Source: a virus (Duplodnaviria; Heunggongvirae; Uroviricota; Caudoviricetes). From it: a stretch of DNA of 44,809 nucleotides. Positions 1 to 44,809 of the stretch are shown here, piece by piece. The notes beneath the pieces were generated by a model. That model ran no database searches. It saw only the letters and a list, made by a program, of their open reading frames with translations, and had not been told where the DNA came from. How positions within the stretch are numbered: the stretch's first letter is position 1; the number at the start of each line of letters is the position of its first letter. A program made the position numbers and the translations under genes. The DNA lies in IMG/VR virus record IMGVR_UViG_3300042868_008486, positions 1-44,809 of that record. One strand, given 5' to 3'.

Positions 1-170
1 CCGTTACACTTGGGGGTCCACTTTATCCTACTTTCGTAGTTTATTTAATGACCATACACGGCCAATATCTTTATCAGTTTGTTACTCAAAATCAACCACA
101 AGGGTCTCATCATCAAACATTCTGAACGGATAATCAAATTTCAAAGAACGTCTCGGACATTTCCGATTTG
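1..170 (-). ncRNA. 5' part of a candidate large non-coding RNA (runs off window)
   Basis: No ORF in track, higher GC than flanks, hairpins such as CTAC-GAAA-GTAG, downstream of tandem promoters and boxA. Confidence 0.4.
139..149 (-). promoter_or_regulatory. boxA-like antitermination element (GTTCTTTGAAA)
   Basis: Matches bacterial rrn boxA; lies about 25 nt downstream of the most proximal of three tandem promoters. Confidence 0.6.
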
Positions 171-175
171 TTTTG

Positions 176-403
176 TAAAGTTAAGTATTTAATTTTGATT
201 TGTCAAACACTTTTTTTAACTTTTTTTTGAGGTTTAGGAAACCACGGTTTTATAACTAATTGTCAACCTTTCCCTCATTTGTTTTACAAAGATACTTAAT
301 GTTTTTTGTTCTGTCAAGTACTTTGTAAACTTTATTTTCTGATTTAAATTACTTTGTTTCAGAATTGTTTAACAAATGTATGAAATAAATATCGGTAATC
401 AAG
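176..403 (-). promoter_or_regulatory. three tandem Bacteroidota-type housekeeping promoters firing leftwards
   Basis: -7 boxes TACATTTG (373-380), TATCTTTG (287-294), TAACTTTA (176-183), each with TTG(A) upstream at similar spacing. Confidence 0.7.
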
Positions 404-415
404 TAAAAAAACAGA

Positions 416-1069
416 TTATTTTAATAAATTTTTAATTCTTGAGATTTCTTCGTTCAAATTATCCTCGGAATCGTTTTTTTTCTGTTTTAGTCTTTCGTCT
501 TTTTCTTTATTATGTAATTGGAACATACCTTTACCAATTTTCTTTAATTCTTTACCGGCAATATCCGCACCTTTTAAAAGTTGGTTTGCCGCAAATTCGA
601 TTGGTAAAGTGACAGGTGATAACGCATTAATTTCATAGTCTTTTGAATCACGATATCTTTTTGTTGGTTTTGTTTCTTTTTTGTCACTTACTTTAGATTT
701 ATCTTTAGATTCCTCATCTTTAAATAATTCACCATTTAAGAACTTCTTAGGATTGAGGTAATCTAAATTAGACGATAATACTGAATAAGTTATTGGTTCT
801 TCAGAAAAAAAACCAATTGTTGACCCACCACGAACATTATCGCTAAGATGAGCAAGAGTGTTATTAACACCACAAAATTGAGAATAGAATTTAGAGCCCC
901 CAATATTATGTTGAATTAATAAATAACCATCAGAACAACTATTATTATTAGTTTTAACCACAACACCATCATAGGGGGACATAACTTTGTCCATCCTATA
1001 TGACTTCAACTCCGCACTTTTAGATTTAAAATCTATATCTCCGTGGGTTATTTTATTTGATTTACTCAT
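416..1069 (-). CDS. peptidase M23-like protein, probably inactive
   Basis: HGDID, VMSPYDGVV, LLIQH, VRGGSTIG follow the M23 pattern; HxH motif absent; C-terminal LNEEISRIKNLLK. Confidence 0.55.
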   Translation of the reverse strand: MSKSNKITHGDIDFKSKSAELKSYRMDKVMSPYDGVVVKTNNNSCSDGYLLIQHNIGGSKFYSQFCGVNNTLAHLSDNVRGGSTIGFFSEEPITYSVLSSNLDYLNPKKFLNGELFKDEESKDKSKVSDKKETKPTKRYRDSKDYEINALSPVTLPIEFAANQLLKGADIAGKELKKIGKGMFQLHNKEKDERLKQKKNDSEDNLNEEISRIKNLLK

Positions 1070-1752
1070 TTCATTAATTTTTTAATTCTAGTAATTTCTT
1101 CAGTAATTGTTTGAACATTTTCAAGTGACTCATCATTTTCTTTAAACCCTAATAAATTTAACATTGATTTAAATATTGGGTTACCCATTGGCTTAGTATC
1201 ACTAGTTTCATCACCGTTAGTTTCATCCCCTTTAGTTTCGGTGTCAGTTGTGGTTTCTGAATCAGAGTCTGTTTTATCATTTTCAGGTGTCATTGGTTTA
1301 CCTGAACCTAATTTTTTTGCACTTTCAACGTGTTCCCAATGCCAAGGTTCGGTCCTTGGATTACTAAATGGGTTTGAGAAACCAAATTTCGATGCGTTGT
1401 CAGTTAACCATTTATGGGCTTTATCACCATATTTAACGACTAAATCAAGAGCAGCACCCCATCCGTGATTTGAAGTACCAGGATATGCGACAGGTGTTCC
1501 TGCGGTCCCTTTCTTTCTTCTTTTCTTGGTTTTCTTATAATAATCCCAATCAAATATTTTGTCTTGGATTTCAAATGGTCGATATGAATCAGTGATTGAC
1601 CAAGTGACACCATCTTCTTTAGCGGCTTTAACCATTTTATCGTAGGCCGCCGCGGCTTCGGGATTTAATTTATGATTACTATTTGAAGAGAGAGGTGTCA
1701 GATTGGTTAACTTACCATTAGTTTCTTCAAAAATCAATTTTTGATTTTTCAT
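1066..1752 (-). CDS. M15B/VanY-like D-Ala-D-Ala carboxypeptidase
   Basis: SYR, SNHGWGAALD, EPWHWE motifs. Confidence 0.85.
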   Translation of the reverse strand: MKNQKLIFEETNGKLTNLTPLSSNSNHKLNPEAAAAYDKMVKAAKEDGVTWSITDSYRPFEIQDKIFDWDYYKKTKKRRKKGTAGTPVAYPGTSNHGWGAALDLVVKYGDKAHKWLTDNASKFGFSNPFSNPRTEPWHWEHVESAKKLGSGKPMTPENDKTDSDSETTTDTETKGDETNGDETSDTKPMGNPIFKSMLNLLGFKENDESLENVQTITEEITRIKKLMK

Positions 1753-2441
1753 TTCATTAATTGTTTAATTCTAATTATTTCCTCGGTTATCGGTTTAACA
1801 CTTTCAAGGGACTCGTCATTTTCTTTAAACCCCAATAGATTTAACATTGATTTAAATATTGGATTACCCATTGACTTTTCACCTTCAGGTTCATCAGTTT
1901 TTGATTCGTCATCTTTAGTTTCACTATCTTTACTCACATCCCCTTTAGTTTCATCATCGGGAGTATCACTCGAACCTAATGACGGGTTTGAGGATGATGT
2001 TCCACTATCGGAATTTCGTGAAACGTGAACGTGGTTATCGTGATTGGGGAACCCAAATGTTAATACCGCTTTATCATTTCCACTTTCACTATTTTTAACG
2101 TAACCCATTTTAACTAGTTCATTAACGAACTTATTAATGGCATCATAAATACCATTACTTTTGGCTGCGGATAATGATGAAAATCCTTTACCATTAACCA
2201 TAGCAATATCTACGGCATTCCCTTTAGGGTGTCTACCACTATTTCTATGTCCTGTCACCGCAGTTGTTACGGAAACTTTAACACCGGCAGCTTTGGCAGC
2301 TTTATCAACATCGGCTAATAACGATGGGTTAATCTTATCTTTTGAAGGTGTACTTGAACCAACAACCCTATCTTTAAAATCGGTATTTTGATATAACGAT
2401 GAATTAACGCTAGATGGTGCTTCATATATATTCTTATCCAT
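1749..2441 (-). CDS. M15/Hedgehog-DD-peptidase fold protein
   Basis: SGRHPKGNAVD and HDNHVH zinc motifs; C-terminal tail shared with neighbour. Confidence 0.7.
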   Translation of the reverse strand: MDKNIYEAPSSVNSSLYQNTDFKDRVVGSSTPSKDKINPSLLADVDKAAKAAGVKVSVTTAVTGHRNSGRHPKGNAVDIAMVNGKGFSSLSAAKSNGIYDAINKFVNELVKMGYVKNSESGNDKAVLTFGFPNHDNHVHVSRNSDSGTSSSNPSLGSSDTPDDETKGDVSKDSETKDDESKTDEPEGEKSMGNPIFKSMLNLLGFKENDESLESVKPITEEIIRIKQLMK

Positions 2442-2461
2442 ACCAATAAATAGTTGGGATA

Positions 2462-2488
2462 TAAAAAAAAGTGGGTTTCCCCACTTTT
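2462..2488. terminator. intrinsic terminator
   Basis: AAAAGTGGG-tttc-CCCACTTTT hairpin with A/T tracts. Confidence 0.75.
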
Positions 2489-3542
2489 ATAACTTTTTGA
2501 ACTCAGGTCTTATTAGTCTCCATATAGTTTCGTCGTAATCTTTTTTATCCCACATTTGAAACATCACACCTCTAAGTCCTTCTTTTATGTTTTTCATAAC
2601 AAACTCTGCGTATTCTTTCTTAGTTGGTTCAGGGTCAACATCACCATATTTCCCGTATCTAAACCCATCGTGCATTTTACCACAATATTCAGATATTGAA
2701 TAGTGAGCGTATCTCAAATCTTTAACGTAAGATTTTATTTTAGAATAGAATTCATCAGGAACTTCTTTCATCATTTCTAAAACATCATCACCATTTCTCA
2801 AACATTCCCATATACCGGTAGTAGATACGTTAGTCATTATTTTATGTAGACGTAAGTATTCCACACCTTTAACTTTCATTCTATCACCATTTGAGAATAA
2901 CACTATAAACCCTTCAGCGTCGTCTCTAACCATTTGTTTTAACACAGAATAGTCAGATATACCATCGTAACGTTTAACAACTTTTAAACCGATATTTCGT
3001 ATAAGATTTTGTATTCTCATATCTAAATCCCCGTGTAAGTTTACTTCATATCCGTGTTTAGTGTTTGTCGAGCCAAGTAAAACAACATCTTCAAAATCAT
3101 ATGAACAAACTATTCTGTTTTCAGCATATATTATTTCAAATAAGTAAGTGAAGTCTTTATGTAATTTGTTGTAATCATAATTAGATAACATTTCCATACC
3201 TTTCACCGCTTGGTCGGAAGTAAATGAACCACGAGTTGCCATAACCCATTCCCCTTCGTAGTGGAATAATATCCCCAATGAACCATCCATTTTCTCATAG
3301 ACTTTGAAATCATCAGTTGGGGTGTGTTTACCTTCCTCCATATTGAAGAATTTTCTAAATGGTCTTGCAACTATATTACCGTTGTCGTCAGTTACTAAAC
3401 CACGACACATCAAAGTCACCTCATCCCATAAGTTCTCAAACTGAACTTTCTCAGTGTAATTCCATATGGTTAATGGTAAAGTTGGATGTACTTGTTTGTA
3501 CAATAACCCATCATTGTAATATTTTTCTAAAGTTGCTTTCAT
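2487..3542 (-). CDS. RNA ligase, T4 Rnl1/RnlA family
   Basis: KFFN, EKMDGSL (motif I), ATRGSF, EGF, KVK. Confidence 0.9.
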   Translation of the reverse strand: MKATLEKYYNDGLLYKQVHPTLPLTIWNYTEKVQFENLWDEVTLMCRGLVTDDNGNIVARPFRKFFNMEEGKHTPTDDFKVYEKMDGSLGILFHYEGEWVMATRGSFTSDQAVKGMEMLSNYDYNKLHKDFTYLFEIIYAENRIVCSYDFEDVVLLGSTNTKHGYEVNLHGDLDMRIQNLIRNIGLKVVKRYDGISDYSVLKQMVRDDAEGFIVLFSNGDRMKVKGVEYLRLHKIMTNVSTTGIWECLRNGDDVLEMMKEVPDEFYSKIKSYVKDLRYAHYSISEYCGKMHDGFRYGKYGDVDPEPTKKEYAEFVMKNIKEGLRGVMFQMWDKKDYDETIWRLIRPEFKKL

Positions 3543-3554
3543 ACAACAAATATA

Positions 3555-4496
3555 CTAAATTCTTTTAATAATCGTACCGTCTGAATAGTGAAAAAATTTC
3601 ATTCCAGGTGAATCTACCGTAACGTCTTGACCTAATGTGTTTGTTATCTTAATTAATTCGGGGGTGAATTTACGATTATCAATTGATATGATATTAAAAT
3701 CTTTTGATTTACCATCATAATCGGTTTGCGTTAAATAATAATATGAAATATCATTAAAATAACCCCTCTCTAAGTATTGGTAAAAATGCGTAAATGATGA
3801 GGTTCCGACACCATCAACTTTTGCGACTTCCACCCAATTAATTGGGTAATATGTTTTAAAAATTGTGAAGAATTGATTATTAGTTTCTGTGGCAGTCGCC
3901 CATTCAAGTAAATTACCATCCTCAGTTTGTTTACCCTTGAAGTATAATAATTCAATAGGTAAACCTACAGGTTCAGATTCAAAGATTGATAAGTCATCTA
4001 AATATGCTGATGTTGGACCACCATAGATTGTGTTAGTCCATATTTGAAAATAACCCGACCCTGCGTATGTGGATAATATAGTAAACGACCATTGATACCA
4101 AGTATTCCAATTTGAATTACAACTTGAGTTAGTTTGATTATCAGTTGTTAATAATGTTGTTTGATTTGGTAACTCATTAGTGTTTACAACTACCGAACAA
4201 ACACGTTTTGTGTAAAAGGTTATTGTGTAATTATAATTCGCTTTAAAAGTAATAGGAATATAAATATAAATTGAATTACCATTTGCCGCGGATGAAAATC
4301 TTGAGGAATACTTCGTCGCGTCAAAAACATTACGATAATTTCCTGTGGCACTTTCATTCCTGTTAAAGACCCAAACATTTGAAGTTGATGACCATCCTGA
4401 TGGTGATACACTTGAGAAGTGTTGGTCAACAAGATAAGTCTGTCCATAAGTGAATATAGACAGACTTAACATTAAGATATTAATTAAAGTTTTCAT
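3555..4496 (-). CDS. secreted Bacteroidota-type protein with T9SS-like C-terminus
   Basis: Signal peptide; LPIELLYFKG...LEWATATETNN domain; terminal LIKITNTLGQ...YSDGTIIK. Confidence 0.65.
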   Translation of the reverse strand: MKTLINILMLSLSIFTYGQTYLVDQHFSSVSPSGWSSTSNVWVFNRNESATGNYRNVFDATKYSSRFSSAANGNSIYIYIPITFKANYNYTITFYTKRVCSVVVNTNELPNQTTLLTTDNQTNSSCNSNWNTWYQWSFTILSTYAGSGYFQIWTNTIYGGPTSAYLDDLSIFESEPVGLPIELLYFKGKQTEDGNLLEWATATETNNQFFTIFKTYYPINWVEVAKVDGVGTSSFTHFYQYLERGYFNDISYYYLTQTDYDGKSKDFNIISIDNRKFTPELIKITNTLGQDVTVDSPGMKFFHYSDGTIIKRI

Positions 4497-5527
4497 TTCT
4501 CATTTAATAAGAATTTATTAGAGATTGCTTTGAAACTGATTTTTCTGTCGTGTGAACGAATAACTAGCCCCTCTCTTTCGGTTTTAATATTTAAAACAGA
4601 CTTACCTTCAGCCATTAACAATAATTCATCAATTGTTTCAGGTAATGTAAAATCTAAGTCGAGAATTGGAACCGTTTTCACTTCCAAAATTTTAGTCAAT
4701 TCAAGCAAATCATCTAACGATAAATAGTCGTACTTGTCAATATCAAATCCGTTGAATATTCTAACTGTTTGACCAATACGTTGGTAAGGATTTCCTTGAA
4801 TTCCTTCACCGATGATTTCACCTTGTACCGCAAGGTTTTTCTCCAATCCAACCAACTTATCACGTAATCCTGATTCGATTGCGAATTTCCACATAGAATT
4901 GTTCACATCCTCCAATAAATCCAAGTTTCTTGAACACACTCCAAATACCCCGTCTTTAACGTAGTAAGTTACACTAGAACCATCTAATTTCTCAGTTACG
5001 TAGAATTTCGCCAATTTGTAGATAGGGTATTCTTTTGTCAAGTTTTGAACTCTTTCTTCATCAGTTTTCTTTAAAAATGAAGGAAAATTACCTTTAACTT
5101 GTCCTGCCAATTGTGCGGGAATTGGTGGTTCGTATTTCACAATGTTTAACATTTCTGTTACGTCAAGACCTTCAAACCAACCCATATCCATATTCGGTGT
5201 GTTTCTTTTGAAAACATCGTAAGCCTCTTTAAGGGGTAAGATTAACCCTTGAGAGATTTGACCTCGTAATCTGATTGTTTTCAAACGGAAACCTTCATTA
5301 CCGTCCGCCATTTTTTTGTATGAACTCTTACGTAAAAATTCAAACTCAGGTTCAATAGGTAAAAATGAGTCAACCTCACAGTAAACAATTAAGTCACCTA
5401 CTTTATGATTTACATCTTTAGCAACAACAACTTTCCATCCGTCAATTGTTGCCAATTCAATTTTGTCAGCCCCTTCGATTGGACTTAAATCAGAAATTTG
5501 TCTAATACTCGCTAATTTTCTTTCCAT
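4493..5527 (-). CDS. RNA ligase, DRB0094 family
   Basis: N-terminal RKLASI...IEGADKIE, KTDEERVQN, TEKLDGSS, QGE, EGLV, FKAISNKFL. Confidence 0.9.
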   Translation of the reverse strand: MERKLASIRQISDLSPIEGADKIELATIDGWKVVVAKDVNHKVGDLIVYCEVDSFLPIEPEFEFLRKSSYKKMADGNEGFRLKTIRLRGQISQGLILPLKEAYDVFKRNTPNMDMGWFEGLDVTEMLNIVKYEPPIPAQLAGQVKGNFPSFLKKTDEERVQNLTKEYPIYKLAKFYVTEKLDGSSVTYYVKDGVFGVCSRNLDLLEDVNNSMWKFAIESGLRDKLVGLEKNLAVQGEIIGEGIQGNPYQRIGQTVRIFNGFDIDKYDYLSLDDLLELTKILEVKTVPILDLDFTLPETIDELLLMAEGKSVLNIKTEREGLVIRSHDRKISFKAISNKFLLNEK

Positions 5528-5687
5528 TTGTTCTTGTGTTAAATAATTTTATATATTTTATTCTCAATGTTTTGTATTGTCTTATCATAAACTGACTTAT
5601 ATTGTCAGGGTTTGATGAATGTAATTCAATCATATAATTGGTTGACCTTACCTCATCCAATAAATCGAGTAATTCATATTTTTCCAT
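5502..5687 (-). CDS. hypothetical protein
   Basis: ORF packed in operon; start moved to MEKYELL. Confidence 0.5.
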   Translation of the reverse strand: MEKYELLDLLDEVRSTNYMIELHSSNPDNISQFMIRQYKTLRIKYIKLFNTRTNGKKISEY

Positions 5688-6036
5688 CGTCAATTCTTTT
5701 AACCATTTCCGATTGTGTGTATACTTCCTCACCCGATTCAAATTTAATCAATAAATCTAAATTCACAACTTTATTATCCATATATTTTTCAGTGTAAGTG
5801 TAATTACAATTTGTTTGAATAACAATACCGTGGTTTTGAAATAATTTATCAATCCCTGACCGGTGTTTTAACGTGTCTTTATCAATGTTATAACTACCAT
5901 CCCAAATCAAGACTCTATCACCTACATCTTTAATTCTATCGTCTTTATGTTGTTTGATATACTCTTGTATTTCTTTTAACATATTAACCGATTCTAAGAA
6001 TAAATCATCTTGATTATTTTCGTCGTAAGTTTCCAT
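5674..6036 (-). CDS. hypothetical protein
   Basis: 120-aa ORF in operon. Confidence 0.7.
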   Translation of the reverse strand: METYDENNQDDLFLESVNMLKEIQEYIKQHKDDRIKDVGDRVLIWDGSYNIDKDTLKHRSGIDKLFQNHGIVIQTNCNYTYTEKYMDNKVVNLDLLIKFESGEEVYTQSEMVKRIDDGKI

Positions 6037-6041
6037 AATAA

Positions 6042-6710
6042 TTAACCAATAACATTTAACATTTCATCAGTGTGGTGGTCCTTTTCAATCTCAGAATGAA
6101 TTGGTTGTCTATCTAACAATGGAACCAACTCTCCCATAAGATTGTATGGTCTAAACTCTAAATGACCATCAATACCAGCATCAATTCTTCTCCCTTTTCC
6201 TAATCTTCTATTGTTAGGTAAGTGACAGTGACCGTGTATGTGCATCGCACCTTTACGTAAGTTATTCCACGAGTCAATTGGGTAGTGCATCAATTGAATT
6301 TCTCTTTTCCCAATCTTCAATGTGTTGTAGTGAGAAACACTCAAAAACAATTCTTGAACGTTGTCTTTATTATTCTCAATGTGGTGGTCGTGATTCCCCA
6401 AGATTAAGTGTATGTTTTTACATACAACTCTATCTCTGAATTTTCGGATTGACTCGAACCCACCAAAAGACCAATCACCCAAGTGAATTAAGATATCGTC
6501 TTCTTTAACGTATTGGTTAATGTTATTAACTATTGTGTCATTCATTAAATCAAGATTACTGAAGTCACGAGTTTCTTTAATTGGAATTGAACCGTCAGGT
6601 TTTCTCCAACTTGTTGTACCACGACAAATGTTTGTGTGATTGTAGTGAGTATCTGATGTTACCCAAACATTTGGGTATTTTCCTTGTTTATTTGCGTTAA
6701 TTTTAATCAT
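6042..6710 (-). CDS. calcineurin-like metallophosphoesterase
   Basis: SDTH, HLGD, GNHD, HYP, HGHCH. Confidence 0.9.
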   Translation of the reverse strand: MIKINANKQGKYPNVWVTSDTHYNHTNICRGTTSWRKPDGSIPIKETRDFSNLDLMNDTIVNNINQYVKEDDILIHLGDWSFGGFESIRKFRDRVVCKNIHLILGNHDHHIENNKDNVQELFLSVSHYNTLKIGKREIQLMHYPIDSWNNLRKGAMHIHGHCHLPNNRRLGKGRRIDAGIDGHLEFRPYNLMGELVPLLDRQPIHSEIEKDHHTDEMLNVIG

Positions 6711-7227
6711 ATTGTAAATCTAGTAATTTTTCACCACTAAACCAAGATGGAACGTCTCTTTTTTTCCACGCCGCCAAATCTGATTTAGCTCCTTTATAAT
6801 ATTTTCGGTAAGATAATACTGCCGAGGTGATAGGATGACAATAACTTACCGTTTTAAACTCGTCTGGCATCGCCAATGGGGGACAAGTGAATTCTGTGTC
6901 AGGAATGTTTGGTCTGTTGAATAGACACCATTTAATGACCTCAACCGATTTATGAGTTTTACCATATCTAAATGTATATTCTTCACCCAACGCTAAACCT
7001 AATTCACACAAGTACAAATAGTTTGGTAATGTCTCACGAGCCCAAATCGCACAAGGGTGGTTCTTATGTGTCATCTTGTATGGGATTAGTTCTTTATCCA
7101 CATTACCAGTTAAATGTTGAACTGAACACAATAGTTGTGCAGTTTCCAATATCATTTTAACAACGTGTTTGTCTACGTGATATTGTGCATTTTTCTTAAC
7201 GTCGGTATCTAAAAAGAATATGTTCAT
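6703..7227 (-). CDS. pyrimidine dimer DNA glycosylase / endonuclease V-like protein
   Basis: MNIFFLD, HVVKMILETAQLL, THKNHPCAIW, AMPD. Confidence 0.8.
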   Translation of the reverse strand: MNIFFLDTDVKKNAQYHVDKHVVKMILETAQLLCSVQHLTGNVDKELIPYKMTHKNHPCAIWARETLPNYLYLCELGLALGEEYTFRYGKTHKSVEVIKWCLFNRPNIPDTEFTCPPLAMPDEFKTVSYCHPITSAVLSYRKYYKGAKSDLAAWKKRDVPSWFSGEKLLDLQYD

Positions 7228-7228
7228 A

Positions 7229-7687
7229 TTATACAGTATGTTCAATTTGTACTCTAACACAAGTTTGTGATTGTCCTTCATTCATCAAGAAGTTGTTACA
7301 ATACCCCATTATATTAGCGGACCCAATTGGGTTTGCTGAATGTACAACAATTTCAGGGAACTTAATAGGTTTTTGTTTTTTATCAAATCTTGACATATTG
7401 ATTCTATTCTCATTTAATCCGTAGAATTCTGATACCAACCATTTAATTGCGTCGTAACCTGTTTTTTCTTCGATGTTATCGTAATCTAATTTATAATTTT
7501 TAGATACGTTATTGAAGTATTCTTGCATCGCACTATCACCTAAGTCGTGGTCCAATGAAATTAATTTGATATTAGTTAAACCAACTTTGTTTACCAAATT
7601 AACAAACTCATAGAAGTTTCTTACTACTAACCAATCTTTATCGACAGGTGTTCTTACATCATCTAAATATATTTTTACTTTTTCCAT
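7229..7687 (-). CDS. cyclic-phosphate processing receiver-domain protein
   Basis: YLDDVR, SLDHDLG, TGYD, HSANPIG. Confidence 0.8.
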   Translation of the reverse strand: MEKVKIYLDDVRTPVDKDWLVVRNFYEFVNLVNKVGLTNIKLISLDHDLGDSAMQEYFNNVSKNYKLDYDNIEEKTGYDAIKWLVSEFYGLNENRINMSRFDKKQKPIKFPEIVVHSANPIGSANIMGYCNNFLMNEGQSQTCVRVQIEHTV

Positions 7688-7710
7688 AATCTTTCTTTTA
7701 ACAAATATAA

Positions 7711-8058
7711 TCAATATCTATGAACGTACACTATCAATCCAAGTTTTTTTGATGTGTCTATCATATTTTTAGTCCCTTTACTCTCACCGTCCCAAAACGC
7801 AATTAACATATCACCATATTCGGCCATTTGTCTATTACGGATGTGACCGGCACCTTTACCGTGTTTATTCCAATCGGCAGGAAATACCTTTAAATCAAAA
7901 CCCTTTTCTTTGGAATATTGTTCACCCAATTTATCGGTTCCTCTAGCACCACCACTAACAATTTCAGGTGTGGTAAGTGTTGGTATAACACCGTCACATA
8001 TCTCACGTAGTAATTCATAATCGTTGAATTCTCTACCACCAGCAATAATGACTTTCAT
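7711..8058 (-). CDS. SLOG family (YspA/DUF2493-like) protein
   Basis: IIAGGREF, VSGGARGTD, GHIRN, AFWDGESKGT. Confidence 0.85.
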   Translation of the reverse strand: MKVIIAGGREFNDYELLREICDGVIPTLTTPEIVSGGARGTDKLGEQYSKEKGFDLKVFPADWNKHGKGAGHIRNRQMAEYGDMLIAFWDGESKGTKNMIDTSKKLGLIVYVHRY

Positions 8059-8285
8059 TATCTGAAGAAATATTTTCTTGAATAATACCCAAGGGTGTTT
8101 ATGTCAATATCATCATTATTAATGAACATAAATCCTTGATATTGGTCGGCGATATGTAACGCACTTTCAATCATAGTACAAATACCAATTTTAAAATCTT
8201 TGGTTGCGATTTCATCGGTTCTTGATAATTGAAGGTTTGCGTAATCAACCATATCTTTAACTGAAACTGTTTTTCTTTTTGCCAT
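8058..8285 (-). CDS. hypothetical protein
   Basis: 75-aa ORF overlapping next start. Confidence 0.65.
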   Translation of the reverse strand: MAKRKTVSVKDMVDYANLQLSRTDEIATKDFKIGICTMIESALHIADQYQGFMFINNDDIDINTLGYYSRKYFFR

Positions 8286-8352
8286 AACATTAAGTTTTAT
8301 GTTACGAAGATATATAAATTTTGGGGAAAAACATACGGAATAGAAAAAAAAG

Positions 8353-8459
8353 TTATTAATACAGGATTCGAACCTGTGAGTCCCCGTGTATAGGTATCAT
8401 ACATACCACATTCCCGGACTTTATGTATGCTCAACCTTAAGCCACTCGGTCAATTAATT
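8353..8459 (-). ncRNA. tRNA-like RNA with expanded, non-canonical anticodon region
   Basis: D arm ACCGAGTGGCTTAAGGT, T arm ACAGG-TTCGAAT-CCTGT, AT-rich acceptor; central CATACATA/TATGTATG stem with 16-nt loop. Confidence 0.55.
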
Positions 8460-8673
8460 AACCACCCCTGAGATTACGGGGTGTAGATGTCCTCAGTTTT
8501 TCTTATACAAAACCCAACGCGTCTTACCGCTTAAAAATCAACCATTACGTCGGAGTGAGGATGGTGTTCCACACTATTAGCCCAACGACCCCCTTTACAA
8601 ATCCTAATGAGGTATCAGATATATCATTGTTTAAGTAACGATACCAAATCTAGTGAGTTTCTCGAACTCATTG

Positions 8674-8748
8674 TGGAGACAGTGGGAATCGAACCCACCA
8701 CACGGTGATTGCAAATCATCATCGCCACGCCTTGGAACATTTGCCCCC
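8674..8748 (-). tRNA. trnA: tRNA-Ala(TGC)
   Basis: Cloverleaf, loop TT-TGC-AA, G3:U70, A73. Confidence 0.9.
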
Positions 8749-8860
8749 AAATTTAGACAACAGGTAATACTCACATTTATTATTACCTAACTCAACGACC
8801 TCTGCAGTTGTGAATCTGTTTTAAAGGTTTTCCTCGGTGAAGAGTTTGTTGTCTATTTTT

Positions 8861-9019
8861 TTATTTGAAAGACTTTGATTGGTCCTCCCTATTTAATTCT
8901 TTCTCAATGTAGATATTGACCATATGTATTAGTGTGTCAGAATCAATATCAATTGTTTGACTTTCCTTACTTTCTTTCAGAAACGGAAAGATATTTTTAA
9001 AATACTCCTCGAATTTCAT
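8861..9019 (-). CDS. small hypothetical protein (52 aa, MKFEEYFKNIF)
   Basis: Read manually; follows upstream ORF directly. Confidence 0.5.
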   Translation of the reverse strand: MKFEEYFKNIFPFLKESKESQTIDIDSDTLIHMVNIYIEKELNREDQSKSFK

Positions 9020-9023
9020 TTTA

Positions 9024-9356
9024 TTATAACTTTATAAATGTTTCATTTTTGATTGATTTACTAATCCATCTTGCTAATTCAGAACCTCTTATTTCCGAAT
9101 TGAAAGAAGTTGTCCCAAGGTCTTCAGATAATGTTGTGACCACATCTGACTCCTTAACTTTCGCACCAACTTCTAATGTTGATACATTATGTGTGACCTT
9201 TACATCAACTGTTGAAATTGGAAACTCGTACATATCACCAAAAACCTCAATCTTGTAATACAAATTACCTGCAATATAGTGACTAAATTTAGCCATTGCT
9301 TTAGACTTCATTAAGTCTTTTTTAATTTCAGTTTCGTTTAACTCAATTGTAACCAT
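9024..9356 (-). CDS. hypothetical protein
   Basis: ORF within tRNA array; start uncertain. Confidence 0.65.
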   Translation of the reverse strand: MVTIELNETEIKKDLMKSKAMAKFSHYIAGNLYYKIEVFGDMYEFPISTVDVKVTHNVSTLEVGAKVKESDVVTTLSEDLGTTSFNSEIRGSELARWISKSIKNETFIKL

Positions 9357-9663
9357 TTTCCAATTTCCATTTATTATGTAATTCATTTATTGTGTGATAA
9401 GGACTACCTACACCTTCATAAATCTCATCAAAACCATTTTCTTTAGTAATAACAGATTCTTCAGCTTTAATTGCCCCCCTATATTTATCCCCGTAACTTC
9501 CTTGAACTGTTTTTGTTGCCGGGTCAATATCACCCCAAGATGCTCTCCAACTTCTTGGTTCAATATATTCTACGAAATATTGTTTACCTGTTTCAGGAAA
9601 TACAACAATTTCTTTTCCTGTTTCGTCTCGATTTACTAAGAAATCTCTTTTTACATCTTCCAT
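9343..9663 (-). CDS. hypothetical protein
   Basis: 106-aa ORF within tRNA array. Confidence 0.75.
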   Translation of the reverse strand: MEDVKRDFLVNRDETGKEIVVFPETGKQYFVEYIEPRSWRASWGDIDPATKTVQGSYGDKYRGAIKAEESVITKENGFDEIYEGVGSPYHTINELHNKWKLENGYN

Positions 9664-9692
9664 AACTGACTGTTATACTGTTTATTTTATTG

Positions 9693-9765
9693 AGCGGGTG
9701 GGGGGAATCGAACCCTCGTCCTTAGATTGGAAGTCTAATATAATAAGCCACTATACGACACCCGC
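9693..9765 (-). tRNA. trnG: tRNA-Gly(TCC)
   Basis: TTAGA-CT-TCC-AA-TCTAA, GCG start, U73. Confidence 0.93.
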
Positions 9766-9851
9766 AATTTGGGTAGAATCAGACGCGTTCTGTCTACCGA
9801 GACCTCGACGTTGTACTATGTTTCAAGTCAGAGCGTACCGAGACACTATTG

Positions 9852-9931
9852 TGAACCTGGAGGGAGTCGAACCCTCAATCCTAAAAATCGCGGCTTAAAC
9901 ACGACGCGTATACCAATTTCGCCACAGGTCC
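9852..9931 (-). tRNA. trnL: tRNA-Leu(TAA)
   Basis: TCGTG-TT-TAA-GC-CGCGA; 11-nt variable region. Confidence 0.88.
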
Positions 9932-9937
9932 TTTTTG

Positions 9938-10010
9938 TACCCCTACAGGGATTCTAACCCCGATTAAACCCTTAGAAGGGGTTGGTCCTATACAGTTGAA
10001 CGATAGGGGC
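9938..10010 (-). tRNA. trnR: tRNA-Arg(TCT)
   Basis: AACCC-CT-TCT-AA-GGGTT; variant T loop TTAGAAT. Confidence 0.85.
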
Positions 10011-10019
10011 GAATTATTG

Positions 10020-10091
10020 CGGACTATGTAGGATTCGAACCTACGACCTATCCGTTAACAGCGGAGTGCTCTACCACTGAGCTAATAGTCC
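10020..10091 (-). tRNA. trnN: tRNA-Asn(GTT)
   Basis: CTCCG-CT-GTT-AA-CGGAT, G73. Confidence 0.93.
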
Positions 10092-10103
10092 ATTTAATTG
10101 TTG

Positions 10104-10176
10104 AGGTCCCTAACGGATTCGAACCGTTATCCCTGGGTTACAAAGCCAGAATAATAAGCCATTATACTAAGAGACC
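10104..10176 (-). tRNA. trnT: tRNA-Thr(TGT)
   Basis: CTGGC-TT-TGT-AA-CCCAG (C31:C39 mismatch). Confidence 0.88.
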
Positions 10177-10319
10177 AATTAAGAGTGTTATTAATTCGTT
10201 TTACCTAAGACCGCGAATCCACGTAAAACTCAACTTCACCAATATTTTTACTGCAGTTCCAATATTGTCACATTGCTACTATATTGAACTAATAACTACG
10301 AATTACCCATCATAATTTC

Positions 10320-10392
10320 ACCATCGTTAGGGCTCGAACCTAAAGCTTCCGACTCCACGTCAGATGTGTTGACCAATTTACACCACTAGTTA
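10320..10392 (-). ncRNA. degenerate tRNA-like element (TGG-centred loop lacking U33, acceptor poorly paired)
   Basis: D arm GTGT-AAATTGGTCA-ACAC, T arm TTAGG-TTCGAGC-CCTAA. Confidence 0.5.
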
Positions 10393-10423
10393 CTTAGATT
10401 GACAAATAATTGTTTTTCTCTTT

Positions 10424-10498
10424 GCTGAATAATAAGGGTTCGAACCTTAATCTGAAATCCGTATTACCATCATCCGTGCTCCATTACACTATATCCAA
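10424..10498 (-). ncRNA. degenerate tRNA-like element without a clear anticodon arm
   Basis: D arm GTGT-AATGGA-GCAC, T arm TAAGG-TTCGAAC-CCTTA, weak acceptor stem. Confidence 0.45.
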
Positions 10499-10547
10499 TC
10501 GACAGTTTCGAACCTGTCATATAAAGGGTTATAACTCCTTTATTTTG

Positions 10548-10619
10548 CGGTCTATGCGAGAATCGAACTCGCGGCACATCCGTGACAGGGATGTATGTTA
10601 GCCACTACACCAATAGACC
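10548..10619 (-). tRNA. trnD: tRNA-Asp(GTC)
   Basis: CATCC-CT-GTC-AC-GGATG, G73. Confidence 0.93.
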
Positions 10620-10810
10620 ATAATAAAAACAAGTTTTTCGTGACCTTTACACATCATAACCAATTTTACTCGGTGATTACATTTTCGTCATTGGGGTAGC
10701 TAATCCCCGACTTATAGTAATTCTACCCTCAATACTTTACTATCGCGAATCAAGTACCATCTTGGGATTTATAGACAGTGAGGGTTTACTCACCGTCTTC
10801 ACTTGTTTAG

Positions 10811-10882
10811 TAGCGGGTACAGGATTCGAACCTGTGTCTTTGGGTTATGAGCCCAACGGGGTGACCACTCCCCCAACCCGCG
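10811..10882 (-). tRNA. trnfM: tRNA-fMet(CAT), initiator
   Basis: C1:U72 mismatch, GGG/CCC anticodon stem. Confidence 0.9.
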
Positions 10883-10887
10883 ATATG

Positions 10888-10964
10888 AATTACCCATAGG
10901 ACTCGAACCTACAACCCTTCGCCCTTTTGAGCGATGTGCAAACCAATTTACACCATAAGTAATT
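10888..10964 (-). ncRNA. tRNA-like RNA with a 4-nt AAAA loop replacing the anticodon loop
   Basis: D arm GTGT-AAATTGGTTT-GCAC, TCGCTC-AAAA-GGGCGA, T arm GTAGG-TTCGAGT-CCTAT, paired ends. Confidence 0.6.
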
Positions 10965-11059
10965 AATCAAGAACAATAAACAGAAATTAGTGTCGACAAA
11001 TTTCCTTAGGCAATATGTTTATTTTCTTGTTAGGGTTCGGTTAATTACTCCGACCTTTG

Positions 11060-11133
11060 TATCGCGTACGGGATTCGAACCCGTGATTTTCACCTTGAAA
11101 GGGTGACGACTTAAACCTCTCGTCTAACGCGAC
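11060..11133 (-). tRNA. trnE: tRNA-Glu(TTC)
   Basis: TCACC-CT-TTC-AA-GGTGA. Confidence 0.93.
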
Positions 11134-11150
11134 ATTTTGTTTTTTCTATT

Positions 11151-11220
11151 CCGATATGTCAAAGACCTTTTGTTTTCTTTTGTCTTACAAATCTAATCAT
11201 TTTCTTTTGTTCTCACAAGC
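11151..11220 (-). promoter_or_regulatory. internal promoter (TAGATTTG) plus boxA-like GGTCTTTGACATATCGG
   Basis: Near-duplicate of the 11491-11559 cassette. Confidence 0.65.
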
Positions 11221-11243
11221 TCTTTGTGATATTTTTTTTTCTG

Positions 11244-11317
11244 TAGTTCAGAAGGGATTTGAACCCCCAACCTTGACGATATAAGCGTCCTGCTCTCACC
11301 TGTTGAGCTACTGAACC
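11244..11317 (-). tRNA. trnI: tRNA-Ile(TAT)
   Basis: GGACG-CT-TAT-AT-CGTCA, A73. Confidence 0.88.
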
Positions 11318-11322
11318 AAATA

Positions 11323-11400
11323 CGTTTCACGTTTTAGGCCAATTAAACTAACCGCCCGTCGTCACGGACAGTACCGGAGTCGAACCGATATGTGATAACG
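11323..11400 (-). ncRNA. circularly permuted tRNA-like RNA (T arm, closed acceptor stem, D arm; YrlA-like topology)
   Basis: ATCGG-TTCGACT-CCGGT, ACTGTCCGT-GACG-ACGGGCGGT, TA-GTTT-AATTGGCCTA-AAAC; ends CGTTATCAC/GTGAAACG pair. Confidence 0.75.
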
Positions 11401-11403
11401 AAG

Positions 11404-11477
11404 TACCCTTGGTGGGATTCGAACCCACAAAAAAATAGTTTCTAAAACTATCGTGTATACCTTTCCACCACAAGGGT
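11404..11477 (-). tRNA. trnL: tRNA-Leu(TAG), short variable loop
   Basis: ATAGT-TT-TAG-AA-ACTAT; variable region only T6. Confidence 0.88.
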
Positions 11478-11490
11478 ATCTACTTCTATT

Positions 11491-11559
11491 CCAATATGTC
11501 AATGAACTCTTGTTCTGTTTTGTCTTACAAATCTAATACTTTTATTTTGATTTGCCAAA
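11491..11559 (-). promoter_or_regulatory. promoter (TTTG...TAGATTTG) plus boxA-like GTTCATTGACATATTGG
   Basis: Bacteroidota -33/-7 boxes followed by rrn-leader-like motif. Confidence 0.7.
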
Positions 11560-11569
11560 CTTAGGTCAC

Positions 11570-11601
11570 AAAAAAAACCCCTCTCTTTTGGAGAAGGGTT
11601 T
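11570..11601 (-). terminator. attenuator-type terminator of leader A
   Basis: AAACCCTTCTC-CAAAA-GAGAGGGGTTT followed by T tract. Confidence 0.85.
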
Positions 11602-11624
11602 CATTTAAATTTTATCTTAATGAA

Positions 11625-11702
11625 TTAACACATCTTCTCCGATACACAAGGATTGTCTCCCTCCGTTCTCGCATTTAAAAGTATGTTATTCAAATTTTGC
11701 AT
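11625..11702 (-). CDS. leader peptide A (25 aa, MQNLNNILLNARTEGDNPCVSEKMC)
   Basis: Codons 3-17 are all read by tRNAs of the downstream block; contains GGAGAAG complementary to terminator arm. Confidence 0.8.
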   Translation of the reverse strand: MQNLNNILLNARTEGDNPCVSEKMC

Positions 11703-11787
11703 TGTGTTGTCTTTTTTATTAAATATATTGTACTTTTTGAAAAGTTCAATAGTTAGTGAAAAATTTTTAACAAATTGGTTTAGATTT

Positions 11788-12186
11788 TTAATTTTCAAGT
11801 ACTTCTTTAACAATTTTTGAAACTAAAGTATTGTCGGCTTTACCCTTATATACTTTATTGAAAGCACCCATCATTTTACCAACATTATCAATACCATCTT
11901 TTTTAAATGTTCTGATGATTGAACGGATACTAAATTCATCCATTAACTTTGGTAAATATGGTTTAATGTATTCTAATTCTTTTAAAGATTCATCAGTGTT
12001 TGTCTGTGTTAATGATTTTTCCATTTTCTTTAAAATAGAAAGAACTACCTCATCTGTCACACTAACACCTCTACCTTCTTCATTTTGGATTTCACCTTTT
12101 AGTACACCTAAAAAGTTTTTCTTTTCCATTTCTTTGTTTTTAAATGCCGTCATAAATTCGACATTAATTTGTTCTCTTAGTGACAT
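11788..12186 (-). CDS. GatB/YqeY domain protein
   Basis: MSLREQI...AFKNKE, KGEIQN, YLPKLM, GKMMG, GKAD. Confidence 0.85.
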   Translation of the reverse strand: MSLREQINVEFMTAFKNKEMEKKNFLGVLKGEIQNEEGRGVSVTDEVVLSILKKMEKSLTQTNTDESLKELEYIKPYLPKLMDEFSIRSIIRTFKKDGIDNVGKMMGAFNKVYKGKADNTLVSKIVKEVLEN

Positions 12187-12203
12187 AGTTATTTGTTTTT
12201 AAG

Positions 12204-12284
12204 TGGGTGCGGAGGGATTCGAACCCCCACGCGATTAAGACCTGAGCTACAATCAGGCGAGCCAGCCAATTGCTCAACACACCC
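12204..12284 (-). tRNA. trnY: tRNA-Tyr(GTA), divergent copy
   Basis: CCTGA-TT-GTA-GC-TCAGG, extended variable region. Confidence 0.82.
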
Positions 12285-12359
12285 ATAAAGAAAATATCGT
12301 AGATTGTCCTTCACAATTTAACGGCGGGTTTGAACTTAATCAACTCTCCTACGATATCT

Positions 12360-12445
<86 letters not shown>

Positions 12446-12471
12446 ATTATATGACAATTAATGTCATTTCG

Positions 12472-12543
12472 CGCACCACCAAGGACTCGAACCCTGACCA
12501 AATGGGTTGGAACCATTTATGCTAGCCATTACACCAATGATGC
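12472..12543 (-). tRNA. trnW: tRNA-Trp(CCA)
   Basis: AATGG-TT-CCA-AC-CCATT, G73. Confidence 0.9.
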
Positions 12544-12570
12544 GAATAATGAAATTTTTATATTTCATTG

Positions 12571-12644
12571 AGGACAGAGAGAGGTTCGAACTCCCGAATA
12601 ATGGGTTTGCAGCCCACCCCTTTAGACCACTCAGGCATCTGTCC
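12571..12644 (-). tRNA. trnC: tRNA-Cys(GCA)
   Basis: GTGGG-CT-GCA-AA-CCCAT, U73. Confidence 0.92.
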
Positions 12645-12840
12645 AATTTAATATTAAGTCGCGAGTAATCCATCTGTCGCTTATTACTAGAATCTTGTGG
12701 CTTACTTACTATAGTTCATACCGTTACCACTAGGAAACCCAACTTAATATCTTCGTACTAATTATTTTAGAGATTGGTTCCCGAAGGATTAAACCATCAC
12801 TTGTACTTCGTGTCAGGAGGTAAACCCCATATCTCTAATG

Positions 12841-12912
12841 TAGCCCCTGTAGGACTCGAACCTACACTATCTTGTATGTAAAACAAGTACTTCACCTTTA
12901 AGCTAAAGGGCT
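12841..12912 (-). tRNA. trnV: tRNA-Val(TAC)
   Basis: CTTGT-TT-TAC-AT-ACAAG. Confidence 0.9.
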
Positions 12913-12920
12913 AATTATTG

Positions 12921-12995
12921 TGACCCCGGTGAGAATCGAACTCACGACCCGTACATTAAAAGTGTACTGCTCTAAACCAACTGAGCTACGAAGTC
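12921..12995 (-). tRNA. trnK: tRNA-Lys(TTT)
   Basis: GTACA-CT-TTT-AA-TGTAC. Confidence 0.93.
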
Positions 12996-13118
12996 AAATT
13001 TGGAAGGTCACCACAAACACCTTCCACGGTGAGTATTTTAATGTCGTTTTGTCTAATTACACCTAAGTGTCATAGTCGCAGGTCTCACTTCACGACAAAC
13101 CCGATTGGTATTAAGTAG

Positions 13119-13192
13119 TCGGTACGGTAGGATTTGAACCTACGACCTTTCACGTATCAGGCGAATGCTCTTACCAGCTGAGCTACGTACCG
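13119..13192 (-). tRNA. trnI: tRNA-Ile(GAT)
   Basis: TTCGC-CT-GAT-AC-GTGAA. Confidence 0.92.
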
Positions 13193-13199
13193 TTATTTT

Positions 13200-13274
13200 T
13201 GGTCGGGGTAGCAGGTGTCGAACCTGCCGCCTCTTGGTCCCAAACCAAGCGTCTCACCCCAAGACTATACCCCG
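13200..13274 (-). tRNA. trnP: tRNA-Pro(TGG)
   Basis: CTTGG-TT-TGG-GA-CCAAG, C1:G72, encoded CCA. Confidence 0.92.
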
Positions 13275-13287
13275 TTTGTTTGTTTAA

Positions 13288-13320
13288 CAAAGATAAGTAA
13301 TCATTTTCATTCTCACAATA
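13288..13320 (-). promoter_or_regulatory. internal promoter (TATCTTTG)
   Basis: -7 box 13 nt upstream of tRNA-Pro. Confidence 0.55.
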
Positions 13321-13340
13321 CCTTAGTTAATTTTTTTTTG

Positions 13341-13412
13341 TATCGTTATCAGGACTCGAACCTGAACCCACACCTTATGAGAGTGTTGTGACTACCTTTA
13401 CACTATAACGAC
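13341..13412 (-). tRNA. trnM: tRNA-Met(CAT), elongator (Ile2 not excluded)
   Basis: ACACT-CT-CAT-AA-GGTGT; no initiator features. Confidence 0.8.
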
Positions 13413-13417
13413 GTTTG

Positions 13418-13505
13418 CGGAAGATGTAGGGTTCGAACCTACGCGTCATATTTCAGACCTACTTGTTTAGCAAACAAGCCTCTTTACCAATTTGAGTAAT
13501 CTTCC
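13418..13505 (-). tRNA. trnS: tRNA-Ser(GCT)
   Basis: CTTGT-TT-GCT-AA-ACAAG, long variable arm, G73. Confidence 0.93.
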
Positions 13506-13545
13506 AAAATACACCGACCTAGCTCGGTATCACACATCGGATACG

Positions 13546-13617
13546 TAGTCCCCCAAGGACTCGAACCTTGACATTATCGTCCGTAGCGATAGGTGCTATC
13601 CGTTACACCAAGGAACC
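13546..13617 (-). tRNA. trnR: tRNA-Arg(ACG)
   Basis: TATCG-CT-ACG-GA-CGATA. Confidence 0.92.
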
Positions 13618-13622
13618 AAATA

Positions 13623-13729
13623 ATAAGGTTGGAGACTTATAATCGACCATTATAAGGTTGGAGCCTTATAATCACCCATTATTAGGTCTGAACCTAATAT
13701 TCACCCATTATTAGGTTATAACCTTATAT
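13623..13729. repeat. about 4 tandem 29-bp palindromic units
   Basis: ATWAGG-N6-(C)CTWAT-AWTC..CCATT units starting at 13623, 13652, 13681, 13710. Confidence 0.85.
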
Positions 13730-13908
13730 TGAGTTTTTCTGTAGTGTTTCCAAGTTTTATACATTCTAACTTGATAACTCATTTTGTTTCCGTAGAAACT
13801 TATTCCTTCATCCCAATAAATTGGGTAAAAGTCATTAATCAATCTATTTCGGTATTCTCTACCATTTTGTGCTTTGTTCAGTTTTGCTCTGTTGATGTTT
13901 GTACTCAT
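13711..13908 (-). CDS. small basic hypothetical protein (MSTNINRAKLNK)
   Basis: 65-aa ORF inside tRNA array. Confidence 0.65.
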   Translation of the reverse strand: MSTNINRAKLNKAQNGREYRNRLINDFYPIYWDEGISFYGNKMSYQVRMYKTWKHYRKTQYKVIT

Positions 13909-13934
13909 AGTTGTGGTTTTTAACCTACAACTTG

Positions 13935-14150
13935 TCAAATTTTTTCTTCATTTTGTTTAATGTAATCTAATGCAATGTGTATCAAACCGTTGAGATATTG
14001 CCATTTCGGACTTGCGTTCGGATAATGACCGAATATCTCAACTAATTTTTCTTCTTGCCATTTCCTTTCACTAATGATTGGAGATAACCATCGACCATTT
14101 TCTAAGTCGGCATTTACAAATGTTTTTTCTGTCTCTGCGATTTCTAAGTT
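13935..14150 (-). pseudogene. start-less ORF remnant (LEIAETEKTF...KQNEEKI)
   Basis: 71 sense codons with protein-like composition, no ATG/GTG/TTG near the 5' end. Confidence 0.4.
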
Positions 14151-14164
14151 TTAAAAATTAATTG

Positions 14165-14239
14165 GGAGTATAGTGAGATTCGAACTCACCCTATTAGCAC
14201 CACAAACTAACGTGCTCGACCACTGACACTATATACTCC
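14165..14239 (-). tRNA. trnH: tRNA-His(GTG)
   Basis: TTAGT-TT-GTG-GT-GCTAA; G-1:C73. Confidence 0.92.
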
Positions 14240-14317
14240 ATAAAAACCCCACTTCATCGGATTAATGGACCGACTGCCATATCGGGAGTGGGGGTTTTCC
14301 CATCAGTAGGGACTCCG

Positions 14318-14390
14318 TGGGACAGGAGGGAATCGAACCCCCATTGCTTGTTCTTCAGACAAGTGCCTTGACCAACTTGGCAACTGACCC
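14318..14390 (-). tRNA. trnF: tRNA-Phe(GAA)
   Basis: CTTGT-CT-GAA-GA-ACAAG. Confidence 0.9.
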
Positions 14391-14496
14391 AAATATTTTC
14401 ATCAAATCACCGATTACCACAATTACGGTGAGACCTTCGGGAACTGCCGTCCCGTGTTTTCTTTTTACCCGTGGATTAAACTATTTGATGGGGTAG

Positions 14497-14571
14497 TTGT
14501 CCCGGCAGGAATCGAACCTGCGATATCCACATTCAAAGTGTGGTGGCTCTGCCAACGTCGCCTACAGGACA
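14497..14571 (-). tRNA. trnQ: tRNA-Gln(TTG)
   Basis: CCACA-CT-TTG-AA-TGTGG, U1:A72. Confidence 0.9.
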
Positions 14572-14578
14572 ATAATGG

Positions 14579-14704
14579 TTACTTACGTAACCTTTTGATT
14601 AATTTTCTCAACAACCTAAATTTTATTTTAACCTCTTTAGGTTGTTGTCTTAACATTACTCTACTTGACTCAAATGTTCCCGTCAATACTTCTCTTTTTT
14701 TCAT
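14579..14704 (-). CDS. small basic peptide (41 aa, MKKREVLTG)
   Basis: Read manually; fills gap between tRNA-Ser and tRNA-Gln. Confidence 0.4.
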   Translation of the reverse strand: MKKREVLTGTFESSRVMLRQQPKEVKIKFRLLRKLIKRLRK

Positions 14705-14719
14705 TTTACTTTTATTTTG

Positions 14720-14802
14720 CGGAAGACGAGGGAATCGAACCCCCAAAGCTTTTACACCCAGCCGCTTTCAAGGCGGTGTCCTCGTCCATTCGGGCGCCTT
14801 CC
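14720..14802 (-). tRNA. trnS: tRNA-Ser(TGA)
   Basis: ACCGC-CT-TGA-AA-GCGGC, long variable arm, G73. Confidence 0.92.
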
Positions 14803-14817
14803 GTATTATTATCTAAA

Positions 14818-14879
14818 CCAATATGTCAATGAACTTTTCTGTTGTCAAAGATACAAATTTCATTTTGTAACTTCCAAAT
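14818..14879 (-). promoter_or_regulatory. promoter (TTTG...TATCTTTG) plus boxA-like GTTCATTGACATATTGG
   Basis: 17-mer identical to that at 11491-11507. Confidence 0.7.
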
Positions 14880-14887
14880 TTTATTTC

Positions 14888-14922
14888 AAAAAAAAACCCC
14901 CGAACTTTTGGTTCAGGGGTCT
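14888..14922 (-). terminator. attenuator-type terminator of leader B
   Basis: ACCCCTGAAC-CAAAA-GTTCGGGGGT followed by T tract. Confidence 0.85.
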
Positions 14923-14946
14923 TACTAAATTAATATACGTTTATAT

Positions 14947-15066
14947 TTAACTTAATATGTTTTCTGAACCATATGACGTGCTAAACCACATCGGATACGA
15001 TACGCTACACACGCGAATCTGTTTCGATGGACTTACTTGTTTAATATGTTGTTCAGTTGTTCTCAT
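14947..15066 (-). CDS. leader peptide B (39 aa, MRTTEQHIKQVSPSKQIRVCSVSYPMWFSTSYGSENILS)
   Basis: Not in ORF track; codons 6-29 all read by tRNAs of the downstream block; contains TGGTTCAG complementary to terminator arm. Confidence 0.8.
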   Translation of the reverse strand: MRTTEQHIKQVSPSKQIRVCSVSYPMWFSTSYGSENILS

Positions 15067-15093
15067 TTTTATTATTCTTTTAATATATATCAA

Positions 15094-15123
15094 CAAATTT
15101 AGTAAAAGTTCTTTGGTTGTCAA
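15094..15123 (-). promoter_or_regulatory. promoter of leader B (TTGACA...TAAATTTG)
   Basis: TAnnTTTG box about 27 nt upstream of leader ATG. Confidence 0.55.
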
Positions 15124-15131
15124 GTTTTTTT

Positions 15132-15704
15132 TTAATTTTTTCTACATTTTTCACAAAATGTGATTGTGTTCACATCATTACTTCTGTTTTCAGACATAAC
15201 ACAATTTGAGTTATCACAATGACTCAAACCTAAATTGTGTCCTATCTCGTGAATTATGACACGTTTTAATTCATTTGGTCGGTTCTTACCAACAATTATG
15301 ATATTACCATAAAGTTCACCTAATCCACCAATCGTATTTTTATCTTCTACTGAATAACACCCATCATCAGTTAATAAAATTTTATTTTGGTTATTGTCAA
15401 AATCCTCTAAAGATTTCTCACAATCAATTAACCCATTGATGTAATAATCAGAACTCAATTGAATTGGGTCAATTATTTTAGTTGGAACACCATAAGTCTC
15501 TTCAACAATTTGTTTAGCGTGACGTAAAGTACTATTTGAATAATTACCAAGACCTTGAATATAGATTGTATCACCATCTGTCATTTTTTTCAAATCAATT
15601 GAATTTGTGATAAATGTTGGTAATGGGATTTTACCTGATTTAACTTTAGAAGTTAAAGTAACCATAACCAAAACTATAACACCAAATTTTATTATCTCTT
15701 TCAT
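15132..15704 (-). CDS. archaemetzincin/M54-like zinc metalloprotease
   Basis: HEIGHNLGLSHC...CVM...CEKC; N-terminal hydrophobic segment. Confidence 0.8.
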   Translation of the reverse strand: MKEIIKFGVIVLVMVTLTSKVKSGKIPLPTFITNSIDLKKMTDGDTIYIQGLGNYSNSTLRHAKQIVEETYGVPTKIIDPIQLSSDYYINGLIDCEKSLEDFDNNQNKILLTDDGCYSVEDKNTIGGLGELYGNIIIVGKNRPNELKRVIIHEIGHNLGLSHCDNSNCVMSENRSNDVNTITFCEKCRKN

Positions 15705-15758
15705 ATCCGTTTCTTTTTATCAAAGATATAAAAAATACTTAATAATCAAGCAAGGTTA

Positions 15759-15941
15759 TCAATTATTTTTCCATTCTTTCCAATACTCAAAATCTTTCAA
15801 GTCTTCTAAAAATTGTTTCTCAACTAACACATAGTTACTTGATTGTTCCATTTCTGATAACATTTTGAAAAATTCTTGACCATCAATTGATTCTGCGAAT
15901 TGTCGATGTTCTTCTTCTAATATTTCGTGAAAACTCCCCAT
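15759..15941 (-). CDS. hypothetical protein
   Basis: 60-aa ORF in operon. Confidence 0.6.
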   Translation of the reverse strand: MGSFHEILEEEHRQFAESIDGQEFFKMLSEMEQSSNYVLVEKQFLEDLKDFEYWKEWKNN

Positions 15942-15942
15942 A

Positions 15943-16125
15943 TTAGATTTTTTTAACTTCGTATTCGTGACCTGAATCTGAATTGGTTTCGAAGATTGTC
16001 TTCATTTCAGTTGCTTTATCTAAGTCTTCGAACTCCCAAACTTCGTGGTCACTATTTAATAAGATTACTGGTATTGAAACACCATTTCTTTTCTTCACTT
16101 TTTTGATAATAACATACATTCCCAT
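15943..16125 (-). CDS. hypothetical protein
   Basis: ORF, start moved to MGMYVII. Confidence 0.6.
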   Translation of the reverse strand: MGMYVIIKKVKKRNGVSIPVILLNSDHEVWEFEDLDKATEMKTIFETNSDSGHEYEVKKI

Positions 16126-16233
16126 AACATTTAATTTTTTTGTAAAGATATAAACTATTTCGAGTAAATCAAACATTTTAAAATTTTGACTATTAATCTT
16201 TTTAGATATATACTTAATAACAAAATAAATAAA

Positions 16234-16725
16234 ATGGATAAGGTATTAGTATTAAACTCTGATTATACCCCAATTAACGTAACAAGTACAATACGTGGGT
16301 ATAATTTAGTTATTAAAGGTAAAGCTGAGATATTGAAGACGGGGGAAAAACCTATAGTAACCGGAAACATACCTGTGCTTAGACCTTTGATTATCAGACT
16401 ATTGAGTTACGTTAAATTTAGAGTTCGTAATCTTAAAATTAACAGACATAGAATTTTTAAAAGGGATAATTACGAATGTGCTTATTGTGGTAGTGGGAAA
16501 CATCTTACTATTGACCATATTATTCCCAAATCAAGAGGTGGGGGTAATACTTGGACTAACTTGGTTACTTGTTGTCGAAATTGTAATAGAACTAAAGATG
16601 ACAAAACACCTGATGAAGCGGGAATGAAATTAAAATACAAACCATTTGAACCTTCAATCTTTTCTAATGTAATTAATCCAACAATTGAAGATATTTGGAT
16701 TGATTTTCAAAAGACATTTAGTTAA
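16234..16725 (+). CDS. HNH endonuclease
   Basis: VLVLNSDY, RD-CAYCG, TIDHIIPKSRGG, NLVTCCRNCN. Confidence 0.9.
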   Translation: MDKVLVLNSDYTPINVTSTIRGYNLVIKGKAEILKTGEKPIVTGNIPVLRPLIIRLLSYVKFRVRNLKINRHRIFKRDNYECAYCGSGKHLTIDHIIPKSRGGGNTWTNLVTCCRNCNRTKDDKTPDEAGMKLKYKPFEPSIFSNVINPTIEDIWIDFQKTFS

Positions 16726-16826
16726 AAAACAAAGAGGTGTCTCTCGACACCTCGTTGCTAGATTTGGAACACCCCCTTTCTTTTAAAATGGTTTATTCCT
16801 TTCGGGTAACTATCCCGAAGGTAAGT

Positions 16827-18470
16827 TTAAGATAATGCTTTAGTTTTTAATGTATTAAAGACACCATCCATATTTCCACTAATTTTACTTAACGCTGGAC
16901 ATATTGCCGCTGCTAATCCTCGTTCTATTGATTGTGCAAAGTCTGAACTATCTAAACCTTGAACAATAGAATTTCTTAATATATCAAAGAAACCACCCGT
17001 CAATCCTGCATTATCTTTAACTTTATCTAACGCCTCTTCAGCGATTGATTTTGCTAATAATGGTGTTAAGTAATCACACGTTAATATTTTACCTGAAGTA
17101 TAATCACCAAGTGGTATATTTCCAATTGCTTTCACAATTGTACCGGCAACCCAACTATCTGTATTAATTCCCAATTTATTTAATAAGGTCTCAGCGATTT
17201 TTTCTTTAAAGTAACCTAAAATTCCTTCAGTTCCTAAACCAAACATACCTTTTAATGAATCCCATAATCCTTCAGATATTAATTTTGGTGATAAACCTAA
17301 ATTAACTAAATCAAATGATTCGTTAAATAATTCAGATACTGACTCTTTTTTCACTTTTGAAGACTCGGTAATCATTTTAAAACGTGCATTAATTATTTTA
17401 CTTTCTGTGACTAATGTTTTTTTTTTACTCTCAGATAACATTGATAATTTACCTTTGATGATTGATTTAAGAACATCGTCTTTAGACTCATTCATTCGTT
17501 GTTCGAATTTGTATCTTAAACCCCAACCACCATTGTTACGTTTCAAAAAGTTAATTTCATCTTCAATACCCATAATACCCCCTAAAAAGTTCATACCTTG
17601 GGTAGCACATTTATAAGCATAATCCCTAACAGTTTCAACTTCAGTAGCTCCTGCGGTTACAGGTACATTTTTCGATGCGTTTTTATATAATATTTTGATA
17701 GCTTTTCTACATTCATTTCTTGATATTTTTTGACCCTCTAAAGTTGCTGCTAATTCTTTTGCACTTGTTGCGGTCGCCCCTTTAACTGCTTGAGAACTTT
17801 TTTTCCAAACGACTAAATTTTTTGATGATTTTCCATTTTTTTGTAACACCTTATTAAATTCGTCAACAATATTTTCACCACCATTCTTAGTTAATATTGT
17901 TAACGCGTTACCTGTTAATGTGTATTCAGGTGTTCCATAAGGGGCTTCTGTAAATGTATATCCTATTTTATCAAAAAAGTTTTTAACATTTGGCATTTGG
18001 TCAATCCAATTATTTGTAATACCAACTGATTGGTAAATAAAATGTACCCCTTTTTCTGGAAACGTTTGAGAATTGATGGAGTTTAAGTCGACCGCTTTAT
18101 AAGTTCCTTTGTCTATTTCACCACGACCACCAGGAATATCTGATAATCTTTTATAACCTGTATTTTGTGCAAGTAACGCCTCTACAACCTTTTTTTGGTC
18201 AGGACCTAATGGTAAATCAATTTTACCTTTAACCGCTTCACAAGCACTATATGTACCTTCATTATTTAGTTTACCATTAGTACCATAAGCTTTATAAGTA
18301 AAATCATCATATAAAAACACAATACCTTTACCCGGTACACTTTGTCTTAACGCAGGTTTTTTAGTGTTTTCATCAGTAACCAATTGATAACCCTTCCAAC
18401 CACAATCACGTAATAATAACGTTAATGTTTCATTTTGGGTAGTTTCTTGTTCTTTTATAACTCGTTTCAT
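16827..18470 (-). CDS. hypothetical protein, probable virion/late protein
   Basis: 547 aa; many hydrophobic-x-E-S/G/Q motifs. Confidence 0.7.
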   Translation of the reverse strand: MKRVIKEQETTQNETLTLLLRDCGWKGYQLVTDENTKKPALRQSVPGKGIVFLYDDFTYKAYGTNGKLNNEGTYSACEAVKGKIDLPLGPDQKKVVEALLAQNTGYKRLSDIPGGRGEIDKGTYKAVDLNSINSQTFPEKGVHFIYQSVGITNNWIDQMPNVKNFFDKIGYTFTEAPYGTPEYTLTGNALTILTKNGGENIVDEFNKVLQKNGKSSKNLVVWKKSSQAVKGATATSAKELAATLEGQKISRNECRKAIKILYKNASKNVPVTAGATEVETVRDYAYKCATQGMNFLGGIMGIEDEINFLKRNNGGWGLRYKFEQRMNESKDDVLKSIIKGKLSMLSESKKKTLVTESKIINARFKMITESSKVKKESVSELFNESFDLVNLGLSPKLISEGLWDSLKGMFGLGTEGILGYFKEKIAETLLNKLGINTDSWVAGTIVKAIGNIPLGDYTSGKILTCDYLTPLLAKSIAEEALDKVKDNAGLTGGFFDILRNSIVQGLDSSDFAQSIERGLAAAICPALSKISGNMDGVFNTLKTKALS

Positions 18471-18491
18471 TTTAATATTTAATATTTAGAT

Positions 18492-19562
18492 TTATTTAAA
18501 TAATGACGATGCGTTTTCGGCATCAACATCGACTAATGTATAATTATCCGCAGGATTTAGTGTTGTTGTTGTAGTTGTAGATGAACCACCACAATTTGCT
18601 TTAATTTTATCGTAAACTTCTTTAGTGATTTCAGCACCATAACCTTTATCTTTTAAAGTCTTTTCAGTGTTAGGTCCAAACTTACCATCCGCAGTTAAAC
18701 CTAAACATTGTTGAACTTCAGCAATCACTGAATTTTGACATCCTTTTTTATATGGGAAATCAGTACAATTAGTGTAGGTAGTTCCACCAGTACCACCACC
18801 TGTGTCACCACCACCTGAGCCACCATCAGTATTATCAGGTTTTGGGTTAGGTATTTTTTCATCATCATTTCCTGACATCATCCACCAAGTAACTGCCGCG
18901 GCACCTAAAATCAGTGCCATTCTTTTTCTACCTTTAGATGTTAATTTACCGGCTCCGTCAACCCAACCCCATTTTTGGAATTTACCTTTCCACCAAGTTT
19001 TACTTTTGGTTGCGTTTCGTTTAACAAAATCAAGGACTTTTTGACCTGATTTATCAAGATTTTTACCTGCCGCGGTTACTGTGTTATCGGCAGAACCTTG
19101 AGCGACTTTGGATAGTCTTTGACTATATGTTTGAGTAACCTCTTGACCTGTTTTTTTGTAAATGTCATCTAATTGACCATTTAACTTCATATTTTTTAAC
19201 TCAGTGGTTATTGCCAATTTTTCTTGAGGTGCTAATTTTTGACCTAGTTTGGTCTCAACTGCTGATTGTATTTTAGCGTAATTTTTAGTAACAAATCCAT
19301 CACCTAAGACTTTTTTAACATTACCTTTTAATAAATCCTCAGCGGTTTCTTTACTAGCATTTTTAATTACGTCATCAATTGTGTCTCTAATTGCGTCTTT
19401 AATACCTGTTTTAATTGAGGCTCTTAATGCGTCATCAGTCATACCGGCAATTGCACCTTCACGGATTAAAAACTTATTAGTCTTATTGGACATCAATTCT
19501 TGAATACGGATTGACTCCTCTAAAAACATTATTTGTTTATCTAAAAATTCTAAATCTTTCAT
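18492..19562 (-). CDS. membrane-anchored protein with peptidoglycan-binding domain
   Basis: TM segment, Gly linker, VQQCLGLTADGKFGPNT. Confidence 0.7.
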   Translation of the reverse strand: MKDLEFLDKQIMFLEESIRIQELMSNKTNKFLIREGAIAGMTDDALRASIKTGIKDAIRDTIDDVIKNASKETAEDLLKGNVKKVLGDGFVTKNYAKIQSAVETKLGQKLAPQEKLAITTELKNMKLNGQLDDIYKKTGQEVTQTYSQRLSKVAQGSADNTVTAAGKNLDKSGQKVLDFVKRNATKSKTWWKGKFQKWGWVDGAGKLTSKGRKRMALILGAAAVTWWMMSGNDDEKIPNPKPDNTDGGSGGGDTGGGTGGTTYTNCTDFPYKKGCQNSVIAEVQQCLGLTADGKFGPNTEKTLKDKGYGAEITKEVYDKIKANCGGSSTTTTTTLNPADNYTLVDVDAENASSLFK

Positions 19563-19597
19563 ACTTTTTTTTTTTATAAATACATTTTAATAAATGA

Positions 19598-21082
19598 TTA
19601 TTTCATTGAACCTTTTAATTTACCAAATTTGGATTCTAACCACGAATTTGATTTTACCATTTTATCACCAAATGATTTCATATTATCGGTCCCAACAATT
19701 TTTTCCAATCCACCTGGTTCCATTTCAATACCAAAGGCAAATGCTAATTTAGGGTCGACATTACCTGTGATTGGTAATTTATATGCCTTCTGAATATCTT
19801 TAATTGCTTGTGTTGTTTCGGGTCCGTAAATACCATCTACTTTTCCGTTATATTTTAATGTGGGAACACCACCCATATTAGCCGGAGTTTGTTTCGCTAA
19901 TAATATACCTTCTTGGACTTTTTTAACTTTATCTCCTTTATCACCTTCTTTAATTGTTTTTTCTTTAAAGAATTCTGCGATACCGACACCAATACCTGTC
20001 CCGACCGCTAGTTTACCTAACCCTTTTTTAGTTGCGATTTCTTTACCTGTTTTAATTAACGCTTCTTTACCAACATTTAATCCAAATGTTTCACTAATCC
20101 AACTAACCATTTTAGTTATTATAGTATCAATACCTGAGAATACTTTACCAATAAACCCACCAATATTTTTACCAAAAACTTTAACTATGAATTTTTGAGC
20201 ATCACCTAAAAATTTACTTAACATTGGTAATTTTTTAATTAATTTTGTTAAAATACCTTTAGCCGCTGGACTTTTAGCTCCGGCCTTAACCGCTTGTTTT
20301 AATGTGACACCCGCAGCCTTACCTGCCGCCGCAGTGAATAATAAAGATAGAATATCAGTTATTAAAAATAAAAATGGCATTTGTTGTCTTTCAGGGTCTT
20401 CAGGGTCGTAATCATTTGATAATATCTCATAGATATCTAACACAACAATTAACCCCCATATTGCTCTCATAACTACAACAGTTGGGAACATTGATAATAT
20501 CACATCGGCAATAATACCAATATAACTATTTAAATTACGTCGTACCCAACGTAAAAATGGTAATACACCTTTTTTCAATATAGGTATAATGACTTTTTGA
20601 GCCACAACACTTACACCCTTTTTAATACCTTCCCACGCACTACTAGCGACTGACTTAACACCGTTCCACGCTTTACTCGCACCTGACTTGATACTATCCC
20701 ATAAACCTTCACAAATAACACTAACCTCATCCCAAGATTCGTTGATTATTGTTTTAGTAACTTCTTTATTGGTAGTTTCAGTTATTAAATAATTTTTGTC
20801 AAATTTTTTATCCCATTCAATTAAAATATTCATTTTATCGTTAGGTGATGATACTAAGTTTTCAAGTACCATATTTAAAAACTTTCTAGGTGTTGACACC
20901 CATTCTGTCAAAGATAATTGACCCTTATTATAACGATATTCAGAATCTGATTTATTAATCTTATATAGATTTGAAATAAGATTTGAATTGTATGGTACGA
21001 ATACTGCAGATTCTTCTAAGATATAAAACCCTTTAGTTGTAAAAATAAATTTTTCATCATTAGAAATTCCTATATATTTCAT
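19598..21082 (-). CDS. hydrophobic protein with C-terminal peptidoglycan-binding domain
   Basis: KEGDKGDKVKKVQ...DGIYGPETTQAIKDIQKAYKLPITG. Confidence 0.72.
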   Translation of the reverse strand: MKYIGISNDEKFIFTTKGFYILEESAVFVPYNSNLISNLYKINKSDSEYRYNKGQLSLTEWVSTPRKFLNMVLENLVSSPNDKMNILIEWDKKFDKNYLITETTNKEVTKTIINESWDEVSVICEGLWDSIKSGASKAWNGVKSVASSAWEGIKKGVSVVAQKVIIPILKKGVLPFLRWVRRNLNSYIGIIADVILSMFPTVVVMRAIWGLIVVLDIYEILSNDYDPEDPERQQMPFLFLITDILSLLFTAAAGKAAGVTLKQAVKAGAKSPAAKGILTKLIKKLPMLSKFLGDAQKFIVKVFGKNIGGFIGKVFSGIDTIITKMVSWISETFGLNVGKEALIKTGKEIATKKGLGKLAVGTGIGVGIAEFFKEKTIKEGDKGDKVKKVQEGILLAKQTPANMGGVPTLKYNGKVDGIYGPETTQAIKDIQKAYKLPITGNVDPKLAFAFGIEMEPGGLEKIVGTDNMKSFGDKMVKSNSWLESKFGKLKGSMK

Positions 21083-21108
21083 ATTGTTTTAATTTATAAA
21101 TATTACGA

Positions 21109-21363
21109 CTATAGTAAAGTATTTGCTTTACCACGATTTATTTTAACGATGTCAGCCCATTTAGTTAACCCTATTTGGTTTGCGGGTCCTCTAGTCACAC
21201 CTGACTCCCATTTTGTAACTGTGGGATATGGGGGTTTACCACCACCTCCACCACCTGTACTCGGTGCTGCGGCGGGAGCGGCATCTTGTTCCCCAAGTTC
21301 TGACGAATCATCAATATTCGTGAAATGGTTTAAAAGACTTATTATGTTATCAATATTGCTCAT
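21109..21363 (-). CDS. small hypothetical protein
   Basis: 84 aa; internal repeat KW...RGPAN / KW...RGKAN. Confidence 0.7.
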   Translation of the reverse strand: MSNIDNIISLLNHFTNIDDSSELGEQDAAPAAAPSTGGGGGGKPPYPTVTKWESGVTRGPANQIGLTKWADIVKINRGKANTLL

Positions 21364-21424
21364 ATAGTATAAATATTTTTGTTTTCATAAATATTTTAAT
21401 ATCTTTGTTGAAAATGTGAACCCT

Positions 21425-21940
21425 ATGAAATATATTGTAATAATCGTAATCTCTCTGTTAACATTAACATCTTGTTATAAACAGTATTCCCAACCAAAAA
21501 CCTTATCATTAAGTGGTGAGTATATCGTGGATAAAATCACGTATTCTAAAATTGAGAATTCAACAACTCCTGACGAGACAGTGTATTATGGTGGTGACAT
21601 TTATGTTAATCCTAATGGGACATTCCCTATGGATAGTATAAGTGTTGGATTCACACGTTGGCATTTAGACTATAGTGTAATATCGTTTGACCCACATACC
21701 TTAAATACAGGTCAAGTTATTTGGGAAAAACAATATTTCTACACGGTTACAAATCATTACACTAACTATGATTTAGGTTATCTTGACTTCACAATGGATA
21801 ATGGGGGTCGACGAGTATTTAAAATAATTGATGATGGTGTTGAAAACCTGGTATTAAGAACTACGGGTCAATGGGGAGCTTACGGAGCGTCAGGTCCTGA
21901 AGAATCTTTGACACTTTATTTAACTAGAGTAGGTCCATAA
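21425..21940 (+). CDS. lipoprotein
   Basis: Signal with LTSC lipobox; own TATCTTTG promoter. Confidence 0.7.
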   Translation: MKYIVIIVISLLTLTSCYKQYSQPKTLSLSGEYIVDKITYSKIENSTTPDETVYYGGDIYVNPNGTFPMDSISVGFTRWHLDYSVISFDPHTLNTGQVIWEKQYFYTVTNHYTNYDLGYLDFTMDNGGRRVFKIIDDGVENLVLRTTGQWGAYGASGPEESLTLYLTRVGP

Positions 21941-21968
21941 AAAAACCCCTCTTTATCGGAGGGGCTTT
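21940..21968. terminator. terminator between convergent genes
   Basis: AAAACCCCTC...GAGGGGCTTT. Confidence 0.7.
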
Positions 21969-21973
21969 AATAT

Positions 21974-22291
21974 TTAAAATAGTTCTGACTTAGGTAGTCT
22001 TTTTGGATTTACTAAGTAATATTCATTAAGAAATGAAATTACCTCATCGTCGTCAATATCATACTCATCCGAGTAATCAAACGCATCTGAGAATTCATCA
22101 TCAAAGTCTTCACCAAACGCGTCACTAATTTTATTCTTAGAATCAAAATCAAACCCAAAACCGATAGTTTCATCTAAATCTATTTGGTCTGTTCTAATTT
22201 CATCTTCTTTGTCAAATAACAATCTAAATGTCACATCTAATGTTTCTGATGTTTCATTGATATAAAAGGATACTAATTCTTTAACTTCCAT
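21974..22291 (-). CDS. acidic hypothetical protein
   Basis: 105-aa ORF. Confidence 0.7.
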   Translation of the reverse strand: MEVKELVSFYINETSETLDVTFRLLFDKEDEIRTDQIDLDETIGFGFDFDSKNKISDAFGEDFDDEFSDAFDYSDEYDIDDDEVISFLNEYYLVNPKRLPKSELF

Positions 22292-22342
22292 AATTTAATC
22301 TTTAATTAAAAAATATCTGAAAACTTATTAAAAGTTAATATA

Positions 22343-23074
22343 TTAGTTATATTTTTTAAATCTTTTGAACATATCCAATGATTTGTTAACTTGTTCCATA
22401 ATTGGTTCAGCGTCTTCATCATCAATACCTAATTCAAATGAAAATTCATCATCATTTGATTCTTCATTGTCGTGAGTCAAATCAAGACTAAATTCAACAT
22501 TATCGTCACCATATTCGTCATCATCAAATGGTATAATATCACCTAAATCGAAATTTTCGATATCACCATCAAAATCAACTGTTCCGTGTTTAACATCACT
22601 ATCTCTGTCGGCAATCATATCCAATGGTGCTCCAAATCTGTCTTCTTGTAATTCAAAATCAAATTCAGTGTCATAATCAACGTCGTGTTTCGGCCAATCT
22701 TCAGATGGGTCTTCCTCATAATGGAATGGTCTTTTAGCTGGTTTACTAAAATGTTTTTTAATGTCGGACTTTGCAGATTTTTCGGCTTTAGGGTTAGAAT
22801 AATCATCTTCTTCCGCAGAAAATAAACCTGTGGACTTATTATCAAATCTCATTTCATTGATACTTTCATTTATTCCAAAGTTTTTATAACCACTAACTTC
22901 ACCTCTACTATTAACAGTAACACCTTCTTTATCTTTGGCCATATCAACTACGTATAATGGTGTCATATTATTACCATTACCATATTCTGTCACATAACCA
23001 TCATAAGTTGTTTTATGTTTATCTAATATGTTTTCTCTTTCTTCGTTTGTTACATCGAAATAATATTTTCTCAT
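22343..23074 (-). CDS. acidic hypothetical protein, probable late protein
   Basis: 243 aa, TATTTAT motif upstream. Confidence 0.7.
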   Translation of the reverse strand: MRKYYFDVTNEERENILDKHKTTYDGYVTEYGNGNNMTPLYVVDMAKDKEGVTVNSRGEVSGYKNFGINESINEMRFDNKSTGLFSAEEDDYSNPKAEKSAKSDIKKHFSKPAKRPFHYEEDPSEDWPKHDVDYDTEFDFELQEDRFGAPLDMIADRDSDVKHGTVDFDGDIENFDLGDIIPFDDDEYGDDNVEFSLDLTHDNEESNDDEFSFELGIDDEDAEPIMEQVNKSLDMFKRFKKYN

Positions 23075-23107
23075 AATTTTTGTTTTCTTATAAATATCGT
23101 TTATTGA

Positions 23108-23833
23108 TTAATAATCATCATCTTCATCCTCTTCGTCCTCATACCCGTCTTCATAGTAATCTTCATCCTCGTCCTCATCATCAAGAGTACTGTCAAATTC
23201 TTTTGACATTGGAAACGACATATATATTTGCATAAGAGTTGAAGTATCCCTTCTCATACGTCTCTCAACTGATTGGGGGGTAATTTCTTTATCTTCATCC
23301 TCAAGCATAGACATTGCTCCTGAAATCATCACATTACGAACTTCATCTGCGTGTTCTAATGCGTATTTTAACGCTTTTTTATTACTAATGTTTTTATATG
23401 TGATAAAATGTTCTAATCTTTCTTTACCACAAGATAAGAAATACCCTGATTCCAACATATTAACAATACTTGTTGCTCGAATAGCGGTTAAAAATAACTT
23501 TATTTTTTTCCAATCGTAGTTTTTTAATATTTGACGATTTTTTAAAACAAAGTCTGACATTGATTTTTGACTCTCAGTTAACTTTTTTCTAGGTTTAACT
23601 GACTCAGTACGTCTTTTTCTTCGGTTATTAAAGTCTTCCTCATATAACCATATATCTTCACCTGAGATTAAGTTAAGACGAGAACCATTGTCCCAATCGA
23701 CATAATATAAGTCATCCCCAAAAACATTACTTGAACTTAAAACGGTTCCCGCAGTTCCCGGTGGGACTGCAGAATAAGGGTCGGACATTTTGAGTACTAC
23801 TACTCTATCACCTTTTTGTAATTCTGGATTCAT
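23108..23833 (-). CDS. DUF4314-like domain protein with acidic tail
   Basis: GDRV..MSDPY..PPGTAGTV..VDWDNGSRLNLI.GED. Confidence 0.65.
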   Translation of the reverse strand: MNPELQKGDRVVVLKMSDPYSAVPPGTAGTVLSSSNVFGDDLYYVDWDNGSRLNLISGEDIWLYEEDFNNRRKRRTESVKPRKKLTESQKSMSDFVLKNRQILKNYDWKKIKLFLTAIRATSIVNMLESGYFLSCGKERLEHFITYKNISNKKALKYALEHADEVRNVMISGAMSMLEDEDKEITPQSVERRMRRDTSTLMQIYMSFPMSKEFDSTLDDEDEDEDYYEDGYEDEEDEDDDY

Positions 23834-23879
23834 ATTTTGATTTTATTAGATAAATATAATTAATAAGGTATTTATATGT

Positions 23880-24515
23880 ATGAGAAAAACTATTTTAATA
23901 ACTGAAGCACAACAACGTGTAATTTTGTGCGAGTTGGCTAATAAGGAAATTGATAGTACTATTGGTGAAAACGATAAATTAGTTAAACGAATCGCGAAAC
24001 AAGCGTCAGACCAAATTAAATTTGATTTAAGTATATTGGGTACTTTTAGTTTGGCTATTGGTGGTTTAATGGGTCCGTTGGAAAAGTTCATTCACGGTGA
24101 ATACCCTGAAATGTCAACTATGGAGATTAGTTTATTGTTAGCGGGCGTTGGGTTCCAATATATGTTGGATAATAAAGTTCCGTTATCAAAGTTAATTCAA
24201 AAGATTAAAGAAGATGGTTTGTACGATATCTACCAAAAAGTTCTTAAAAAATCTGACGTATTAAAAGATTCTTTCTTATCATTTGTTGATAGTTTAGGGG
24301 TTAGTGTTAAAAAGACCGCAAATATTATGGGATACACATTCTTAATCCCGTTAATCCCCCTTATATATAATATGGTAACTAATGGTCAATTCAGTGAGAA
24401 TGATACCGTTGAAATAATTAAAAGATTGTCAGGATTTGTCGGTCTTAATTATGGTGGTATTGGTTTAAAAGAATTGTTGTCATTAATGGTTGCCCGTTTC
24501 CGTAAAGAAAAATAA
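23880..24515 (+). CDS. hypothetical protein
   Basis: 211 aa, starts MRKTILITEAQ. Confidence 0.7.
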   Translation: MRKTILITEAQQRVILCELANKEIDSTIGENDKLVKRIAKQASDQIKFDLSILGTFSLAIGGLMGPLEKFIHGEYPEMSTMEISLLLAGVGFQYMLDNKVPLSKLIQKIKEDGLYDIYQKVLKKSDVLKDSFLSFVDSLGVSVKKTANIMGYTFLIPLIPLIYNMVTNGQFSENDTVEIIKRLSGFVGLNYGGIGLKELLSLMVARFRKEK

Positions 24516-24586
24516 CATTAAATTTGACTTTTATTAAAATGATATTATAATTGGAATACAATAATAAAATCAATAAATAAAAATTT

Positions 24587-25075
24587 ATGTTTAACAAAAA
24601 TTACCCAAGCATCTTTGATAGCTTTTTAAGTAATGAGACAGATTTATTCGAATCTTTCTTCAATCAATTTAACAAAACGTTAAAACCAACAGTTGGTGAA
24701 ACTAAAACTGAAAGTGGGGTTAATGAAGATGGTAGTAAATGGTACAAAACTACATTCACATCTAAAGATGGTAGTTACACTCAGTCAGTGTATTCTTCAA
24801 CACCTAACTTATCTAAAACTTGGACACCAAAAAGTAAAACTAAAACAACCGTTACTGACTCAACAATTACTGAATTGACTGAGAATTTAAATAAAGCGGT
24901 TGAGGCTCAAGATTACGAAAATGCGGTTAAATGGAGAGACGAAATTAAGGCTTATGAGAAAAACGCTGATGAGGTTAACACATTGAAGTCTAAATTAGAA
25001 ACTGCGGTTTCAACTCAAAATTATGAGGACGCAATCAAATTGAGAGACAAAATCAATAAATTGACTAATAAGTAA
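24587..25075 (+). CDS. protein with two UvrB/UvrC (UVR) motifs
   Basis: AVEAQDYENAVKWRDEI and AVSTQNYEDAIKLRDKI. Confidence 0.8.
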   Translation: MFNKNYPSIFDSFLSNETDLFESFFNQFNKTLKPTVGETKTESGVNEDGSKWYKTTFTSKDGSYTQSVYSSTPNLSKTWTPKSKTKTTVTDSTITELTENLNKAVEAQDYENAVKWRDEIKAYEKNADEVNTLKSKLETAVSTQNYEDAIKLRDKINKLTNK

Positions 25076-25092
25076 TATTAGTTCATATAAAA

Positions 25093-25125
25093 TAAAAAAG
25101 GTCATATAACTATGACCTTTTTTTT
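25093..25125. terminator. bidirectional terminator
   Basis: AAAAAGGTCATA-taac-TATGACCTTTTT. Confidence 0.8.
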
Positions 25126-26140
25126 ATCTCTGATAATTTAATATTTGTGTTTTAACTTGTTCTTCCTCATCAGGTGTTAAACCGTGAATGTCTCTATGGT
25201 TCTCAAACCAATCATTAACAACCACATCAATTGGTACTTTCCTTAATTTGGCTAGTCGTTTAAATCCTTGGTATTGTGCGGGAATTTCGTGAGCCTGTGT
25301 ATAATACTCTAAAGATGTGTCAGGTTCGTCTACAACTCTTTCAAATTCCCCGTGATATTCTTGTTTAGAATGTTCCATTTCGTGAGCCAAGACTTCATTT
25401 AATTCGCCAGCCAATTCGTATAGTTGTTTTGTTATAGTATTTGGGTTGTATTCGATTCCAATTTCAATAACATCGTCATCGGGGGAATAATAACCTTCTA
25501 CTTTATAACCACCAATAATGTCGTTTAATTTTAATGTTAATTCAACAGAATATGTTTGTTTAGAGTTGATGAAACTATATTCCTGTTCACCATTAATATC
25601 TTCAGGTAAAAACACACCACCTTCTTTTTTATCTTTAACTGTATTAAGAATGTCTTTAACGATAGTTCTAATTGCTAGTCGATTCATACGAATTTCATTT
25701 AATTGTTTTGTGTCCAACTCAAGTTCTGACGAATATACTAAAATTTGCTCAATTTTAAAATGTTTAATTTGTAATGGTTCTAAAAATTCTAAAATTTCTT
25801 GTTCAATTTGTCCTAACACATACAATTGGTTCATTAAATCCATAATATCCATAATACCATTATTCTCATTAAAGTCAAAATTGCTCTCTTTAAAAAGAGT
25901 AAGGACTTTTTTAAATGTTTCATTTAAATTAAAAATGGTTACGGAAATCGTGTAAAATTCAGTCCAATCACCAATTCTTACCATTTTTTTATTTTCGGGT
26001 AAAAATTGGAACATATAATCAAATGAATAATAATCTTTTTTAAATTTAAAATGTTTTTTAACTAATCTTTTATTGATGTTATCAATAACTTTTTTTGGTA
26101 AAACTTTATTTACAGTTTTTATGTCTTTTTTGTCGTCCAT
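25124..26140 (-). CDS. hypothetical protein with HExxH motif
   Basis: LAHEMEHSKQ...YY...HEIPA. Confidence 0.65.
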   Translation of the reverse strand: MDDKKDIKTVNKVLPKKVIDNINKRLVKKHFKFKKDYYSFDYMFQFLPENKKMVRIGDWTEFYTISVTIFNLNETFKKVLTLFKESNFDFNENNGIMDIMDLMNQLYVLGQIEQEILEFLEPLQIKHFKIEQILVYSSELELDTKQLNEIRMNRLAIRTIVKDILNTVKDKKEGGVFLPEDINGEQEYSFINSKQTYSVELTLKLNDIIGGYKVEGYYSPDDDVIEIGIEYNPNTITKQLYELAGELNEVLAHEMEHSKQEYHGEFERVVDEPDTSLEYYTQAHEIPAQYQGFKRLAKLRKVPIDVVVNDWFENHRDIHGLTPDEEEQVKTQILNYQR

Positions 26141-26204
26141 ATCTTAATTCAATATACTTATAAATACCAAATATGGTATTAAACTCAACCTCATTTATTT
26201 TTTT

Positions 26205-26615
26205 ATGGAATTAATATCAAGTCACCCGATTAAAAAGTCGGATTTAGGCTTTCACGGGAACCTATTCGGTGGGTCATTATTAAAGTGGATTGATTCGGCT
26301 GCGGCGGGATATGCAATGCAACTATGTGATACACCAAGAATGGTTACTGTCTCAATCGACAAATGTAATTTTGAAAAACCTGCAAAGGAAAATCAATTGT
26401 TAAAAATCTATGGTTACCCCTCAAGAATAGGGAATACCTCAATAACAATTTATATGGAGGCTAGGTCCCATAATGTTTACACCGGTAAACAAGAATTAGT
26501 TTTGAAAACAAATATCACATTTGTTAGGATTGATGATACAGGTTCCCCAATTCCAATTAGTGACAGAGTAAAAAATAAGATTAATAAGATAATCGAAGAG
26601 ATTGTATTAGTCTAA
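26205..26615 (+). CDS. acyl-CoA thioesterase (hotdog, YciA-like)
   Basis: DLGFHGNLFGGSLLKWID, VTVSID, GNTS, TFVRID. Confidence 0.88.
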   Translation: MELISSHPIKKSDLGFHGNLFGGSLLKWIDSAAAGYAMQLCDTPRMVTVSIDKCNFEKPAKENQLLKIYGYPSRIGNTSITIYMEARSHNVYTGKQELVLKTNITFVRIDDTGSPIPISDRVKNKINKIIEEIVLV

Positions 26616-27494
26616 GAAATGGACCTTAATTTTAAGTTCTGACGAACCTTTAATGACTCTATGATAAACACCTTCAGGGATTACAATTTGTGTCCCTGGT
26701 GTTAATCTTTTTGGTAGTTCATTATCAAATTGAATCTCCCATCCATCACCTTCGATAACTTCAACCAATCTATCTTCACGGTCACGATGCCATTTCAATT
26801 CCTCATCATCAACATTCTCAGAAAAAACTCTAACTCTAACACTTTCATTTATTTCTTCATCATATGGTAATTCGTCATCAGATTTATCCGTGTCCAATTC
26901 TTCAACATCCATATGTAATGAATACCCTTCAAATTCATCAGATTTTTTGACCATACGAGTTAATACAATATTAAGTGTTTTCTCACCGGCTTTTATAAGT
27001 GAATCGTTATTTGGTTCATTTGTGTTTAATCTAACAATGACCCTAATAGACATACGATTATAAGGTATCCAATTAGTATTTTCAGGAGCAACGTATTCTA
27101 CTTCAAAATAGTTATCATCAGAATCAAAACTTGACAAACTTTTTTCTAATTCAGTTCTAAACTCTTCCGATAATGAAACTAACGAATCAAATCTTTCAGG
27201 AACATCTGTATTATAATAAATTCGGTAATTAATTGAATTAACGAGTCTACTTATTCGAGCTAATTCACGAATTTTAGAATTAAATGCCTCTTGATTATTT
27301 TCATCTTCCCAAAAACTATCATCAGAATTTATATAGATATCAAATTTTGGTTTTTGATTATATATGTCATATAATTCTTGAACTAACTCAACACTTGGTA
27401 AGTCATTAATCTCAACACCTAATTCTTTACTTGTTAATCTAATTGCGTGTTTGATATATTTTTCAAATATATTTTTAACTTGTTCTTTTGTCAT
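26607..27494 (-). CDS. protein with C-terminal cupin domain
   Basis: WHRDREDR...IPEGVYHRVIKG. Confidence 0.65.
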   Translation of the reverse strand: MTKEQVKNIFEKYIKHAIRLTSKELGVEINDLPSVELVQELYDIYNQKPKFDIYINSDDSFWEDENNQEAFNSKIRELARISRLVNSINYRIYYNTDVPERFDSLVSLSEEFRTELEKSLSSFDSDDNYFEVEYVAPENTNWIPYNRMSIRVIVRLNTNEPNNDSLIKAGEKTLNIVLTRMVKKSDEFEGYSLHMDVEELDTDKSDDELPYDEEINESVRVRVFSENVDDEELKWHRDREDRLVEVIEGDGWEIQFDNELPKRLTPGTQIVIPEGVYHRVIKGSSELKIKVHFLD

Positions 27495-27495
27495 A

Positions 27496-28887
27496 TTACC
27501 AATTTCTTGAAGATTTTAATCCTAATTTTTTTGCGTATCTACCGACATTACAACTCCAATATCCTGCGGTTGTTCTATCTTTCTTTTGGTCACATTTATG
27601 TCTTGCTCTAAATGATTTTGCTGCCCCCTTGTTATTATTTTTAACTCTTAAATTGGGGTCACCAAAAGTGACTTTCTTAACAGTTCCTTTACCTGTCTTA
27701 ACATATACCGCAAATTTCTTTGGTCCGCCTGGTGTTCTAAAAGGACTACCTAATTTCACATTCTTACCTCGGTGTAATGCCTCATTAATTGAATCTTCCA
27801 ATTCATCGTGTTTAAATACTTTTGAATCTAAATCTCTATTTTCAATCGGAGCATATTCGAATGTGAAAGTGTCTCGACCAAATGGGTCACGGTCATCAAT
27901 ATCAATTCTTTCTAAATCTTTTTTGAAAAAGTAAGGTTTATTTTTATTAATAAAAACAAAATAATCAAAATCTAAATCTAAAAATCTTTTGAAGTGTGGA
28001 ACACCGGTAACTCTAAAATGTCGAATAAAAGTTTTAAATAGAATATTGTATATATTACCCATTAAGAATAATTTAGTAATACCATCAAATGTTATACTAA
28101 AATACCTCATTGACCCCATCTTTTTGATAAGTTTAATCCTATGGTCCTCACTTAAATTTAACCCCTCACGGATTTCTCTTTCATCTTCATTTTCTTCCTC
28201 ATACATTGGTGCGTCCAAGTAAACTTCTTCACCACCTTCAAGGATTACTTTTTTACCTAAATCAGATTCTACTAACCAAGTATCTTCTTCATTAAGACGT
28301 ATTAAGTTTTTATTATATAATGACCTAACTTCATTAACTAAGTTGAAGAACCCCTCAGAATAAATTCTAAACACATTCTCACTCAACGAAATCTCATTAT
28401 CAATATGATATTTTAAAATCTCAGATACGTTAACTTTACCTTCTAATTTCATAGTTTTTTTACCCCATTTTTTACCTTTACCTTTAGTTCCACAAGCCGA
28501 TGGTGTTGGTCTACACGCCGGATATTTTGACCTATCCTCACCCTCACTTCTTCCACAGGACTTACAAGTTTTTTTACCATTGGAATCTGTACGACAAGTA
28601 TTACAGTCAACCCAACCTTGAGATTTACCTTTACCACCTTGTCTTGAAAACCATCCGTGTAACCCTGACTTCTTTTCTTTGCTATAATCAGTTTTTTTGG
28701 CTTCGTCAATTGGTTCAACTTCTTCTTTCCAAATTTTACCTTGTCGACATTTAACTACCGCACCTGACGCATACGCAGAAGGCCAAGTGTCGTATTTTTG
28801 TTTAGCTAGTCTAACACATCTATCCGCCTTCTTCTTCTTATTTTTAGATTCATTAAGGACTTCATATATTAATTCATCAATATTCAT
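27496..28887 (-). CDS. multi-module phage protein with Cys-rich basic modules
   Basis: WPSAYASGAVVKC, CGR..YPACRP, KKVTFGDP..FRARHKC..YWSC. Confidence 0.7.
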   Translation of the reverse strand: MNIDELIYEVLNESKNKKKKADRCVRLAKQKYDTWPSAYASGAVVKCRQGKIWKEEVEPIDEAKKTDYSKEKKSGLHGWFSRQGGKGKSQGWVDCNTCRTDSNGKKTCKSCGRSEGEDRSKYPACRPTPSACGTKGKGKKWGKKTMKLEGKVNVSEILKYHIDNEISLSENVFRIYSEGFFNLVNEVRSLYNKNLIRLNEEDTWLVESDLGKKVILEGGEEVYLDAPMYEEENEDEREIREGLNLSEDHRIKLIKKMGSMRYFSITFDGITKLFLMGNIYNILFKTFIRHFRVTGVPHFKRFLDLDFDYFVFINKNKPYFFKKDLERIDIDDRDPFGRDTFTFEYAPIENRDLDSKVFKHDELEDSINEALHRGKNVKLGSPFRTPGGPKKFAVYVKTGKGTVKKVTFGDPNLRVKNNNKGAAKSFRARHKCDQKKDRTTAGYWSCNVGRYAKKLGLKSSRNW

Positions 28888-28928
28888 TGGTCGTTGTTTT
28901 ATTAAATAAATATCCCTATCTTTGGGTT

Positions 28929-29333
28929 ATGAATAATAAATATCTATATATCCTAAGAGGTTTACCGGGTGCTGGTAAAAGTACATTAGCAAGAACTATC
29001 GGAGCCGTTTATTTTGAAGCTGATATGTTTTTTTTGGAAGGTAAAGAATATAAATTTAACCCAACCAAATTAAAGGACGCTCACGCTTGGTGTCAAAACC
29101 AAGTTAGAACATCTATGAAGAATTCTGATTCAAAGTTGGGGGATAGTAAAATTGCCGTCGCAAATACTTTCACTCAAGAATGGGAAATGCAACCATATAT
29201 TGATATGGCTAAAGAATTTGGGTTTACCGTATTTACGTTGGTGGTTGAGAATCGTCACGGTGGAACAAATGTTCACAACGTTCCCGAAGAAGTAATTGAT
29301 AAAATGAAAGAAAGATTTGAAATTAAATTATGA
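28929..29333 (+). CDS. P-loop kinase (AAA_33 / polynucleotide-kinase-like)
   Basis: RGLPGAGKST, EAD, AHAWCQ, NTF, NVHNVP. Confidence 0.85.
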   Translation: MNNKYLYILRGLPGAGKSTLARTIGAVYFEADMFFLEGKEYKFNPTKLKDAHAWCQNQVRTSMKNSDSKLGDSKIAVANTFTQEWEMQPYIDMAKEFGFTVFTLVVENRHGGTNVHNVPEEVIDKMKERFEIKL

Positions 29334-29560
29334 AACTAATTAATATATTTTTTAAAACTGCCCAAATATATATTGCACTTAAAATATGTTCGGCATTGTA
29401 CTTGGTTCATTACTTACCTAAACAACATTCAATAGACAATGTAATATGGTGGGTTTCTGTATTAATACTTGATATGTGGTTAAATTTAGTCGTATTCAGT
29501 AGTGATACTGTTAATATCACTATTAAAGAGCCTGAGAAGACTGAGGACGAAAAAGAATAA
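29330..29560 (+). CDS. small membrane protein
   Basis: Two hydrophobic segments. Confidence 0.55.
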   Translation: MKLINIFFKTAQIYIALKICSALYLVHYLPKQHSIDNVIWWVSVLILDMWLNLVVFSSDTVNITIKEPEKTEDEKE

Positions 29561-29782
29561 TTATTTAGAACGACTTCGTAATAAGAAATATAATCCAAAG
29601 AATAATCCCGAAATGGAATATAAAACGAGATTTGCTTTCATTAAACTTCCTGTTAGTGTAATAAGATAATATTGAACCACGTCGAACCCGAAAGGATTGA
29701 AAAACATCGCTAACACAAGACATTTTACTGCCATATTTCCCATAAAGATTTTCTTCCACGTCTTGATTTGTCCCTTCATCAT
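29561..29782 (-). CDS. small membrane protein
   Basis: Hydrophobic; FFNPFGFD. Confidence 0.6.
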   Translation of the reverse strand: MMKGQIKTWKKIFMGNMAVKCLVLAMFFNPFGFDVVQYYLITLTGSLMKANLVLYSISGLFFGLYFLLRSRSK

Positions 29783-29879
29783 CCATATATTTTAATTTAA
29801 GATTTATGCGTATATCAGCATTTTCTTGGATAAATATAAATACGTTAATATTTATAAAAGAATACTAAAAAATTCTAAT

Positions 29880-30407
29880 ATGAAAAGATTTATTATAGAC
29901 GAAAACAAACTTCGAAACACGATACGTAAAAAAATCCTTGAGCAATCATCAATGGAGGATAAAGAGCAAGAACAAAAACCAAGATGTTTGACCAATAATA
30001 TTGTCCGATTGGAGGATATCGTTGGTAGAGCTGACGAGTTAGACAATTATACACCAGGTATAACTAAAAGATTATCGGGAGTAAACTCAATGGTTGATAC
30101 TTTAGGTATCCTAAATAACATTAGATTATTTAAAGATGTTAATGATGGTGGTGCTCACTTATCGTATGAAATGATGAACAATTTAAATAAATTTCGTAAT
30201 AAAAACTATTACGATGAAACAACAGGAAATTGTCATAAAGCGATGGATAAAGTGATTGAGTTATATAAAGAACACGAACACGGAACCGAACTAGTTAAAG
30301 ATATTGAACGAGTATTGAATCTTCAATCTAAAGAAGATGAATTTACACCTTCTTCAAGAAGTAAAGAATACTTAAAACAATGTTTAAACCTGATTAAAGG
30401 TAAATAA
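29880..30407 (+). CDS. hypothetical protein
   Basis: Starts MKRFIIDENKLR after TATTTAT motif. Confidence 0.7.
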   Translation: MKRFIIDENKLRNTIRKKILEQSSMEDKEQEQKPRCLTNNIVRLEDIVGRADELDNYTPGITKRLSGVNSMVDTLGILNNIRLFKDVNDGGAHLSYEMMNNLNKFRNKNYYDETTGNCHKAMDKVIELYKEHEHGTELVKDIERVLNLQSKEDEFTPSSRSKEYLKQCLNLIKGK

Positions 30408-30508
30408 AGAAATCCGATTAGGACCGTTACCGTTATGGTAACACTTAAAGGGGAAGGTTCGCTACCATTCCCCTTTTTTAATGCCCGATATTTATCAATA
30501 AAAACATT

Positions 30509-30787
30509 ATGAAAAAAATTAAATGGTTCTTCACCGAATTTATGAATATGTATTCGGGGAAAAAGTCTTATTTCTCGAAAAAGAGAATTGAGTCAGGAAT
30601 TGCGTTTGTTATCGCACAATGGGGGATGATATTCTTCTTATTAGAAAAACATTCAACATTAAGTATGGGTGAATTTGTTTTATGGGCAACAGTTGAATTT
30701 GCAGTGGCAGGTTGGATGGTTAATAAAATCCAAAAAGAAAAATCGACAAATTCGGAAAATACGGATGAAACTGAAAACCCTCAATAA
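30509..30787 (+). CDS. two-TM membrane protein (holin-like, unproven)
   Basis: SKKR followed by two TM helices and charged tail. Confidence 0.55.
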   Translation: MKKIKWFFTEFMNMYSGKKSYFSKKRIESGIAFVIAQWGMIFFLLEKHSTLSMGEFVLWATVEFAVAGWMVNKIQKEKSTNSENTDETENPQ

Positions 30788-30798
30788 AGAGGGTTTTT

Positions 30799-31323
30799 TT
30801 ATTGTAAGAATGATAGGACTTTTTCCTTGATTCCGGATTGTTTAATACCTTCCTTCATTTTCTTAGTATGAACAAAGTTAGGTAACGCACTTAAATCTAA
30901 ATCATCAATAACAACCCAATGAGTTACTTCAGGGTGGTTATTTAACCAATTGGTAATCTCAGTTACTCTGTTACTTTCTAAGTCACTCAATGTCTTTAAA
31001 ACAACATTTGGTGTAAAATCAATTGGTGATTTACTCACACCATATACTTTGAACATATCTTGTAATTGTTCCAAAGTACAATGTAGTTTCCAATCAGATG
31101 ATACAACAATCTCAGCGTCTGTTAATTCCAACACCTCATTCAATACTTTAACCGCTTTTGCGTTGAAGTTATCCATCTTGATATGTGCGGGAATTTGGGG
31201 GTCATTAACATACCCTTCACTTTCAGGGTTCGCCAATTTCCATTTTTTAATCTTTTTAATGCGTCCACCCCACTCGGTTGATAAACACATTACACCATCG
31301 TTATCTAAAAATATTACTTTCAT
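30799..31323 (-). CDS. HAD phosphatase, Swiss-army-knife RNA-repair type
   Basis: FLDNDGV, IVVSSDW, WVVIDD. Confidence 0.8.
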   Translation of the reverse strand: MKVIFLDNDGVMCLSTEWGGRIKKIKKWKLANPESEGYVNDPQIPAHIKMDNFNAKAVKVLNEVLELTDAEIVVSSDWKLHCTLEQLQDMFKVYGVSKSPIDFTPNVVLKTLSDLESNRVTEITNWLNNHPEVTHWVVIDDLDLSALPNFVHTKKMKEGIKQSGIKEKVLSFLQ

Positions 31324-31326
31324 AAG

Positions 31327-31812
31327 TTATTTAATTTGGTATGCGAAATAAATTTCTTTTCTCAATTTTATTGCGTCTTCGTAGTTACCGATAACAACAC
31401 CATTTTTAATTGTGAATGCGTGACCTTTAACTATGATGAAAAATGTTCCTTCAGAGTATTTCTTAATGAATGTCCCTACCGTCATTTTTCTTTTAACGAC
31501 CTCACCCTTTACTTTAACATCATAATGTAATCCCCCGTATACACCATAACCAATCGGTTTAATTTTCTTGTAATTACAAGTATAACGTGCTTCGGACAAT
31601 TTGTTAAGTGTTGCGAATGTACCACGAGTTCCTTGTCTTGGTTGTCTACCAAATTTCTCAGTGATAATTTTCCACGCCTTGTCATAAGGAATGTCAAACG
31701 CTGATGCGAATGCTCTTACAACACAATCATTAGTTTCTGATTTAGCGATTTTTGATTCATCATATCCTTTAATCGCTTTAGATGTTATTTCGTATGGGGC
31801 TTTCGTTTTCAT
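31327..31812 (-). CDS. hypothetical protein (NDCVVRA...H, possible Cys-His peptidase fold)
   Basis: 161-aa ORF. Confidence 0.6.
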   Translation of the reverse strand: MKTKAPYEITSKAIKGYDESKIAKSETNDCVVRAFASAFDIPYDKAWKIITEKFGRQPRQGTRGTFATLNKLSEARYTCNYKKIKPIGYGVYGGLHYDVKVKGEVVKRKMTVGTFIKKYSEGTFFIIVKGHAFTIKNGVVIGNYEDAIKLRKEIYFAYQIK

Positions 31813-31880
31813 ATATCAAAGATACAAAAATTCCCCAAAGTGCAATAACCTTGGGGATAATTTTTTTTGAAAACTATTGA

Positions 31881-32084
31881 CTATTCGGAATCTTTTTCTT
31901 TCAGTTTCTTTTCTACCTCAACAATTTGGGCAAACCCACTAAATGCGAACATACTTGAACAAGCCCAAGCAACCATTTCCCAGGTTGAGTTACGAGAAAG
32001 AGTCGCACAATATAACGATGTAAAACCACCAAGTAATAATGAATATTTATTAACCACCCGCATTATCTTTTCAAACTTTTCCAT
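31881..32084 (-). CDS. small membrane protein
   Basis: Two hydrophobic segments. Confidence 0.55.
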   Translation of the reverse strand: MEKFEKIMRVVNKYSLLLGGFTSLYCATLSRNSTWEMVAWACSSMFAFSGFAQIVEVEKKLKEKDSE

Positions 32085-32173
32085 ATCTAAATCTTTTTAA
32101 CAAACATAAACTAAATTATTGATTATTTCAAAACAGATAACTAATTATTTGAAAAAAGTTTTATCTTTGTGAT

Positions 32174-32341
32174 ATGGCAAAAAAAGTAATAGAGACTGAA
32201 CATAAGAAATGGGAGAGGGTATATGAGTTTGATGACTATACCACAATTTGGCGATATGATAGCAAAAGGAGTTTAATTAATCCGGTTGAGGTTGAAATAA
32301 AATATAAGTCAGAAAGGAAAAAGTCGATTAAATCTGATTAA
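32174..32341 (+). CDS. small hypothetical protein (55 aa, MAKKVIETEHK)
   Basis: Read manually; ATG 4 nt after TATCTTTG. Confidence 0.55.
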   Translation: MAKKVIETEHKKWERVYEFDDYTTIWRYDSKRSLINPVEVEIKYKSERKKSIKSD

Positions 32342-33024
32342 CAATCTTTTGGATTGTCTTTGGTGGCATATTTAACCCCCATAATAGTACCGACGATACT
32401 AAATGCGTTTGTTAATAGAATTCCGAACATATTACTCCAAGCCGGACCGATTGTATTAACTTCCTTATTCATAATAATTGAGAAGATATACATCCCCGTA
32501 GTCACGATTGCTATGAATGCGATAACACCTAACGCAACTTTAACGATATTACCCATCAATTCGGTTTGGGTTTTTTTCTGTAATAAATCTAAGTCAGTTA
32601 ATGCGTTAGTCTTTGCGTGTTCAGCATCTTCTCTCGCCAACTCAGTTCGTTTCATTTCATCCTGAAGTTCGTTTTGAATTCTTTCATTCTCTTCTTTCCA
32701 GGTAAGAAGTTCATTATTTTGACATTCAATTTGTTTTTTGGAATTCTCAACGTTATCTAACGTAATTTGTAACTCGTCTAATATTCGAACATTTTCGGTA
32801 TTTAACGATTCTAATTCCTTATTCTTATTTTGAATTTGTTTAGTTATATCTAAACGTTTTTTTCGTGATTCTTTGTCTTTTTCAGTGCAAGTTTTAATAT
32901 ATTGTGAGAAGTCAGAATCCTCTTCAGCGTCAATTAATTTCAATAAGTTACCCTCAAGACCAATATTCTTGGTCTTGTAAAGGTCAATTAATTGTTTTTT
33001 TGTATTTGCACTAAACTTAATCAT
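32338..33024 (-). CDS. coiled-coil membrane protein in two-component operon
   Basis: Heptad-rich middle, two C-terminal TM helices. Confidence 0.7.
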   Translation of the reverse strand: MIKFSANTKKQLIDLYKTKNIGLEGNLLKLIDAEEDSDFSQYIKTCTEKDKESRKKRLDITKQIQNKNKELESLNTENVRILDELQITLDNVENSKKQIECQNNELLTWKEENERIQNELQDEMKRTELAREDAEHAKTNALTDLDLLQKKTQTELMGNIVKVALGVIAFIAIVTTGMYIFSIIMNKEVNTIGPAWSNMFGILLTNAFSIVGTIMGVKYATKDNPKDC

Positions 33025-33458
33025 TTATACACTTTGAACTCAGCGGTTCTATTTTTGAAATTAGGGTAATCTTCTCTGAACTCTTCTAATCTTGGTTCAA
33101 TCTCATCTGATTTGACCAACCAAAATTGTGCTCCGGCTTGTAACGCTTTTGCTTGTTCTGATGGTTCATTTGATGATGAAATAATTCCGATAACTACGTG
33201 GTTACCATATTCAAAATTAATCTTTCTCACTAACTCAATTCCGTCAAATGATGAACCAATTATATTTAAATCAACAAATACACATTCAGGTTTTTCTGAG
33301 TTATTTCCTGAATCAAACCATTGTTTAAACATTCTTGCCGCCTCATCTGAGCTATTAACAGATTTTAGTGATAAACTGATATCTAATAACGAACAAGCGT
33401 CTTCAAATACTAAGTGGAATAAATCCTCGTCATCGACTAATAATATAGATTCTATCAT
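33021..33458 (-). CDS. single-domain response regulator (receiver)
   Basis: ILLVDDE, FVDLN, DGIEL, ISSS, GA.FWLVK. Confidence 0.88.
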   Translation of the reverse strand: MIESILLVDDEDLFHLVFEDACSLLDISLSLKSVNSSDEAARMFKQWFDSGNNSEKPECVFVDLNIIGSSFDGIELVRKINFEYGNHVVIGIISSSNEPSEQAKALQAGAQFWLVKSDEIEPRLEEFREDYPNFKNRTAEFKVYK

Positions 33459-33508
33459 TTTTTAAATTTTATAACAATAAATACTTTACTTTTAAAAGTA
33501 ATTTGGAT

Positions 33509-35647
33509 TCACCTCAATTTTATTTTCATTTTTGTACCTGTTTCATTTTTTTCACAAGTAATGGTAAAACCGTGTTCGTGTAAAATTGCGATACAAATAT
33601 TCAACCCCAAACCTGTTCCTGATTCTTTTTGACCTTCTTTTCTATGATATGGTTGTGATAGGTATTCGAATTCTGATTGAGTCATACCACGACCATTGTC
33701 CTGTAATGCTAAGTGGTTTTCGTCTTCCATATAGACCGCAACCACCTTATTATCCGAATCGTTATATTTTAAACCATTACGAATTAAATTATCAATTGCC
33801 GTACAAAATAGAGGTTCATTAACATCCAATGTTGGTAACCAATCAATTGCAACTTGACTTGAATATGCGGTGGATGTTAAGTATGAGTTTAAGATGTCTC
33901 TTAGATTTAAATTTTCTTTTGTTAATACAACATCTTGTTTAACTAAATTTGTAAATTCATAAACTCCCTTATAAACTTTCTGTGTATGTTTTAAACCTTC
34001 CTTCAACATTTTAAGTGGGGCTTCCAATTTTAATGTTTCAATATCTTCAGGTTTTAATCTTCGTTCTAACGAACTAATTCCTCTTGGGATGTATGTGTTT
34101 ATCCCTGAGTGCATATCGTGTCTTAGAATCTTCGCAGCGTGTTCTAAATATGTGTTTTTCTTTTCTATCTCTCTCTTTTGTTCATAAGAAGTTGTAATGT
34201 CTGTTGAAATTTTCATAACACGATAAACCTTACCATCAACACTAAGAATTGGGTTGTAAGTTGCTTGTAAATAAACTAAAGAACCATCTTTTTTAATTCT
34301 AATAATTTCACCTGAAAATGATAAACCATCTTTTAATTTTTCCCAAAAAATACGATACTCGTCACTTTTTGAATATTCTTCATCCACAAAAATTCTATGA
34401 TGATTTCCAATTACTTCAGCATTAGATGAATATCCCATAGTTTCTAAGAACAAATTATTGGCAAAAACGATATTACCTTCTAAATCAAATTCAATAACCG
34501 CATTAGATTTATTAATAGCATTCATTCTATTATGAATTTCTACTTCCTTTTTTTTAAGTTCAGTAACGTCTTGTCTAATTGACGTATAACCTTTTACTTT
34601 ACCGCTATCACTATCAAAATCGGCTTTAATATAGGTGTCAACCCAATATAATTCACCTTCTTTATTTTTATTGATAACTAAGTCATTCCAAATCCCACCT
34701 TTTTTAACGGTCTTATACATATTAGCCCAAAATTTCTTATCGTGAATTCCCGAATTAACAATATTATGGTCTTTACCTAAACACTCATCAAGACTCCAAC
34801 CTGAAACATCTTCAAATTTTTTATTAACGTAAACAATTTTACCTCTTTTATCTGTTTTACTGACCAAGACTGATGAGTCCACAAAATGTTCAAACTCACC
34901 TAATTCATTTTTAAGTTCATTACCTTCTTGAACTGAATAAGCAAATGAAAATAATGACGATAACATTTCGGCAAAATTTACTTCCACTTTATGCCATTCC
35001 CTAACCGTATAACTTTCAATACATATTACACCAATTACTTCACCTTTATAAACGATTGGAACGTCAAGCATTGCTCTAACACCTAATGGGTCTGAATAAG
35101 TTTCTTTAAAACATTGTGTTGATGGATGTAAATTAACATCATTTGCAATTATAATCGGATTTGTTTTAAGTCCATTGAAGTATGGTTTATAATCTTTTTC
35201 AAAAATCTCAATCCCGTTAACCCATTCACCTGTTTTTTTCTCATATAATTGTTCACACACAATACTTGTTTTTTTCTGGTTATATAACCAAATTGAACAT
35301 CTATCGGCACATACGCTATTTGTAACTTCTTTAGTTAATAATTTAGCACCTTCATTAACATTTCCCTCATAAAATAAATGATTGTGTGTTTGTGATATTA
35401 AAGTTTCATTTAAATTTCTTGCGTAATAATTCAATTTAATTGATTCTTTATTTTTTTTCACATAATCATAAATTATTTTGAAAAATAGGGGGATAAATAA
35501 AACAAAACAGATAAATTCAACCCACATTACTGAATTACATAGGGGTAGAATATTAAACACCACTAAAAGTTTTATTATCAAAAACATTGTCATCACAACG
35601 ACTGAGGTATAAAAAGAATATCGTGTGTTTTTTTCTAGTGATATCAT
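33509..35647 (-). CDS. sensor histidine kinase (TM-GAF-PAS-PAS-kinase)
   Basis: GAF (AMLDVPI..GVICIE), two PAS/PAC, H-box RHDM, N-box NLIRNGLKY, DNGRG, GTGLGL. Confidence 0.92.
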   Translation of the reverse strand: MISLEKNTRYSFYTSVVVMTMFLIIKLLVVFNILPLCNSVMWVEFICFVLFIPLFFKIIYDYVKKNKESIKLNYYARNLNETLISQTHNHLFYEGNVNEGAKLLTKEVTNSVCADRCSIWLYNQKKTSIVCEQLYEKKTGEWVNGIEIFEKDYKPYFNGLKTNPIIIANDVNLHPSTQCFKETYSDPLGVRAMLDVPIVYKGEVIGVICIESYTVREWHKVEVNFAEMLSSLFSFAYSVQEGNELKNELGEFEHFVDSSVLVSKTDKRGKIVYVNKKFEDVSGWSLDECLGKDHNIVNSGIHDKKFWANMYKTVKKGGIWNDLVINKNKEGELYWVDTYIKADFDSDSGKVKGYTSIRQDVTELKKKEVEIHNRMNAINKSNAVIEFDLEGNIVFANNLFLETMGYSSNAEVIGNHHRIFVDEEYSKSDEYRIFWEKLKDGLSFSGEIIRIKKDGSLVYLQATYNPILSVDGKVYRVMKISTDITTSYEQKREIEKKNTYLEHAAKILRHDMHSGINTYIPRGISSLERRLKPEDIETLKLEAPLKMLKEGLKHTQKVYKGVYEFTNLVKQDVVLTKENLNLRDILNSYLTSTAYSSQVAIDWLPTLDVNEPLFCTAIDNLIRNGLKYNDSDNKVVAVYMEDENHLALQDNGRGMTQSEFEYLSQPYHRKEGQKESGTGLGLNICIAILHEHGFTITCEKNETGTKMKIKLR

Positions 35648-35680
35648 AATTAACTATTTACTTTATAAATATCTTAAAAA

Positions 35681-35711
35681 CAAAAAACCCCCAACTTAAA
35701 GAAGGGGGTTA
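35681..35711 (-). terminator. intrinsic terminator
   Basis: AACCCC...GGGGTT hairpin with A tract on plus strand. Confidence 0.65.
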
Positions 35712-35730
35712 ACAAATAAATAAACCTTAA

Positions 35731-36255
35731 TTAATCGACTTTGGTAAACTGAACACTAACGTTTAAGATAACATCATCAGAGACTAAGAGACCTCCTTTA
35801 TCTGTTACCGCATTAAATGATAAACCAAACTCAGAACGTTTAATAGTACCACCTAATTCAAAACCATATTTTGTATTACCGTAGAAATCCACATCATTAC
35901 CATTGTAGTTACCAACTAAAGAAACTTCTTTTTCAACTCCGTGAATATTAATTAATCCTTTAATTTGATACTCATTATCGTTTTTAGTAATCTCAGTTGA
36001 TTTGAACGTCAATTTAGGAAAATTCTCAGCATCAAAGAAGTCGGCAGATTTTAAGTGATTATCACGGTCGGCAATACTTGTTGTGATTGAATCAACATTC
36101 GCATCAAATGAAATTTGTGCATCTGTAAAATCATCTGAATCTGAAATCATTTCAGCTTCAAAATCTGTAAAACGACCTGTAACGGTGGAAATCATTAAAT
36201 GTTTCACTTTAAACTCAATCTCTGAGTGTAATTTATCAATAATAAATTTTGACAT
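35731..36255 (-). CDS. yceI: YceI family polyisoprenoid-binding protein
   Basis: HSEIEFKVKHLMISTVTGRF, RDNHLKSADFFDAENFP. Confidence 0.92.
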   Translation of the reverse strand: MSKFIIDKLHSEIEFKVKHLMISTVTGRFTDFEAEMISDSDDFTDAQISFDANVDSITTSIADRDNHLKSADFFDAENFPKLTFKSTEITKNDNEYQIKGLINIHGVEKEVSLVGNYNGNDVDFYGNTKYGFELGGTIKRSEFGLSFNAVTDKGGLLVSDDVILNVSVQFTKVD

Positions 36256-36326
36256 ACTAAATATTTTTTTTTATGTCTAATTAATAGGGATTAAAAATGT
36301 ATTTATCAATATAAAAATTAAATATT

Positions 36327-37130
36327 ATGATAAAAATTGGTTCGAAAGGTGAGGACGTGAAAAAATTACAAGTAAAATTAGGTTTAACACCTGATGGTAA
36401 CTTTGGTCCCAACACAGAAAAGGCCGTTAAAGAATGGCAAACAAAAAATGGTTTAACACCTGATGGTATTGTTGGGGAAAAATCATTAACCCTATTAGGT
36501 ATTACCTCAGTGGTAACACCAACATCTAATTCGATTGACTTGTCAAAATTAAAAGGACATATTCCTGATTCAGTGTTAGAACAAATACCGGAGGTTCGAC
36601 TAAGGTTCAATTGTAACTCAGTTTTAAGATTATGTCATTTCTTGGCTCAATGTCATCACGAGTCAGGAGGGTTTAAAGCGGTCTCTGAAAATTTAAACTA
36701 TTCATCAAAAGGTCTTAAAAATACATTTGGTAAATATTTTCCAGGTAACTTATCAGAATCTTATGCAAAACAACCTGAAAAAATCGCATCAAGAGTTTAT
36801 AGTAGTAGAATGGGGAATGGTGACGAATCAAGTCAAGAAGGTTGGAAATACCGTGGCCGAGGTTACATCCAATTAACCGGAAAACAAAATTATAGTAAGT
36901 TCACATCATTTATTGGTGAGGATTGTATCGGTAATCCTGATTTGGTTGCTAACAAATATCCGTTGGCATCTGCGGCATTTTTCTTTGATTCTAATAAACT
37001 ATGGTCAATTTGTGATTTAGGTGCAACTGATGATGTTGTTACTAAAGTTACCAAACGTGTTAACGGAGGAACAATTGGATTATCTGACCGTATCAAACAT
37101 TTTAAAGAATACCATTCATTATTAAAATAA
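36327..37130 (+). CDS. endolysin: peptidoglycan-binding domain plus GH19
   Basis: DGNFGPNTEKAVKEWQ; FLAQCHHESG, ENLNYS, YRGRGYIQLTGKQNY, VNGGTIGL. Confidence 0.9.
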   Translation: MIKIGSKGEDVKKLQVKLGLTPDGNFGPNTEKAVKEWQTKNGLTPDGIVGEKSLTLLGITSVVTPTSNSIDLSKLKGHIPDSVLEQIPEVRLRFNCNSVLRLCHFLAQCHHESGGFKAVSENLNYSSKGLKNTFGKYFPGNLSESYAKQPEKIASRVYSSRMGNGDESSQEGWKYRGRGYIQLTGKQNYSKFTSFIGEDCIGNPDLVANKYPLASAAFFFDSNKLWSICDLGATDDVVTKVTKRVNGGTIGLSDRIKHFKEYHSLLK

Positions 37131-37156
37131 ATCAATTAATATTTATGGTAAATTAA

Positions 37157-37828
37157 ATGATGAAAGAACGAATAGCTGGAATAGCGTCATTACCTGACAG
37201 AGTTGATTGTTTAGAAGATACTGTCAATAGTTTATATGACCAAGTTGATAGGATTGTTGTTGGATTGAATAATTATACTGAAATTCCTGAATTTTTAAAA
37301 ATGAAGAAGATTGATGCTTATTTACTTGACAATAGTTTAGGTGATGCTGCAAAATTTTATAAAATTGACGATTTCCCAAATCATTATTATTTTTCTTGTG
37401 ATGATGATATTATATATCCAAATAACTATTGTGATGTCTTAATTGAAAAATGTGAAAAATATAAATCAATTGTTGGGTTACACGGGGTTATTTTAAGAAA
37501 ACCTGTTACAAGTTATTATAAAAACAGAACCGTTTATCATTGTCTAAAACCATTAAATCGAGATATTGAAGTTGATTTACTTGGTAGTGGTGCTTGTTTA
37601 ATTGACACCTCAATGCTGAAAATAAGTATCAATGATTTTCCAATTCCAAATATGGGTGATATTTGGTTAGGGGATTTATGTAAAAAACAGAATATAACAT
37701 CATATACCATTGAAAGAGGTGATAATTGGTTATTATATAATGAAAAAATGAATAATAAATGGACAATATTTGACGATTTTAAATCGAAAAAAGATATTGA
37801 ACAAACCAAAATAGTTTCAAAATGGTAA
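37157..37828 (+). CDS. GT-A fold glycosyltransferase
   Basis: GDAAKF, CDDDIIYP, GSG. Confidence 0.75.
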   Translation: MMKERIAGIASLPDRVDCLEDTVNSLYDQVDRIVVGLNNYTEIPEFLKMKKIDAYLLDNSLGDAAKFYKIDDFPNHYYFSCDDDIIYPNNYCDVLIEKCEKYKSIVGLHGVILRKPVTSYYKNRTVYHCLKPLNRDIEVDLLGSGACLIDTSMLKISINDFPIPNMGDIWLGDLCKKQNITSYTIERGDNWLLYNEKMNNKWTIFDDFKSKKDIEQTKIVSKW

Positions 37829-38511
37829 AGACAACAATTAAATACAATAATACTAATATCATATTTGAAGGATTATTTGATAGTGACCATATCTATCGAC
37901 ACTTAAACATAACTAATAATTTTTACGAATTAAAATTATTGGAGAAAATTAAATCTTTAAACCTTAAAGGGACTTATGTTGATGTTGGAGCAAATATAGG
38001 TAATCACACCCTATTTTTTTCTAAGTTTTGCCCATCTGACAAAGTAGTTTCAATTGAGTTATCTCAAAACATTTTTAACACATTAAAACGAAACGTCACT
38101 GAAAATAACAATCTTCAAAATGTTGAGGTGATTAATGTTGGTGTCGGTGAAAAATATAAAACAGTAACAATTTCAGATATGGATGTTACTAATGTTGGTA
38201 TGACAAAAATAACCGGTGATGGGGGTGACATAATTGTTGACACGCTTGACAATCTATTACAAAATGAATCTAACATTTCAATAATTAAATTAGATGTTGA
38301 GGGTTATGAAAAAAACGCATTAATAGGTGCTAAAGAAATAATTAAAAAACATTCCCCAATAATAATCGCCGAACTTAAAGACGATAAGGAATTTAACGAG
38401 TTTAAAGAAATTGCTGATGAAATAGGGTATGAGACCGATAAAGTCAATTACGCATCAACCCCAACTTATATTTGGGTTAAAAAAAAAAAGATTATAAATT
38501 CGTTTATATAA
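37822..38511 (+). CDS. FkbM family methyltransferase
   Basis: DVGANIGNHT, TLD, IKLDVEGYE. Confidence 0.88.
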   Translation: MVKTTIKYNNTNIIFEGLFDSDHIYRHLNITNNFYELKLLEKIKSLNLKGTYVDVGANIGNHTLFFSKFCPSDKVVSIELSQNIFNTLKRNVTENNNLQNVEVINVGVGEKYKTVTISDMDVTNVGMTKITGDGGDIIVDTLDNLLQNESNISIIKLDVEGYEKNALIGAKEIIKKHSPIIIAELKDDKEFNEFKEIADEIGYETDKVNYASTPTYIWVKKKKIINSFI

Positions 38512-39719
38512 TACCATCATACGAAAGGTATGTTAAAGTTAAAAATCTAATTGACGGTATTTTATCCCAAACTGAGGATTGTTTAATAATTTTATTAGAC
38601 GATGGGTCCAAAGATGTTAGATACAATGAATTTAAAACCTACAATAATTTAGTTTATCTAAAAAATCCAACTAACAACGGTAAAGATAATTTTTGGAAAA
38701 CTGTAAATAAGTTGTTGGATGAAATGTCCAAATACACATTTAAATATGGTGTAATGACCGGTGATGATTTTGAATTGGTGGAGAATTATCAGTCAAGATT
38801 ATTAAGTTATATTAATGACTCTGATATTGTTAGGTTATTTACACAAACAAGTGTTACAACCACAAATTGGGGTTATGTGAATTGGATTGATGGGGCGTTT
38901 TGTGCACCTTACTCGTTCTTTAAACGAATTAACTTTGAGTTATTTCCAATCATAAAAAGACGTAATCAGATGTCGTCAGGTGTTGGACAACAAATGAGCC
39001 AACGACTAAATAGTTTAAAATTTAGTGTTAAAAATTATGGGTCATTAATTATTCATAATGGAAATGATGATTCAAAAATGCACCCAACTTTAAGAAAACG
39101 TCAACCATTAGAAACTGATTTGACCAACATAGAATTTGAAATTCAGAAATTAATGATAAGTACATCAGTTACCTCTGAAAATGTTGAGATACCCGTAACT
39201 AATGTAAATGTTAAAACATTATCCTCAGAAAACGTTTTAGATATTTTAAAATTAAAAAACCATATCCCTGATTCGATATTACTACAATTACCAATTATTA
39301 TTAATAGATTCAATTGTAATACAATTATACGATTATCACATTTATTATCTCAATGCCACTATAACACAAATGGTTTTAATAAAGAGGTGGTACGTGAAAA
39401 ACCTAACACCAAAATAATAAATAGAAAAACATTTAATCAAAAAGTATTTAACCACCTTCAAATATTGACTGAAAAAGATTATATTATATTTGGTAAAAAA
39501 ATTGGTAAAAATTTGGTTGATAACCCAAGTTTGGTAGAATTAAAATATTCGTTAGTTGCATCCGCTTATATTTTTGACGTTAAAAATTTATGGTCTATTT
39601 GTGATTTTGGAATTAATGAATTGGTTGTTGGGAAATTAACTAAACGTATATATGAGGATTCAAAAAGTGTATCAGATAGGTATATGTTATTTAAAAAATA
39701 TTATAACATCTTAAAATAA
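38490..39719 (+). CDS. GT2-like glycosyltransferase fused to inactive GH19 domain; -1 frame continuation of FkbM gene
   Basis: Frame open from the A11 tract: YIIPSYER...LLDDGS...GDDF; C-terminus paralogous to 36327-37130. Confidence 0.7.
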   Translation, partial: DYKFVYIIPSYERYVKVKNLIDGILSQTEDCLIILLDDGSKDVRYNEFKTYNNLVYLKNPTNNGKDNFWKTVNKLLDEMSKYTFKYGVMTGDDFELVENYQSRLLSYINDSDIVRLFTQTSVTTTNWGYVNWIDGAFCAPYSFFKRINFELFPIIKRRNQMSSGVGQQMSQRLNSLKFSVKNYGSLIIHNGNDDSKMHPTLRKRQPLETDLTNIEFEIQKLMISTSVTSENVEIPVTNVNVKTLSSENVLDILKLKNHIPDSILLQLPIIINRFNCNTIIRLSHLLSQCHYNTNGFNKEVVREKPNTKIINRKTFNQKVFNHLQILTEKDYIIFGKKIGKNLVDNPSLVELKYSLVASAYIFDVKNLWSICDFGINELVVGKLTKRIYEDSKSVSDRYMLFKKYYNILK

Positions 39720-39749
39720 GAAAACCCCCAATCACTTGGGGGTTTTTTG
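39720..39749. terminator. bidirectional terminator
   Basis: AAAACCCCCAA-tcac-TTGGGGGTTTT. Confidence 0.8.
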
Positions 39750-39757
39750 ATTTAGGG

Positions 39758-40456
39758 TTAGAATGTAATCTCATTGGTAATTGGGTCCCATTCAAAGGTC
39801 CAAGGTGTTTGAGAGTATAAGTAACGCTCATTTAACAAGGACGCATTAAAGTAGTGAGTGTGTCCGTCGAAGTAGTGACCATAACCGGTGTGGATGTGAC
39901 CACAAACGTGGATTTTTGGTTTAATCAATTTAATTCTGTCCGCTAATAATTCACAACCTAAGTGTTCACCTCGGCGACCTTCAACATCATCAAGAAATCC
40001 GTAAGCCGGTCCGTGAGTTACCAAGATATCTGTAGTGTCAGGAATCGCATCCCATTTAGCAAATAATTCAGGACCTTTTTTAGGTAGATTAAAAGCCCAA
40101 TCATAAAACTCAGGTTGCCAAGGAGAACCATAGATGTTAACTAATGGACCATCACCATCTTGGATAGTGATTGTTTCGTCTTGGATGTAATCAATTGTTT
40201 TATAACCTGTTAAGTTACCCTTAACTTTTTCTGCGTTGTTTTGAAATCCCCAATCGTGATTACCGGCAATGTATATTTTGTGGGTATAATTAAGACCATC
40301 AAACCATTTTGCAAATTCAGTTATTTCGTGTTCATACCCCATTGAGGATATATCACCCGCGTGGATTAATAAATCACCACCAGGTAAATCACCCAATGAA
40401 TTATTGTGTACGTGTTTATGTTTGTTGTGCGTATCACTTATTAATGTTACTTTCAT
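39758..40456 (-). CDS. metallophosphoesterase (MPPED2-like)
   Basis: SDTH, HAGD, AGNHD, THGP, GHIH. Confidence 0.9.
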   Translation of the reverse strand: MKVTLISDTHNKHKHVHNNSLGDLPGGDLLIHAGDISSMGYEHEITEFAKWFDGLNYTHKIYIAGNHDWGFQNNAEKVKGNLTGYKTIDYIQDETITIQDGDGPLVNIYGSPWQPEFYDWAFNLPKKGPELFAKWDAIPDTTDILVTHGPAYGFLDDVEGRRGEHLGCELLADRIKLIKPKIHVCGHIHTGYGHYFDGHTHYFNASLLNERYLYSQTPWTFEWDPITNEITF

Positions 40457-40503
40457 ATCGTATAATTTTTTATAAAGTTAATCTTTTTATTTGAATTGCA
40501 AAA

Positions 40504-40674
40504 TTATCTTTCAATATTTGAAATTTCAGTGTTATCAATTCTCACAAAACTACATTCTGAAAAATCAACACCGTCACTCCAAAAACAATTCCCATCCCAA
40601 AAATAAATACCCCATTTGTCGATACTATCTTCTGTCTTATGATTAAGTCCCCAATAATATCCAATTTCTCTCAT
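40504..40674 (-). CDS. small Trp-rich hypothetical protein (56 aa)
   Basis: Read manually, MREIGYYWGL. Confidence 0.5.
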   Translation of the reverse strand: MREIGYYWGLNHKTEDSIDKWGIYFWDGNCFWSDGVDFSECSFVRIDNTEISNIER

Positions 40675-40685
40675 TTTGTTTGTTT

Positions 40686-41174
40686 TTATAAATTATCAAG
40701 TGGGGATATCATATCCTTATCTTCTAAAAATAATTTATCATTCTCAGTTAATGAATCCTTTCCGTATTTTAATATTTTATCCAAAAGGATGTCTTTAGTT
40801 AAATACTCTTTTCTAAAATTAAAAAAGTCATAATTCATTTCAAATTGAAAAAACCCAAAGACTGACGTGTCAAACGTGTTCAACAAAACGTCTTCAGTTA
40901 TATCGTCAATTGTTGTGTAACCTTCCATATCATTATGGATTTGATTATCGTATTTTCTTACCTCATCAATTTCTTTCTCACTACAAAACAGAATATTGTA
41001 CTCAAGTTCACCCTCTCTCCAATGACATACTTTACCATCATATTTAAAAGTATACATTTCAATCCTCCCCAACAAGTCAATAATCATTTTTAATTCATAC
41101 TCACTAAATTGTTTCATACCGGTTTCACTTTGTTCTTGTGTGAAACTTGAAATTATTCTATATATTTTCGACAT
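40686..41174 (-). CDS. hypothetical protein
   Basis: 162-aa ORF in operon. Confidence 0.7.
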   Translation of the reverse strand: MSKIYRIISSFTQEQSETGMKQFSEYELKMIIDLLGRIEMYTFKYDGKVCHWREGELEYNILFCSEKEIDEVRKYDNQIHNDMEGYTTIDDITEDVLLNTFDTSVFGFFQFEMNYDFFNFRKEYLTKDILLDKILKYGKDSLTENDKLFLEDKDMISPLDNL

Positions 41175-41361
41175 TATTTTTTGTTAAATGTATGATTAAA
41201 TCATCAATTGACAAATCGTCTTTAATTTTGCCAAGATTGTAAGTAGTAAAAGTCTTATCAGGGTTAGATACTTTTACCATAACATAATCTAACTCTGATA
41301 CATACAATTTTTCAATAACCCCCTTACCTTTGGGGGTATTTATCTCAATTAGTCCCACCAT
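41158..41361 (-). CDS. hypothetical protein
   Basis: 67-aa ORF in operon. Confidence 0.55.
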   Translation of the reverse strand: MVGLIEINTPKGKGVIEKLYVSELDYVMVKVSNPDKTFTTYNLGKIKDDLSIDDLIIHLTKNNVENI

Positions 41362-41960
41362 CCTTCAACACGATTTGACATTATTTTAAAAACTAATTTA
41401 CGACATCTATCTTGATTTTCGTGAGCAATTTCCATTGCAATTAGTTTTTTATCTTTTTCTTCTACAGGTCGACTGAATCGGTTAACCTCACCTGACATCA
41501 CACGTTTGTATTGACGTGGGTATTTTTTGAAATACTCGTCAAAATTTTCACTAATTTCTTCAATCTCCAATCTTTTAGAATCTCGGTATTTCTCAGGGAT
41601 ATCATCTTTATCTGTAATATCTAACCAAAGAATGTTAGATTCGTGATAATCCATATATTCCATATCGTAGTGGTCATCTTGACAACGTTGGATTAAACGT
41701 GAAGTCAATCTCATTAATTCAGCATCACGTTTAGCTCTAGTATGTCTATCTTTTCCACCGATATAATCGGCTTGGTTATTCAATTTAACTCTAATAACTT
41801 CATAAATGAAAAATGAATCCCAATCACGGTCTTTCCATATTACAGGAAACCATTTCCATAGGTTTTTAATGCCTTCAATGAAATCTTTGTGGTAATATCT
41901 ACCATCAAATTTCCACCATAATCTTATTTTTTCAAATACTGTTATTTTTTCATTTTCCAT
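41349..41960 (-). CDS. hypothetical phage protein
   Basis: 203 aa; WFPVIWKDRDWD...WWD. Confidence 0.75.
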   Translation of the reverse strand: MENEKITVFEKIRLWWKFDGRYYHKDFIEGIKNLWKWFPVIWKDRDWDSFFIYEVIRVKLNNQADYIGGKDRHTRAKRDAELMRLTSRLIQRCQDDHYDMEYMDYHESNILWLDITDKDDIPEKYRDSKRLEIEEISENFDEYFKKYPRQYKRVMSGEVNRFSRPVEEKDKKLIAMEIAHENQDRCRKLVFKIMSNRVEGWWD

Positions 41961-42135
41961 CTTTCAATACTTTTTTAGTTGAGTCATATCTTTCATAAAA
42001 CATACTCTTAGGTGTCCAACTGTATCTATTAGTTTCAATACTTAATCTAAAAAATACTTCACCTTCAAGTTCAACATATTTGTCAACTTCACCCGTGATT
42101 GGGTCTATAATCAAATATTCGTTTATAATCTTCAT
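41950..42135 (-). CDS. hypothetical protein
   Basis: Start moved to MKIINEY, 4 nt after TATATTTG. Confidence 0.55.
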   Translation of the reverse strand: MKIINEYLIIDPITGEVDKYVELEGEVFFRLSIETNRYSWTPKSMFYERYDSTKKVLKDGK

Positions 42136-42248
42136 AGGACAAATATACGGACTTATTTCCAATAAAAAAAGGAGTAACGTTTAAATTACTCCTTTTAAAT
42201 ATATAGAGGCTCTCGTGATGAGAGTGATAGTAATAATAAATACCACTA

Positions 42249-42497
42249 TTATTTTAAAAAATCAACACTCCTGTTATTTTGTGAACGATTTTTTTTGATT
42301 TTGTTAGATTGGAACTTTTTAATTTTATTGAAAAGTACACCAATAGTGTAAATTCTTGACTCATCTAATTTACCTCCCCACTTAACCATTAGTTTTTTGA
42401 ATAGGTTATCCGCAACCGATATTTGGTCTAAAGTCACACAAGATGTTAATACATCTATAACCCAATTGAATTCTACTTGAAATTGTGTCTTTTCCAT
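42249..42497 (-). CDS. hypothetical protein
   Basis: 82-aa ORF. Confidence 0.6.
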   Translation of the reverse strand: MEKTQFQVEFNWVIDVLTSCVTLDQISVADNLFKKLMVKWGGKLDESRIYTIGVLFNKIKKFQSNKIKKNRSQNNRSVDFLK

Positions 42498-42532
42498 ATC
42501 GTTTAGTTTTAAAGTTTAATCAAAGATAGTGA

Positions 42533-42865
42533 TTAAAAGTCTGAAGTTAAAATTAAATCTACGAATTTTTTAATAGTTCTTCTTTTTAATGAAACATCAA
42601 CACCGGGGAACACATCATCAATTTCGTTAAATAAACGGTTGACCAATGATTTTTTATTATCATCAACAGAGAGTAATTTATCATCAATTCGAATCATAAT
42701 TCTATTTTTCATAAAATCATCATTAAAGAAAGTGCTATTTCCAAATGGTTTTGATACAGGAAAATGTCTTTTAAGGAATGTTAGGATTTGTTTATCCGTA
42801 TTCTCTTCGTTATATTTTTTTAAAATCTCTTCTCTCTCAGATTCGGTTATTATTAATCGTCCCAT
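42533..42865 (-). CDS. hypothetical protein
   Basis: Starts MGRLIITESERE. Confidence 0.7.
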   Translation of the reverse strand: MGRLIITESEREEILKKYNEENTDKQILTFLKRHFPVSKPFGNSTFFNDDFMKNRIMIRIDDKLLSVDDNKKSLVNRLFNEIDDVFPGVDVSLKRRTIKKFVDLILTSDF

Positions 42866-42916
42866 AAACATAAATATTAAGGTTTAGTTCTTTTACAAAG
42901 ATACTTATTATTTAAT

Positions 42917-43195
42917 ATGTTTCTTGTAAAATATTTTGATTTACATTTTAATCGTTTATATAAAAACGAATTGGAACTACTCTATGGAGAAGGTGCAAAA
43001 ATTGTTGTGAATAATGTATCGTATTCAACTAACAATAAATCGTATGTTGTTGATGTTAAATTAATACTTGGTGACACAACGTATGATGATATGACGGACC
43101 TATATAGTGATGGGTTAAATTATTTAGTTACAGAATCTTGGAAAGGTTCCGGGTTTAAAACAAAAATATCTTTAATTTATTCCGTAGACATTTGA
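42917..43195 (+). CDS. hypothetical protein
   Basis: 92-aa ORF. Confidence 0.6.
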   Translation: MFLVKYFDLHFNRLYKNELELLYGEGAKIVVNNVSYSTNNKSYVVDVKLILGDTTYDDMTDLYSDGLNYLVTESWKGSGFKTKISLIYSVDI

Positions 43196-43238
43196 TTATT
43201 CGAAAAACGTGCATTATACTTAATAAAAAAAACAAATT

Positions 43239-43673
43239 ATGAAGAAAATTGAAACAGGTGACACAATTAAAGTTCACTACACAGGAAAATTAGAAGATGG
43301 TACTGTTTTTGACACATCTTTGTCTGATGGACGTGAACCATTAGAGGTAAAATTAGGAGAATCACCACTTATCCAAGGATTTGTTGACGGATTACTTGAA
43401 ATGACAGTTGGTGAGAAGAAAACTGTTGAAATTGATGTTGAAAACGCTTATGGTCAAATTAATGAGAATTTGATTTCTGTTGTTCCTAAAGACCAAGTAC
43501 CTGAAGGGGTTCAAGTTGGTGAAGGATTACAAGCGATGACACCAAACGGAATGCCAATCAATGTATTAGTAACTGAAGTTAATGAAGAAACTATTACGGT
43601 TGATGCTAATCACCCATTGGCTGGTAAAAAATTAATATTTGACTTAGAAGTTGTTGAATTAGTTGAAGCTTAA
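43239..43673 (+). CDS. FKBP-type peptidyl-prolyl isomerase (SlyD/FkpB-like)
   Basis: VHYTGKLEDGTVFDTS, AYG, VDANHPLAGKKLIFD. Confidence 0.92.
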   Translation: MKKIETGDTIKVHYTGKLEDGTVFDTSLSDGREPLEVKLGESPLIQGFVDGLLEMTVGEKKTVEIDVENAYGQINENLISVVPKDQVPEGVQVGEGLQAMTPNGMPINVLVTEVNEETITVDANHPLAGKKLIFDLEVVELVEA

Positions 43674-43691
43674 TTAAAAAAAGAATATATC

Positions 43692-43720
43692 AAAACCCGG
43701 CAATAGTCGGGTTTTTTTAT
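43692..43720. terminator. bidirectional terminator
   Basis: AAAACCCGGC-aata-GTCGGGTTTT. Confidence 0.75.
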
Positions 43721-44103
43721 TCATACATATTTTCAACCAAGTCAGGATTTTTCTTTTCGAACACTTTGATTAGTTGACCGGCCAATGAATTGGCTTCGTC
43801 TTCATTCGGTCCCCCAATATCAGGTCCCATATCTCGTTTTAAAACGTTCATTTGGTATTCGTGAACCCATTCGTGTGCCAACGTCCTAAAGATGTCACGA
43901 GTCATTCTATTTTTACATAAAACATTAATCTGATTAGGTAATCGACTACCTGTTGTCATACCACCAACTCTTTCACCTAAAAAAGTGATTGTAATATCAT
44001 CCTTCAATGGTAGACAATGGTTTAATAACTTAATAAACTCATCATAAACTTTATAGTTGTCTTTATTTATATCTGATTTCTTATGTTCTATAGTAACTTT
44101 CAT
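43717..44103 (-). CDS. HExxH metallopeptidase-like protein
   Basis: RTLAHEWVHEYQ...EDEAN. Confidence 0.65.
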   Translation of the reverse strand: MKVTIEHKKSDINKDNYKVYDEFIKLLNHCLPLKDDITITFLGERVGGMTTGSRLPNQINVLCKNRMTRDIFRTLAHEWVHEYQMNVLKRDMGPDIGGPNEDEANSLAGQLIKVFEKKNPDLVENMYE

Positions 44104-44138
44104 ACCTATTAAATATTTATAATAAATACTTTTAAATT

Positions 44139-44809
44139 ATGAGTAAGAGATTAATAATTACTGAATCAGAAAAAAACGAAATAAAAGGTCTATATAATAT
44201 TAACGAACAGGATAAGCCAGGCTTTGGTGATGCGATAATGGCATTATTAAAAAAATCAGAAGATGAGTCTAATTCAGACGATAAAACTAAAACTGATGAT
44301 ACCAAATCAGATAATTCTGACGATTCATATTTAAATGATAAAACTTCAGGTTCTGTTGATTCTAAATGGATGAAAGTTACCAAAAAAGTAATTGATAAAT
44401 TTGAAGGTGGTTATTGGAATGGTTCAACATCAAAGAATAATCAAACAACTAAATTAGGTATTTGTAGTAATCATCCTGACGGAAGTATGGGTGCTTCAAC
44501 TGAAACTATGTTTGGGTTAGACAGATATAATGGTAGTATTGAAAAAACATCTGATGGTCAAGAATTTTTCAGACTTATTGATAAACAGAAGAAAGACCTT
44601 GGTATGGCCCAATTCTGTAAAAAATGGAAATGGAATTATAAAGGTGGTGAATTAGAAGATACGTTAAAAAATTTAGCGGCTAAAGTAATGAAACATAGTT
44701 ATGATAGAAATGCCGGTAATTACTTCTCACCTGAACTTAGAAAACGTGTTGAAAGTAATGATAGATTATTAATGCACTTCTCATATGCTAGTTGGAATGG
44801 ACCTGGTTT
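44139..44809 (+). CDS. partial gene, possible GH108-like lysozyme domain
   Basis: Starts MSKRLIITESEK; IDKFEGGY...ETMFGLD; open to window end. Confidence 0.55.
   Translation, partial: MSKRLIITESEKNEIKGLYNINEQDKPGFGDAIMALLKKSEDESNSDDKTKTDDTKSDNSDDSYLNDKTSGSVDSKWMKVTKKVIDKFEGGYWNGSTSKNNQTTKLGICSNHPDGSMGASTETMFGLDRYNGSIEKTSDGQEFFRLIDKQKKDLGMAQFCKKWKWNYKGGELEDTLKNLAAKVMKHSYDRNAGNYFSPELRKRVESNDRLLMHFSYASWNGPG

Follow-up and report, generated by a model that had tools for sequence, protein, structure and literature searches.

Codon-matched leader ORFs as probable transcription attenuators of two tRNA blocks in an uncultured giant phage

We analyzed a window of 44,809 nucleotides from an uncultured giant phage, in which tRNA genes are arranged in two blocks. 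These blocks and the gene between them are:

8673-11477, minus strand: tRNA block A (Leu-TAG, Ile-TAT, Glu, fMet, Asp, Thr, Asn, Arg-TCT, Leu-TAA, Gly-TCC, Ala-TGC)
11788-12186, minus strand: YqeY-family gene between blocks A and B (PF09424, E 7.7e-17)
12203-14802, minus strand: tRNA block B (Ser-TGA, Gln, Phe, His, Arg-ACG, Ser-GCT, Met, Pro, Ile-GAT, Lys, Val, Cys, Trp, Tyr x2)

tRNA calling with ARAGORN recovered every tRNA named in an earlier sequence-only reading, all on the minus strand, with Ala (8673-8748) and Ser-TGA (14719-14802) called only at a relaxed threshold. A tmRNA reading of 8673-8748 was rejected because of the 76-nt tRNA layout, G3:U70 and the TGC loop, and is also opposed by the related loci L159 and L178, which end block A with Ala-TGC. 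The Met tRNA of block A was assigned as initiator on two features, a C1:U72 mismatch and an anticodon stem with three G-C pairs. The two blocks are complementary as proposed: when codons are assigned to whichever block carries the matching amino acid or isoacceptor, the 61 sense codons split into 27 for block A and 34 for block B without overlap. Block A also contains three tRNA-like remnants whose anticodon arms are broken; one of them resembles Arg-ACG. Neither a CCA-adding enzyme nor TilS was found in the genome sequence of this phage (64% complete), and BLAST searches with the tRNA array and with YqeY found no close relative among cultured phages.

Upstream of each block a short leader ORF is followed by an intrinsic terminator. 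The elements of both leader regions are:

11625-11702, minus strand: leader ORF A, 25 aa, conserved in loci L159, L167, L178 and L206
11652-11696, minus strand: sensor run A, codons 3-17, every one decoded by block A tRNAs
11678-11692, minus strand: segment 1 of A, predicted anti-antiterminator
11634-11640, minus strand: segment 2 of A, antiterminator GGAGAAG, covarying with the terminator arm in 17 homologs
11574-11602, minus strand: intrinsic terminator A, 12 bp stem, CAAAA loop, U tract
14947-15066, minus strand: leader ORF B, 39 aa, conserved in loci L167, L176, L178 and L263
14980-15051, minus strand: sensor run B, codons 6-29, every one decoded by block B tRNAs
15044-15056, minus strand: segment 1 of B, anti-antiterminator, with segment 2 as predicted partner in the untranslated leader
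14964-14971, minus strand: segment 2 of B, antiterminator TGGTTCAG, complementary to the terminator 5' arm
14893-14923, minus strand: intrinsic terminator B, 13 bp stem, CAAAA loop, U tract

Both CAAAA-loop terminators expected behind the ORFs were present, as were the ORF-end segments complementary to the terminator 5' arm (GGAGAAG in A, TGGTTCAG in B). A spacer separates leader and terminator in both cases; its stop-to-stem length is 22 and 23 nt as defined here (23-25 nt in the sequence-only reading). In the related cassettes these gaps ranged from 19 to 36 nt (allowed range 8-45).

The codon lists postulated for the two ORFs were found as well. Leader A contains an unbroken run of 15 codons covering all 9 amino acids of block A, leader B one of 24 codons covering all 13 amino acids of block B, and the listing is isoacceptor-specific, with ATA and AGA in leader A and ATT and CGC in leader B. 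Under the phage's own codon usage the probability of such an own-block run is 1.7e-4 for leader A and below 3e-6 for leader B (0 in 400,000). Tandem repeats of one control codon are absent in both leaders, where in most cases a tRNA species is represented by one codon or two. Jointly, they sample the tRNAs of all 61 codons, and many of their codons are rare in phage genes.

The following promoters and boxA-like elements were identified:

15094-15123, minus strand: leader B promoter of Bacteroidota sigma-A type (TTG, 19 nt, TAnnTTTG), then a ATATATTA motif
11720-11749, minus strand: leader A promoter (TTG, 19 nt, TATATTTA), including an ATATTTA motif
11528-11559, minus strand: internal host-type promoter downstream of terminator A
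14846-14877, minus strand: internal host-type promoter downstream of terminator B
11496-11507, minus strand: boxA-like element behind the terminator A promoter
14823-14834, minus strand: boxA-like element (GTTCATTGACAT) behind the terminator B promoter
11156-11218, minus strand: second internal promoter (11188-11218) and boxA-like element in block A before tRNA-Glu
13288-13318, minus strand: internal host-type promoter in block B before tRNA-Pro

Each short ORF with its own promoter thus precedes an intrinsic terminator and the regulated tRNA genes, which is the layout of an attenuator. The Bacteroidota sigma-A pattern was present upstream of the leader in 89 of 144 related cassettes compared to 1.5% in shuffles, and an A was found at position -3 of the leader ORF in 103 of them. 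The ATATTTA motif, which is common ahead of this phage's genes, occurred in 70 of the 144 leader promoters versus 11 downstream. The boxA-like motif was also observed behind tRNA-Ala in the rRNA-operon spacer of the Flavobacteriaceae loci L317 and L353. The sequence-only reading had cautioned that host-type promoters lie just downstream of both terminators; this was confirmed, and two more are located inside the blocks. Since promoters lie downstream of both terminators, the attenuator is probably an added inducible layer in this phage, with basal tRNA supply from the internal promoters. Among the 144 cassettes, 47 have a host-type promoter downstream of the terminator and 68 lack the room for an internal one.

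The relation between leader codons and block content was analyzed in 72 complete cassettes of 35 leader clusters, selected by layout alone and blind to codons. The related loci were fetched with motifs of this window, many of them come from one broad phage group, and cluster members are non-independent. Core codons matched their own block in 77% versus 50% after permutation (0 of 20,000). This match persisted when A-like, B-like and mixed strata were taken separately and when stricter clustering left 23 clusters; with one representative per cluster, down to 30% identity, the permutations again gave 0 of 20,000. Within the same genome the match was 0.80 to the own and 0.18 to the other block, the own being higher in 48 of 48 comparisons. 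A lack of codon-anticodon covariation in homologous loci, named in the sequence-only reading as a refuting result, was checked for and the opposite was observed: covariation is strong across 23-35 leader clusters and also holds within similar-block strata and between the blocks of one genome. For each of 19 amino acids the association was significant at P<0.01, and in 63 of the 72 cassettes the leader listed every amino acid of its block.

Leader codons for Arg and Ile track the isoacceptor present, while the isoacceptor signals of Gly, Leu and Ser are weak. Blocks with only Arg-TCT had 10.6 AGR to 0 CGN leader codons and those with only Arg-ACG 0.4 to 9.7; ATA compared to other Ile codons at 2.0 to 0.3 in Ile-TAT-only and at 4.2 to 18.4 in Ile-GAT-only blocks. 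In the four-codon boxes without Leu, 115 of 152 codons ended in A or G (74 expected), which are the codons that phage U34 tRNAs read. Leu codons did not follow this rule. L167 and L206 carry a tRNA with a CAT anticodon in the Ile-TAT slot, and their leaders retain ATA. In close homolog pairs with differing blocks, a gain-loss test gave 6 concordant and 2 discordant cases and was not significant (P=0.14); in 38 cases both leaders of such a pair retained the codon. Two cassettes of the cultured Cellulophaga phage phi17:2, which is outside the 72-cassette set, fit the pattern, and phage phi4:1 is 99% identical to phi17:2 at the cassettes. In record KC821609 the cassette sites are 87518-87586 and about 88478-88561. 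At the sequence level, the anatomy of the cassettes and their codon-anticodon matching are thereby shown, and the same applies to the covariation of the antiterminator described below.

The antiterminator segments matched their own terminator over 5.8 nt compared to 4.1 nt in crossed pairs. A match of at least 6 nt was found in 37 of 63 cassettes, and in the 5' leader in 0 of 63. In 17 A-type homologs the helix between segment 2 and the terminator 5' arm (2:3) was 92.6% paired, both sides had changed at 3 pairs, and its score exceeded all slid controls. Covariation thus supports an antiterminator (2:3) whose predicted pairing excludes the terminator (3:4). A predicted 1:2 duplex, which both leaders of the window have, was more stable in own than in crossed combinations (-10.5 versus -7.9 kcal/mol, 0 of 20,000).

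The folding of terminator versus antiterminator, proposed earlier as a check, placed the predicted switch point at the end of the matched run in both leaders. When nascent RNA was folded with a ribosome mask, the antiterminator collapsed at codons 18-19 in leader A, where the run ends at codon 17, and at codons 29-30 in leader B, where it ends at codon 29. Over the cassette set the codon match was about 0.87 just before the predicted switch and 0.45-0.5 after it. According to this model, the control codons are predicted to sit where a stalled ribosome would leave segment 2 free. Equilibrium folding of the full-length leader RNA gave the terminator at nearly every ribosome position and did not show the switch, so the predicted switch would have to be kinetic.

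Based on these data, the leaders are very probably multiplexed leader-peptide transcription attenuators that sense slow decoding of their block's codons. RNA polymerase would transcribe the short leader and a host ribosome would translate it, with transcription-translation coupling in the host being assumed. If all listed codons are read fast, the ribosome would reach the last 7-10 codons and cover segment 2, the terminator would form and transcription would stop. If one of the listed tRNAs runs short, be it by cleavage, degradation, dilution or lack of modification or charging, the ribosome would lag in the sensor run, and segment 2 could pair with the terminator 5' arm before the 3' arm has been transcribed. 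The polymerase would then enter the block with the listed tRNAs, passing the boxA-like element. In an untranslated leader the 1:2 fold would form, and termination is expected. The net effect would be a negative feedback on the tRNA pool with one loop per block. Translation, coupling, the direction of control in vivo and the trigger are what we infer from this arrangement.

Of the tRNA-shortage sensor proposed in the sequence-only reading, the codon matching, the covarying antiterminator and the predicted switch were upheld, whereas regulated read-through and an anticodon nuclease as trigger are still conjectural, the latter because a ribosome would also stall under amino-acid starvation or ordinary tRNA dilution. 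With no more than one or two codons for most tRNA species, the switch may respond only when a shortage is strong or delays add up. The chances are about even for the broader reading of a widespread phage control layer, in which each block has a one-codon-per-tRNA leader that serves as an OR gate over the decoding pool of the host; the phage would thereby detect and repair, one block at a time, an attack by anticodon nucleases or tRNA loss of another kind, possibly with read-through into downstream RNA-repair genes.

Other explanations have to be weighed against this attenuator reading. The attenuator may be real but add little, with nearly all tRNA here made from internal promoters. The consensus promoters and boxA-like elements directly behind both terminators and the two further promoters within the blocks would fit this, but close relatives keep leaders, helices and codon lists, nearly half of the cassettes (68/144) have no room for an internal promoter, and the preference of ATATTTA for leader promoters suggests a different time window; we regard this as unlikely. 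A general ribosome-speed sensor or timer, with codon identity as a mere by-product, would explain why the two leaders sample all 61 codons, why many of these are rare in phage genes and why the single-codon-per-species signal is weak. It is quite improbable in view of the contrast between own and other block in the same genome, the matching of Arg and Ile at isoacceptor level and the fact that matching ends where stalling no longer matters.

The ORFs could also encode functional small peptides or act post-transcriptionally on RNA stability or processing, with the terminators merely ending them. Their own promoters and the frequent A at -3 are compatible with this, as is the ratio of 180 synonymous to 288 non-synonymous substitutions, with a synonymous share somewhat higher than expected under neutrality. 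However, there is no peptide conservation between clusters, substitutions are even over codon positions (340, 338, 379), L206 has a stop inside the leader tail, and the covarying 2:3 helix is left unexplained, which makes this reading very improbable. Chance or shared ancestry draws on the common phage group, the motif-based retrieval and the non-independent clusters, but the matching survives with one representative per cluster to 30% identity, codon information was not used in the selection, phi17:2 fits from outside the set, and ancestry by itself would not keep non-homologous leaders matched to rearranged blocks. This explanation is largely refuted and retains a minimal probability.

The closest known systems are the attenuators of amino-acid operons, such as trpL, hisL, leuL and pheL and the multivalent thrL and ilvL. 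They share with the present leaders the short ORF, the alternative 1:2, 2:3 and 3:4 pairings, the intrinsic terminator and control codons located where a stalled ribosome frees segment 2. In contrast, they control enzymes and not tRNA genes, sense 1-3 amino acids compared to 9-13 here and up to 19 in relatives, and use tandem codon runs instead of mostly one or two codons each; isoacceptor-level matching, the location on a phage and the extra downstream promoters are further differences. The E. coli pheST attenuator with its pheM leader forms a similar feedback loop: when decoding is slow, it induces a component of the translation apparatus which relieves the slowness. It senses one amino acid, however, and controls a synthetase, not tRNA genes. 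In T-box riboswitches tRNA status governs antitermination as well, but uncharged tRNA is bound directly, with one specifier each and without a ribosome. Rfam detected no family at gathering score over the leaders, T-box included; hits to rnk_leader and Rev39 rest on the terminator and were rejected as leader-family matches.

Leader-peptide attenuation has been described for pheL (PMC3082878), and there are clues for leaders of this type in Flavobacterium psychrophilum (PMC9723704). The Anabaena trn operon with 26 tRNA genes is likewise a horizontally moved array turned on by impaired translation, but the induction by translational stress proceeds via the protein repressor TrcR at the promoter and without codon specificity (PMC8421152, PMC10272220); the words "attenuat" and "leader" are absent from the text of PMC8421152. 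The tRNA-rich region of T5 counters retron-Eco7 and PrrC (PMC11555353), and phage tRNAs as counter-defence, substituting for nuclease-lost host tRNAs, were hypothesized (PMC10264068). For T5 the supply was ascribed to a strong promoter, unlike here, and a leader or attenuation is not mentioned there. While control in the style of the trp operon is known, a full-text literature search, with most subscription journals outside its coverage, found no published case of its application to tRNA genes.

Why phages have tRNA genes is a question of more than 50 years' standing (PMC10264068). The listing of the block's own codons in the leader argues for selection for on-demand tRNA supply upon failing decoding and not merely for a codon-bias fit. 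The leader would name the tRNAs which the phage monitors, and the question is accessible to a bench test, since the cultured phi17:2, which grows on Cellulophaga baltica, carries the cassettes and phi4:1 is nearly identical there. If true, attenuation would reach beyond enzyme operons and 1-3 amino acids, to up to 19 amino acids and to outputs that are non-coding. The leader could also serve as a compact, programmable sensor for the supply of tRNAs.

Metatranscriptome runs were covered as assembled contigs only, with small word shares. One 175-nt contig from a single run covers 14888-15062 and stops at the U tract of terminator B; a relative's contig reaches from leader A into tRNA-Leu. Neither was given evidential weight because assembled contigs do not reveal ends, strand or level. 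Not all phage tRNA arrays have the device, since that of the Crassvirales phage 'tikkala' has no leader ORF ahead of it. A GTDB scan with a narrow terminator-plus-boxA pattern found the cassette only in L301 and L331; their leaders are homologous to the viral ones, and both are probably phage contigs in bins.

The tRNAs, the two leaders, the two terminators and the two complementary segments were all located where the sequence-only reading had placed them. Its claim that each leader contains an unbroken codon run listing the tRNAs of its own block held as well:

11625-11702, minus strand: leader A, 15 consecutive block A codons covering its 9 amino acids
14947-15066, minus strand: leader B, 24 consecutive block B codons covering its 13 amino acids

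Codons were assigned to the blocks according to the amino acid and, for Ile and Arg, the isoacceptor, which divided the 61 codons 27 (block A) to 34 (block B). Since each set accounts for about half of the phage codon use, the chance of such runs was 1.7e-4 (A) and <2.5e-6 (B), respectively. Six short-ORF-plus-terminator layouts were present in the genome and just two, leaders A and B, precede tRNAs.

Related loci were retrieved via YqeY, whose gene separates the two blocks, and via boxA and terminator motifs. Cassettes (leader ORF plus intrinsic terminator before a tRNA block) were called by layout alone, with an ORF of 12-55 codons, a stop 8-45 nt before the terminator and a tRNA within 900 nt. 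This yielded 72 unique cassettes with complete blocks, whose leaders fell into 35 clusters. Block contents varied widely among relatives and the leaders tracked them. The codon-anticodon covariation that had been predicted for homologous loci is present: core codons matched their own block at 0.77 compared to 0.50 after permutation (0/20,000). The same was true inside each stratum (A-like, B-like, mixed) and under stricter clustering, and 19 amino acids were each associated with block content at P<0.01. Within the same genome, the match was 0.80 to the own and 0.18 to the other block. Four loci (L011, L014-L016) had blocks of Pro, Gln, Tyr, Thr, Gly and Lys, and their leader runs hold solely those six residues. 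Likewise, L006 has Thr but lacks Cys, L012 has Cys but lacks Thr, and their leaders differ in exactly those residues.

Arg and Ile leader codons tracked the isoacceptor present, while signals for Gly, Leu and Ser were weak. Within four-codon boxes except Leu, 115 of 152 codons ended in A or G (74 expected), most strongly in G (71 observed, 18 expected). This preference fits the sensing of phage-encoded U34 species, and RNA structure may be an additional cause of the G-ending bias. The weak point of the matching evidence is the comparison of close homolog pairs, with 6 concordant versus 2 discordant changes and 38 cases that retain the codon though no tRNA was detected; missed or decayed tRNAs account for part of the latter.

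Two cassettes were also found in the cultured Cellulophaga phage phi17:2. They, like those of phi4:1 (99% identical in the cassette region), were not part of the permutation set:

L363:4311-4379 (KC821609): first cassette, leader unannotated
L363:5271-5354 (KC821609): second cassette, gp077 in the annotation, which starts it at an upstream TTG

Codons 4-14 of the first leader (22 codons) list Gln, Arg (CGT), Leu, His, Glu and Pro, and the block behind it consists of exactly these tRNAs. The ten tRNAs that come next stand behind the second leader, which lists their nine non-Met elongator amino acids and uses AGA for Arg-TCT.

The leader ends also carry the elements of an RNA switch. The longest complement of the terminator 5' arm averaged 5.8 nt in the own leader end versus 4.1 nt in other leaders (0/20,000). 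Both helices, the antiterminator helix (2:3) and the terminator stem (3:4), covary in 17 A-type homologs. There, the 2:3 helix was 92.6% paired with three pairs altered on both sides, and its score was 0.275 versus at most 0.127 for slid controls. A 1:2 duplex, predicted to sequester segment 2, was enriched too and may explain why the opening codons of leader B do not match its block. Nascent RNA was folded with a ribosome mask to locate the switch point. The predicted antiterminator persists to codon 17-18 (A) and 28-29 (B) and then collapses, coinciding with the ends of the matched runs. Across 66 cassettes the match rate was ~0.87 before and 0.45-0.5 after the predicted switch point, an agreement independent of the matching test since folding uses no information on block tRNA content. 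In phi17:2 the predicted switch lies at the run end of the first leader and about three codons before that of the second. Since the terminator is the favoured fold on the finished RNA, control must be kinetic. Stop-to-stem gaps of 19-36 nt leave the terminator clear of a ribosome sitting at the stop.

Judged by its sequence, the device works like a leader-peptide transcription attenuator, with the sequence-testable defining features except the tandem control codons typical of that class. Because its targets are tRNA genes, it falls outside the amino-acid operon attenuators. Full-text literature searching found no published description of attenuated tRNA-gene cassettes. Nuclease cleavage, infection-driven decay, modification loss and amino-acid starvation would all be candidate triggers that slow decoding. 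Matching at the isoacceptor level and the kind of output both speak for tRNA supply as the sensed quantity.

Host-type promoters preceded 89 of the 144 leaders. The motif ATATTTA was found at 70/144 leaders versus 11/144 downstream, and the same motif stands upstream of 45 ORFs in this genome. A promoter lay behind the terminator in 47/144 cassettes and 68/144 had no room for one. The window has four internal promoters, located inside its tRNA blocks or ahead of them, which bear out the earlier caveat that host-type promoters lie downstream of both terminators. These promoters would provide a basal early tRNA supply, with the leaders adding a feedback-controlled layer on top.

RNA-repair-type genes (2487-8058, minus strand) lie directly downstream of block A, and the YqeY gene sits at the end of block B:

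2487-3542, minus strand: T4 Rnl1-type ligase, co-oriented, downstream of block A
4493-5527, minus strand: second RNA ligase with OB fold, co-oriented, downstream of block A
6042-6710, minus strand: metallophosphoesterase, co-oriented, downstream of block A
7229-7714, minus strand: cREC receiver domain, co-oriented, downstream of block A
7711-8058, minus strand: SLOG protein, co-oriented, downstream of block A
11788-12186, minus strand: YqeY (GatB-type tRNA-binding domain)

A simple scan of the stretch from terminator A to position 843 detected no strong terminator, so leader read-through could extend into the RNA ligase, phosphoesterase, cREC and SLOG genes. In most of the 25 relatives that were retrieved with the YqeY gene, this gene lay close to tRNA arrays.

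The virus record (186,832 bases, 64% complete, 32% G+C; the window being bases 1-44,809) encodes its own sigma-70-like factor. The host is probably a member of the Bacteroidota, given TAnnTTTG promoters (consensus in PMC9723704), the lack of Shine-Dalgarno sites (AGGAG upstream of 0/224 ORFs, 122 of which have an A at -3; compare PMC6847099) and a boxA-like motif also found behind tRNA-Ala in Flavobacteriaceae rRNA spacers.

In locus L048 (minus strand 4584-4955, reverse-complement coordinates), a single tRNA block is preceded by two consecutive leader-terminator cassettes, an arrangement that would work as an AND gate or give a sharper response. The cassettes of L301 and L331 come from contigs binned into bacterial MAGs. 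Their leaders are homologous to viral ones, so the contigs probably belong to phages.

Several tRNA-like oddities were observed:

8673-8748, minus strand: tRNA-Ala(TGC) with G3:U70 and a weak D arm, scored by Rfam higher as tmRNA than as tRNA
10317-10392, minus strand: tRNA-like sequence within block A
10423-10499, minus strand: tRNA-like sequence within block A
10887-10964, minus strand: tRNA-like sequence within block A
11323-11400, minus strand: spacer between tRNA-Leu and tRNA-Ile, rich in hairpins and carrying a T-arm motif

The three tRNA-like sequences retain D and T arms while their anticodon arms are broken, score below ARAGORN and Rfam thresholds, and are either decayed tRNAs or decoys. 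Relaxing the ARAGORN threshold also gave clustered low-scoring tRNA-like calls at G000 C1 118353-122640, some of them with CTA or ATG anticodons. The second slot of block A in L167 and L206 holds a CAT-anticodon tRNA instead of Ile-TAT and the leader retains ATA, which suggests a switch between lysidine-type and UAU-type Ile2.

Follow-up and report, generated by a model that had tools for sequence, protein, structure and literature searches.

The window analysed here is the stretch of 44,809 nucleotides with which the virus record IMGVR_UViG_3300042868_008486 begins, a linear sequence of 186.8 kb with 32% G+C that is about 64% complete. Its minus strand carries an array of 26 tRNA genes, 24 of which are called by ARAGORN/Rfam at default thresholds and two, Ser-TGA and Ala-TGC, at a relaxed threshold. 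Downstream of the array are located genes for two RNA ligases and a phosphoesterase, a cREC gene, and a SLOG gene. The phage furthermore encodes a sigma-70-type factor and a histidine kinase of the GAF-PAS type (window 33509-35647, minus strand). Two hairpins (16780-16830, minus strand) follow a 547-aa gene upstream of the tRNA array, and far from the main array, at G000:C1:118353-122640 (minus strand), further tRNA-like calls with low scores (Pro-TGG, CTA, Tyr-GTA) form a second cluster. A search of INPHARED found no close cultured relatives of the phage. The main elements of the locus are the following:

8673-11477, minus strand: tRNA block A, consisting of Leu-TAG, Ile-TAT, Glu, initiator Met, Asp, Thr, Asn, Arg-TCT, Leu-TAA, Gly-TCC, and Ala-TGC (ARAGORN, Rfam; Ala at the relaxed threshold)
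11625-11702, minus strand: leader A open reading frame (ORF) of 25 codons, putatively translated
11788-12186, minus strand: YqeY-family gene between block B and leader A (PF09424, E 7.7e-17)
12203-14802, minus strand: tRNA block B, comprising the other 14 decoding classes
14888-14923, minus strand: terminator of leader B
14947-15066, minus strand: leader B ORF of 39 codons, the partner cassette

Nine elongator tRNAs of block A (Leu-TAG, Ile-TAT, Glu, Asp, Thr, Asn, Arg-TCT, Leu-TAA, and Gly-TCC) are called by both ARAGORN and Rfam. Ala-TGC (8673-8748), which bears G3:U70 and A73, is called at the relaxed threshold only; it shares 96% identity with the Ala-TGC of the related phage G026, which sits within the block A of that phage directly after Gly. 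An assignment of this tRNA-like sequence to a tmRNA, considered because of its low ARAGORN and Rfam scores, was set aside in view of its clean TGC loop and of homologs that are called Ala at 87-96% identity. If one U34 (or A34) tRNA is assumed to read an entire four-codon box, the code has 24 decoding classes, of which block A supplies 10 and block B the other 14, with none in common. The low-scoring calls Arg-ACG (10424-10497) and Leu-CAA (10887-10963) were treated as non-decoding, the homologs of the latter varying in the anticodon loop. This RNA at 10887-10963 (minus strand) has a body that is 87-90% identical in L010, L023-L025, L044, and L123, with an anticodon loop that differs from lineage to lineage, and is probably non-decoding. 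Further tRNA-like elements are found within block A at 11321-11400, 10319-10392, and 10424-10497 (all minus strand; homologs of 77-87% in related phages), and another one with an expanded anticodon arm at 8351-8460 (minus strand) is conserved at 91-97% in G026 and G030 as well as in G011, which is more distant. Immediately upstream of tRNA-Arg-ACG, positions 13620-13735 contain short repeats, both direct and inverted.

Leader A can be resolved into the following parts:

11652-11696, minus strand: sensing window, codons 3-17, which contain all ten decoding classes of block A
11678-11692, minus strand: region 1, 5' strand of a predicted protector hairpin, which pairs with the 3' end of the ORF (fold)
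11634-11640, minus strand: region 2, antiterminator strand GGAGAAG, predicted to form a duplex of -12.1 kcal/mol with the 5' arm of the terminator
11570-11602, minus strand: intrinsic terminator (regions 3:4) with a tract of 8 T, predicted at -15.1 kcal/mol

A preliminary description of this DNA had proposed that codons 3-17 sample every elongator tRNA of block A, and re-reading of the sequence returned the same codons, which represent exactly the ten block A decoding classes. The same description had the tail of the leader switch almost wholly to block B codons, and seven of the eight tail codons are indeed of this kind. A window of 13 codons, which begins at codon 5 and stops 11 nt short of the antiterminator, contains exactly the 10 block A classes of the 24, for which the chance is 1/C(24,10) = 5.1e-7 under random partition and 4.0e-7 when calculated from the codon usage of the genome; leader A is the sole fit among the 373,582 windows of 13 codons in the six frames of the genome. 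In the sensing window of leader B, 24 of 24 codons match block B and all 14 of its classes are covered. The match extends to the level of isoacceptors, as leader A contains ATA and AGA together with Ile-TAT and Arg-TCT in its block and leader B contains ATT and CGC together with Ile-GAT and Arg-ACG.

For comparison, about 100 loci of IMG/VR were fetched via the neighbouring YqeY gene and the leader pattern, 48 of which were extended. A search by layout only (short ORF, terminator, tRNA downstream), in which codon content was not used, yielded 71 distinct leader-terminator cassettes ahead of tRNA blocks in related IMG/VR phages. When the pattern of leader A, which represents this one family only, was searched in 185,579 cellular genomes, seven matches were obtained, none with a leader ORF or tRNA genes at the locus. 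The relatives also bear on an alternative in which the match to block A is due to chance: the ORF would specify either a short peptide with a function of its own or the end of a 62-aa protein, and the terminator behind it would be an ordinary one. An in-frame TTG is indeed present 37 codons upstream in this phage, and the first five residues of leader A are conserved in 17 homologs. A conserved 62-aa product had been named in the preliminary description as speaking against its own reading, but in the 29 leader A contexts inspected, this ORF is not conserved: an upstream in-frame start is found in only nine, at scattered positions, and in seven an in-frame stop lies within 7 codons, so that the longer ORF was rejected. 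The ATG of leader A, in turn, is invariant among the 17 homologs, and the indels in the coding region are multiples of three. As the peptide varies with the tRNA block and not independently, and a chance match has a probability of 5e-7, this explanation is close to refuted and we consider it extremely improbable.

The tRNA set is divided differently among the lineages, and the leader codons follow the division. In 17 genomes with both leaders, the placement of a class in a tRNA block and in a leader was concordant in 304 of 308 unambiguous cases, with the offset fixed at 23 nt for every B leader. Of the four disagreements, three involve CAT tRNAs, which were probably misread as Ile by the script. 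Another sub-lineage has Thr, Asn, Leu-TAG, and Arg-TCT, all members of block A here, in its block B, and in every case counted the codons have moved along. In G005, Arg-TCT alone has moved to block A, and in G040, a third type, Thr and Leu-TAG are in A and Asn and Arg-TCT in B, with leaders that match. The concordant arrangements in the leader A lineage thus number four, the genomes inside each being related and not separate counts. A further lineage possesses four blocks (Pro/Gln/Tyr/Thr/Gly/Lys; Cys/Val/Leu; Phe/Glu/Asp/Ala; Ser/His/Trp/Ile/Met/Asn/Arg), whose leader cores are, in the order of the blocks, TYQTQYQPKGGK, VVLLVLCLL, FDFAFFAAEADE, and HMISISNWRRN. Pooled P values overstate the association, because the phage sequences are related and not independent of each other, and the fair test is the one at the family level: with 12 representatives, one per family, 11 windows fit their own block best and 0 of 1,000,000 permutations reach the observed score, the A and B families in this test still being related to each other. 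The comparison across phages that had been suggested for the leaders thus came out in favour of codons that co-vary with block content. Two loci, L006 and L012 (G002 and G006), contain one leader of 37 codons ahead of one very long tRNA block. In L113 (G030), a CAT tRNA occupies the slot of Ile-TAT (11243-11317 here) and the leader retains ATA, which suggests a switch between Ile-TAT and a lysidine-type Ile-CAT.

A leader of this type might also sense amino-acid starvation or general translation stress, the tRNA species having no special part. A stalled ribosome does not distinguish an uncharged tRNA from a missing one, as established for classical attenuators, which counts for this possibility. 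The Anabaena trn operon, moreover, reacts to general translational stress (PMC8421152). However, the codon match at the level of isoacceptors (ATA/AGA in leader A, ATT/CGC in leader B) and the presence of AGA in the leader A of G005, where Arg-TCT is in block A, argue against it, and separate leaders with disjoint codon sets would be needless for a general sensor; we regard a general sensor as improbable.

The intrinsic terminator is located between the stop codon of leader A and the first tRNA gene. GGAGAAG (11640-11634) and CTTCTCC (11596-11590), between which an alternative pairing had been postulated, are both present and complementary, and the distances given for them are right: the antiterminator begins 11 nt after codon 17 and lies 6-13 nt ahead of the stop. 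In the fold of the first 82 nt, a protector hairpin (1:2) of -21.2 kcal/mol is predicted. Among the 17 homologs, the antiterminator helix is paired in 99.3% of the cells, and the one pair that varies freely changes on both sides (UA, GC, AU); unrelated leader families use other complementary words for the antiterminator. In 53 leaders, 18 of the 71 being left out because automatic detection of the antiterminator failed there, the share of own-block codons lies at 0.79-0.94 in the stretch that begins 33 nt and ends 9 nt ahead of the antiterminator; beyond it, the values are 0.51, 0.40, and 0.26, with 0.35 expected. With this edge at 9 nt, the distance from the last matched codons to the antiterminator strand corresponds to one ribosome footprint. 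When an assumed ribosome footprint is masked in the fold, the predicted probability of the antiterminator is about 1 for an A-site up to codon 17 and 0 from codon 19. At equilibrium, the full-length RNA is predicted to favour the terminator (-15.1 vs -12.1 kcal/mol) even when a stalled ribosome is included, and the switch must therefore be kinetic, the choice being made during transcription. The sensing windows of the 53 leaders, which are related sequences, favour codons that are rare in phage genes (GGC 0.39 vs 0.01, ACG 0.47 vs 0.08, CCG 0.61 vs 0.09, GAG 0.83 vs 0.27); slow wobble reading, host tRNA preference, or RNA structure may be responsible for this preference.

It is highly probable, in our judgement, that leader A is a trp-type ribosome-coupled transcription attenuator which senses the decoding of the codons of its own tRNA block. 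The codon-block co-variation, the boundary one footprint before the antiterminator, and the compensatory pairing of the antiterminator support this reading, which had been put forward in the preliminary description. Sequence and comparison support the codon-block match, its co-variation, the boundary, and the alternative pairings; from there we infer translation of leader A, stalling, read-through, and the trigger. Transcription would start about 20-25 nt upstream of the ATG of leader A. With block A tRNAs in ample, charged supply, the ribosome would pass codon 18 and cover GGAGAAG, and the terminator would form. If instead any one of the ten is in short supply, uncharged, or cut, the ribosome would linger in codons 3-17, leaving GGAGAAG free to pair with the 5' arm of the terminator, and RNA polymerase would read into the tRNA genes, which are those that relieve the delay. 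Leader B would act in the same way for the other 14 classes. The likeliest trigger would be cleavage or depletion of host tRNAs during infection. Because most control codons are single and not in tandem as in the trp and his leaders, the delay per codon may be small. Read-through to tRNA-Ala, which the preliminary description had implied, is plausible because no strong terminator is predicted between leader A and Ala, and a transcript of this extent is also compatible with the position of Ala within block A of G026. No terminator is predicted after the YqeY-family gene either, and thus block B transcripts may run into attenuator A.

The attenuator is accompanied by several promoter-like elements:

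11720-11749, minus strand: putative leader A promoter of the TTG-ACTTTT...TATATTTA class, largely invariant in the 17 aligned leader A homologs
11528-11558, minus strand: putative Bacteroidota-type promoter, TTTG-20 nt-TAGATTTG, downstream of the terminator
11492-11507, minus strand: boxA-like motif GTTCATTGACATATTG, one mismatch from a motif 88 nt upstream of a Flavobacterium subsaxonicum 16S rRNA gene
11152-11218, minus strand: putative second internal promoter with a boxA-like copy before tRNA-Glu, in a 78-nt repeat 82% identical to 11484-11561

The motif ATATTTAW is common to the upstream regions of the leaders and occurs within 45 nt upstream of 46 of the 318 genes of the genome, about tenfold more often than the approximately 5 expected. 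The consensus promoter and the boxA-like motif between the terminator and the first tRNA were absent from the preliminary description. As promoters of the form TTTG-N20-TAnnTTTG are present and the motif also occurs 88 nt before a Flavobacterium 16S gene, we infer a host among the Bacteroidota. With host-type promoters located after the terminator, the attenuator probably has only partial control over block A in this phage. It would be reasonable to assign basal or early tRNA expression to these promoters and a demand-driven increment to the attenuator. The two promoters could also swamp the effect of the attenuator here. On a rival reading, the attenuator is real in the lineage but for the most part circumvented in this phage, where the promoters at 11558 and 11218 would make block A constitutive and leave leader A minor or vestigial. 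This would be compatible with the attenuator mechanism, as it concerns the copy of this phage only. In favour of such a bypass, each of the internal promoters fits TTTG-20 nt-TAnnTTTG and has a boxA-like motif behind it, and such a promoter is present after the terminator in 24 of 76 related cassettes. In the other 52, none was matched, and 38 of the 76 combine this lack of a promoter match with a first tRNA that begins no more than 60 nt from the U tract. Leader A, however, is undecayed, with sensing window, antiterminator, and terminator intact in the phage and its three closest relatives; G027, which has the same leader type, contains no promoter match and its first tRNA begins 32 nt past the U tract; and the leader promoter belongs to a different class, so that, with a sigma-70-type factor encoded by the phage, the two may act at different times. 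We therefore view a bypass to this extent as unlikely.

The phage would probably make more block A tRNAs when ribosomes read their codons slowly. The question why phages carry tRNAs has been open for more than 50 years (PMC10264068). A sensor that switches on tRNA genes upon slow reading of their own codons would mean that phage tRNAs answer a conditional shortage, as expected from tRNA depletion or cleavage, and not a fixed codon bias, and their role would become testable with a 130-nt reporter. Ribosome-coupled attenuation would thereby be extended to tRNA genes and to viruses, with a single leader integrating 10-16 signals; the sensor would also lend itself to use as a ready codon-resolved biosensor for defences that target tRNAs. 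Whether these phages carry a complete codon-indexed monitor of the tRNA pool of the cell, composed of two to four attenuators that between them sample the decoding classes, each release the block able to mend the fault detected, and together form an inducible counter to tRNA-cleaving defences of the host, is a matter on which we see the chances as evenly balanced.

In the literature searched, which most subscription papers lay outside, no published account of attenuators on tRNA genes was found. Several known systems share individual properties with leader A. Multivalent attenuators control amino-acid operons of enterobacteria, such as thrL (Thr, Ile) and the ilvGMEDA leader (Ile, Leu, Val). 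Leader A shares with them a short leader ORF, control codons one footprint before the antiterminator, a protector hairpin (predicted in leader A), an intrinsic terminator, and leader codons tied to what the operon supplies. In contrast to them, it is found in a phage, regulates tRNAs and not biosynthetic enzymes, contains ten classes, mostly once each, and not two or three classes in tandem runs, and matches isoacceptors. The leader pheL has also been described (PMC3082878). None of the leader families of Rfam reaches threshold on leader A, which works like the thr and ilvGMEDA attenuators and is not a member of those families. The pheM attenuator of Escherichia coli pheST is an example of ribosome-coupled control of the translation machinery by one charged tRNA. 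Leader A would likewise represent ribosome-coupled attenuation of a part of this machinery, but pheM responds to one amino acid and the product under its control is a synthetase, whereas the genes behind leader A are those of the tRNAs themselves. T-box riboswitches bind one uncharged tRNA directly, without translation; they resemble leader A in the control of a terminator and antiterminator by tRNA status with codon-level specificity, but Rfam gives no T-box match at leader A and a conserved ORF is found there instead. Nearest in purpose is the Anabaena trn operon, a long tRNA array linked with RNA-repair genes as in the phage, which is switched on under translational stress (PMC8421152, PMC10272220). 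Unlike leader A, it is controlled at promoter direct repeats and by the repressor TrcR, as one operon with no codon-specific sensing, and the terms "attenuat" and "leader" are absent from the text of PMC8421152. Finally, phage tRNAs counter tRNA-cleaving immunity, and T6 escapes Septu through amplification of its tRNA-Tyr gene, as can be taken from the abstracts of PMC10264068, PMC11555353, and PMC13096335, in which, as in a term search of PMC10264068, no sensor or attenuator is mentioned. Counter-defence provides a reason to raise tRNA output on demand, with the difference from leader A that the dosage is raised there by gene amplification, and since phage tRNAs counter tRNA-cleaving defences, such defences are a likely trigger for the attenuator.

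Follow-up and report, generated by a model that had tools for sequence, protein, structure and literature searches.

A 39-codon open reading frame at the head of a tRNA gene block in a virus of the class Caudoviricetes, here called leader B, is very likely (probability about 0.87) a ribosome-mediated transcription attenuator that senses and controls the tRNAs encoded downstream of it. This interpretation had been put forward in a preliminary description of the sequence and is supported here by comparison and folding; it rests on no expression or ribosome data. The anatomy of the leader, the matching of its codons to the block, the mutually exclusive helices, the footprint geometry and the conservation of these features are shown by sequence, comparison and folding.

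The window (the whole stretch of DNA analysed, 44,809 nucleotides) covers the initial 44.8 kb of a virus record of 186,832 bases that is ~64% complete, with a G+C content of 32%. On the minus strand, 26 credible tRNA genes lie between 14802 and 8673, together with two strong terminators (14923-14893 and 11602-11574), one heading each of two tRNA blocks that have no elongator anticodon in common:

12203 to 14802, minus strand: tRNA block B, 15 genes of 14 species (Ser-TGA, Gln, Phe, His, Arg-ACG, Ser-GCT, Met, Pro, Ile-GAT, Lys, Val, Cys, Trp and Tyr, the last twice)
8673 to 11477, minus strand: tRNA block A, 11 genes (Leu-TAG, Ile-TAT, Glu, Met-CAT, Asp, Thr, Asn, Arg-TCT, Leu-TAA, Gly-TCC and Ala-TGC)

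The first gene of block B, Ser-TGA (14802-14719), is missed by ARAGORN at default settings and recovered at a relaxed threshold; by inspection, the Met-CAT tRNA of block A looks initiator-like. Several other elements were seen in or around the array. Block A contains three tRNA-like elements with damaged anticodon arms, all below the Rfam threshold (window 10319-10390, 10424-10497 and 10887-10963), and relaxed ARAGORN also calls a permuted tmRNA at window 8265-8766, overlapping tRNA-Ala(TGC) at 8748-8673; Rfam matches to this tmRNA are sub-threshold only, and tmRNA calls occur in relatives L026, L034 and L041 as well. A YqeY-family gene (Pfam PF09424, window 11788-12186) lies between the two blocks and is found near tRNA arrays in many relatives, and downstream of the array at least one gene, co-oriented with it (window 4493-5527), encodes an RNA ligase with an OB-fold (PF09414, PF21189), consistent with tRNA repair. 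Further afield, scattered weak tRNA-like calls, including one with a CTA anticodon, occur at 118353-122640 of contig G000, and locus L033 has a tRNA with a stop-reading TTA anticodon at ~13959.

We infer that the host is a member of the Bacteroidota, because the promoter boxes and start contexts match that phylum: 29 of 38 TTG-N18/21-TAnnTTTG motifs on the contig lie outside genes, TAnnTTTG being the Bacteroidota sigma-A box (-7 consensus from PMC9723704), and the start contexts inspected are A-rich and lack a Shine-Dalgarno sequence, as is typical of this phylum (PMC6847099). The contig encodes a sigma-70-type factor, whose best matches among cultured phages are 35-38% identical and do not allow the host to be identified. 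Searches of cultured phages returned only short, tRNA-sized matches and no close relative. The T4-type capsid protein Gp23 was not found on the contig, which is uninformative, as the contig is only 64% complete and the controls were silent.

Leader B lies ahead of block B and comprises the following parts:

14947 to 15066, minus strand: leader B open reading frame, 39 codons, with an A-rich start context and no Shine-Dalgarno sequence
15051 to 15056, minus strand: CTGAAC repeat at codons 4-6, a possible anti-antiterminator when the leader is untranslated
14980 to 15051, minus strand: sensor run, codons 6-29, 24 straight block-B codons covering all 14 species
14964 to 14971, minus strand: antiterminator TGGTTCAG, starting in codon 32 and complementary to the 5′ arm of the terminator
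14926 to 14954, minus strand: AU-rich spacer hairpin, which holds the stop codon and brings the antiterminator and terminator arm together
14888 to 14923, minus strand: intrinsic terminator, with a hairpin at 14923-14893 (~-18 kcal/mol), its 5′ arm at 14916-14909 and a U-tract running to 14888

The preliminary description had reported a 39-codon frame in which codons 6-29 can all be decoded by block-B tRNAs and together sample all 14 species; both claims held. Its statement that the flanking codons belong mostly to block A held only in part, as the flanks are mixed (codons 31, 32, 34 and 39 are block B). It had also assumed, roughly, that each block reads half of all codons and put the run at 2^-24: the measured share of codons read by block B is 50.3% across the genes of this genome, giving 6.7e-8 for a 24-codon run at a fixed place, and the probability that 24 block-B codons will cover all 14 species is 0.0026. 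Long block-B runs turned up three more times in a six-frame scan of the 187-kb contig (22, 23 and 30 codons), seemingly in low-complexity or off-frame sequence, so that the significance of leader B comes not from length alone but from position, in the only open reading frame before the terminator that heads block B.

Several codons in the run are rare in this genome (AGC twice, CGC, CCG, CAG and TCG twice). As a separate observation, genes on contig G000 strongly avoid NGC codons (AGC 0.8, TGC 0.4, CGC 0.2 and GGC 1.0 per thousand), perhaps through restriction-site avoidance; leader B nonetheless uses AGC twice and CGC once. The frame is intact in seven orthologous loci, where every change within codons 6-29, amino-acid changes included, yields a codon still read by block B, which argues for selection on codon class rather than on the peptide.

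Base for base, the antiterminator TGGTTCAG (14971-14964) complements CTGAACCA (14916-14909), the 5′ arm of the terminator (14923-14893), which is stronger than any other terminator in the region. Across six orthologues the antiterminator helix pairs in 100% of cells, with just two changes, both in L096 and both wobbles; the spacer hairpin is likewise 100% paired in six orthologues, and three of its pairs show compensatory double changes. Folding was performed with a ribosome mask reaching 10 nt past the A-site codon. For ribosome positions as far as codon 28, the antiterminator forms at 0.97 in the pre-terminator transcript; the value is 0.36 at codon 30 and zero from codon 32 onwards, giving a predicted switch point at codons 29-30, with the sensor run ending at codon 29. 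The claims made earlier about this geometry fared well: the 8-nt pairing between 14971-14964 and 14916-14909, starting 8 nt past the run, held; the ribosome-masked folding proposed as a check put the switch at the last codon of the run; and the proposed refutation—a pairing neither conserved nor compensated—did not materialise, the pairing being retained in six orthologues.

The folding has its limits. At equilibrium with a stalled ribosome the terminator wins (-25.1 versus -18.4 kcal/mol for the antiterminator), which means that the switch must be kinetic, relying on co-transcriptional folding and coupling; the equilibrium fold of the full leader is always the terminator and so cannot reveal a switch. 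Even with no ribosome present, the pre-terminator transcript folds into the antiterminator (0.97). The start codons of leader B may be structural, because CTGAAC at codons 4-6 can pair with the antiterminator. It does so in the minimum free energy fold of the whole leader, but this pairing is not favoured in the pre-terminator transcript, and the 5′ pairing signal across families is modest (21/50000 permutations). Folding also predicts a hairpin over about codons 18-30. This hairpin and the CTGAAC pairing are candidates for the 1:2 (pause or anti-antiterminator) hairpin by which attenuators synchronise polymerase with the ribosome, although no polymerase pause site supports either. In an Rfam scan only tRNAs reached gathering scores, with no T-box or other known cis-regulatory family detected; matches to rnk_leader and Phe_leader fell far below threshold and probably reflect the terminator.

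Block A is headed by a sister unit of the same design:

11570 to 11702, minus strand: leader A unit, with its open reading frame at 11702-11625 and its terminator at 11602-11570
11625 to 11702, minus strand: leader A open reading frame, 25 codons, including 15 straight block-A codons (11696-11652)
11640 to 11634, minus strand: leader A antiterminator, GGAGAAG

Leaders A and B are the only units on the contig that combine a short open reading frame and terminator with strong antiterminator pairing. In a side observation on block A, the slot of its second gene (window 11243-11317) is occupied by tRNA-Ile(TAT) in the window and by a CAT-anticodon tRNA in L096 and L086, where leader A retains its ATA codon, which looks like a swap between lysidine-type Ile2(CAU) and Ile(UAU).

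To set these two leaders in a wider context, viral loci were fetched by searching with three neighbouring proteins, with an alignment built on one of these and with a terminator pattern. Leaders were called by geometry: an ATG, 20-55 codons, a stop codon 40-65 nt before a hairpin and U-tract, and a tRNA downstream. The spacing range was set after the first examples had been seen; codon content was never used as a filter. This yielded 80 distinct leader units in 30 peptide families, with the stop codon 43-64 nt before the U-tract (a range partly set by the filter), and 42 of the 51 tRNA clusters with enough upstream DNA in the fetched loci were headed by such a unit. The blocks varied in make-up, examples being Pro/Gln/Tyr/Thr/Gly/Lys, Cys/Val/Leu, Phe/Glu/Asp/Ala, Glu/Leu/Trp/Cys/Arg and Pro/Asn/Asp/Gly/Thr/Ala, along with an 18-gene block in L028.

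In the 24 families whose blocks are complete, the leader's own block reads 264 of the 321 sensor codons (82%), compared with 36% expected from codon usage and 34% +/- 4.5% when blocks are permuted (0/100,000 permutations reach 82%). The permutation figure is optimistic, because the large phages that supplied the families are related, which leaves the families less than fully independent. Contrasts within genomes that carry two or three blocks are unaffected by this kinship: the two leaders in the window score 23 versus 2 of 23 codons and 12 versus 0 of 12 for own versus other block; one leader in L028 scores 24 versus 1 of 24, and the sole within-genome exception, also in L028, scores 6 versus 7 of 13.

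Matching extends to isoacceptors, judged from blocks with only one of two isoacceptors. ATA accompanies Ile-TAT in 4/4 families and ATT or ATC accompanies Ile-GAT in 4/4 (p=0.029); AGR accompanies Arg-TCT in 5/5 families and CGN accompanies Arg-ACG in 4/4 (p=0.008). For Ser and Leu there were too few informative cases. Sensor codons also favour the less-used synonyms (mean log frequency -1.30 versus -0.95 +/- 0.03).

Between codons -10 and -4 before the antiterminator the own-block fraction is 0.79-0.96; at codons -3 to 0 it drops to 0.33-0.38, against a background of 0.32. We regard this drop, three codons before the antiterminator and so at the distance of a ribosome footprint, as the strongest single evidence for occlusion by the ribosome, because codons played no part in defining either boundary. 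In 15 of 20 families, the switch codon is predicted to lie no more than one codon from the end of the run. Pairing of the last 45 nt of the open reading frames with their own terminator 5′ arm averages -14.4 kcal/mol, as against -8.2 with permuted partners (0/100,000), and across families the antiterminator is rewritten together with the terminator arm; the 5′ part of the frames shows no preference for its own terminator arm across families.

These results all but exclude the view that the reading frame arose by chance in AT-rich spacer sequence and that the terminator is an ordinary one insulating the tRNA array. In favour of chance there are the three other block-B runs of at least 22 codons in the six frames of the contig. 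Against it stand the outcome of 0/100,000 in each of two permutation tests, one of codons and one of antiterminator pairing, the restriction of the full combination of short frame, terminator and strong antiterminator pairing to just two tRNA leaders on the contig, and the presence of a leader unit ahead of 42/51 tRNA clusters in the fetched loci.

A functional small peptide or arrest peptide, with the terminator merely ending its transcript, is very unlikely. The leader B peptide is 90-100% identical among close orthologues, as this view would expect, but no peptide motif is common to the leader families, and leaders that share a terminator hairpin are entirely different from family to family. 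The sensor also accepts amino-acid changes so long as the codon remains block B. It had been proposed that conservation of the peptide whatever the tRNA set would refute the attenuator; this refutation did not occur, since a single family of terminator hairpin is found behind unrelated leaders whose codons track different blocks.

We also consider it improbable that what the leader senses is translation rate in general, or transcription-translation coupling, with the exact identity of the tRNAs secondary. A 24-codon window covering half the code would respond to nearly any slowdown, and the antiterminator forms even without a ribosome in the pre-terminator transcript (0.97). But such a sensor would have no need to exclude the other block's codons or to follow isoacceptors, nor would the leader need to be rewritten when tRNA genes are reshuffled.

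One out-of-sample case also fits the attenuator reading. A search of bacterial genomes with one terminator pattern gave four matches: three unrelated terminators and L128, which has the same terminator and antiterminator and a Leu/Ser/His/Tyr leader before a block of His, Ser, Ser, Tyr and four Leu tRNAs. The L128 unit (4444-5409) lies on a 375-kb contig of a Bacteroidota MAG and may belong to a binned jumbo phage or be chromosomal. Other leaders fit poorly: the first L113 leader matches at 4/10 codons, and some leaders retain codons whose cognate tRNAs were undetected in the block. A Leu/Arg-rich leader of 22 codons before Leu-TAA, Arg-TCT and Leu-TAG (L043 1258-1386, L052 5051-5179) has, in L043, no antiterminator inside the frame, and its switch may lie past the stop codon or be different. 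In L036/L037 (5557-5976), two tandem leader-terminator units precede one tRNA block, suggesting a two-stage attenuator.

Candidate signals for transcription flank leader B on both sides:

15094 to 15123, minus strand: candidate leader B promoter of the Bacteroidota sigma-A type, with TTG at 15123 and -7 box TAAATTTG at 15101-15094 (start site predicted)
15088 to 15081, minus strand: AT-rich motif ATATATTA, following the leader promoter
14878 to 14846, minus strand: second host-type promoter, downstream of the terminator, with TTTG at 14878-14875, spacing N21 and TATCTTTG at 14853-14846 (function inferred)
14834 to 14823, minus strand: boxA-like GTTCATTGACAT, between terminator B and tRNA-Ser (function inferred)

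The motif ATATATTA is related to an ATATTTA motif found genome-wide before phage genes. The promoter and boxA-like site between the terminator and the first tRNA had been omitted from the preliminary description, and they limit the control that the leader can exert over block B. This raises the possibility, which we judge unlikely, that the attenuator is real in the family and largely bypassed here, the downstream promoter making most block-B RNA and leader B adding little. For bypass speak the TTTG-N21-TATCTTTG promoter and boxA-like site (14878-14823), the -7 box being retained in orthologues L063, L065, L069 and L096, as well as a similar promoter after terminator A and two more inside the tRNA blocks. 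Against it, leader B is not decaying: its frame, codon class, antiterminator and spacer hairpin are all retained, with compensatory changes. The two promoters may also act at different times of infection, and a division between early transcription from the host-type promoter and later transcription from the upstream promoter is a plausible possibility, although only an inferred one.

Among the 80 units, 19 have a host-type promoter motif downstream of the terminator; in 33, the first tRNA lies no more than 35 nt from the U-tract, leaving no room for another promoter, and these must depend on read-through. Because of the downstream host-type promoter, leader B in this genome probably gates extra input over a basal supply. 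The stretch from block B to leader A yielded no terminator, so transcripts of block B may go on to traverse attenuator A.

Under the attenuator reading, leader B would sample the speed of decoding at codons read by the 14 tRNA species encoded downstream. When translation is fast, the ribosome would pass codons 6-29 and, at codon 30 or beyond, cover the antiterminator; the terminator hairpin would then form and transcription from the upstream promoter would end at ~14890. If a block-B tRNA runs short, is cut, or lacks its modification or its amino acid, a stall anywhere up to codon 29 would leave the antiterminator free to pair with the 5′ arm of the terminator, across the spacer hairpin and before the 3′ arm is made, and polymerase would read into block B. 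The net effect would be negative feedback, with tRNA shortage raising tRNA synthesis, while the second promoter, past the terminator, would probably provide basal supply and the leader gate the extra input. Translation of the leader, coupling of transcription to translation, the direction and size of the effect, the read-through response in vivo and the physiological trigger are all inferred; amino-acid limitation or lost modification would use the same switch and cannot be distinguished here from tRNA cleavage.

A bolder reading, which we rate as slightly less likely than not, is that of an inducible counter-defence: a host anti-phage nuclease cuts a tRNA and the stall itself induces the replacement block, each leader auditing codon by codon what its block can replace and being rewritten in evolution whenever tRNA genes move between blocks. 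Phage tRNAs are known to rescue cells from the P2-OLD, PARIS AriB and retron PtuAB anticodon nucleases, and ribosomes are expected to stall at a codon whose tRNA has been lost (PMC10264068; PMC12445682). Cleavage of tRNAs by such defences offers a likely trigger, although the relevant sections of these papers make no mention of phage tRNA genes being regulated or linked to a sensor.

The reason for the large tRNA sets of phages has been an open question for more than 50 years (PMC10264068), and codon-sensing leaders make it testable codon by codon. If a block is switched on by slow reading of its own codons, phage tRNAs would be on-demand replacements and not only a constant supplement for codon bias, and the leaders would list which tRNAs each phage expects to lose. 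They may also flag tRNA genes missed by annotation and offer a compact multi-tRNA sensor for reporters. More broadly, they would extend attenuation from amino-acid supply to tRNA homeostasis.

A search of the open-access literature, with most subscription journals outside its scope, found no paper on leader-peptide attenuation of tRNA genes. For the amino-acid operons of a flavobacterium, control by leader-peptide attenuation has been described as likely (PMC9723704), and the case for coupling in Bacteroidota rests on that paper alone. In Anabaena PCC 7120, a long tRNA array, the L-array (trn operon), is induced under translational stress (PMC8421152); there, a DNA-binding repressor at the promoter has been proposed, and leaders or attenuation are not mentioned. 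In E. coli, attenuation of pheST through the pheM leader senses charged tRNA via a leader open reading frame. That system likewise controls part of the translation machinery but, unlike the phage leaders, responds to one amino acid and governs synthetase output.

The closest parallels are the attenuators of amino-acid operons (trp, his, leu, thr, pheA and the multivalent ilvGMEDA; PMC1183508), which likewise have a short leader frame with regulatory codons, an antiterminator overlapping the 5′ arm of an intrinsic terminator, and read-through upon slow decoding. The defining features of leader-peptide attenuators at the sequence level—leader frame, cognate codons, terminator and mutually exclusive antiterminator—are all present here, the switching of the antiterminator by prediction only, and the less-used synonymous codons of the phage leaders are in line with the model in PMC1183508. 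The phage leaders differ in that the controlled genes are tRNAs rather than enzymes; a leader can sample as many as 14-16 tRNA species, each about once, where amino-acid attenuators have runs for one to three amino acids; matching reaches the level of the isoacceptor; the antiterminator lies inside the 3′ end of the leader frame; and the systems are phage-borne, with sister leaders splitting the code between their blocks.
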